A DNA stretch of 62,439 nucleotides, filler included, from Perkinsus olseni (Eukaryota): NCBI GenBank assembly GCA_013115125.1. It is 18 parts of 18 records of this genome, joined end to end, with 100 filler letters (N's around TTAATTAATTAA, not from the genome) between each part and the next. Parts side by side here need not be neighbours in the genome. Positions count along the whole stretch, not along the records: positions 59,121 to 62,439 come from JABANN010001422.1; 17 more parts are not named here. One strand, written 5' to 3'. The notes beneath the pieces were generated by a model. That model was given only the letters and a program-made list of their open reading frames with translations, was not told where the DNA came from and did not search any database. The translations under genes and the position numbers were made by a program. The stretch's first letter is position 1. Every line of letters starts with the position of its first letter. Shown here one piece after another: positions 1 through 62,439 of the stretch.

Positions 1-2367
1 GCTCCGAGATCGATGCCGTTTGATCGTGTACTGGGCGTACTGTACTCGACCGTAGGCCCCCTCCCCAATGGTGTCGATGATGTTGATTTGCTGCATCGGC
101 AGATGCTTGTCGGCTAGCACAGGGTTACTCAGAGCATCCGTTACTGCTACTGGGGACCTCATGTGCCGGTCTATGCTGCATGCCTGAACAACAACGAGGA
201 AAGTGAGTACAGTACCACACTTCGACCAACTCATCGCGACGATGTCCCCTTCAAACGCCATCGGCCATCACATCGCCCGTAAACTCGCAGCCCCCTGCGT
301 ACTACCTTCAGTAGCACCTGTTGCATCCTCTCCACAGCATTCACCTGAGCTAGCGTCATATCCAACTCCTCGGCCGCAGTCCCATTATGCAGCATCCTCT
401 CGAGATCCTCACCATCATACGACTTAGCGGACATCAGCAACGCCGATCGCCTCAGTCCCATCAACTCCAACCAGGCCGCGATCTCGAATCGGTCCATGCA
501 GTGCAACGGTAATATGGCAGAATCGTACAGCTCCGGGAGGTCCGGACCCGCTTGCAGGGGCACCCCCGTCACCGGACTCAACCCGATCACGTGGTAGCGC
601 CACTGCTCAGCTCGCCTAACATGGGCGGTGTAGACGCACTCCTGTCGTCTGCGGCCGTTCTGATCCATCGTGACCCACACCGAGTTGATCGGCTGCGTGA
701 AGGGCGATATCGACATGCCCATCTTCAGCTCGCCCGTTTCGAACCGTCCCATCTTCCATACCGCATCTTCGGTAACCTTGAAGCCGTAGCCAGTGAACTC
801 ATCCTGCTGCCAGTCGCCCTCGAAGGTCTCAGCACTGAGTTCTCCGACATGCGCCGCTTCTCCCTGCACCCAATACCGTCCAAAGCCTTCTCTGCGGCCC
901 TCGACCAAGGACCCCGTGTACGCTCCTCGCCTCGGGTCATTCTCGTACCACACGGAGCCGTAACCGGTGATTTTATCTTGCTCAGGATCGAAATTTTCGC
1001 GCAGCCACCGCGGGAACTGCCCACGAGGGTGCAGAGGTCCTTCGGCCGGCAGCAGAGTGGAAAACCGGGCCCGAAAGACAGCTGCGGCCCGAGGGGCGTA
1101 GGTCGATATCACATAGCGATTATTTACAAATTTTCCATCAGAAGTGACCAGCTCAGCCTGACGTACTTTGAATCCGGCCGTCATGATTAACAGATGGAGG
1201 AAGGCGGCCAAGCCGGCCTGGTTCACGCTGGTGACCTCCGCTTCAAAAATATAACCCCAAATTCCGGGCCGCCGAGGCCGATAGCCGTGATGGCGCGGCA
1301 AGGCTACCGGGCGATCACACCGAGTTCGCGGCCATTCCAAGGGTAAGTTACGGATGGAGTGGTAACTGTCTATGAGTTTAAATTTTTTCAGAGATATCAG
1401 ATCTTCTATACCTGATAGCGATATCTCAATCCCACGAGCGATACGACGAAGCTAGTACACAGAAGGCCGTTCTCTGGGGCCTCGTCGGTGGGCCCCTCCG
1501 TGGGGCTTTTACCGATGTCATACGAATGGGCATTCTGCATGACGCACCTGAGAGTTATCATAGGGATGGTACGACGCAGTACGATACTACTCGAGATCAT
1601 GCCGAAGAGAATCAAAGGTCGGAGCCTGCTGATCGTCGAAGGCGCTGGTTGCTGGTGCCAGTCCGAAATACCCGACAAAACCGATACCTCCACGACCGCC
1701 AGAGTAATCATAGAAACTCTGAGAGTATCCAAGCTTGATCATGGAAAGATACAAAACAGCTCACCTTGCTTGCCACTGGGTTGCCAAGAAGATCCCCATC
1801 GCCCATCATGTATATGCGCCCTCGAAGCATGTCCATGCCCCTCCAAGCCAGCCATGTTAGCATCCTCTGCAGTATCCTATCAGTCAGATCTGCTGCATGC
1901 AGCTGGACCACCTCATCTTCCTTCGATATATGCCGGCAATCGACCGAGGCCCGGACCACCGGGTTGGTCCGATCAACCGCCGTAAGGCTGACCAACCTCG
2001 GAGGGGGGTTATAGAACGACGTAGGCGGCTGAGGGATGGCGACCACCGCCGACCCTACATGAAAGAACATTGTCATCACTACGACGCGCAGCCCCCTTTC
2101 ATTACGCCTTCTAACCGCCGACCAACTTTCCCCACTCGTTTTTCTACTGCCGGTGGCCTCAGTGTTGTCAGTGCCATTGTGAGTGCCCTGCTGCTTCTGG
2201 TCGTCCTTACCGTCGTCATCCAAGCCCTTCATCTCGAACGACATATACCCGGCAGCAGAGCGATCGCAACGGTACTTCTGTGCGGCATAGGATACGGACT
2301 CGGCTGAGGATGTTACGCTATCCACGGACCCAGCACGTCCTCGATTACGGTTCGCCACGGTCATCAT
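1..2367 (-). CDS. Multi-exon MORN repeat + SAM domain + protein kinase (TKL-type), 3'-truncated by the window edge
   Basis: ORF 231-1340 has MORN repeats (YTGSLVEGRREGFGRY; FEGDWQQDEFTGYG) and a SAM-like domain (MDRFEIAAWLELMGL...YDGEDL). A phase-0 GT-AG intron (305-184) joins it to exon 183-1, encoding ...QINIIDTIGEGAYGRVQYAQY (kinase Gly-rich loop). The 5' exon structure (1340-2367) is not fully resolved. Confidence 0.8.
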
Positions 2368-2960
2368 CAACAACAACCTTTCAATAGGGCTCGGTTATGG
2401 GTTCGTTTCGCCTCCACCACCCACTAGTGCACAACACAGTTCAATGAGAAGGAAGATGCCACTTTGCTCGGCACAGGACATGATTTCGTCAAGAGCATGA
2501 ATCAACCTAGGATACCGTCAGGACCATGATGGTAGCCTCTTCCCCACTCAACTTGACACGAAGTCGAGAATTAAGCTAGCCGTGTAACTGAAGCTAAAAG
2601 AGTCCTGAAACCATAGTATTCAGGGAGGCTGTACCGGGGACGCTTCCGAGCCTTGTGATTGCCGCCAAGAGCAGTTTTAAAGCGTGAAAATCCAACCTAA
2701 ACTCGATACTGAGTTCGAAAACAAACCGAAGGTTCAATAGACTGCTTGAATCTCGCAGACGGTGCCACGACCGGCTTACCCACCTTGCATTCAAGAGCCC
2801 CAGGAAACATGCACGAAGAATTTCGCGAGCCATATCAAGATTTTTGAATCTTGAACTCTTGCTCGCTCTCAGCGGTACGCAACTCCATAAAATCGTCACA
2901 AGTGTGATAAAACTATTATTGGTTGTTATCAACAACCTCGTATCGCCTCCGATAAGAACT

Positions 2961-3417
2961 ATGCCAACTACCACTACTGCCAATTCCGCCCAGATTGGCA
3001 CCTCTACCAAGCCCTTGGTCCAGAAGGAGCAAGCCAAAGTCGATGACAATGCCGCCGCGGGCGTCACGGAGGCTACCAAAGAGTTGCTCACTTCCGATGA
3101 TTGGAAGACTAAAATTGAACGCCCTGTCGCTGATACTCGCGTGAAGACTACTGATGTTACTGCTACCAAGGGTAACGACTTTGAGGACTACTTTTTGAAG
3201 CGCGAGTTGCTTATGGGCATCTTCGAGAAGGGTTATGAGAAGCCCTCACCTATTCAGGAGGAGGCTATTCCTCCAGCTTTGGCCGGTAAGAATATTCTTG
3301 CTCGTGCTAAGAATGGTACTGGTAAGACTGCCTCATTCCTTATCCCTATGTTGGAGAAGGTTAATACCGACATCACTGATGGCATTCAAGGCCTTGTTCT
3401 CGTACCTACCAGAGAAT
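2961..3417 (+). CDS. DHH1: DEAD-box RNA helicase DDX6/Dhh1/DOZI, N-terminal part (cut by contig end)
   Basis: [47 protein letters not shown] (Q motif), [10 protein letters not shown] (motif I) and VPTRE (motif Ia) are diagnostic of DDX6. Confidence 0.95.
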
Positions 3418-3517
3418 NNNNNNNNNNNNNNNNNNNNNNNNNNNNNNNNNNNNNNNNNNNNTTAATTAATTAANNNNNNNNNNNNNNNNNNNNNNNNNNN
3501 NNNNNNNNNNNNNNNNN
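3418..3517. other. Artificial contig linker (N44-TTAATTAATTAA-N44), first of 17
   Basis: Identical 100-nt linkers start at 3418, 6933, 10438, 13938, 17435, 20930, 24422, 27912, 31397, 34875, 38352, 41810, 45261, 48711, 52161, 55598 and 59021. TTAATTAATTAA gives stops in all six frames. The intervening contigs decrease in length. Confidence 0.99.
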
Positions 3518-3543
3518 CCCCTCCCCGCGCGGGCGAAAAGTGT

Positions 3544-6500
3544 GTGAATGGGTGGGGGTGGGATCGACGCTTTTCCACCGTCCACCAAGTGGTTGGGTCT
3601 AGTGGATATCGATGGCGTGCTCGAGAGCTACAAAATGGTGAGAGTAAGGATACCCCAACCCAACGATATTGTATTGAGGTCGACTCCCCCTATGATGCTG
3701 CGACCTTGAGTAAGATCCCGACGAGGAAAGATTATGGTGGCCGCATGGTGGGTCGGCTTTCGCCGCAAGATAAGGATCTATATGAGAAAGAGGTGGCTAA
3801 GTATGTTGATAAAGGGTGGTGGCGTGTGGTTGGACCTGTTACCACTACTCCGTATTCGTCGAGTGCCTTGGTGGTGTTTCCGGTACGGTCCCGGAAGCCC
3901 GGTGCCAGTACTCCCATAAGGCCTGTTTTGGATGCCCGCTTGAGGAATATTCATGGCCCGGCGAGTTCTTACGAAGGCCCTTGTATTGATGCCATTTTAT
4001 TGAATATTCGTCTTCGGTGGCATCCTCAGTCACGGGTTTTAACCCGTGACGCTTCGAGCGCTTTCTACCGCGTTCGTATGTCACCATCGTCCATGGTGGA
4101 ACTACTGGCTGATGGTATGGTCTATCATAGTTGGAGGTTGTGTTTTGGTCTCCGAGCTGGACCATGCTGTTTATGGTCGGCCCTTACATTTGTCCTGGAC
4201 GTTAGTATAGCAGAGCTTCCTGCTGACATGCGCTCGCGATTATTTGGTTGTGCCTTTTATTTGTATCTTGATGACCTTACTCTGGTTATTGATGGAGGTG
4301 CCGACCCGGAGTCTTCTCTGGCTGAAACTATTATCTCCAAGGTTGTCGAGGTTGCTGCACGTTACGGATTTGATTTCCCCGAGATCAAAGGATATGATAG
4401 TGTCAGTATCCATCGTTTCAAGCATCTTGGTATATGGTGGGAATTTGATGAAGGAGATCTCTCTTTCTCGTGTCCTAAGTTTACGCTGGGCACTGTGAAA
4501 AATGCTCAAGGTGAATATAAAACTTCCTGGACGCGCAGGGAGTTGTATTCTGTGGCGGCGTGCGTTAGTAGTGGTTGTGATCCTTTGCTGATTCATGGCA
4601 AAGAACGGCTGGCCGGAGATGTCCTCAAGATACTATGTGGCTATGTTGGTAAAAACAAAGATTGGGACGAGTCTTCCGAGATCGACACTCGAGGTCCTTC
4701 CTATAAGGTGCTATGCTCTTGTATTAAGGTGATTGAAGACCATGTAAAGCAACAATGTCATCACCCAGTTCAACACCCTGATCAGCTCGAGGTCCATGTG
4801 GACGCGAGCTCTATAGGTTGGGCATGGGCGATGTTTGGCGTCTCTACCGTCACTGGCGATTCATGGTTGATTCAGTCAGCTGCAGGTGTCTTCAAGACCA
4901 AAAATCAGAGAAGCTCGCATATAAACAGAAAAGAACTCGCCGCCCTCGCCAAGGCCATGGTCGCGGTCCACGCGGCCCTATCCGGTAAACGTCAGCGTCC
5001 TCTCATCCCTCTGGTCAAGGTATGTTGTGACTCTCAAACGGTGGTCAGATGGACGGCATCAAATGGTATTCGATCTTCCAGTAAGAGTTTGGAGAGAGTA
5101 ATTGTCCGTCGTCTGATTCAATCCATCAGAGAGATCATGGACGATCTCCGCTCTGTCGGGGTCAACTTCAAGTTGGAGAAGGTGACCAGCGAGGACAATC
5201 GAGCAGACTCCCTTAGTAGAGCGGCGAGTGATTGGGGGTTCGACCAATTGGAGATCTCTGATCCGAGTGATGATGCCGCTCTCTTCCCTGCTTCAGAGGC
5301 AATTCATGCTGTGCAGGGGGATGAGCGTGATAAGTGTGCACAACCCGACTTGCCTGTCGGGGCGACGGCACGAGAAGCTGTGCGGTCTCTTCAAGAAAAG
5401 TCTCCTTTGTGGAGTAAGGTTGTGGTATATCTCAAGACTGGTGGTAAGGCTGACCCTAAGGTTCTGCATGCGGCTCAGGAGAAACGTATTGATTCAGAAG
5501 GTCTTCTGGTGGCTTTGAGGTATCCAGGAGGATCGACTTTGCAATCTCCACGCGAGGTCATCGTCATCCCTTGCGACTTTGACGAGGGAAAGGCCGAGGC
5601 TCTTCGGATTATCAAGGTTTTCCATGAGTCCACTCATCATAATGCTAGATATTTATCATGGGAAGTGTCTCGGTTTTTCCTTATCGATGGTTTAGCGCGA
5701 TTGGCGCGTTTGGTCTGTCAAGGTTGTGAAAGATGCCAAAATGCTATAACTACCCGATTTTATGCCGGGGCTATGGGCTTTACTGATACCACAGCTGCGT
5801 GTGTGTGGGATGTGGTGGCCTGCGATATTGCAGGGCCCTTTAAGCCCGATAAGGATTATGGTTTTGTGGCTGCGTTGGTATTAATAGATATGTATAGTCA
5901 TTATGTAATCATTCGAGGGCTTCGTGACCAACGCACTATTACCATATGCTCGGTTCTGGGGGCCGTTATCCATGAGCTGGGGGCGATGAGACAGCTAAGA
6001 TCGGATGGAGCTCCAAATCTTACTTCTCGCCGCTTTCGGCAGTTTACTGCCTCGGCGGGAGTGGAGCATGTTGTTGCTAACAGGTATTCACCATTCCAGA
6101 ATGGAATGGTAGAAAAATCCATTAGCAATATAAAAACGGTTCTACGTCTTTTCCCCGAGGTTTTGAAAGCTAAGCACTATGGTACTTCTCATTGGTATTC
6201 TGTTATGTGCCGAGCAGGGAGGAGGGCTAATGATCGCCCATACCTTGGTACTACGCCCTTTGCTCTATGGTTTGGTCGAGAACGACGTCCAGAAGAAGTG
6301 GCACGGTTGTCTACGAAGCCTGAAGATAAGTCTGTGGAAGGCGTAAGTACTGAGAGAAAGGCTAATCAAGGAGAGTTTGATGTTGCCCGTTCTGAGCGAC
6401 AGTTACCTCGTCGATATGCACCACGATCTCTTAAGGTATCAGTTGGTAGTAAAGTGAAGATTTTTCGCCCTAATCAAGCCCCTGGTGTCGGTCATGCCTC

Positions 6501-6633
6501 TGGTTACTACAAGGATCCGGTTTATGTGGTAATTGACCAAGAAGGAGTTAATGTGACTCTATTGGAGGTCGGAAAATCTGAAGGAGACGAGATTGTTGAG
6601 CATATTCGAAATATTCGACCGTATTATGCCTGA
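3544..6633 (+). CDS. LTR retrotransposon Pol (RT-RNase H-integrase), 5' end missing, BEL/Pao-like RT
   Basis: Uninterrupted 1029-aa frame. RT: RPVLDAR, DASSAFY, FGLRAGP, YLDD. RNase H: VDAS, HINRKEL, CDS, NRADSLSR. Integrase: HHCC finger, DIAGP, SDGA, QNGMVE, then an SH3-like tail. Confidence 0.93.
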   Translation: MNGWGWDRRFSTVHQVVGSSGYRWRARELQNGESKDTPTQRYCIEVDSPYDAATLSKIPTRKDYGGRMVGRLSPQDKDLYEKEVAKYVDKGWWRVVGPVTTTPYSSSALVVFPVRSRKPGASTPIRPVLDARLRNIHGPASSYEGPCIDAILLNIRLRWHPQSRVLTRDASSAFYRVRMSPSSMVELLADGMVYHSWRLCFGLRAGPCCLWSALTFVLDVSIAELPADMRSRLFGCAFYLYLDDLTLVIDGGADPESSLAETIISKVVEVAARYGFDFPEIKGYDSVSIHRFKHLGIWWEFDEGDLSFSCPKFTLGTVKNAQGEYKTSWTRRELYSVAACVSSGCDPLLIHGKERLAGDVLKILCGYVGKNKDWDESSEIDTRGPSYKVLCSCIKVIEDHVKQQCHHPVQHPDQLEVHVDASSIGWAWAMFGVSTVTGDSWLIQSAAGVFKTKNQRSSHINRKELAALAKAMVAVHAALSGKRQRPLIPLVKVCCDSQTVVRWTASNGIRSSSKSLERVIVRRLIQSIREIMDDLRSVGVNFKLEKVTSEDNRADSLSRAASDWGFDQLEISDPSDDAALFPASEAIHAVQGDERDKCAQPDLPVGATAREAVRSLQEKSPLWSKVVVYLKTGGKADPKVLHAAQEKRIDSEGLLVALRYPGGSTLQSPREVIVIPCDFDEGKAEALRIIKVFHESTHHNARYLSWEVSRFFLIDGLARLARLVCQGCERCQNAITTRFYAGAMGFTDTTAACVWDVVACDIAGPFKPDKDYGFVAALVLIDMYSHYVIIRGLRDQRTITICSVLGAVIHELGAMRQLRSDGAPNLTSRRFRQFTASAGVEHVVANRYSPFQNGMVEKSISNIKTVLRLFPEVLKAKHYGTSHWYSVMCRAGRRANDRPYLGTTPFALWFGRERRPEEVARLSTKPEDKSVEGVSTERKANQGEFDVARSERQLPRRYAPRSLKVSVGSKVKIFRPNQAPGVGHASGYYKDPVYVVIDQEGVNVTLLEVGKSEGDEIVEHIRNIRPYYA

Positions 6634-6654
6634 TTTCTGATATCGTCACTCGAT

Positions 6655-6932
6655 CAGGGGGGTGATGTTGTGCGACGTTGTGATCTCGATGTCCCCTCGT
6701 AGCTGACACAAAGCCTTGTCTCCCTTATCCCGTTGTTCCTATTGTAATAATAAGATATTTATTCCATCCCTACCAAAGGGGCTTTGCGTTCTTCCCGAAA
6801 TGACCATCACTGAATCCTCGGAGGGGCTCGAACACCGTCAAGCAGTCCGATGTCTGGATGGTACCCCGTTGTAAGAGCGTCGAGCGTAAGGCCATCTTAA
6901 GGCTGAGAGGTGTCATTTGTGACACAGTTCAT
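6655..6932 (+). mobile_element. Polypurine tract and probable 3' LTR of the contig-2 element
   Basis: AGGGGGGTGA lies about 20 nt after the pol stop and is followed by TGTTGTG at 6666. The right LTR boundary cannot be determined. Confidence 0.65.
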
Positions 6933-7301
6933 NNNNNNNNNNNNNNNNNNNNNNNNNNNNNNNNNNNNNNNNNNNNTTAATTAATTAANNNNNNNNNNNN
7001 NNNNNNNNNNNNNNNNNNNNNNNNNNNNNNNNACCCAACGTTGTCCGTGGGGAAGCGGGGACGGTCTGCATAAGCAGCAGTACGGCAGACGTACGCGAGA
7101 AAACTCCCGCGTCGGGCACTCTGAGTTAACACAACACTTAGTGACGAGGATTGTGAACGATACATTATCAAGTTTATTCTATCCCTCCCCCTTAGCTGAT
7201 ATTGGCACAAGGCCTTCATTCCACTAACTATGCAGAACTACTGCTATCGGCAGCAACAGAGCCTCGAGCTATGGGTGATTTGAGACAGACACATTCAAAA
7301 C

Positions 7302-8093
7302 TTATGCTTTATCGTCCAATTTATCAGCCATGACTACTGGATTCGCCTTCGCCAGCTTCCGACGCTCGTTGGTCTTATAGTCGTAATCACACTGGTGAGC
7401 CTCCGCATACCTGCCGATCACAATATTGTGACGCTTCGCTGACTTTCACATCAACGTGCTACGAAAAGTGCTATCTCACGTAGCGTACCTGTGTGTTGAG
7501 CAGAAATAATAGCCGCAGCGGCATCGGACACCAGTAAGACCGATACGCTTCCCGCATGTCCAGCACCTAACAGAGCTTGAAAACTAATCGAGTAGGATTA
7601 GGCGAAATTTTCACGCGAAACCCCGATCAACTTAGGCTCACGGCTCACGGGTTGGAATGATACTTGACCCAGTACCCACCGATTAACATCACTCTGCACT
7701 GGCCGATCATCGCTGGCCTCCACTGACTCATCAACCTTCTCGGCCTCCAAACGAGCCTTCTCCTCCTGGGAAAATCGTTGAGTGTAGAGAGTCATTTTAG
7801 TAAGCTCCTACTGCTTCCTCCTTCTCTTTCTCCTCCTTTTCCTTAAGGTCCTTCCAACACTTGGAGCAATAGTTATCTGTATCGGGATTGCCGAAGAAGC
7901 CACAGCCACCCTTGCAGGGTACGGGTGCAGCAGCAGCTGCTGTTGCTGATGACGATGTAGATGCCTAAGAGTCGAAATTTTTGGCTCAAGAATACGGTTG
8001 AGCGACTCGGTGACACCGAATGAGAGGTTCCACACTCGCAACTATGTAGTCTACATCTTTTCAACAGAGTATTACCTCCTGTGCGATCTCCAT
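7302..8093 (-). CDS. A20/AN1 zinc-finger stress-associated protein (ZFAND5/SAP-like), 5 exons
   Basis: Manual splicing gives MEIAQE|ASTSSS...[23 protein letters not shown] (A20)...|EEKARLE...[41 protein letters not shown]...[13 protein letters not shown] (AN1), using GT-AG introns. Confidence 0.92.
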
Positions 8094-9647
8094 GTTGACA
8101 TCCTCAGTATTGGCCGGTTTAGGACCCTTGATGAGCAACAATGTGCTTCCACTGGCAATCTTCCGGCTGGATAAAGTGTCGGCGTCCTGTAACTGCTTAC
8201 CTGAGTCAACCAATGCTCAACCACGTATATGGAAGCCATGGTGAAGAGACTGCTGATCGACTCACCCTTGTAGAACATCTTCATCTGAACCGCAGGGATG
8301 GAGCAATGCTCAGACTGTGAAGCTAGGCGCTTCAGTTCCGCTACCTGGCCAGTTTCGAACGTGAATTAGGAAATCGCCTTTTCGACCCGCAGCCTATGCT
8401 CCTGCCTTACAGTGAGTGCAGAGTCGATCTTCTCAAGCACAAAAGGCTTCCCGCCCGTTAGCTTGAAGTGAAGTGTAAGTGTGTTGTTCTCCGAAGATGA
8501 CATGCTATTTGAACGAGTAATATGGTTATTAAATGAGTACAAGCTTGAATCATAACCTCGACCGAATATAACCTAGACCGAACGTTGAAGAAAACCAGTC
8601 CGTACAGTAGCGCTGTCGAGATACAGAGTACAAACAGGTACCTCCCCAAGTGTAGAACCCTGTAACCCAGAGAATTCTAGAAACGTGTCAGTGTCAGTAT
8701 GATACGGTAAGGTAGAGAGAGTAAGGACAAACATAGTACAATCCAGCGCGGCAAGACAACGAACACGATGCCCTAGGCTTTCATTGATCAAGTGGATTCC
8801 TCAGCATCGGAGTTCGACTCTGAATCCATGGCCTTCTCGGTGAGGAACCTACACTCAGATGGTCCAGCGGAAGCTCATAACATCAAGGCGGCAGTCGCCA
8901 TCCAGCTTACGTCTTGAGCTGATCAACGAGCTGCTTGTGGTTACGCTTCTTCCTAGTCTGCCTAGTGAGCCGTACATGCCTGTATCTGACACACCGTCGT
9001 ACAATGATATGATATCCTTGCTTCTGGGCCAAACCCCGATCGCGGTAACATCAAAATCCTAGATAGATAAAGGTCAAAAACACTCAGCGAGGTGAAAAGC
9101 TTGGGTGAAGGAAGACCTTGAACCTACTTGCATCTATCGCCATGACGACATCGACCACGCTCCAAGAAGAAGCGACACATGCCGTGTTTGGGTTTGGTAA
9201 CTTCTTGAGCGCTCTCGACCCCGCTGAAGGTCTCAGCAGCACCAGTAGCGCCTCCGGGAAGGTCAGCGGATGCGGGTTGAGGCCCCTAATAACGAACAGC
9301 TCAGGTCTGTTGACTTCACTGTGAAGTGTCTAGAAGCAGCGTGACAAGCCCTCCTTCATCGAAGTTTCTCACAATCCCTGGATAACTTAAACCGCCGACA
9401 CCTCCTTTACCAGAAAATTCATACAAAGTTTGGGACAACAGCACGCAGGATGAATTAAAAAAGGGCAAACCGTGATGATTGATCTGGCTCGAGTATTTGC
9501 AATCGACAATCAAACTGCCGGAGGCAGTCCTAGGCACTGTTCCACCCCAAGATATACTACCTCCTCCGCCCCATCACCAGCATTGAGTTGGCTTGAGTGC
9601 TCAACATCGTCCTCTGGACTCGTCTCTGACTCCACACCATCACTATC

Positions 9648-9648
<1 letters not shown>

Positions 9649-9678
<30 letters not shown>
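9649..9678. repeat. (CTG)10 microsatellite
   Basis: Read directly. It falls in a Ser/acidic-rich minus-strand frame (9510-9722). Confidence 0.9.
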
Positions 9679-9679
<1 letters not shown>

Positions 9680-9795
9680 CACTGCTGGTGCTCTCTGGAA
9701 TTTCCTTAAGCGTTGCTTGCACATCATCAGTACGGCGACGTTCTGAGCATCAATCGATGAGCAAGATCGCGGACTTTCCATTCAAGAAGAGAGTA

Positions 9796-10437
9796 CACCA
9801 TTTCCAGACCTACTTAGTAAAACCCCAGACCAAATTAGTAGAACCCCAGAGCAATTTAATAAAGCCCAGCCCAAAATAGTAGAACCCCAGAGCAATTTAA
9901 TAAAGCCCAAACCAAAATAGTAAAACCCCAGAGCAATTTAATAAAGCCCAAACCAAAATAGTAAAACCCCAGAGCAATTTAGTCGCCGACTAATAGTCGG
10001 CACGCGAGATGCATCCGGTTCGTACCTCCCGGCCCGGGGACTCGCCATGAGTGGCGGGAGAGGCGGTGGAATGAAGGCAGAATACCTCCTGCTGTACTGG
10101 AGGAAGTAGCTTCAAAAAGGGGTTAAAGCGCTCAATCCGTAACTTTGTACCCCGGTTGCTCAGCTATGGAAGGCATGCCAGTCGGAGCCCCGGTATCGAA
10201 TCTTTAACAATTAAACTTCAAGCTGCGATCTGTAGGATACCGAGTGTGGCTTACTTCATGTAGGCTGACGCTGTGAGGTTTTCCGTACTTGCTAGTGACC
10301 TTGTTGGGCTCTACTAAATTGGTCTTCCATAAAATTAAATTGCTTTGGGGTTATACTAATTTGACCTGGGCTTTATTAAATTGCTCTGGGGATTTACTAA
10401 TTTGGTCTAGGGTTTTACTAAGTAGGTCTGGAAATGG
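9796..10437. mobile_element. Non-autonomous TIR element (MITE) with CACCATTTCCAGACC ends and subterminal ~20-nt repeats
   Basis: Left end is TA|CACCATTTCCAGACCTACTTAGTAAAACCC. Right end is GGGTTTTACTAAGTAGGTCTGGAAATGG, cut by the contig end. Arrays of AAACCCCAGAGCAATTT/AAAGCCCA units occur at both ends in inverted orientation. Confidence 0.88.
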
Positions 10438-10537
10438 NNNNNNNNNNNNNNNNNNNNNNNNNNNNNNNNNNNNNNNNNNNNTTAATTAATTAANNNNNNN
10501 NNNNNNNNNNNNNNNNNNNNNNNNNNNNNNNNNNNNN

Positions 10538-10607
10538 TCTCCATCGCAGCCCAATATCTCCGGATCTTGTGTTACACTTCTAGCAGCTCAGCTGCGAGTG
10601 TTGCTAG
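10538..10607 (+). mobile_element. Terminus of an unidentified repeat ending ...GCGAGTGTTG|CTAG
   Basis: These 70 nt are the exact reverse complement of 31327-31396. Flanks diverge right after CTAG. Confidence 0.8.
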
Positions 10608-11210
10608 GTATCAAGTAATACACCAGAGAAGGAGTTGACTAACGCGCAACGGGCTGAGACCACCCAAGTATCACACGGACCGTACGATTCGGTCTACGAT
10701 CTACGATCACCTTGGCGTTGTAAGAACATTGTTCTTCAATCGCCCCAAATCGTCATACGAAAGCATTCACGGTAGCACGCATTTGAGCCCCGTTTTACCG
10801 GTGATAGTTCAGCCAGTACTCAGGCTGCACGCATGCGCATAGCGCGCAGTGGAGAAGTGCCATATACGCACGAACAAGTAGACAGATAAGGACGGCGAGA
10901 GGCAAGATTCAGGCAGATAAAAGCGTGACGAAGCCAGTTTTACCCCCTGTAACTTCCAGGCAGAACACAGGTTCGGTTTCCACTGGCCCGTGCATAGGAG
11001 GAAGGACTCTTCACGATGTCGTCTTCCAAATAATCGATACATGATGATTCAGGAGCAACTGCGGTGTTGTGTCCGAGTTTTAAAATTCATATTTGGGATG
11101 GAGGCGGCTCGCCAGGCGAGCCTCGCCTCAGGGGGGTTGCGACCGCGAATCGGGAGCCTCAGCACCAGTCGTTGACCCGTTCATTGGCTTAGCATAAATC
11201 AAGTTCGTAA

Positions 11211-12323
11211 ATGTCTCACAGTCCCCCAGCCGATGGTCTGTCCTGGATCCTCTCGAACAAAGGAGGAAAAAACTTGGTATATGAGTGCTATCAGTATTCG
11301 AAAAAGACTCTTAGGTCAGCACCTAGTGGTACAACATATTGGTATTGTACGAATGCTGGCTGTACCGCGAGCCTGCTGGTTAAAGGCAATATACAGGGTG
11401 ACATCGCGCTGCTCGAGGTGGCTAAAGGGAGGAAGGGCCATACATGCAAAGGCCCACAAGCTCCCCTCAACGCCATAAGGTCAACTTTACGGGCCGAGGC
11501 GTTGAAGATGAAGCCGCATATGCCTATGCGCCCTGTTTTCGATGAGGTTATAGCTACGGCCACAAGAGAGGTCATCGAGCAATTGCCTCCAATCCGGACT
11601 TGTCTGAATACTATGCGGGTTCATCGAAAGCGGGCAGATCCCTGTCCCGCCGCCCCGATGAAAAGGGATGGCTGGGTCATACCCCAGGAATATGCGGAGG
11701 CAACAATCGGTAATGAGAAATGGCGAACCTTAGCGTATGATTCTGGTCAACATGAGAGTGATCGTGTGATTTGCTACTACAATCCAGCAGTCCTCGCTGA
11801 ATTGCAAACTAATTGTAAAGAATTTCACTTATCACTTGACGGTACGTTTGACTTTTGCGCTGAGCGATGGAGTCAGCAGTATACTTGTATGATCAAGAGT
11901 CCGAATTCTAACAAGAGATATCCTGTGTTTTTCTTCCTGTTGCCCAGCAAGAAGTTTGAGGTATACCAGGAGGCTTTCTCTGTACTTCGCGATTTCTTAC
12001 GTCGACCGGTAGCAAGTTGTACTCTAGATTTTGAACCGGCTGCTATAAACGCTGTGGAGTCTGTCTTTCCCGGCTGTGAACTTTCGCTATGCTACTTTCA
12101 TTTATGTAAGAATTTGATAAAGCATCTCAAGTACTACAGTATTCTGAAAGATGAGATCGGTTTTCAAGCTTACTATAACTTAGCTGCCCTACCGTTCCTA
12201 CATCCGTCGATGATTCTGAAAGGCTTGGAGGCATCGGTGTCGCAGCTGGAGCCGGCGAAAGCCGCACTCGTGAAAAAATATTTCATCAGTACCTACTGTG
12301 ACGACCATAAGGTCGTCCAGTAG
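11211..12323 (+). mobile_element. Mutator-like (MULE) transposase with N-terminal FLYWCH finger, C-terminally truncated
   Basis: FLYWCH pattern (GGKNLVYECYQY...YWYC...C...H). MULE core: LDGTF, YPVFFFLLPSK, LDFEPAAINAV...FP...CYFHL. The final catalytic Glu region is absent. Confidence 0.9.
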
Positions 12324-13703
12324 GTAGACCAGTAGACCAGTATTGGTATTAACGACTGTGATGTTGGGTTCATAGATGGACGTGAACTCTCTCTCTATTG
12401 AGGATTCAGGCGTTGCCAGCAGCGGTCACTTCCCCACCTTCGCTCCACTACGCGGGGTCGACGTCTATTTCTGCGTTTTTCCTGCAAGGCTCACCCCGCG
12501 ACCGCGCAACGGAACGAACTTCGCGCATAGAGCGCCGCTGTAACCGTCGTAGTACCGGTTTTACGAAGGCGTAGGCTGAAACTTATGCCGTCTGAAAGAT
12601 CATAAATGGAAGACTCTTCTCAAACTCTGTAATTGTAACTCTGTAGATTCCGTCTTTCCGTAAATCTTGAATATATGACCTCTCCTCTTATTCCTGGATA
12701 GTGGATCTGATGGTGAAAGAGTTGGCACGAGAAGCCTTTTCGCTGGGAAGTTTTAAGGGAAGGTTCGAGGATAGTTACGCGTAGCATGATGTGATTACGC
12801 GAGAGTGAGGTTGCCTGGCGGCACGCCGCACTGCGATGGTGGCAGCAACCAACTAGCTGGCGTTAGTGCGAGGCTTTCAATTTGAAAGTTTCAAAGTAAG
12901 TACACCCAATGTTCGTGTGAAGTCTGTGTCTGAAGTCTAGGATATGTCTCGTCATCGACGGCAATTAACCCTGTTCAGGCTAACAGTGGTAACGCCTTGC
13001 TGCCTGCGATGCTTGTGCGTTGGCCGGATTCGTGACCTCGAGTGAACGACGGGACACTCTTTCCACGAGTCTTGCGACCCTCAACTCTACGCTCTCCTAC
13101 TAAAACTGCTGGCGAGGTCCTCTGACTCAGATGCTTTCGGTTACCAGAGACGGCTTGCTTCAGGAAGACAACCTCTCAGCTCGTGTAAGTTATTTCTGCC
13201 ATGCTCGGAGCTGACCCAGGTCACCTGGGCACCATCTGGGCTATCAAAGAGTCACGTTTGCCGGAGCGAGTATTCTCTGCAAGCATGCACTAGGAGCTAG
13301 GAACCCTCACATGTAGCATCATTTTACCCCAATCCCTAGTAGTGACTGGCCAGAACCATTCTTCTAGTCAGAGCCTCAGTCTGAGGATCCTTTCGAACCT
13401 ACAGTGTGGATCTTACTACTGTCGCACTATCATAGTGAATCACTATTAGTGATGTCCGTAGAAGTGGCCGAGTAACTGTGAATCCTAAGCAGTCCTCGTC
13501 ACACTGTGACTCTGAGCTATCATTAATCCTAGCGTGACTGTCACAGATCGCAGCCCACGCCGTACGCCGTAAGACTCTTGAGTTGAGAGTGTGCACCCTT
13601 CCTCAGATGAATCCTGCGTAACAAGCTCCGGATCGGCAAGCTGGTTACTTGATTAGCAGCCGCCTTTTCGGGTGCAAAGTCTTATTGGGATTCTAGGACG
13701 AGG

Positions 13704-13760
13704 GCTGGCATGCCCTCGTAGCCTACGAGGGCATGCCAGCGTGGCCTACGGGTCGTAGGC
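13704..13760. repeat. Perfect 18-bp inverted repeat with 1-nt spacer, plus a second small hairpin
   Basis: GCTGGCATGCCCTCGTAG-C-CTACGAGGGCATGCCAGC, followed by GCCTACG-GGT-CGTAGGC. Confidence 0.9.
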
Positions 13761-14037
13761 ATGCCGTAGAGGAGCAAAAGTGTGGAACCGGGCGCCGCTC
13801 CCAGGGTGCGGGACTTAAATTATGGTGGTCTCGCAGGTTGTTGTAGCTTGACTGCCTACTTAGAAGTTCGATTCTCGGATGATGCAGTATTTGGACGCGT
13901 ATTCCATTCCCCGCACCCCTCTGGCCAAAGTTGGTAGNNNNNNNNNNNNNNNNNNNNNNNNNNNNNNNNNNNNNNNNNNNNTTAATTAATTAANNNNNNN
14001 NNNNNNNNNNNNNNNNNNNNNNNNNNNNNNNNNNNNN

Positions 14038-14106
14038 CTTCATTAAATTGCTCTGGGGATTTACTAATTTGGTCTGGGGTTTTACTAAGTAGGTCTGGAA
14101 ATGGTG
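14038..14106. mobile_element. End of another copy of the CACC-MITE family
   Basis: ...GGGGTTTTACTAAGTAGGTCTGGAAATGGTG|TA has the same TIR as 9796-10437. Confidence 0.88.
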
Positions 14107-15882
14107 TAGTTAATACGTACTAGTTCTCCGTACCCGTACTAAGTTGACAGTTTAAGCCGTACTCCATACCGCACTTTCCACGACCTCAGTACGGTTGCCT
14201 ACCTCCATTTCTGAGGGGGCCCGCTCATGAAGCCGAGGAAAATTGCTGTCAGAACAAGGCCATCGTGACCCGGGGATACCCCCTTCTTTCCCCGGACAAT
14301 CTGCCAAATTGCACGGCTACTAAAACTAACATCAACAGCTTCTCCCCGTCAACCAACCACGAAGAGGGCATGTCGACCAAGACGATGAGTCACCTCGAGA
14401 GGGTTCGGAGATGTCCCCCTGAGCCCGGTCTTATCCGCAGACGCTCCGCAGTGTAATTTTGAAGGCACTGGAGGAGACTGATCGCCCCACCCCTGTCAAG
14501 ATTCAAAATTGCCTCTCCCAGTTCAATATCTATTATGATCGATATGTTCTCCATTCAAGCACCTGACCCGACTCGCGGGTCATCAACCGGGTCCACGAAT
14601 TCCCTTACTCCAAAGTTTTAAGAATGGGGATTCGGAACTTCAACTTTAAGAAGGGGTTTAGAGTCAAACCCAAAATAAGAATCTGGCCCGATCCATCACT
14701 ATCGTCCTCCCAGAACAAAGCGAGAACACCGCTCAGCAAAGTTGGTTTTTTTCCCAGTGACGTTCACGGCATTTACCAACGACGATCTACCTACCATGCC
14801 CCATTCTCGCCGGTATTATTTATTTCCGAGTCATGGTCACACATCACGACCGCGGGTTCGACCCCCGGGTGGTCCATTTTGAAGAACTAATCAGCATTTA
14901 GATATTACTCGCCCGAGAGCCCATGAAATGCGAATTAACCATGGCCACCTTGACTCAAAGTCTCAGTATTTGACGATGTGTCACGAGAACGGCGCACGGC
15001 AGCGCTGGGTGAGTGACTTTACAGTATGGCAGCGGCTAGACAAGGCACCGTGTCGACCATCCAGTCCCATGGGGTAGAACTCCTGTTTGACTCTGAATGC
15101 TTGAAGACAAATAACAACAACAAAAACAACGAACGTGACAAATAAAGGCATGACGACATAGACGAGGGCGAGCTCTTCATCAAGCTACCTCACTAGCATC
15201 ACCATGGTCGAGTTTCCTATGGTCTTGTCTACGTCAATCGACAGTCTGGGCTAGCCATGAATACAGAACAACTATCGACCGATATTCACCGCAAATTTTG
15301 GGGCAGGCTCAAGGCTACCTTCTCGACTCTAACGAAAATAGCGATCGGGGAACAACCCAGGTGTCAATAATAGGTTATTGCGTCCCTGCGCCCACCACTG
15401 CCGAGTATGGCGACGGTCGAGCGGTAGTGAAAATCAGGTGGAGTCTAGTAAAAATTAGACTACCGGTAATGAAATGCCCGCGGGTGTTCAACAGACCGTC
15501 GCCTCCTTCAACAGCCCTCCCAGGATCGCCTTTTACACGTTAAATTCAATCCTGCGAGCGCTGCTGGGAATCCCAGCCTGGGATCTAGGAGAGGCGGCAG
15601 TCTCTCCTTGAACAGCCCCACCAATACTGTAACTCTGCCTTCGGGCACTCTTCAGTGGACCAGAGAACTCGGGGTCGCTTCTTACACGGTTGGTTCGAAC
15701 ATGAAGGCTCTCATGAAGCTCAGTACGCTTCTGTAGCGGTTTTAAGGAAGGGTGCCATACACGTGCGCATGATATCATAATCGATTACAATGGCGAGCGC
15801 TAATCTAAGATAGCTCTAGCACTGAGCCTGCGTACCCCTCACCCTCACACACCGCAGCTCAGAAGGGCGTGATAAGCAGACA

Positions 15883-16828
15883 ATGGCTCCTGCCGCTGAG
15901 GTCAAGTACAAGCGCGTTGCTAAGCCCGCCGACGACAATGTCAAACCGGTAAATTACGGTGTCCTCTGACCCGCTCTTGACCAGGGCAATGGCATTCGCT
16001 TTCTTACATGATGTCATTTGTTTTTCGCTGTGAATAACTACGAAGAAGTGGGGCTTTCAATTGTGCGTTGTTCTGTCTTCGACACAACACAGCAAATAAT
16101 TTTTGTGTTATGTGTTCACAGGCCGCCAATAACGAAGTTCGTATCACATCCATCGGTCGCGTTAACAACTTTGTGGACGAGGGTATATCCATTTTCACTG
16201 GTACCAACGGAAAGACGCAGAGCAACACCGTCAGAGTGCTTGCCCGAGGTAAGCCTGCTGTCTCCCTCTTCTTCGCTATCTACCATTGGCAGGCGCGTCG
16301 CTCGCCAAGGCCGTCATTGTATCGGAGATTCTCTCTCGTAGAATCCCCGGTATCAAACAGAAAGTAAGCTCACACTGGTGTGGTGAATTGCGTATCTTTA
16401 CCGTAGGTCGACCTTGGATCGAATGACGTCGAAGAAGAGTTTGAACCGGCAGATGCCGAGTCAAAAGCAGATCGTGTGCGTGGCCCTTCTTCGGACGATT
16501 GCGTCATTTTCTAATCACGCAGATAAGTCGCGTCCGTATCGTGCCGTCGCTAGAGGTCACCCTTACCACTGCTAAACCCGTTAAGCCCGAGAATGTCAAG
16601 GAAGATTCTTTTATCGAGTAAAGCCAATTTCCGTTGTCTTTACTTCATCTTAAACGACGCATCTGATCAGACGACCAGCGCTCGTTGGCGATTCCCCCCG
16701 CCGTGGAGGCAGAAGACCTCGCGCGAGAAGGCCTGGTGGTCCACCGAAAGGTGAACGCCTCAACAATCCATTTGACTGTTCATGACCGTTTCTCAGCCTC
16801 GGTAGAGAATCCTGACGCAGCCAACTAA
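15883..16828 (+). CDS. Alba domain nucleic-acid-binding protein with RGG-like tail, 7 exons
   Basis: Manual splicing gives MAPAAEVKYKRVAKPADDNVKP|AANNEVRITSIGRVNNFVDEGI...VRVLARG|ASLAKAVIVSEILSRRIPGIKQK|VDLGSNDVEEEFEP...|ISRVRIVPSLEVTLT...|...PRRGGRRPRARRPGG...|SVENPDAAN*. It matches Alba/Rpp25-type motifs, and all introns are GT-AG. Confidence 0.88.
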
Positions 16829-17860
16829 GTTTCGCTCGAGGTAAGGCATGTTGTTTCTCGTCTTGTTTATTTGCATGGGAATTCTCTCTTTCTTTCCGGG
16901 CCGCCTCCGTCCGGCAATTCTCCAGTATCAGTTTCGAGCGTACTTAGATATATGACGCATTCCTACTTGTGACATGATGAACAACCCATCGTGACGACAT
17001 GTCGTTGCCAAAGCCGCAGCGGTAGACTATCATCATCATTAGTTGTTATTATCCGTTGAATAGTGTGATAGTTGACGGCTTCGTTCGCGGCTCACCTGCG
17101 AGCGTTTTCCGACTGCTACTAGTCCTACTACCACTACGGCGAATCATGCAATGAATGTGAAGAGCACAGTGATTTCGACCAAACTGTTTCTTGTTGTGAT
17201 GGTGGATTTTATTCCGTCTTATTTGGCGGCTTGTGATGGAAAGCTATATGGCAAGGACAGCGCAAAAACTGGACAGAGTTGCGTTCTTGAGGTTTCAATT
17301 GGGCTGACGACTTCGACAATGTGGATGAGCAGGTTGATCGGTAAGTGTAGCATTGTCTTGGCTTGGTGAGCCGTTCCCTAATTAGGATGGTAAGTTCTCA
17401 CCAATAGTTTCAACGCCGACTCGAGATTGTTCGGNNNNNNNNNNNNNNNNNNNNNNNNNNNNNNNNNNNNNNNNNNNNTTAATTAATTAANNNNNNNNNN
17501 NNNNNNNNNNNNNNNNNNNNNNNNNNNNNNNNNNTGTTCGGCTCTCATGCAGTATCTCGATGCTCGCAGGGGCTTATTGTAGTGCCGGGCAGGCACAACT
17601 TTTTTTTTCTTTTTCTTTTTTTGCCTCTGTTTTATACGAGGCCCACCATTGAATATTTGCTAAAAAAACAGCAGCAGCGGGAGGAAGCGTCGGAGGACTG
17701 GCGACTGGGACGGTGACCGCGAGGATGGAGGAAGATGCAGAAGAAGTCGGTCGAAGCCTCAGAGCAGGAAGACGTGATGACTAATTCATGTATTGCTCGT
17801 TATTAAGGAACGTTTCAATCTGGCGGTGAGGTTCACAAGTTCACGCGGACTGCTGAGGTA

Positions 17861-20082
17861 TTGGTTACGCTTGGCAATGGTTTTTATGTAGTGAAATGTG
17901 GTGTTGTCCCGAAGCTCCCTTCTCAGAGTGATTTACTCTTGAATCATGAAACTGCGAAGCAGCTTTCGACGGTGCCACCTGAGGGTGCCGTGGATCGGGA
18001 TAAACTAGATGAGGTCATAGAGAGTACGCTGTCGGCTGAATGGACAAGGGTCCCTTCGGCTGAAGGCTTTCTGATGAGGCTGCGTAAGCTGGATGATAAG
18101 GAGGCGCGTGATCATCCAGATCAGAAGTACTGCTGTGAGATGGCTGTTGATTCATCCTGTGCCCCTGGTGTTGCTTTTACCGATGACAAGACTGCTTCTC
18201 CTTCAGTCTATGATTACGGTTATGATATATATCGGAAATTGCCGGAAGTTCAGCGTCAACAATATGACCAAGCTGTTAGTCAGTTCTGTGAAGACGGTCA
18301 CTGGGAGGAGGTTGATGAGAGTGAGGTTCGGAAGGAGCCTGGCATTCCCACTGTCATCTGCTTTCCAGTTACTTCTAGTACTTCATCTACTGTTGAAGGA
18401 GACGTCTATGAGAAGACGTCAAGCTTCAAGACAAGACCTGTCATAGATGCAGTGCGACCCAATAAGAAGTTCACTAATACTGGCAGTTATAGTGCTTCCT
18501 ATGGCGGTAGGACTACTACTGATTTACTGACGGGTTTGCGGGTGAATTTCTGTGGTCCTGGTAGGCTGTCTTCAACCAGAAACGATGGTCCGAGTGATTC
18601 CACTTTCAAGCTCGGTACTGCTAATCGGGTATTGATTTCCATGGATATCCACCGAGCCTTTTATAGGTTTCGACTGGCTACTATTGGCTCTGACAATGAC
18701 GAGACCAATAAATCCAGATCTCGTGATGGCATGGACTTACCCTTTATCTTTATATTATGTAATCGACGCTTCTATAAATGCCGCCGATTGGCGTTTGGTC
18801 TCTTGTGCGGCCCCGCCATTCTAGAAAATGGAGTGGCGTGGCTGCGTCGAGTCTTTGGAGCGTATGCGCCTGAGTTGGCTCAGGCATATACTGCTGTTTT
18901 TTATGACGATATTCATATATGTTCGTCGGTCAACGAAGCGGCTTAGATCATCCCCATTTTAAGCGCGATTGGTAATCGCATAGGTCTTATGCTGCCTCTG
19001 GAGAAAACCCGAGTGTTATCGGATTCTGCCGATGAGATTGCTCGAGTAAAATGCTCTCCAGAGTGGGAACTATGCCTGGGGGTTCTGCTTCGTGTTCACT
19101 GTGGTGCCCTTCAGATGCATTGCATTTGCAAATCACCGGAGAAGCGGCGAGTTGTGAGTGACTTTGCTATCAAGGATCCGCTTACGAGAAGCCAGCTAGC
19201 GGCGTTCATTGGCATACTGCAAGCTTCTAATCCTCTGTATGTGCATCCGGTAAGAAGCTGTCTATGCTCTCTGCTAGCAAGATATGCCTCTAAGGTGGAA
19301 CCCATCGGCAAATGGAGGGTCCCTCTGCAGTTCAAGTCTGCAGAGGTGAAGCTTATGAATCGTATTGTCGGCTGTTTGCAACGAGATAGTGAGACCTCGA
19401 TGGTGAGTCAGAGCATACTCTCATTGTGGCCAGTGATGCTAGTCTCGAAGGTTACGGCTATGTCATTACCACCTTGAAAGGGATCAGGCTCAGGGCAGTT
19501 GCTATGCCCTGGAATCCTAGGATTCATGGTAGTGCTTGGCACGTGAATCGGCGAGAACTGTATGCTTGCTATGTAGCCCTGGTTGCTGCCGACGCTGTTG
19601 TACGATCCGATATACATAAAAGGATCAAAAAGGTGGTATGTTTGTTAGACTCTTCTTCTTGTCTCGCCTGGCTTAAGCATGGTTGTCAGGGTGTTAAGGG
19701 CATGGAGCGCTTAGCAGTGAGGAGACTGGTATCGACGGTCCGTGACATCCTCTTAGACTGGCAAGATACTCTGAAGATTGATGTGAGTCTTAATCATATC
19801 GCTGGTGTCGAAAATGTTGTGGCTGATGGTTATTCTCGAACCCTATCATCTTTGGGATTGAATAATCTGATTTCAGCTGACAATGGTGACGACTCCGAGT
19901 CCCTTGAAGTCCTGGCGACTACAGCTTCGGATGAACCCAGTCCCTTACTCCCTAGCACTGGGCTGGGGGGCGAATTCCTACAGCTGGTTACTGCTCAATC
20001 AAGAGCTTTAATCGGTAAGGATCGCACAATCGGCGACGGAAATGAACCAGTGAGTGTTCTACAATACACTCTAATCGTTTGA
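17861..20082 (+). pseudogene. Disrupted retrotransposon Pol (RT-RNase H), same group as contigs 2 and 18
   Basis: RT: TRPVIDA, DIHRAFY, FGLLCGP, FYDD. RNase H: SDAS, HVNRREL, LDS, NVVADGYSR. In-frame TAG at 18944, frameshift near 19410-19430, no integrase. Confidence 0.88.
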
Positions 20083-20860
20083 TGGCAGTACTTATTTGGC
20101 AAGTAAGCCAATAATACTTGCTCATCATTTCTCAGTTCATCGGCTCACTTGTGGGTAGGGGGAGTTGGGCGACCTCATCGCCCTATGTGTGCACGATGCA
20201 TACAGAGGGGTGATAGCTGCCTGTGAGAAAGTTTTACCCGCGGCACGAAATAGTAAGAATATAAATGAACCTTGATCATTGTGAAGGCAGGTAGGTGTTT
20301 AAAACACCTACCTGAAAAAAACACCGTGTTTTTTTCATCTTACGAAGTCCGTGAAAGATAATAAGGCACGCCTGGAAGAAGCCTTCGACTTGGTAGGGCA
20401 CTTGAGCTTAGCATTTTCAAGATCACATATCTGAAGCATTGCCAAAGTTATCGCCCTGGTATTTCGGGTGAGGGGTAACCTTTTCACGCTCCACGTCAGC
20501 CCGAGCGACGAGTTCTAGATATCGCCACTCGGGCCCTAATTAGAGAGGCAGATCTCCTCTCAGATGACGCAGCCGGGTATTTATCTCGGTCGCTGGACTA
20601 TACGAGCCTTGGCTACCTCAATATCACTCTGACGTCTTCCGGGCTACAGACTGTAGAACTCGTCCACTGTAGCCTACAGTGGACTCAGGTAATAACACCG
20701 CGAATAAGCAATCCTTTAATGGCAATAAGCAGATGCTAACCGACGTGGTTGAAACGTTTAACAAAACTATGGGAAACGCCATGGGTCGTAAGAAACCGTG
20801 AACTTCGTGTCTGATTCGGTCGGCATCGCTAGTAACTAACAGTTAGTTTCGATTACCGTA

Positions 20861-20929
20861 CAGGGTGTTCCAATTCGATATGCAAATCACTAAAATCAGT
20901 CTAATTCATGCCATATTGCGTGTTTGAAG
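20861..20929 (+). mobile_element. Probable Tc1/mariner-type terminal inverted repeat at contig end
   Basis: TA|CAGGGTGTTCCA resembles Tc1/mariner termini with a TA target. Only one end is visible. Confidence 0.45.
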
Positions 20930-21029
20930 NNNNNNNNNNNNNNNNNNNNNNNNNNNNNNNNNNNNNNNNNNNNTTAATTAATTAANNNNNNNNNNNNNNN
21001 NNNNNNNNNNNNNNNNNNNNNNNNNNNNN

Positions 21030-22258
21030 CGATAGCGCGGAGGGTAGACGGCTGGGGTTAGAACGAAAATAATGCACCAACAGGGGATGAGGAAGAAGTA
21101 GATGGTACACGACGAAACAGCTACTACCACGGGTGCGCCGAAGTACGACGCCAATGTGCACCAGAGACACGCCAGGCAAGCACAACCTTGGAAGATGCGC
21201 AGGGATGCGCTCATTGACATCTTCTTCAGCATGTACGCGATGACCGCTGTTCCGGGGAGCTCACAGAGGACCATCAAAAAGAGCGTAAAATTAGGGTTAA
21301 GACCAGATTCGACCAGGAAGCCTGGAAGGAAAAGTGTGAGCCCCCAGTAGGCGGTAGCTTGCAGTAACCAGATAAAGCACAAAGGCAACGTAGCACGGGC
21401 GAACTCTTCTCCGTGGTAGATGTCCCCGAAAGCTTCCAAAAACCCCAGCCGAGCCGCTTCAAGCGGTGACAGTTTATTGACGAACTCCTCCTCAGCCCTG
21501 CTGGTGAACTCATCAAGAGGCGGGACCGCACCAACGTCGCACTTATTTTCTTCGGCCATATGAAGTAGCACCTTGTGAGCTTCGGATACCTTCCTCCGTG
21601 ACATCAGATACCGCGGAGTCTCGCAACGGAAGTACCACCTGAGGATGCCGGTGGGGATGAGGGGAGCGGCAGCCAGTATGAGCAGAACTCTCCAATGGGG
21701 GATGTTGGAGAAGGAGAGGTCAGCAAGATTAACCCCAGCCAAGTAGAGGACACCAAGGCAACCGCCAACGAAGACGACGGTCGAATAAAGGCATCTGCGA
21801 GACTCTGGGGTGAACTCAACATAGATGAGATAGTCCAACGAGGAGAGACCACCGAGGCCTATGGCGACGATGCACCGGAACATGACCAGTGACCAGAAAC
21901 TCCAGGAGAAGGCAGAGGCAATGCCAGCCAGGCCCGAGATCAGTAGGGTCACGACGAACGGCCACTTACGGCCGATACGATCGCTCAGATAGCCGAAGAT
22001 CATCGAGGAGATCATCGACAGTAGTGATGTCAAGAAGGGGAAGAAGGCATACCTCGTGGGAGTTAGGCCGTACTCTCTCATGACTTGACCTTGAATGAAT
22101 ACCACAACAAGCAACTCAGAGCATACCGCGAAATATCCCACTGAACAGAGGAGGAGGAGCCAATACTGGAATCGTCCGTAGCCGATGTTGTCGATGAGCG
22201 CCTCTATGTATGAGGGGATAGCCGCCGAGGAGACAGAGATCTGTCGAGACTCCGCCAT
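21030..22258 (-). CDS. Major facilitator superfamily transporter (SV2/SVOP-like), 3'-truncated
   Basis: IDNIGYGRFQY, motif A (GYLSDRIGRK), FRCIVAIGLGG, EFTPESRR, ETPRYL and multiple hydrophobic helices. Confidence 0.92.
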
Positions 22259-24003
22259 GGAAAAGAGGGAGAATTAAACTGCAAGGTTTGATGGCGGGAT
22301 GAGATTGACAGAGGATAATCAGGGTGATGTCATCACCGTGATGATCGCGTCTCTGCGCGCTCATGTACATGCGTACGGAAAACTGAATCGATCCTTTCGA
22401 ATGAGCTATACCTGCCGCTTCTTACACGGCGCCCAGCTAGTGGCTCGAGGGCTACGATCAACGCTCTGATGTTCTCTTCCCATGCCTAGGCGTTCATCTC
22501 GGCTATGCCAAGGCTTCTCGCTGTCCGTACACCCTAGTCGATGAGGTTGACGCTATAGGGGCCGCCTGTGCTGTTGCTAAGAACGACGGCTTTCCGAGTT
22601 AGGGGCCGATGCGCAAAGCCCGGAGGCACAACTGCCGAAGCGAGAGGAAGTCAAAAACCGATCTTTCCGGAGATCGTTGAGGACCTGAACATGATTTCCG
22701 CCACCTCTGCAACAATCCGACTGAAACCACGTGACACGACATTGTAGTGATCTTGGCTGAGAGCATGCGTGCACCTTCTCAACTGTCCCGAGTTCACCAA
22801 TGGAACGCGAGTCTACAAATCTCTAGGGAATTGCAAGTGTGATGCTCTTCGCGCTGCAGGCTCACAAACCTCCGCGAGTGTTAGCAAGGTACCACTGCGT
22901 TCCGCGAAGAGACAAAGATGTAAGGACTCATTCGGTGGCAGCTTCGCTCCGCTGCGCTTGAGACGCGACGCAACTTGGCCGTGTCGCCTTGCGAGGGGGC
23001 CCGTAGTTCTGATAACAGATAAAAGTCCAGAGTCTGAGTCTGGCCAACGCCACCAGAAATTCTGGCCCAGAATTCCCAAGGTCGACCAAGTGGCGCGATG
23101 CCATAGAAGAGGACAGGGAGAAGCCTACTCTTGTATTGGTCGAGCCTCAGCCACGACGCAAGGCACCCTACGCTATCTGCGTACGCGCTGGTCGAAAGGG
23201 AACAGCGAAGTACAGCAGAGCGCTAGCCTCACAAGAATAGACGAGTCGTCTACTACTGCAGAAACATACTCAGTCTGATGATTATAGTGATAGTAGAAGT
23301 AGCCTGGCGTGCGTGCAAGACGCCACGAGAGTTACTACCATCACAACCTGATAAACCGGGAGGACACCTAAGCAGCAGTCGCCACCTGAACTTTAGCTGC
23401 TCGTGCTGTCCAGTGGACCATCTCATGCTATAGCCGCAGAGAACTTCGTGAGGGGCCAATTCCTGCCGGTGCGTCGGGAATTGCTCAAAATTCGAAGAGC
23501 TGCCAGGATCAAATGCCCGTCACTGGGATAGTAGCGTACTCTTAGTTGGCTTACAGGTGCAGTAGGGAGCCTCTGGAGGGGTAATGGGTACGACTCAACT
23601 TTATAACACCTATCTCAATAGTATTGAGTCAATACCGTGAGCTCAAAAAAGCAGGGGAGGGTGGTGTACCTGGATTGGCTCTCACCGAAGAGCTATGGAC
23701 AAGTCCCGCAACATGCCACCTACTAGGCAAAGCAAAAGGAGAGTCCTCGGCTATCACTGCCAACATTACTCAGGTGAGGCATGATGTACTCCAACACTCC
23801 CTAAATTCCTCAACCACTGAGGCCCAGAGCACTAGTAGCTCGTAGACGAAGACACCATAGTGATATGAGCTTTGGGTACGAGCCAGCCCGGTCTGCCTGA
23901 TGATGACATGTGCAAAAGCGGAGAACGAGCTGCACTGGGGGAGGATCAAAGGTGAAGGGAATCCGACGAGTTAAGGACTAGCCCATCTCTATACCATTCA
24001 GAA

Positions 24004-24420
24004 GCCTATTTAGCGGGTAGGGCTACATACGGCGCTCTAGGATATCACATTAACGAGTCGACACCAAATTGGCGGTAGGGTCGAAATGTGAGGATTGGCG
24101 GACAAGGAAACCATTTCAGCGGCTGGTCTCGAATAAGGAATTCAACTCCACGAATAAGGCCCTGAATTTCCTGAAGTCAATTTCGCCGAGTCGTCGCAAG
24201 CTGAGAATCACAGCGGGGAGATCGCGTGTGCGGCTCAAGTTGATCCCTGAATTTGATGTCCTTATCGGCGAAATTGACTTGCTCATTTGAGGCCAGCCGC
24301 TAAGATGACTTCCTTGTTCGCCAATTGGATCTTCCCATCTCGACCCTACCGCCAATTTGCTGTCTCGATAATGTGATATCCTCGACCTCCGTATAGGCAG
24401 CCCTGCCCGCCAAATAGGCA
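24004..24420. repeat. Long imperfect inverted repeat (foldback, MITE-like)
   Basis: The left arm GCCTATTT...AGGATATCACATTA...CAAATTGGCGGTAGGGTCGA...AGCGGCTGG is mirrored by CCAGCCGCT...TCGACCCTACCGCCAATTTG...TAATGTGATATCCT...AAATAGGC. Confidence 0.85.
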
Positions 24421-25529
24421 CNNNNNNNNNNNNNNNNNNNNNNNNNNNNNNNNNNNNNNNNNNNNTTAATTAATTAANNNNNNNNNNNNNNNNNNNNNNN
24501 NNNNNNNNNNNNNNNNNNNNNCGGCGTCCTAGTTGTTATTAGAGACGTTTCGGATGTGGATGGTATGGCTGGTGTTATTAATTGACGGGTGCTGGGATTG
24601 AACCTGGGTTGTTTGCCTGGGAAACGCTTGCGTGTGGCGGATGCTAGGTGGTCTCTGGTAGCTTTGTATCGTGTAAAATTGGTTTTTTCGCACTCATGCT
24701 CGATATAATATCAAAAACCTTCTGGGGTGTTCGATAATCCTCTCCTTCTCTTTTATTAAATACTTTACGTTCTTGTCTGGCATACTTCCTTCGTCCCATC
24801 ATAGTGATGGTATACTCGTAGGATGTTGCCTCTTTAGTTATAATTCTGCCCGTTCAAAGAAAGTTGGTATGAGCGCATGCTCGACACGTTGGTAGCTGCT
24901 CAGTCCCGCAGTGTGTTAAGCCTGCCAAGCCAATTTATTCCGTCTGGCCTGGTCCCCGTAGCCTGTTTCGCCCCTACCGATTATGCTGCCTTTACTTTCC
25001 TGCATGGCGGCGATGCTGAGACTGATCCCCTTGCTGGTGGTGGCTCGAGGGATATGGACTACTCAGAAAGGGTCGTCGGAGAGGGATGATCTGGAAGTGA
25101 GTTAAAATTCCGATCCGGGAATAGTACTGCCGTCCGAGCTTATGACCGATGGTTCGCTCAGGCTGCTACTACGGCTGCCCCAGCGGCATCCCCTCAGGGG
25201 TCGGCGGATGGTTATTACGCTGCCAATGTGTACTCTAAGCGGAGCGGAAATACGATTCATGTAAAATTACTCTGTGCTTCTAAAAATTTTCCGTGAAAAA
25301 TAGTGAAATGTCAGTCTGCATTGCATCACGATCTACATGAGAATTGGTATAACGAACAACGATTGAATTATTATTAGTTTCCCTTTGGCCGGCGGCGACA
25401 CCCCTTCGGGCTGACGAATGGGAGAAAGTAGAAGAGTGCAAATGCGAATAACCCAGAATCACTGAGACCCGGGCTCTATCTGTATACTAATTTGTCTTAG
25501 TAAAGAATTGCAGACAGCCTTCGCAACGA

Positions 25530-25820
25530 AAAAGCTCGGCGCTTAGTCTCGGGTTCGAATCCTTTCCCGGACTTTTTTCTGCATTTTTTCGGCTGCATCT
25601 CCCACGGTCCGCCTGAAGAGGGTGAAAACGGTTTCGCTTTTTCAATGGAATACTCGAAGTTGAAAAGCGAAAAGCGTAAGAAAAGCGAAAAGCGGAGTTC
25701 GGCCTTAAATCCCGGGTTCGAACCCCAGCCCGGGCTTTTTCCCGCATTTTTTCCAGTCCACGACAGTTTTGGTTGGTAGGATGGGGATAAAACCAATTTC
25801 GCTTCTTCAATCGAAAGCAC
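25530..25820 (+). repeat. Two degenerate tandem units, each with a tRNA T-loop/Pol III B-box and T-tracts
   Basis: CTCGGGTTCGAATCC...GGACTTTTTTCTGCATTTTTT and CCCGGGTTCGAACCCC...GGGCTTTTTCCCGCATTTTTT, both followed by TTTCGCTT.TTCAAT.GAA. Confidence 0.65.
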
Positions 25821-27510
25821 GGCCCGCGAGATTTAGGATGGTACGTGTCTCGCAAGTTGAATCAGCATAGTCGTGGCGAAAAATGCGTTTGAGCGTACGA
25901 ACGCGGACGGGCAAGTATACTTAACTGTAATAATACGAAATCCGATCTCCATTTTCGCGGCGAAAATTTCCGGAAAATTTCGGCGAAAAATTCTTTTTCC
26001 CGACCCTATTTCTGGCAGCACACGTTAAGTTTCGGACCAGGAGAAGCCTTGGAAGCGGTCTCTGTCTCGGGTGTGTCGAACCGGTGAGACGAGAAGCACC
26101 TTGTTAACTCTTCGCTGCTGTTGCTGCTGCTTCATTTAGGCATGTAAACTTTCAATACCATGCTGATGTTCTCGTCAATGAAGGGATCCGCAGACACCTG
26201 AGAAGCGAGAAGAGAACATTCTCGATGGCCAAGCAGAGAAAGGGAAGCCAAGTCGCTTCGCTCAAAGACCATCTCTTGGCACGCTTGTCCGATCCTGAAG
26301 GGCCGGGATGGTGGGTTTTAGAGAAGAAATTAGCAGGAAAATCGGTGTGCAGGGACTTCCAAAGTCGGACTCTAGATTTGGGCTTCAACCGCTCGAACAC
26401 TGTAAGTCCATTGGCTGCCTCTGTTCCTGTTCTTGTTGGTGGTGGTTCGAGCGTCGAATCTGGCTTCTCTTTATTAGACGGGTTGGCACACACGGATCGA
26501 TCTGGAGATGCCTGAGCCAGCTGAGGGCTTCAAGATCTCTAGATTATCAACTACCCTCTTCAATTACAAACCGTGAGGATGCCTTACTGTCGCTCATAGT
26601 GTGTCATGGTTGCTATTCAGAAAGGAGCCAATGAAGTTTGACATTGGTCGTTTGAGGGAGTTGGAGGAGAGGGCGAGGCGTTTCCTCCCGGACCCGGCCC
26701 GAAACTGGACAGATGACCACCTTCTCGATATTTGCGACAAACAGCTGCGCAGTTATTTATCCTACGTCCAAAAGAAGGAGAGGCTGCCCTACCCTGACCC
26801 CTTCGCTAAGGGTTACGCTGCTATGTTCGCACCTCTCTTCATGTGGCTGGTCGGTGGTGAAGGATGGATTCGAACCCCGGACCGTCTGCCAAGCCTGGGT
26901 AAGCCACGGTCTGTCCTGAGTTATGGACAGAGTTGTATTGACTATTGGAGTAAGGCGAAGAAGTGAGAGCCATCCAAAGGTCACGCGTCGTGAATGTATC
27001 CGATAATTTTTTTTCTATCAATTTGTGTATGTGCCATGCTGTCCTCCCTTGTTCGTGTGCTGTCTAGGAGACTGGGTCTTTGAGTTCACACCAGAGGAGG
27101 TCGTCTTGAGGTTTTCCTTTGTAAGGCTGTTTCCTAGACGTAACATGTCCCCCCCCGACGGGAAGTCTCTGAACGAGAGCCGCTTTTTGTGGGTAGGAGC
27201 TTCAGTGGTAGTAAGTCCAGCGATGGCTTGCCAACTTAACCAACTTCAAAATAAGGATGGTTTTTGTGTGGTTTGAAACCACGGGCTGTGGACGTTGCGG
27301 CCGCATTGGTGGCGTGAGGGGAGGAGCCGAGCGGAAGATGGCTAGGGAGGAAGCTTCCGAGACACCATCATCTGGGAATTGCTTGTTTCTGGTTAGTCGG
27401 GTTTATTCTTCGGCCGTTCTGTTATGTCCCCGTCAGTGGTAGTATTGCTAGGATGTTTTGTATCTTACATGGGTCGACCTAAGATACCTTGGTTCAGTTC
27501 ACGGTCTTCA

Positions 27511-27911
27511 TATGCTGAAAATGACACACCCTCCTCTGTCGGGTCGCCGTCAATGCACGCGGCATCTCTCCCGGCCGGTCCTCCTTTTCCTTGCTCGCTC
27601 ACGAAAGGGTCCTAGCCGACGGAAAAATACTCCAAAGGTCGCTGCTCATCTTCTTTATACCGGAGGTGTCACCAGGAAGTCCGTCCGAAGGCAGTTTCTG
27701 GGAGCTTTTGGAGAAGCGGAAAACGGCTTTGGATCGGACGAAAACTCAGCGGTCGGACGAGCGTTGTCGTCCGCAGTGCCGAGGTTGACTGAGAAGGAGT
27801 TGGTTGAAGCGATAAGGGTCGTTGGGGCCCGAAAATTCCCGAATAAGAATTTGCGGGAAATTCTGGGGAGGCTTCTCAACAGACTGGGGAGTGATGTTGA
27901 GCTTTTGGCAG
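27511..27911 (+). CDS. Hypothetical protein, N-terminal part (Arg-rich leader then helical region)
   Basis: Open frame to the contig end. A basic, acid-poor N-terminus suggests an organellar presequence. No family recognised. Confidence 0.35.
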
Positions 27912-28621
27912 NNNNNNNNNNNNNNNNNNNNNNNNNNNNNNNNNNNNNNNNNNNNTTAATTAATTAANNNNNNNNNNNNNNNNNNNNNNNNNNNNNNNNN
28001 NNNNNNNNNNNCGGTATGATGTGACGTGGACATAGTTATCGCCCCTCACAGATGTGCGCCGATGTACCAGGTGTTAAAACGTCGTGAAATGTTATTTCCG
28101 TTCAGAACCATATCCCTCCCGCTGGTTGAGTTTGGCCATGCATACGAACTAAACCTACTCTTAAAACTCCTCTACACCTATAGTGAGAACTAAGACTTAC
28201 GCTTAACGGTAGATGCGGATAGAAATACAGCTTCCTACTAACATGCGCCGATTTACTCCGTCTTTCAACGTCACGAGATGTGTAGGGTTCGTGCCCTTCG
28301 CGCTCGCCCTTGTTACGACCATCGTCACGACCATCGTCTGACCACTGCTAGTGCGCCGCATTATTATGTAGTTCGCCCTTCGATTATTACGCCCTGTAGT
28401 CGATCGTCGATCGCGCTACGCTTAAGTGTAATTGCATAGCGGTGAATTACTCGCAAAGATAGATTCTTTTTGATTCTTCCCACTTGGCTGCCCTTTCCGA
28501 AGGTCTGCCCTTGTTGTGAAGTTCGACTACGCTATCCACCGAAGCCCTGCTACTAGTTGCGTTGCCCAGTGACTGGCACAACATTCTGGTAGCAGCTCCT
28601 TGTTGGTCGACGACGAGTCCA

Positions 28622-29632
28622 ATGGCGAATCATGATGATAATCACCCCCAGGCTGATGAAGCCACGCCCTTGAGGGTTAGCCTCTCGATGCCCCCTGCCT
28701 TCGATGGTATCTCCGGCAGCTTTAAGGATTGGTTGAGACGCTACGAACAGTGTGCCCTTGCCGCCGGATGGTCCTCTCAACAGCAAGCTGAACGCCTTGG
28801 TCTGTACTTGAAAGAGCCCTTTCTGTCTGGTTGGGACGCCTACGCCAAGAGGACCAACTTCGAGGAAGATAAGAAGACGAAGAAGACCAACTTAACGATT
28901 TTTCATCATGTTCGCCCCCACCAGGCCCTTAAGCAATTTCAAGATTTACGCTGGTCTAAGGGCCAGCACCCTGCCCTTTATGCTGCGGCTCTGCAACGAC
29001 ATCTCAATCGTTACTATACCAAGGAAGATTTTCCCGACCTCACTGAAGAGGCGAAGGCTAAGAACATCGAGAAGATGGTCATCGACCGGCTGAAGGCGGA
29101 TCTTCCTCCTATGGTTCGCTTTCAGCTCCTCTTATCGGAGCCTAAGACCCTCAAGGACGCCTGTATGATGTGTGACAGTGTTCTTGCCCTTGACGACGCT
29201 AATGACAACACCACTCCCGAGGCTCCGGCTACTAAGGTTGCCGCGGTCGCAGGTGTTTCCGGTAGTCGCCCCGCCGAGTCCTCCACGGATTGGGTTACGA
29301 AGGCTGACGCTAAACGTATTGAGCAGAAGCTTGACAAGATTCTGGGCGACAAGAAGGGTAAGAGTAATGGTTCGAAGCAGCAACCTAATGCTAATGCCGG
29401 CTCTACGGTCGCCGCCGCTCGCCCTAGACATTGCGGTATCTGCAAGGCCCAGGACCACCCGACCTACTCCTGCCCTAATAAGAAGTTCTCGGAAGGTTGC
29501 TACTGGTGCGGCAAGACTGGTCACATGGCTAGAGATTGTTACCAGAACCCGAATAGGGTGATTCGTGATAAGGCCCCTAAGGCTCCTGGAGGTCCCCCGC
29601 AATCGCAGGGAAACCCCCAAGGCGGTCGATAA
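28622..29632 (+). CDS. gag: Gypsy Gag with two CCHC zinc knuckles
   Basis: PPAFDG...WLRRYE...GWS capsid N-terminus, then CGICKAQDHPTYSC and CYWCGKTGHMARDC. Confidence 0.92.
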   Translation: MANHDDNHPQADEATPLRVSLSMPPAFDGISGSFKDWLRRYEQCALAAGWSSQQQAERLGLYLKEPFLSGWDAYAKRTNFEEDKKTKKTNLTIFHHVRPHQALKQFQDLRWSKGQHPALYAAALQRHLNRYYTKEDFPDLTEEAKAKNIEKMVIDRLKADLPPMVRFQLLLSEPKTLKDACMMCDSVLALDDANDNTTPEAPATKVAAVAGVSGSRPAESSTDWVTKADAKRIEQKLDKILGDKKGKSNGSKQQPNANAGSTVAAARPRHCGICKAQDHPTYSCPNKKFSEGCYWCGKTGHMARDCYQNPNRVIRDKAPKAPGGPPQSQGNPQGGR

Positions 29633-31330
29633 GCGGCCCTCGACCGCCAGTACCGTTTGCCCTTGAGACTTTCGGCGGGTCCTATGGCAATTTTCTTTAC
29701 GCCGACGTTTCGTCTGACAAGGCCGTCCGCGGCCCTTGTCACGCTCTTGTTGATACCGGTAGTTGTTATACGTTATTAGACAAACGCTGCGTCCCGAGTG
29801 GTTCTAAGATTCAACCCGTTCGCGGTCTTGAACTCATTTCTGCGCAAGGTCATAGCTTCGATTTGATAGGGGCAGTCGCCCTTACTCTTTCTCTGTACGA
29901 TTCGACTAACTTAGATAGCCCTTGTTTACCGGAGGCAGACCCCTCGCCGCCGGGTGCGGACCTCCCTCCTGATGTTGTGGTACCTATGGTATTTTTGGTG
30001 GTTAAGGCTTGTGTTCATCCTATCCTTCTAGGTAGCGACTTCTTGGCGCACTATCGTATGGCTGTGGTTTACCGAGAACTAGGCCCACCCCTGCTCCAAG
30101 GCGTCCTGAAGGATCGACCGATTCCGGCTGTTACGGATGCTGGTCGCGGGTATTCTGTGTCGGCTACCCGATGGAAGAACGAGCCCTTGAAGATACCTAC
30201 CCGTATGATTGAATCATTGACCAAGCTACAAAAGAAAAAGATCCCCAGCAAGAATTTGGTTATGCCACCTGAACCTCCTCCTCAAGGCCCTTGTAGCCCT
30301 CGTGCGAGGCCTCCGCCTCCTGGTAGTTCTGTCAAAGGATCCCCCTCGGGAGACCCTTCTGATGGAGCCCAGGCTTCCCGCCATAACGGCCGGAAGAAGC
30401 GGAACGCTAAGCGCAGACGCCGAAGGGACCTAAGGAGAAGAGTTCACAAGAAGGTCCAGAGAGTCGTCGCCGCCGCCTTGCCGTGGCCCCGGTTGATCGC
30501 CATGTTATCTGTTCAACAGCCCTTGACCAACGATGAGCTGGCTGCTGACGGTTTGCCGACGAAGATGCCGATTCCGGATTCATGGCTGCCCCCGGTTTCA
30601 CGCTCGGGCGACCCTGGCAAGTTGTGGCCCCCTGACGGAGTCACTTCCGATGACATGGTCGATGACGACATCTCTGGTGCCCTTAAGTTCGCAGTTCCGG
30701 ACCTTACTGGTGAGGTTCCCCCTGGTACACTTCCGACTATTGACTTTTCTACTAATCCCGATAAAAAACGATTCGCCGATTTATGTAATGAGTATTCTGA
30801 CTTGTTCACGTCCCGTCCTGGGAAATGTGACTCTGTTGAACATGCTATACCATTGAAATCTGATAAGCCCTTTTCCCAGAAACCACGACCGATTCCCCAT
30901 AAGTGGCGGGATGAAGTCAAGGCCCTTGTCGGTAAGCTGTTGGAGGAAGGAATGATTCGCCCTAGCACTTCTCCGTATCGTTCGCCGTGTGTTTACGTCC
31001 CTAAGAAGAATGGCTCTGTGAGAATGTGTATCGACTTCCGCGCATTGAATGCCCTTACGGAGGTTGACTCGTATACGCTCCCTCGCCCTGACGATGTGCA
31101 AGAGCACCTAGCGGGTTCAAAGGTGTTCAGCACGCTCGATTTGCAATCTGGGTATTGGCAGTGCCTTCTCCGCCCTCAGGACGTTCCTAAGACAGCTTTT
31201 TGCCCGGGACCTGGTTTTCCGCTCTACGAGTGGGTCCGCATGCCCTTCGGACTCTGCTCGGCTGGAGCCACTTTTCAACGTCTGATGGACCAAGTGCTCA
31301 ACGGCTTGCCCTTTGTCCGAGTCTATCTAG
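29608..31330 (+). CDS. pol: Gypsy Pol (aspartic protease + RT), reached by -1 frameshift, broken at YLDD
   Basis: Frame is open from 29608. Protease: ALVDTGS and ILLGSDFL. RT: IRPSTSPYRSP, RMCIDFRALN, LDLQSGYWQ, MPFGL, then VYL followed by foreign sequence. Confidence 0.92.
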
Positions 31331-31396
31331 CAACACTCGCAGCTGAGCTGCTAGAAGTGTAACACAAGATCCGGAGATATTGGGCTGCGATGGAGA
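31327..31396 (-). mobile_element. Terminus of unidentified element inserted in the RT active-site codons
   Basis: Identical (reverse complement) to 10538-10607. The junction is GTC TAT CTAG|CAACACTCGC. Confidence 0.82.
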
Positions 31397-31496
31397 NNNN
31401 NNNNNNNNNNNNNNNNNNNNNNNNNNNNNNNNNNNNNNNNTTAATTAATTAANNNNNNNNNNNNNNNNNNNNNNNNNNNNNNNNNNNNNNNNNNNN

Positions 31497-32079
31497 ACAA
31501 CCTCACGAAGTGGTGATCGACACCGGCTGTAGTTGGACCCACGTTCCTGACAAGTTCTTTACAATGGTCTTGGATGCTATTCAAGCCGAGGTTGGTCCGG
31601 AACGCGTCGGCTGGAGGTCGGTGAGGACACAACCTACAGATGTTCAGGGGTTGGATGCCGTCCTAAAGAGTGATGATTGTATCGTGGTACACAGGACTAT
31701 AGTCGATAGACTTCCTGTTCTCGTTTTTAAAGACAAGGACGCGGGGACCTTTAAGCTGCATTTAAGTAATCATGTGCAAGTTTGCGACGAGGTGGGTTGG
31801 TGTCAAATTTCGTTGGGGAGAAGCTTCAAGGCTTATCCGACTTTCGATGCGTTCCAACTGGGCCGGCCCTTCTTCGTAGAACACGACTTGTATGTCAACT
31901 TCAATCGCGGTGTGGTCGGCATTGCAGCTCCGCCAAGGCCCGTTGTGAACGAAGCTGTGAAGCCCGAGGTGTGGGAAGAGCATCACTCAGCTCGCTGCAG
32001 ACGAGCAACGCGACTCTCTTCCGCTCTAGCCTGGCTTGTTCGACTAGGCTGCCGCAGGGGCCGAACAAACGAGTGGTGA
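31497..32079 (+). CDS. Pepsin-like (A1) aspartic protease, C-terminal lobe
   Basis: VIDTGCSWTHVP (second catalytic DTG), LPVLVF and LGRPFF...YVNFN...VGIA. Confidence 0.8.
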
Positions 32080-34801
32080 TCTCTGTGTTTACTGCACCCT
32101 AGGACCGTGACTGCTCTTAGACCTGCATGGATGTTGCACGTTCGTTGATGTTGATGTAATTCTCCTTATTTCGTTACAGGTGTGGTTAATCACGGTAAAG
32201 ACCCATGGTACGCGAGTGTGGGAAGGGGATGGCACTCAACGCCCGAATGCTTGTTATCCGATCAATAGTCGAGGCATCGGTGCTGTACATGTCTTACGAT
32301 AGTGTCACACCGTTATTGCGGTTGAGTTGGTAAATCAAGTTCACGGTGAGCTGTTCACCATCGTTAGACATCTCTCTTAGGGAGACAAAGGTAGGCTACC
32401 TGGGACTGGAAAAAAATCTGACAGCGTGAGTGCCATTGTGCTGCGTATTTCGCCACGCTCCTTGTAGTATCGCGTTTTTGAACGCATAAACCGCGACGGC
32501 GTTTCTTCGCTGTGCGGTCGCATGACATCACAATGCTTGCGCACCCACGCAATCTCGCCCTGTGTGTTTTTATTATCGCTACGATTCTCTCCGCTCACAA
32601 TCAAAAAAAATATTGCCATCCGCGACAAATGTCTCTTAAATGCGCTTCTTGCTTAGGCTTTCGAACCGTCGTTTTGCCGCCTCTGGGTAAGACGCTGCCG
32701 CACTCGGGTGAATATCCGAGGCATACTTAACCTCAGTCCAAGATTCTCCGATCAACACGGTTAGAATTGCGACCAACGGGTCTGGTCGAGCATGAATCAC
32801 ATTTGAGCACACTCATTGACCAGTCTCGCATCAGCCAATGTCCAAGAGTAGAAGGGCAACCCGAAAGTTCTGAGTTGCATTTCAGGTCTCGGAGGGACGG
32901 CCGTCAAGTTGCTAGCCCGTCAGCGTTGAGTCTGACTGAGCTGGCGACGGCGTTGGACTCGTAACTGGTGCGCACACTTCGAACTGTATATCGCTCTCGG
33001 TGATCTGCAAGAGGTTTTCCTGGAATTCACCAGCGAGATCTAGACTGAATGAATAAGATTGAATTGGGACTCTCATTAGATGATCGCTATAGTTAACACG
33101 ACGCTACGATATAGGACCTCGAGAAACGCCAGACAAAGCTCCATCCAGAAACGCATCGGATATGACGGGCTCCATTCAGGCAGCAGCTCCGGCCACGACA
33201 GGTGACAACGAGAAGCCAATATCAAGCGCTCTGTGAACCGGGTCCGAGGCGATTTCGGAATTCCTAGGGTATTGACAAGTCGAAGTCGTCAACCTCGAAT
33301 TCTCGGGCATCTCGGAAAACATCTGTCGACGCGGTCGACAGCCGCTTTTCCAGCTGGAGATTGGTGGCTCTGCTCGAATCCAGTTCTTGCTTTAGAGATC
33401 TCCTGAGTTTCAAAGAAGTGAGATCAGGTCGACGTAGGAAAGATACGCCGCGAATCATGACCCACGATCACTCCTGTCTACTTGTCTCCTCGGAATAATG
33501 TTATGTCACTCACAGCTCTAACAAATGCTCTCTAAAAGCTCAAAGCTACCCAGAGCTCATCGCTCAGTTGTAAGCGCATCTGCTACGAGTCCAACTGAAC
33601 CGGCGACGGCCTTGGACACTCACAGCTCTTCTCTGGCTTCTTCTATCCTCGCCCGAACTTTCGAGATCGCCTGATTCCTCCTAACGAATCACAATAGGCC
33701 GTCGAGACGACTTGTTCACAGCAGTAGGGTACCAACCTTGCCATGTCGCGCTCCTCCGACTCAATTTTCTGCCAGTAGGTGTTAAGCCTCTGAGTCTCCT
33801 GAGTAAGGAGATGGGTGGTCATCACACATGCAGTGCCAGGGTTCACCCAGAACTTCCCCGCTTCCACCACATACTCAGTGATGGACCGGGGGGGCATTGT
33901 GATGATCCAGTCAGTCGGTGGTACTCGACTAGAAGTGAGCGGCCCATTATCTGACAACAACTCGATTCAATCGCTAAACGTGATCTCCCGGCGTTTCGTT
34001 CTGGGCACTGGGCAGAAGTTTGCTGGCGTTCCTGTGTCAATTGCGTTATGGTGATCACTTAACCATGATCGGCCTCCATTAGAGGGCCGGTGAATGGAGA
34101 GAGAGGTGAAATTAATCGGGAACCCGACAAAATGATCTCTTAACTGAATTATCAAGAGGTGGTGTTCTCTCCCAGTGTGATCTGTGATCGTCACGAACGC
34201 GTTTCAATGTGAAGTTCGAATACCCCCAGGAAGGCGTTTGAGATCACCAAACGATGTGGGACGCGGCTCATCGCGAGCAAGAGAGTCTCACTTGAATGGT
34301 CCACCACCCTCTCCATGTCCTGCCGACTTCTCACTGAAGTTCGGCAAACACAGCAGCGGCCGTCGCGCGGTCTATGCTCAACGCACACGAGATGATGGCA
34401 AGTCTTCAAGCGAATCAACCTGAGGGTTCGAATGAAACCTCGAGAAAATTTGGTCATAATCACGGTGTCCTCTCAAGTTACGCAACAAGTATCGCGCGCC
34501 AATACAAGAACCGCAGGAGCCTACTCCTACTCTTTCTTGGCCATGCATCCCGATACGTTACACCTGGGCTGTACTGGGGCGTTCTCATGATTCGACATAA
34601 GATAGTGGTCAGAATAGAAATAGAACAGAATAGAAGTTCGGTCGAGCTGACAGTCCACTATGCGATTCGGCTACCGGCGGAGCATCGGACACGTGAACCC
34701 ACACGCATCATAGCGTGATGCTCAGGAACTACGGTGATGCGCTTCGGTCCGCTGTGCTCGAGACGAGACACTTCCACCATGAAATATATGGCTTAACATG
34801 G

Positions 34802-34874
34802 TGTAAAGGGGACAATTATTGTGTACCACTAAGATCTGCTTGATCGATCATTCAGCGTAGCGTAGCTATGCAAC
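34802..34874 (+). mobile_element. Terminus of a repeat starting TGTAAAGGGGAC (LTR-like or Ginger-like end)
   Basis: Near-identical reverse complement at 41910-41982. Flanks differ immediately outside TGT. Confidence 0.75.
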
Positions 34875-37687
34875 NNNNNNNNNNNNNNNNNNNNNNNNNN
34901 NNNNNNNNNNNNNNNNNNTTAATTAATTAANNNNNNNNNNNNNNNNNNNNNNNNNNNNNNNNNNNNNNNNNNNNGCAGCGCATCCTTCGACCTTCCATCC
35001 AGACCAGCAAAGTCCCCCTAGGTGACTTGTTTCCAATCTCGGAGAGTGCCAGTCTCAAATGTGGTCTCGGAATCAGAGGCTCCCCCGGACAATATATCTA
35101 ACAGAGCTATCCTGCGTCGCAGTCGTAGTGCCGTTCCCCGGTCGGGCTTCCTCGCCGATGAGCCGCCCAAAGCCTTTGGAGGTAGATATGTGGCCGGGTC
35201 GACCGCTACTCTTGTCTTTTTCTAGGCCCTCCGGGCGCAGTTTCACCACTCCCTTTAACGAACGTTGAACTCCATCAGCATGAAGTTGATTTCGTTGGGG
35301 GACGTCCATTTGGCCACCGATCGGATCGAGCGCTGATGTTCGCACAAGCGCCCAAGTTGGCCGCTCTCTCCGTGGGTGGAAGTGCTTCACAGTCGGAGCG
35401 CCATTTTTCCCGTTCCTATTAGGGCAACACGTACGTAGTCCAGAGCCGCTCACCCGGGGTTGCAGGAGGAGGGCTTATGCTCTTGCCATCAGGGTCTTCG
35501 CCAAACCTCAGGTCAGGGCGCATCTACGGTTTGCTCCCTCGACCATGATCAACCTTAGATACGCCAGCAGCGATAGTATGAAAGGTCGACCGGATGCTGC
35601 ACAGCAAGGGGACCTTGCGATATCTGGGCGCTCAGCAGTCACCCGACTGCCTCGTCTCAGTGGGGTTGTCCGAGGGGGGAGGGGACCGCAAGAAGACGGC
35701 AAGGTAGATAGAAGAAGTCCGTTCATTTCTCCTCGATGGACCTCCTCAGTTTTCTAACCTGCGTCGCGTGTTGGACCTCGCTTTGACGGAGAGTGGAGAC
35801 CTCAGACGAAGCCTCGACGATGAGACCGACCTGCCTGTGCCCCCGGCGTCCCCAGCGAACAAGTGACCATGCTGTGTGTTACATGTATATTGATGGTTCG
35901 ATCTTTCCCACCCTCTGACTCAGTCTCTGAGATGCGTTCTTCGCTGAGTGTAATTTCCGGTTGAAATGTACGGCTGAGATTCGTTGACGTGCGCTTACCT
36001 AGCCTAAAGATACCCAAGGGCGAGGTTGCCCGCTTTTTGGGGGCGGCTAGGCTCTAGCAAGGATGGATATCACATGACGTGTGCTTGGATTTTGCCGTGG
36101 CTCGCCACTAGTACACACGTTCTAAGCCAAGACTGACCTGTGCGAGAAGCAGCAAACTTCTCGAAGGGTTGCAGCGAGGGACGGAACCATGTGCACTTCA
36201 TTGACGATTCGCATGTTACTACTGCAACATCTTCCGTCCACATTCACTCGAACACGAGGAGAAATGGAACAGTGAACGTAGGAATGTGGCAAGCATAACT
36301 GAGACAAATGATGCCCCCCGAACGCTGTTATTTGACAAGAGTGCCGCCTGAGAACATGACGCCGTCTGAGCGACATTGCTGATGGATAATCAACAGTCTA
36401 GAAAAAAGCCCTCGGTAAAGCATCAAAAACCCGACTCGAGTCCCCTGAGTTGAGGGTGGGACCGGGAAGAGTAGAAATCAACACGGTCCGAGCCGTAGAA
36501 AGTTCAACATCTCAGCTCATGCGCCTGAGCCTCGGATAACAAGGACCTCTCGGCCTCTGCTACATCGGAATCTTGGGAAGAGTTTGCATGGTTAGGAGTG
36601 AAAAAAATCTACCTTCCTCTGGTCGAGGAGGGATCAAGCTTGTAGGCGGTGTATCCTTGTCGCCAGTGTATCCAGATGAGTTTATTTTCATTGTCGAAGA
36701 TGAGCTTATTGAGAGTCTTCTTAGACTCATGCCGTTTGAAGTAAGACAAATGGGGAACTGCTACCAGGCGAACAGAGTGGAGACGAATGAATCGTCGGGT
36801 GAGGGTGTAGAGAGCATAGAGGTTGGTCGGAGAACCTTTTCCGTCGTCCACGTTGAACGTGATCTTACAGTCACCTGCATGGGACAGGCCGAACTGCAGA
36901 GCCCTGATGGGTGGAGTAAAGTCGGCCGAGCCTTTCACCGAGGTGTCAAGCTCGTAGCGACCATACAGACATCCCGGGCACGGCTTTGCTTCGGCAGAAT
37001 ACAGATCGCCGCGATGATGAGCTTAGGGAGAAAAGCCATACTTACTCAAGCGTCGAGCTGAACAGTGAAGATGAAACCGTGGAAGCACCACGGAAACGCT
37101 AACCCCGAGCTGAACTTTCGACCATGCGACTACTCAAGAGCGAGATGCGAAGCCCGCGGCCTCTTCATAAATACCTTCACCGCGCAGAAACTCTGTGCTT
37201 GGCGGATAGCGCGGATGTAGCACAGGCGCCTGCGAGGAACGGCGGGTCAGGTGACGCCAACCATAGCGTGATCGAGTGACGTCAGTTTTCTGAGGAAAAC
37301 GTAGGAAACGTGAGGAATCGTATGTCGCCCGCCTTGGATTGAAGTATTGGGTTCACAGGGCTCTTAAATGAGCGTGTTCGTAGCTCCGATGTGAGGCTGT
37401 TACGCGTTAAAGAAGCTGACCAAGACCTAGTGGAGTGCGGACCGTAACCCCGTCAACCCGAGACCCGACTCACCAAAAACCCGAAGGCCGCTCAGTGTAA
37501 GGGGTCAGTAGTCTCGGGTGAGCTCCAGAGCCATGCTCAGGATACCGGGAAGCTCCTCAGAAAAATGGATTCACTCCCTGGCGACCCCCCTTCTATGAGG
37601 GAGGGATAGGCGGGCGCAGAATTCCCCTTAGGAGTTAGGAGTAGCTTTCACCAGCCAAAACTGCGAAACGACAGAGAAGAGGAGAGG

Positions 37688-38351
37688 GGAAGCCCTCGCC
37701 GCTGTTCCAGAAGGGCATGCAGCCCGTGGTGTGGTCAACGCGGGAGTGACCGATCAATTGAACGGCCACGTTCGAGGATCTCGGCTTAGGTTTCATGAAG
37801 GAGACGGTATGGGTTGGAGTAGAGGGGCAGGAATCGGCAGTCTTCAGTATGGCAAGACGAACACCGATAGACATCTCCTTGCCGAGTGAGGTCCTCTTGC
37901 GGTGTCGTGGGTGGCGTAATGACACTTTTCAGGGTGGCTGCCGGTCTGAAGATGCGAGAGGTATGCGATGGCATTGCTGCTCTTGAGGTGGCTCGTAAGT
38001 GTTGCCATTGGGTGAGCTCAGCCATCCTCGACCGCCAACCACACTGACCCTTCTCCTATTGAAGTTTCCAACCCGCCGTATTTCGCACTAATTTCACACT
38101 GGCCCTATAGATGTCGAAGAGCCAGAAGTCAGTCCTCTTCGCGAACTGCTTTTGTGGGACGAGAGAGCTCGCCACGGTGTGGGAGGCTACTTGTCGACTC
38201 AAAGCACATCAAGAGGATCGTGTTCATCCCGACGAGCGCAACTCTTTAGGCCAGGCAGCGTCCTTCGCGGAAGCCAGTGTGTTGACCTTCGAGTACACTC
38301 CTCAATGGGAGGATGATACCGTGTACTTCGCCTACACCTTCCCGTACACGT
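37688..38351 (+). CDS. Cytosolic carboxypeptidase (CCP/AGBL, M14D) N-domain exons, partial
   Basis: Exon translations KPSPLFQKGMQPVVWS, GMGWSRGAG...QYGK and VLTFEYTPQWEDDTVYFAYTFPYT match CCP N-domain motifs. Confidence 0.7.
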
Positions 38352-38451
38352 NNNNNNNNNNNNNNNNNNNNNNNNNNNNNNNNNNNNNNNNNNNNTTAAT
38401 TAATTAANNNNNNNNNNNNNNNNNNNNNNNNNNNNNNNNNNNNNNNNNNNN

Positions 38452-38518
38452 TTTACTAATTTGCTCTGGGCTTTATTAAATTGCTCTGGGGTTTTACTAA
38501 GTAGGTCTGGAAATGGTG
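38452..38518. mobile_element. End of a third copy of the CACC-MITE family
   Basis: ...GGGGTTTTACTAAGTAGGTCTGGAAATGGTG|TA. Confidence 0.88.
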
Positions 38519-39649
38519 TAGTTGCTCAACGCCCCTTTAACCGTCAACCATCAGAAGTTGGAAGCTTTCAAATTGACTTTTCCCGCATAGAATTGGTTAC
38601 TAGCTAGTCAATTGGTATTGGGTTGCCAGGTAATTCGAGGGACTCATCTTCCCACAGTTAGTGATTATCTTGAGACCGTCTCAGCGGGACGGTACGTTAA
38701 CTCTACTTGATGGGATCTCAATACTATTAATGGCTGGCATTGAACGGCTCACTATAGCTCGTAAAGGGTAGGTGGTGACAGCCAGCCATCACCAGCTGAG
38801 CCCGAAAACAGTCTGCCACATATGCTCGGGGAGTACACAGCGTCCGTAGGGAGATGAATCCCTCGTGGAGGGAAGCTGTCGGTTCCAGAGGACATTGAGA
38901 TTGTTCGCACAGACCGGTGGAAATTCAGGAGTAGTATTAGAAGCATCCCGGACACAAAAACACGGCAAGCTACGAAGATGGCCGCTGTGCGACCCGAGTT
39001 CAGATACTTAGTTGGCTTTTTGGCTCGGTGTGCACGGCTCTAGTTCCGATATTGAGAGCTCTGTCATACCACTACACGGGGCACGGAAACAGCTTATAGA
39101 GCATCTGTCGATACGTGCTTGCAGCTACGTAGAATCTTACGCGGACGTGAGGCCCGTGCGGGACATTTTTGGAAGAGTTTTCTCCCTCCCAAAAGCTGCG
39201 AAACGCTTCGTCAAGTATGTCTGTCAAGATGACGACCGGAACATTGGGGGTGTATCGAAGGGAGTTTTGACGGGGACGATCATAACACGAAATGAACCAG
39301 ATGGAATTGCACTGGCTGGAATGGCCGTGGGGGAGATGAGATGCGGATGGGATTATACCGTTCCATTCCGACGGGGACCACCTCATCGGATGTGGTGTAG
39401 TGTTATTCACGCCGCTAGTTGTATCGACCATCGTCGGCTGGATTTCGCATCGGTTTGCTAGACGACCCCCGAAGCCGCCCACAACTATCGCGTTACACAG
39501 TGCGTTAAGGTGTTCTTCTAATCACAAATTGTGATTCACAATCACAGAGTTCCAACCGCCAACGTGATTTGCCAACTCTTTGTTAGTATTCATACCGCGT
39601 TTAACGCGAGGGTCCACCTCATCCCAGACGACACGGCGGACCACACAAA

Positions 39650-40070
39650 GACTGGAGGGCAAGCGGTTTGCCGCAAACCACTTAGAGATGGTCCAGTGGA
39701 CAGTCCAAGTCACGGGAGAGCAAATCACTTGAAGACGACAGAGCCAACCAGTCAGAGACGGGACGGCCAACCACTTGGAGACTACGCGGCCAAACACTTA
39801 GACAAGACGAGACGGCGAACCACTCAGAAGACGAGGGCCTCGTCTCTTGAGTGGTTCGCCATTAAATGCGAACCATTCGATGGTTTGCAGCAAACAAATC
39901 AGAGGCGGAAGGACAAGCCATTCAAAGACGATGACCTAAACCGCTCAAAGACAAGAGGGAGGACCGCTCAGACACGAGACGGCGAACCACTTGAAGACGA
40001 GACGCCGAACCACTCTGAGACGAGACGTCCGATCGACGTTCACTCCGCCAAATCAGCCGTCTGAGACGGC
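39650..40070 (+). repeat. Degenerate minisatellite of ~20-25-nt units (GAGACG..CGAACCACTTGAAGAC)
   Basis: AACCACTT(G/A)GAGAC / AACCACTCAGAAGACGA-like units recur many times. Confidence 0.65.
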
Positions 40071-40253
40071 CCGTCTCATGAACTTCTTTCTGGATCTTTA
40101 CCAGCGATCGGCCCACCTGCACCATCTCATGATGATAACCGCTCGCTGAAGCTGTGATGGTCCACTGCCGGTCAAGCAGTCCCATCCGGCATAAGCCTGT
40201 CCCATTCGCCTAGTGCATGTTTCCTTTACATGCAGGTTTTCTCCTCACCAATC

Positions 40254-41063
40254 ATGTCTATTCGCCTCATCGCCTCTCTCGCCACTGCCGCCTTCATGGC
40301 TAATGCCGACAGCTCCGCTGAATACGGAAACTTTGTCTACCAGTCTAACGGTGCGAAAATGTTCGTCAACGTCACCAAGGACGGTATGGCTCGGTTTACT
40401 ATAGACTGTGGACGGCCCTACGAAAGTGATTGGTTCAGACTGGAGAGGCCGCATGACGACCACGACAACCTCTACCCCGACGTCATCCATGAGTTCCCAT
40501 CGGGCTCCTACGAGCATCGAAAATTGATCCACTACAGCAAATATGTATGCCCCCAGTTCAACATCGTGGACGGCGATTTCAACAGCTTCTATATCGACAG
40601 CGAGGGGAATTTGGAGACTGAGTTCGAGGATGACTACGTTATCCTCAAACGTGAATGGTTGCAGTGGAGAGAAGGAAGGTATACGTCTAGTTCGGAGTCG
40701 CACCTGGATATGCAACTCGACGTTCTCCCCAGCGGACACGTTTATGTGAGGCTTGGCTGCAAGGCATTGCCAGGACGTCCTGCGGACGGTCCCTACCCTG
40801 GCGAACCTGCAACTCCTGCAGGAACCACTGGCTACAAGCTGTTCCGTCTCGTTAGTAAGGGAAACCACTACGAGCTGGCACCCTACTCCGGCCGTAGGGA
40901 CACGGTGAAGGAGCTTGCTGACACTTTCGAACGAGTCTGCCCTGTCTGGAAGAACTCCTATGATTTCGAGGAAGACTTCAAGACGGTGAAGTTCGCTACT
41001 CCCGATATCATGTATGCCTTCGGAGACTACTTCTCCGATCGTCTCTTCAGAAGCAATCGATAA
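40254..41063 (+). CDS. Secreted protein of unknown function (intronless)
   Basis: Signal-peptide-like MSIRLIASLATAAFMANA, strong GC3 codon bias, and two internally similar halves each with a Cys pair. Confidence 0.8.
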   Translation: MSIRLIASLATAAFMANADSSAEYGNFVYQSNGAKMFVNVTKDGMARFTIDCGRPYESDWFRLERPHDDHDNLYPDVIHEFPSGSYEHRKLIHYSKYVCPQFNIVDGDFNSFYIDSEGNLETEFEDDYVILKREWLQWREGRYTSSSESHLDMQLDVLPSGHVYVRLGCKALPGRPADGPYPGEPATPAGTTGYKLFRLVSKGNHYELAPYSGRRDTVKELADTFERVCPVWKNSYDFEEDFKTVKFATPDIMYAFGDYFSDRLFRSNR

Positions 41064-41909
41064 AACATTCCCTCCTTTTTATTCATTCGGGTTTTCATTA
41101 GCGTGCCGCTATCGTTACCGCCAACCGTGATAAGTCGGCAGTCGCTTGAACTTCTTTAAGCCCCTCATAATTGACGCCTTGAGTTACCAGTGTTAAACAA
41201 TACCAATGGTACCAGTTTATCGTCGGTTGTAAAAGTTCTTCCATCGATTCTAAGATAGGTGTCTCATGCTTAAAACAGTCTGTACCTGGTCCTTGTTTGC
41301 GAATGATATTCCCCTGTCTCGATCGAGATGAACAACGGCCGCTGGCCCTCATGGCGACATGTCGAGGAGTCAAAGGCTCGTGTAAAGTTAGGTTCGTAGT
41401 ATTGCGTATGCGTAACAAAGGTGTGCTAAGCCCTTGATGTGATGACTCAACGTAGGCCAAATAGTCGCCAGATAATGCTCAAACTCGGAGCCTGCTGCGC
41501 AGATATAGCTAGTGATGTTTATGCGTGCAACTACTAAGGCACAGACATCTAAATGAGAACAGCCAACTATATCATAGCGCTAATCTCACAGCTTGTTACC
41601 ACGTTAGTAGTCCCTCCAAAAGATGAACATACGAAAGGTCAGGGTGACTGATGACCTTCTCCAAACGCTAAGCGGCGTGGAGTGAGTATCCCGTCCACTG
41701 GAAAGACAGTCATCACTATGAACTCAGTACTTCAGCCTACATGAATGTGTCAACGTAGTTGAGCACGAGGATATGATCATGGTGTACTACGGCATGAAAC
41801 GTCGATATANNNNNNNNNNNNNNNNNNNNNNNNNNNNNNNNNNNNNNNNNNNNTTAATTAATTAANNNNNNNNNNNNNNNNNNNNNNNNNNNNNNNNNNN
41901 NNNNNNNNN

Positions 41910-41982
41910 GTTACATAGCTACGCTACGCTGAATGATCGATAGAGCAGATCTTAGTGGTACACAATAATTGTCCCCTTTACA
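41910..41982 (-). mobile_element. Second copy of the TGTAAAGGGGAC terminus
   Basis: Reverse complement of 34802-34874 with few mismatches. It abuts the hAT remnant. Confidence 0.75.
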
Positions 41983-42600
41983 TCAAGGTGAGGACTGTGC
42001 TGTGAGACCTTATAGTTATTGCCGATGGCAAGGGTGCGACTATCACTTGGGCTCTCCGCCAGATGCATGAGCGCGACAATGTGAGCATTCGTCGGTGCTA
42101 CTCAGGGACTTCAGACGGGGCCCTAGTTATGCTTCGTGCCTCTGAGTTAACCGAGGAAGGGGACGAAGACGCCTGGATAGTCTGTCACTGCATGGCTCAC
42201 CGCTTGGACCTAGCAGTGAGCTCCGACATGGGGAAGAGGTCTAGTATCTGCCAGCGTATAGAACGCACTCTGAGGATAGCCTACAGCGTCTTCAACAGAT
42301 CCGGCCAGCGGCGTAGGCCCTACCGTAGGGCCTAGGGAGCTGAAACGGTTTGACGGTGAATTCGGTATGATGGTTCTACGGTATAACTTATGTCAGCCGC
42401 TCTGCAGGATGTGCGTTGGCTTTCGAAGCTGCAATGTCTGAGCATACTGTACTGGTCGAAAGATTCTATTGCTGCGTTCATAGCCAGGCGCAGCATGGCG
42501 AGAGGGGATGAGACGGATTGGGAACAGGTGGACGACATTAAGGACCATGAGCTGGTGATTCGTCAAGGTGCTTTCGCCGAATCGGCGGCGCCGATGAAAC
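41983..42600 (+). pseudogene. hAT-family (ZNF862-like) transposase remnant
   Basis: TSDGALVM, HCMAHRLDLAV, YSVFNRSGQR and DVRWLSK motifs, with in-frame stops. Confidence 0.78.
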
Positions 42601-44026
42601 AGTATATCTCACGAGGAAATCGGGTCGGTCGGACGCTACTCGGCCGGTGTCCCCGAATAAAGATTGGAGGGAGTCGGTGAGAGCCGCATCATCTGAGCAG
42701 CAGGCGGGAGAGCCGACGGCGGGCTATGACGCGGGCGAGGTTCAAAAGACCATTGACGAGATGGAGGCCGATCGTAAGGCTCATGATGAGGCGAAGGTTA
42801 AGAAGGATGAAGAAAAACCTCGGCGAGTGCGAGACGGGGAGAGAGAGAGCGCTGTACCAAGCGGTTCGGGTTGCGCTCGTTCGTGACAGCGCCATGGAGC
42901 TACAAGGAGGTTAGAATCTATGACGACTTTGGTAGTGACGTCGTCACTGTGACGATCTGCTGGCCCAGACCGACAAGGAGGGAAGAACCTATTATCTCCT
43001 GGGTTACGAAAATCGCTCCAAAGGTGAAAATTGAAGCAAACAAGCTGTTGAGAGGAATCCTCTGAGGATTATCCTCAGTACAGGAGCCGAGGGTACGGCT
43101 TCAGGGGGAAAACTAGGAGGAGCTGTACACTTGCTTCCCATATCTTCATCTTTTCCGTCTTTCTTCATCATCACCAACGTCGAGATTTTCATCGATACGT
43201 CAGAATTATCCTATTTTGAGTCCAGAAGTTGGCAAGACGTTGAGCCTCTAGTCTGTCAATTTGTTGGTAGCCTTAGCTGATGGCGGCCGAGCTGACATCT
43301 TAGGCAAGGATTTCTGCATATCAGAAGGTTCCTGGGAAAAGGATAGGGGAATTCTCGACCATTATCTGCATCGGCAAAGAAGACACACTCGAGACTCGAC
43401 CATATATATTAGTGGTATAGCGATGTAGTGATATATTGGGATAGCGCTTTGCACGCCGCCCTGGACCAAAGCGGTCGAATCGAGAGAATGCGCATATCTG
43501 GTCTCACCGGCAGTGCATGGGTAGACGCAAATTGCTGAATCTTGTCGAGCCCGGTGGAAGTAGTAGACTCAAGTTTTTAGACTATGTCCCACTCCGCACC
43601 CACACAGGGGAAGTTGATCGGCATGGCTCGCGACCTCAGGGATGTTGTCATCGGTAGCTCGCGAGTCGCGACTACTAGTCGAGCCAGTAGCTCGAAGAAT
43701 GTACCGTGGTTATTCGTTTGTTTGATCATCTGACAGTAAGATTGCTACTAAGGCCAGCTCAGTGCGAATTTCGCACTGCGAAACATTCCAAGCCATGACA
43801 AGCATAGTTTCGAAGCTTTGACGCAGCCCAATCCATCGGAACGGACAGGCGCCAGAGTTCGAGAATGGAACAGTCGACCGGTCGTGACTCTAAATACCCA
43901 CAGCGCCCAAGGCCCATTAAGTGGCGGGACGAAACACTTCTGAATGGTTCACAACAGGAGATTTGGTCACCTGGTGAGTCACCAGTGGTGACCATTACCA
44001 TGGCCGTTATCGGAAGGTGATACATA

Positions 44027-45260
44027 CTAAGTCCTCCCCTGGATGAACCTCTTCAGCATCACAATCAGGCAGGTAACGTTATCTCTCGAGTTCTTCTCTA
44101 TGATCGCATCGCTCACGAGTTCCTGAGGAAAAAGCCAATCCACGGTGGATTATCCATCAGCCTCAGTCGACCTATCGCGCGGTGCCAGTACGGGAATGAT
44201 CAGGGCCCGTCGGGCCCGGCCCCATCATCGGGCCGGTGCTCTGTCCACTGAGCAGTCATCTTACTTGAGCAACAACCGCGGGATCTTGCTCGCCTTTTGG
44301 CATGCGCAGCAGCCGACTTCTCACGAAATCGACGACTTCCTGCGCGAAAGAATGCAGGAGATCGAATGCGGAGGCCTGTGTCCAATGAACAAGACGGTAG
44401 CTCACCTGTGATGAAAGGACATCGAACAGACCATCACAAGCGATTACGATGAATTCGTCTCCGTCCTGAGAGCACCTCCCTTACGCAGCACCGGTGAGTG
44501 AACTTCGCTACTCACTTGGATGAATTCAGCATGAATTTCCGGCTCCGAAACGACCAATGGCGTCTGGTCCGCAGGCAACCCTGTTTTATACTCCAAATCA
44601 CCGAAGGCTCGAGACACCGCTAGCCTGAGAGACCAATGATGACCACACGCCGCGGAAACCTCTAGAAATATACCTGCCGAGGACTCTTCCAAAGAAAACA
44701 AAACCTCCCGCTTCTCGTATTCTCTTGAACTCGTCCTCTCGTGAAGGGCGCTGGTCACTGGATAGATTTATCGCCCTGCTCAGCGCGCCCTTATACAACC
44801 ACTTTGAGCTCAGCATGCTGGTAAGACCGCGCTGTTACTGAAGGAATACTCACCTTCCGTTACGAGATAAAACGGCTCGCGCATCGCCGGTATTCGCACA
44901 TATTATTGCCCTTCCCATGATAAGCACTGTTACTGACACACAACCTGAGGAACGACGGCCAATCAAGAGTGAACAGCTCTTGCAGCGGCGCACCGGTAGC
45001 GCTCGGCCACTCTTTCTCCGTGGCGGTCTGAATGAAGGCTTCATCCGTGCTGTGATGAGCCTGAGGGCCGCTCTGCTGGTTGCACTTCCGCTATTTGGAG
45101 CAGAAGTGAAGAGGAAGGAATTGGCGTAGATTACGTTCAGTGAACGTCGTTCACCTCTCTTGCATGAAATTTACAGGAACCGAACAGTCGGCCCTGCGAG
45201 CGACGACAAGACATACTTGTTTCAAGCACTCTAGTACTTCGCCATAGACGTCTTGAGAAT
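44027..45260 (-). CDS. Protein phosphatase 2C (PPM family), multi-exon, 5' end missing
   Basis: Exons encode TDEAF, GCVSVTVLI...ANTGDARAVLSRNG, LSSDQRP...EFKRIREAGG, RLAVSRAFGD, VVSEPEI, DEFIVIACDGLFDVLSSQ and DNVTCLIV. Confidence 0.93.
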
Positions 45261-45360
45261 NNNNNNNNNNNNNNNNNNNNNNNNNNNNNNNNNNNNNNNN
45301 NNNNTTAATTAATTAANNNNNNNNNNNNNNNNNNNNNNNNNNNNNNNNNNNNNNNNNNNN

Positions 45361-46163
45361 CTCGCTGGGGCCCTTCCCGCTCGGCGACATTTCCCTGGGC
45401 ATACAGCATGGCGCTAAACCCCCGTACACCAAGCGTCCTATTTCAGGTCGGTCAAGTTTGAAAGTGAGGCCAAAAAGCAGTTGGGGAGTCAAGTTATGTT
45501 GTTGAAGACCAGGTCGCCTTGGCTGAGCGGGGGTGGTGAGCGTATGCACGCGTTGGGACTTCGCATCGCTCGGGTACTCCTCCGCAGTCAGACCGGCGCC
45601 GGCAGCACGGGCAGCCGCCGCCGGAGACCGAAAGCTGGCTCCGTTGACCTCGAGGAGATCTGCAGAGAAGTGACCTTACTCCTGAACACCCGCCCCTTGG
45701 ACTTCACCAACGCCGAAGATGTCTCTGGTGAACTCGTTGTTGTCACTCCCGAGTCGGGAGTCCCGACTTACTTGCCCGTGGTTTTACGCGTAAGACTGGC
45801 TGTCTGGCTCTGCCTTCGTCGGGCGCCCCGATAGCGGCACGGGTGCGAGCGGCGAGGGCATTCTTCCTTGCCCGTATATTTGGTAATATGCGGCAGGCGG
45901 TGGCGCAGTCCTGCGGTTACAAGTCTGCCCGAGGTAAGCCCTTGCACCTTGACGTCGACGACCCCGTCCTAGTATATCGGCCCGGTAAGAAGCTGGCTCC
46001 CGGGTTCCGTATGGGTCGTGTGACTGCTCTCTCTGGTGAGGGGCGCTCGGTAACGGTACGATTATCCGACGGCTCGGAAGCCGTCCAGCACCACTATAAC
46101 GTGGTCAAGCTACTGAGAGATCCTGCCCTGTCGCAGCAGGGGGGTCGTGATGAGATTTCGTGA
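45361..46163 (+). pseudogene. BEL/Pao-type integrase C-terminal part, disrupted
   Basis: LAGPF, SPWLSGGGERM, EEICREVTLLLNTRPL and FRMGRVTALSGEGRSVTVRL resemble BEL/Pao integrase and its C-terminal domain. An internal deletion and frameshift are present. Confidence 0.8.
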
Positions 46164-46424
46164 GTCCGGAGTGTTGCTACGGCCATGACGCTGTGACGCC
46201 TTTGGCCCGCACGCCCGGCGGGACCGCACGCCTGTGACGCTCCATGAGACGTGACGGACAGCGTGACGTGACGCACACTGTGCGTCGCACAGCGTGACGT
46301 ACGCAACCCGGACTCCTAGCTTTCATTGCTATGCTCCTACTGCTCACGCCTTTCCTTTCCTCTCAGTTTTTACACCCCGGAATACTTGTCTACTTTCGTT
46401 GTAAATCTTAACATCGTTTCAACA
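46148..46424 (+). mobile_element. 3' LTR of the contig-14 element
   Basis: PPT-like AGCAGGGGGG, then TGATGAGA ... TTTCAACA (TG..CA with an imperfect inverted end). Internal GTGACG repeats. Confidence 0.65.
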
Positions 46425-46648
46425 GAACCCACGAAATTTCATGAAATTTCAGCGCGAAATTTCGGGGCTCGTGCCCTGCGGGCACATGCTGTTCAGAATA
46501 GTCGGGTGATATTGATGAGTAGGTTAGTGCGGCAGGCTACAGTACTTACGGTCCCAAGTTCTATCCATGGGCGTGTCATTTTCTGGGACAAATCCATATA
46601 TGGAAGTATCACCCTTAGACGAAAAGATCGAAAGACAAACGAGCGATC

Positions 46649-59120: not shown

Positions 59121-60532
59121 GCGTGAGTTCAAGAGAGTCGAAGCCCCACCAGAAGCAGTCATCGATAGGGTTGCCTTCGTTCAAGGGCTCTGGTCGGACT
59201 GATCAGGAGGTTGATCCGAACTCTCCTGCGAGAGCATCGGTTCCTCCACGAGGTGATTCGGCCCCGGCGGTCTTGTATGCCATACCTCCATCCCAATCAC
59301 ACGTCGAGGTGGGGACCACGGGGGGCTATGCGCCGTCTTTGAAGACGGAGTTTCATAGTGTGGGTTCCCGTGGAGAGTTGTCGAAAGCTCGCATACTCTC
59401 ATCAGCACCGAGTGTGGATTTGACGTTGACGGGAACCGCTCATCGCCCACACCCGGGAAGCTTGCCTTATGAGGTGAGGGATCGCTCGGGCCCTAAGGGG
59501 ATTGATCCGTCCCGTTTGAAGCTGCCCAAGTGCACTGAGGCTCTAGAGCTCGCGGCACATTTTGAGGTCTGCGAGAACATCTTTGTGGAGGCCAGGGTCG
59601 GCGTTTTCGTCGGGGAAGGTCAGGGCCGTCAGTTCAGGCCTTACGGCGATGTACATGTCTCGTGCATCGAATCCTTCCTGAGAACCTTGCCGGAAGGGGC
59701 CATACAGAGCAGTGCCAAAAGGACGGCAAGAAAGCTGGGATGGTCGTGGCAGCATCTCCGTCACAGCGTCGTCAGACGCTACGGTCGACGGTCTGCCATA
59801 GTCGATGAGCTGTCGAAGTTGCTCCGACAGCTGGAGTTCTCCTCCCCATCGGAGGTGGACGCCTTCCTGGAAAAGTGTGAGGCGATCATGCACGCTCTGG
59901 AAGCAGCCTATGGCCAGGATAGGAGCGAGACACGTCGGGTGGTGAAGCACATCATCGGCACCTTACCACCGCACATTGCCACTGAGATCATCAGGGAGAT
60001 CAAGCAAACGGTGGGGATGGCCTCGGCGATGTCGAGAAGAATGGCGATGGACTGCGACTGGGAATTGCTGCTGCCGTTCGTGCCGAGCTTCAGTCCTGGG
60101 GAGGAGGAGATGATGTCGGTGAGTGATATCATCAGGGATGTGTGTCGGACCATAGAGAGTGGTGACCCGGCATCCCAGCTGTCTGATAGGGTGGCTTATG
60201 CTGGCGACAGCAAGGCACGGGAGGGCAGTTCCCGGGGGAAGGCTCAGGGAGGTGGCTCCAAGGGGAAGGTGCCGCTGGACTCCTGGGCGAAGGGATACGC
60301 TGCTGTGTACGTGGTTCGTTCACAGTCATCAAAGAAGAGGCTCGACTCGGAGGCGATCAAAAAGGAGTTCGACCCGGACGTCACCAAGTTCATCCGGGGC
60401 AAGAAGCAGCCGCTCGCATTGATCGGCTACACAGATGTGGCGAAAGGGAAGGCGGCGGCAGAGAGGGGCTCAGCCAAGGAGGAGTACTCCATCCGTCCGT
60501 TCCAGTTCCGAGCTGGCTCGGGAAACGAGTAG
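59121..60532 (+). CDS. gag: Gag-like ORF without CCHC knuckles, C-terminal RRM-like domain (5' end may be cut)
   Basis: 469-aa frame directly upstream of pol, with a helical capsid-like middle region, ending at G GGA AAC GAG TAG. Confidence 0.8.
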
Positions 60533-62439
60533 GGCCGGCATGTCCAAGGGGGACAATGTCGGCCGAAATTCAAACCCCTTATACTCTCGCTTCTGAATCC
60601 AAGCCCGATGAGGCTAGGTCAGAAGAGGGAGAGAAGTCTGAGGAGGGAGAAGGAGGCACCACAGTTATCAATGAGGTCCTGATGGAGCCCGTTACGGGGG
60701 CGATCGGGGGTCCTATTCATGATAGAGTGTGTTCCTTGCAGCTGAAGATCCCTCCTGAGCTGACGGTCCTCTGTGACTTGATATCGAGTAGTGATCCGTC
60801 CAAGCGTCAAGTGGATGTCACGGCCATTTGTGATCCGGGCGCGGGGAGGTCCTACTGGATTTCGTCTGATGATTGCGAGACCACCTTTCCGACGGAGCCC
60901 ACGAACCGATGGGTGGAGTTGGCAGATGGGTCCAAGTGTGCAATCAATCGCAAAATCAGGGTCCACGTGTCGCTCAAGAAGCCGGAGGCAGCCACGGTAG
61001 GCCCAGTCGAGTTTCTTGTCCTTCCCTACGAGCAGAGTAGGCTAGGGGGCAGTTACCGCCTACTCATTGGTAGGGATCTGGGGGGCTACTTAGGCCTTCA
61101 ACTTGACCTTGGAAAAGGTCTGGTCTCGGTGGGCGACGGTCGTACCGAAGAGCATCGCGGGGCTCTGTCCGACTCTCAGAGTGGAGACGAATGTGATCTT
61201 CTGAGATATCTGGGAGTGGATGCTCCTGGGGTGGTGGCACAGCCAGAGCCAATAGCATCGGATACTCATCTCGTACCTGAGCTAACTGAGGAGTTACAGC
61301 AGGTGAGCGAGCGAGTGATAGGTGAGGTGGCGAGTAGTGGAACTATCAAGTCTCCGGAGCTGCCAGGGTATCGACTGTACGCGAGGGAGCTCGCTGCAGG
61401 CGACATACGAGACTGTGCTCAGCAGCGCGCGGCCATCTTCGTGGAACTTCCACCAGTGACTGGGAGTGTTCCGAGGGTCCAGCGCTATGCACATTCGCTG
61501 TACACGAAGTTATCCTCCGAGCATCAAGCGACATACGGGAAGCTCATCGATGACTTTGTGCAGCGGCAATGGTGGTGGAGTGAGCGAGACATCCCGGACA
61601 GCGTGAAAAGCCGTCAACGACTACCAGAAAGCCCTTGTTTCCTTACGCAGCTGACGAGGAAACCAAGGTTAGTGGTGGACTGCAGGGTCGTGAATGCGGC
61701 GTTGGGTCGCGCTAGTTCGCTGAAGATTAAAGTCACTGCTCAGCTTCTCTCTATTCGTGCCGACGGGAGCTGTTGTCTTCTCACGGCAGATGTGCAACAA
61801 GCATTCTATAGGTGTCGGGTGACCAATTATTTGATCCCCCTACTGACCGCCGTGGGTCTCTTCTTCTCATTGAGGGTCATTTTTGGCCTGAACGGAGGGG
61901 CGGGGATTCTGCAGTTGGGACTCGGAGAGATAGTGGAGAAGGCCGTTCGCAGTTTCGCTAGTCTAGAGTGGGTGCAAAAAGCTTTCTGTAGCCATCTGTA
62001 TATGGATGACTGGACGGCACACGGCTCCGACTTGCGGACTGTCTTACATCTCTTCGCTCTGACCATCTTCTGCATGCTGCTATTCGGTTTCGCGAGCCAG
62101 CTGGCAAAGGTGGGAGCTCTCATTCAACCGAAGGATCGGGCACTGTTCGATGCGGTGTGTGCTAATCTTCGGATGAGCATCCCGGTACTAGAGGAGGTAA
62201 GCCTACTGGGGGTGGGGGTACGTCTGGCCGACGGTGAGATCGAGGTCGATTGCCGTAGGCTAGCGAAGTGGTCTCAAATAGAGATATTCTTAGAAGATGA
62301 CCATCCCACGAAGAAGAAGGCCTTCTCGGTAGCTGGTATCATTGGCCACGACAGCCTGTACGCGCACCCTGAGTGTCGCCTAGCGGCAGATATACTGAGG
62401 GCGATAACCGGGCGATGCTACAGTCAGGTCTCGTGGTCG
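60520..62439 (+). CDS. pol: Pol (protease-RT) in the -1 frame, running off the window (absent from the ORF track because it has no stop)
   Basis: Protease-like AICDPGAGRSY and LLIGRD. RT: KPRLVVDCRVVN, ADVQQAFY, IFGLNGG, YMDD at 61999. Shares GYRLYAREL and HPECRLAADILR motifs with contigs 2 and 6. Confidence 0.9.

Follow-up and report, generated by a model that had tools for sequence, protein, structure and literature searches.

A predicted RRM-like domain at the C-terminus of a retrovirus-like Gag from Perkinsus olseni

To our knowledge, nucleocapsid (NC) zinc knuckles are near-universal in retrovirus-like Gags, and the known exceptions use disordered basic tails. What, then, would hold the genome in a Gag that ends in a folded domain resembling an RRM? 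The question is raised by a gag-like ORF of Perkinsus olseni, located in a window (i.e., the whole stretch of 62,439 nucleotides that was analysed) made of a string of ~3.4-kb contigs, whose joints are N44-TTAATTAATTAA-N44 linkers.

59123..60532, + strand: gag-like ORF, 469 aa and a TAG stop, its 5' side cut by the contig boundary (linker ending at 59120)

The gag ORF begins right at the edge of its own contig (59121/59123), and the N-terminal part of Gag is therefore missing: P0004, a 100%-identical P. olseni fragment, and P0003, a P. chesapeaki homolog, carry ~120-140 extra N-terminal residues. The sequence-only reading had spoken of a complete Gag C-terminus, which is right for the C-terminus but not for Gag as a whole, since the N-terminal part lies beyond the contig edge. 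The tail that it quoted is recovered exactly, positions 60290-60512 giving, in the gag frame, KGYAAVYVVRSQSSKKRLDSEAIKKEFDPDVTKFIRGKKQPLALIGYTDVAKGKAAAERGSAKEEYSIRPFQFR, i.e., residues 390-463 of the 469-aa ORF. Homologs share 57% (P. chesapeaki) and 82% (P. marinus) identity with the ORF, and 65 representatives match its protein at E ≤ 1e-3; we thus consider it a real coding sequence. No longer (fused) homolog of Gag was found at this threshold. Contigs from two RNA-seq libraries, belonging to two studies, span the RRM-coding part, although contigs of RNA libraries are not proof of transcription. Among the other searches, phmmer of Gag against PDB sequences gave nothing relevant, and Pfam gave nothing usable on Gag, Pol and their sub-parts; the single Pfam match for window proteins or sub-parts, 'Doppel', was dismissed as chance. 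A pattern scan of metagenome contigs, seeded with three close sequences, returned 168 pattern matches and no relative among them.

The fold of the C-terminal part was predicted with AlphaFold2 (AF2), and the models were compared with solved structures.

60272..60520, + strand: RRM-like domain, residues 384-466 (AF2 models, VIA-align, Foldseek, PDB profile match)
Predicted secondary structure, first half: short helix 385-390 (holding W388), beta1 394-400 (AVYVVRS), alpha1 409-416, beta2 420-424
Predicted secondary structure, second half: beta3 431-436 (LALIGY), alpha2 439-450, beta4 455-459

Modelled alone with a 37-row alignment, the 83-aa domain reaches a pLDDT of 83 and a pTM of 0.70, with the elements E8-14, H23-30, E34-38, E45-50, H53-64, and E69-73. 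The same six elements appear at residues 394-459 when the whole Gag is modelled with 63 rows (pLDDT of the domain block, 86-97). The beta-alpha-beta-beta-alpha-beta layout, first proposed from the sequence, is thus confidently predicted by two AF2 runs for the last ~85 aa. When the domain model is compared with 48,161 chains using VIA-align, RRMs occupy 49 of the best 50 rows (Z 9.1-7.5), led by NELF-E (Z 9.1, rmsd 2.1, 70 aa), Pub1 (Z 9.1), and RRM2 of PABP1 (Z 8.6); the only non-RRM among these 50 is a homoserine kinase, at rank 43. Residues 382-466 of the whole-Gag model pick the same RRMs. A Z of 9.1 is modest when taken alone, because VIA-align warns that best values of 7-8 are common for models without clear relatives. 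With Foldseek, no PDB chain matches the domain at E ≤ 1e-3 and the top row is MzrA, a non-RRM ferredoxin-like protein (E 3.3e-3, TM 0.51); the highest TM-scores nevertheless belong to RRMs (0.60-0.72), most other ferredoxin-like folds lying at 0.29-0.55 and one ACT-domain chain at 0.57. The two best matches in BFVD are RRM proteins (Foldseek, E 1.1e-3 and 3.3e-3), and a search of the ESM Atlas with the 85-aa tail gave no usable match.

The sequence-only reading would have failed with a fold that is neither RRM nor ferredoxin-like; AF2 and VIA-align together point to an RRM fold. It could still be argued that the likeness is an artefact of prediction, the tail being a generic small alpha/beta region or disordered, and the matches reflecting the commonness of the ferredoxin-like arrangement. 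The Foldseek result at E ≤ 1e-3, the frequency of middling Z-scores, and the absence of a Pfam RRM match all fit this explanation. We nonetheless hold it to be highly improbable, because the two AF2 runs are independent and use different alignments, because the best VIA-align rows represent one family rather than mixed ferredoxin-like folds, and because an independent profile search, described below, retrieves an RRM as its only match, with the two central strands aligned to the RNP motifs.

Upstream of this domain, the models delimit three regions:

59123..59494, + strand: predicted disordered Pro/Ser-rich region, residues 1-124 (pLDDT 40-59)
59495..60166, + strand: predicted capsid (CA) domain with two helical lobes, residues 125-348 (AlphaFold2 with the family alignment, VIA-align)
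60167..60271, + strand: predicted disordered Gly/Ser/Lys/Arg linker, residues 349-383 (pLDDT <50 at 349-360, 362-364, and 366-379)

In the whole-Gag model (63-row alignment), the capsid region has block means of pLDDT of 81-98 over residues 121-340 and of 77 at 341-350. Its best match among solved structures is the Copia capsid 8vvw_A (VIA-align, Z 8.6, rmsd 6.1 over 173 aligned aa). VIA-align also aligns the CA-CTD with those of MLV (6gza, Z 7.5), PEG10 (7lga, Z 7.5), the Ty1-derived Drt2 (9rxy, Z 7.1), and RSV, and both lobes with dArc1 (6s7x/6tap, Z 7.0/6.8). Foldseek with the whole Gag against PDB found no match at E ≤ 1e-3 and no capsid, and the capsid likeness comes from VIA-align alone. 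Upstream of the disordered region, and beyond this contig, a coiled-coil N-terminus is weakly suggested in relatives by coiled-coil PDB matches, themselves weak, of the N-terminal positions of the family profile; the N-termini of P0003 and P0004 also show this part. The Gly/basic linker announced before the domain is indeed there (PASQLSDRVAYAGDSKAREGSSRGKAQGGGSKGKV, residues 349-383).

This linker is the least conserved part of Gag among Perkinsus species, with 34% (P. chesapeaki) and 60% (P. marinus) identity vs 52% and 84%, respectively, for the RRM-like domain. In the wider family, jackhmmer detects the domain in 38 of 67 proteins, and it is present in 34 of the 45 that extend at least 90 aa beyond the capsid; a relaxed HMM raises the detection to 47/67. 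The other 11 long proteins had no significant domain match in the first pass, and P0031 has none even with the relaxed HMM. Conservation of the domain is seen in the gag-frame protein, among proteins that share 11-30% identity, some of which have a stop right behind it. Conservation in related elements, on which the sequence-only reading depended, is thus borne out. So is the absence of a CCHC motif: the pattern C-x2-C-x3-5-H-x3-5-C occurs neither in the ORF nor in any other of the 70 proteins scanned (68 family proteins, the window Gag, i.e., P0001, and the window Pol).

At the level of primary sequence, membership in the RRM family is weakly suggested. The window protein matches no Pfam RRM model (no Pfam match at E ≤ 10), and one of 63 family members matches RRM_occluded at noise level (E 0.038). 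A family profile (A1) searched against PDB gives a single match, the PABP RRM 7zhr_B (E 0.036), in which the family beta1 falls on the stretch VYVKNF and the family beta3 on KGFGFVAF, stretches that we take to be RNP2 and RNP1; a larger profile (A2) gives PABP at E 0.18 and nucleolin at E 1.3. The consensus is [ILV]-[FY]-[ILV]-x-N-L for RNP2, on beta1, and [RK]-G-[FY]-[GA]-[FY]-[ILV]-x-[FY] for RNP1, on beta3. Compared with this consensus, the window beta1 (V-Y-V-V-R-S) matches positions 1-3 of RNP2, while beta3 (Q-P-L-A-L-I-G-Y) retains position 8 only of RNP1, with Leu at RNP1-3 and RNP1-5. The earlier placement of an RNP2-like AVYVV and of an RNP1-like segment coincides with the modelled strands (AVYVV on beta1, LALIGY on beta3). 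Across the 38 copies, aromatic residues are found at RNP2-2 in 17, RNP1-3 in 27, RNP1-5 in 5, and RNP1-8 in 28, and K/R at RNP1-1 in 20. As judged from these residues, the RNP signature appears to be kept in part, RNP1 being only half-canonical.

The computed charge of the domain is net positive in 37/38 copies (median pI 9.5), with a K/R-rich beta2-beta3 loop in most of them. In P0011, P0030, P0036, and P0063 the domain is followed by a Gly/Arg-rich tail, and in P0064 by a shorter Gly-rich one. The best conserved residue of the domain is W388 (30/38 copies), in the helix right ahead of beta1; this residue could pack onto the sheet and occlude it. These data bear on another explanation, in which the RRM/ferredoxin-like fold would serve protein-protein contacts or assembly (as a pseudo-RRM or an occluded RRM) and RNA would be bound mainly by the Gly/basic linker and the Arg/Gly tails. 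Such a role would agree with the conserved W388, with the rarity of an aromatic residue at RNP1-5 and the two leucines of the window copy, with the weak RRM_occluded match, and with the K/R/G richness of linker and tails, as basic disordered regions are used by other Gags. Moreover, the RRM-like domain of PNMA2 has been modelled in exterior spikes, its function being stated as unknown (PMC10945824; PMC10516033). We regard this explanation as rather unlikely: the folded domain is itself basic, its beta2-beta3 loop is rich in K/R, and it hangs off the C-terminus of the CA-CTD. In solved retroelement capsids, this C-terminus is on the genome-facing side.

Behind the domain lies the junction with pol.

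60520..60526, + strand: slippery heptamer GGGAAAC (X XXY YYZ type; G GGA AAC in the gag frame)
60530..60532, + strand: gag stop codon TAG
60533..60564, + strand: GC-rich hairpin, candidate frameshift stimulator, starting 6 nt past the heptamer
60190..62439, + strand: pol frame (-1 vs gag), open from 60190 and still open at the window end; first ATG at 60556
60832-60846, + strand: protease motif DPGAG (own reading)
61060-61077, + strand: protease motif LLIGRD (own reading)
61777-61806, + strand: RT motif LLTADVQQAF (own reading)
61882-61899, + strand: RT motif FGLNGG (own reading)
61999-62010, + strand: RT motif YMDD (own reading)

GGGAAAC is the sole such heptamer within the whole gag ORF, 3 nt ahead of the stop. 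The hairpin region (60518-60590) has an MFE of -29 kcal/mol (z -3.38), and 1 of 200 shuffles folds equally well. The contig (3.3 kb) holds the 5'-cut gag and the first 628 codons of pol, the nearest Atlas clusters of which are retroviral Pol fragments (RVP+RVT_1+RVT_thumb, score 0.94, 149 shared features); its PDB profile match is a caulimovirus-type 'Enzymatic polyprotein' (E 1.3e-5). An assembly error or a decayed copy is a less likely source of the gag stop and the change of frame, given the absence of indels in contigs of 3 independent runs that cross the junction (X1, X11, X15), the P. marinus homolog, which ends at the same ...SGNE, and the canonical slippery site.

The overlap of the two frames leads to a further explanation, i.e., that the domain works at the Gag-Pol junction rather than in packaging, for example as a spacer or by regulating protease activation or frameshifting, or that its conservation comes in part from the overlapping pol frame or from RNA signals. 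Indeed, the pol frame is open over 343 nt of gag, including the whole RRM-coding part, the frameshift signal lies at the 3' end of this part, and in the single gag-pol ORFs of the relatives P0014, P0051, P0012, and P0027 the domain directly precedes the protease. On the other hand, what the -1 frame encodes ahead of the heptamer is low-complexity and without homolog evidence, conservation follows the gag-frame protein even where a stop comes right after the domain, and a compact fold is confidently predicted. A junction role is, in our view, very unlikely.

To which lineage does this element belong? The sequence-only reading had assigned it to BEL/Pao, a label that finds no support here, given a very divergent pol and an alveolate host; Belpaoviridae are presented as metazoan-infecting (PMC8742986). 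Neither the window Gag and Pol nor the long relatives P0051, P0014, P0012, and P0003 match a BEL/Pao Pfam model. We take DUF1759 (gag), Peptidase_A17, DUF1758, and DUF5641 to be the BEL/Pao-specific models: the last three are absent, and DUF1759 is at noise level: with E up to 0.1 it matches 2/37 members, the best of them (0.0085) still short of the curated cut-off, and with E up to 0.05 it matches 1/63. Homologs that carry a source name all come from Perkinsus (olseni, chesapeaki, marinus), with 2 matches in one search and 7, of which 6 have source names, in another. The two-lobed retroviral-type capsid fold that VIA-align suggests in Gag is an Ortervirales-type feature, and PR-RT is read in the window; RH and IN would lie past its end. 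Among relatives, P0051 (2030 aa) has a weak Integrase_H2C2 match (E 0.0026, below cut-off) with a D,D35E of our own reading, and no phmmer match to PDB at E ≤ 0.1, and P0014 has a weak RVT_1 match (E 0.0011, below cut-off). No LTR, PBS, or integrase is visible on this 3.3-kb gag/5'-pol contig. We read the contig as spanning the junction between gag and pol in a very divergent retrovirus-like element of the LTR-retrotransposon type, the LTRs being presumed.

A side observation concerns the N-terminus 'MVTA', conserved in many relatives, which suggested the idea of a primer-binding site overlapping the start codon. An 11-mer back-translated from it gave 2 one-mismatch matches in the window vs 1.16 expected, a search that is uninformative because the 5' end of the element lies outside the window.

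Taken together, we consider it probable that this divergent retrovirus-like element uses its C-terminal RRM-fold domain as an NC-equivalent nucleic-acid binder and makes Gag-Pol by -1 frameshifting. Gag would be ordered as a coiled-coil N-terminus (off the contig), a disordered region, a two-lobed capsid, a Gly/basic linker, and a basic RRM-fold domain, the latter occupying the exact site of the NC zinc knuckles in most retroelement Gags. It would be the nucleic-acid-binding module, aided by the basic linker and by the Arg/Gly-rich tails of some relatives. Being attached to the C-terminus of the CA-CTD, it would face the particle interior, where it may hold the element RNA while particles assemble and reverse transcription proceeds. 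A -1 ribosomal frameshift at G GGA AAC, just ahead of the gag stop, would yield Pol as a Gag-Pol fusion.

How does this arrangement compare with known systems? The proposed site of the domain, after the CA-CTD and before the protease, is that of the zinc-knuckle NC of Ortervirales Gags (retroviruses, Ty3/gypsy, BEL/Pao, and many Copia), which likewise is basic, has a flexible linker, and adjoins a gag-pol junction with a -1 frameshift signal; the knuckles are CCHC units of ~14 aa, whereas the Perkinsus domain is a predicted folded alpha/beta domain of ~80 aa with no CCHC. Some Gags without zinc knuckles bind RNA via basic disordered regions, i.e., the C-terminal region of Ty1 Gag and the GR boxes of foamy virus. 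They share with Perkinsus the loss of CCHC, and Perkinsus and its relatives have Gly/Arg/Lys-rich segments flanking the domain; unlike Perkinsus, they have no folded RNA-binding domain at that position.

RRMs had been called typical of non-LTR ORF1 proteins. L1-type ORF1p consists of a coiled coil, an RRM, and a CTD, and Jockey-type ORF1p has both RRM and CCHC. As in ORF1p, the RRM of the Perkinsus Gag would be the RNA-binding module of a retroelement structural protein, and the ORF1p coiled coil recalls the coiled-coil-like N-terminus of its relatives. In contrast, ORF1p lacks a retroviral-type capsid, and the elements that encode it have neither protease nor integrase, whereas in Perkinsus a predicted two-lobed CA is followed by the RRM-like domain and then by a PR-RT pol. 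RRM-like domains are, though, not confined to non-LTR ORF1 proteins. Vertebrate Metaviridae Gags and PNMA proteins are described as carrying an RRM-like RNA-binding domain at the N-terminus (PMC10516033; PMC10945824). In these proteins (Ty3/gypsy, e.g., Gypsy-12 of zebrafish, and PNMA), as in Perkinsus, an RRM-like fold is fused to a retroelement capsid and was recognised from structure prediction rather than from sequence. The MARF1/KIAA0430 RRM (2DGX), a reported match of the PNMA domain, also scores high with the Perkinsus domain (Z 8.3; Z 8.0 with the whole Gag). At the sequence level no link to the PNMA domain emerged: a PNMA-type Pfam model exists, and no PNMA-type family was matched in scans of 37 and 63 family members. 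The two arrangements differ in that the Metaviridae domain is N-terminal to the capsid (RBD-capsid-NC), whereas the Perkinsus domain is C-terminal to the CA-CTD, in NC position; moreover, active Metaviridae have the RRM-like domain and a zinc-knuckle NC together, while the Perkinsus family is without zinc knuckles and has an alveolate host. A limited search of the open-access literature found no description of a C-terminal RRM in an LTR-element Gag. What is known already is thus the N-terminal domain on vertebrate Ty3/gypsy and PNMA capsids, and what is new is the C-terminal variant in NC position.

If the proposed role is true, a conserved folded RRM at the NC position would mean that Gag can exchange the module with which it holds the genome. 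It would also be a second, independent case of an RRM joined to a retroviral capsid, next to the N-terminal domain known from vertebrate Ty3/gypsy and PNMA proteins, and would offer a natural comparison with LINE-1 ORF1p of how RRMs select and chaperone retroelement RNA. More tentatively, and with less assurance than for the role of the domain itself, we suggest that Perkinsus, and possibly other alveolates, may harbor a deep, unclassified, integrase-bearing lineage of retroelements in which a folded RRM, packaging the genome from inside a retroviral-type capsid, has wholly replaced the zinc-knuckle NC. In that case, this would be the first RRM acting as nucleocapsid in a capsid-forming retroelement, and an LTR-element Gag would, with its coiled-coil N-terminus, have converged on the coiled-coil + RRM solution of LINE-1 ORF1p. 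Such elements are probably unannotated in the genomes of Perkinsus, a parasite of oysters and clams, and perhaps in those of other alveolates, because neither Gag nor Pol is matched by Pfam-based annotation.

The window strings together 18 contigs, each about 3.4 kb long and set in falling order of length, through N44-TTAATTAATTAA-N44 linkers, so that features on either side of a linker are without physical linkage. The Gag studied here is on the last piece, and the features discussed below are the following.

3418-59120 (range within the window): contig linkers, e.g., 59021-59120
59121-62439: last piece (3.3 kb), the contig carrying the gag-pol junction
59123-60532 (+): gag ORF P0001, from the first bases of the last piece to the TAG at 60530-60532, 469 codons
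60520-60526: slippery heptamer G GGA AAC, separated from the TAG by one codon; no other X XXY YYZ heptamer occurs in frame along the gag ORF
60533-60564: GC-rich hairpin, starting 6 nt after the heptamer, the 6-nt spacer containing the TAG
60556 to beyond the window end: pol ORF P0002, counted from its first ATG, in the -1 frame, 628 aa

The sequence-only reading had proposed that this Gag ends in an RRM-like domain instead of zinc knuckles. The tail is found as it was quoted, with 60290-60512 encoding residues 390-463 (KGYAAVYVV...YSIRPFQFR), and the Gly/basic linker corresponds to a Gly/Ser/Lys/Arg-rich stretch directly before it. A scan of the gag ORF for C-x2-C-x3-5-H-x3-5-C was empty, in agreement with the reported lack of a CCHC motif. 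The C-terminus is indeed complete, but only the C-terminus, because the contig boundary cuts the 5′ end of the gene and the N-terminal part of Gag is missing.

The fold of the tail was predicted with AlphaFold2 from A1, an alignment in which 36 full-length relatives are added to the final 83 residues of the window Gag and whose query columns look sound. The model (mean pLDDT 83, pTM 0.70) contains the elements E8-14, H23-30, E34-38, E45-50, H53-64, and E69-73, i.e., the beta-alpha-beta-beta-alpha-beta layout that had been read from the sequence, and a second run, for the entire ORF of 469 aa with the 63-row whole-Gag alignment A2, produced the same domain at 394-459 (block pLDDT 86-97). When the tail was compared by VIA-align with 48,161 representative solved chains, RRMs made up 49 of the 50 best rows, led by NELF-E (Z 9.1, rmsd 2.1, 70 aa), Pub1 (Z 9.1), PABP1 RRM2 (Z 8.6), and SYNCRIP (Z 8.5); the only other protein, a homoserine kinase, came at rank 43. 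Since best Z values of 7-8 are common with this method, the weight of the result lies in one family filling the list and not in the height of Z. Foldseek against the PDB returned nothing at E ≤ 1e-3. Its first rows were the ferredoxin-like MzrA (E 3.3e-3, TM 0.51). Below these, many RRMs reached the top TM-scores of the list (0.60-0.72), and the ACT, PII-like, and Lrp domains interspersed among them scored lower for the most part (TM 0.29-0.55, except for an ACT-domain chain at 0.57). In a viral structure library, the two best matches, at E 1.1e-3 and 3.3e-3, were RRM proteins, from a giant virus and a baculovirus, and no Gag was among the 50 matches listed. Sequence profiles give a weak backing that is independent of structure: the sole match of the A1 profile to PDB sequences was a PABP RRM (7zhr_B, E 0.036), which places the family beta1 on VYVKNF and beta3 on KGFGFVAF, and RRM matches of the A2 profile were weaker still (0.18 for PABP, 1.3 for nucleolin). 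Judging from these models, the tail very probably has an RRM-type fold.

The domain is also conserved in related Gags. A jackhmmer search seeded with residues 390-469 detected it in 38 of 67 family proteins and, among the 45 A2 proteins that run on for 90 aa or more after the capsid, in 34. An unfiltered HMM of the 38 copies gave weaker matches in 10 of the 11 long proteins missed in the first pass (full-sequence E 1e-4 to 0.5) and a total of 47/67 proteins at E ≤ 0.01, the database being tiny. The remaining protein, P0031, had no domain match even with this HMM and seems to carry a deletion. Identity to the window protein reaches 73% in the capsid (CA), 34% in the linker, and 52% in the RRM for Perkinsus chesapeaki, and 89%, 60%, and 84%, respectively, for P. 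marinus. No zinc knuckle was found in any family protein scanned. The two results that would have spoken against the sequence-only reading, a different fold or a lack of conservation in relatives, were both looked for, and neither was seen.

What precedes the tail gives it a place in Gag. In the whole-Gag model, residues 1 to about 120 are disordered; residues 121-340, a helical part containing a single small hairpin, have ten-residue block pLDDT means of 81-98, followed by 77 at 341-350; disorder returns at 349-379. Foldseek gave no match for the helical part. The first VIA-align rank was the Drosophila Copia capsid (8vvw_A, Z 8.6, 173/184 residues, rmsd 6.1, model 131-348), and other capsid rows included MLV CA-CTD and PEG10 CA-CTD (both Z 7.5), RSV CA, the Ty1-derived Drt2 CA-CTD (Z 7.1), and dArc1 across both lobes (Z 7.0 and 6.8), values that the method's own note treats as modest for helical domains. 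As the matches are all retroelement capsids, with both lobes in order, we read the helical part as a two-lobed CA. The RRM-like domain, coming after the CA-CTD and a flexible basic linker, hence occupies the nucleocapsid position.

Several features of the domain bear on RNA binding. Of 38 copies, 37 carry a net positive charge (median +5, median pI 9.5), and the beta2-beta3 loop is K/R-rich. Scored against the RNP consensus, the classical signature is kept only in part: V-Y-V stands on beta1 of the window copy, but Leu at the positions aligned to RNP1-3 and RNP1-5, and in the family an aromatic residue is found at RNP2-2 in 17/38, RNP1-3 in 27/38, RNP1-5 in 5/38, and RNP1-8 in 28/38 copies. 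The most conserved residue is W388 (30/38), in a short helix before beta1, from where it might lie over the sheet. Gly/Arg-rich, RGG-like tails extend beyond the domain in the relatives P0011, P0030, P0036, and P0063, with a shorter, Gly-rich one in P0064; they stand in Gags that end there. The pairing of an RRM with an RGG-like tail is typical of cellular RNA-binding proteins.

Every named homolog comes from Perkinsus. A word-indexed search found a 775-aa P. chesapeaki protein 57% identical to the window Gag and a P. olseni fragment 100% identical to it; a profile search added a P. marinus homolog (82% identity across the C-terminal half, same ...SGNE end) and further P. olseni proteins. An exhaustive HMMER search over 1.84 billion representatives returned 65 homologs at E ≤ 1e-3, of which 27 reach E ≤ 1e-10 and 5 reach E ≤ 1e-30. 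In many members (P0003, P0004, P0007, P0023, P0024, P0036, P0063), "MVTA" is conserved at or near the N-terminus, followed by a coiled-coil-like segment. It might mark the true start or a nucleotide-level signal, e.g., a primer-binding site overlapping the start; the last piece of the window lacks the corresponding 5′ end.

Pfam had no match for the gag ORF, the pol ORF, or their parts. By eye, pol starts with a protease (DPGAG, LLIGRD) and a reverse transcriptase (YMDD). In the ESM Atlas, it adjoins retroviral Pol fragments (RVP+RVT_1+RVT_thumb; score 0.94, on 149 shared features only), and the single PDB chain matched by its profile is an "Enzymatic polyprotein" of caulimovirus type (E 1.3e-5). 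Several relatives are long gag-pol ORFs (P0051, 2030 aa; P0014; P0012; P0069), and long relatives gave only sub-threshold Pfam matches (RVT_1 E 0.0011, Integrase_H2C2 E 0.0026). The BEL/Pao label given earlier found no support: no BEL/Pao-specific Pfam model matched, DUF1759 being seen in 2/37 members with E allowed up to 0.1 (best 0.0085) and in 1/63 with E up to 0.05, and Belpaoviridae are described as metazoan-infecting (PMC8742986), the host here being an alveolate. We class the element no more closely than as a divergent retroelement of the Ortervirales type, with PR-RT(-RH-IN) order, judged from a 3.3-kb contig. On another contig, window 3604-4665 (+) is RT-like and 27% identical to pol residues 271-627 (tblastn, E 4.9e-16); it appears to be another, distantly related element of this kind. 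The last ~60 aa of P0051 and P0012, after the integrase, share a segment (…IRE[FW]KSGHV.[IV]RW.D…) that had no Pfam match and resembles a small beta domain of the Tudor/chromo sort, which might serve in targeting.

The -1 frame of pol is open from 60190, a 343-nt overlap with gag. The 73-nt junction stretch folds at -29 kcal/mol (z -3.38; 1/200 shuffles folds as well), and the ...SGNE tail is kept in all three Perkinsus species while the residues before it vary. On sequence grounds, the junction is laid out as -1 programmed frameshift sites usually are and is a candidate for one: Pol would be made by frameshifting at G GGA AAC. Alternatively, Pol may start by initiation at ATG 60556. In P0014, P0051, P0012, P0027, and P0003, a single uninterrupted ORF spans gag and pol, with the RRM-like domain leading into the protease, and many other relatives, like the window copy, end right after the domain. 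The family seems to use both expression designs, unless the gene models have read across a frameshift.

In each of 20 public runs (10 studies), half or more of the words sampled from the stretch occur, and four of these runs (X1, X11, X15, X20) were compared. The RRM-coding part is covered by contigs of two RNA-seq libraries from two studies (X15, 59604-60596; X20, 59862-60493), contigs in an RNA library not being proof of transcription, and an X11 contig covers 59603-62196. The contigs of the four runs showed neither insertions nor deletions at any point; the stop and the frame change are thus unlikely to come from an assembly error. Gag has six substitutions, of which five are non-synonymous, and the one in the RRM, K404E, is in all four runs. 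At 60332, the window has A and the four runs read G; as the P. olseni fragment P0006 also carries E, the window has the rarer allele or an error.

Our full-text search of the open-access literature found no paper on a C-terminal RRM in the Gag of an LTR element. An RRM-like domain with a retroelement capsid is already known from PNMA/Metaviridae, and this is a real precedent. According to Henriques et al., PNMA proteins and active vertebrate Metaviridae have an RRM-like RNA-binding domain at the N-terminus, in an RBD-capsid-NC architecture and with unknown function (PMC10516033), and the PNMA2 capsid is described as carrying its RRM-like domain in exterior spikes (PMC10945824). Theirs is N-terminal, whereas the Perkinsus domain is C-terminal, in the place of NC. 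The Perkinsus family differs also by being without any zinc knuckle, by its alveolate host, and by a pol too divergent for Pfam. As in L1-type ORF1p, an RRM is used and relatives of the window Gag have a coiled-coil N-terminus; unlike ORF1p, the Perkinsus Gag has a retroviral-type capsid. From its fold, place, and charge, the domain would bind RNA, and we lean toward seeing in it the equivalent of the nucleocapsid in this family.
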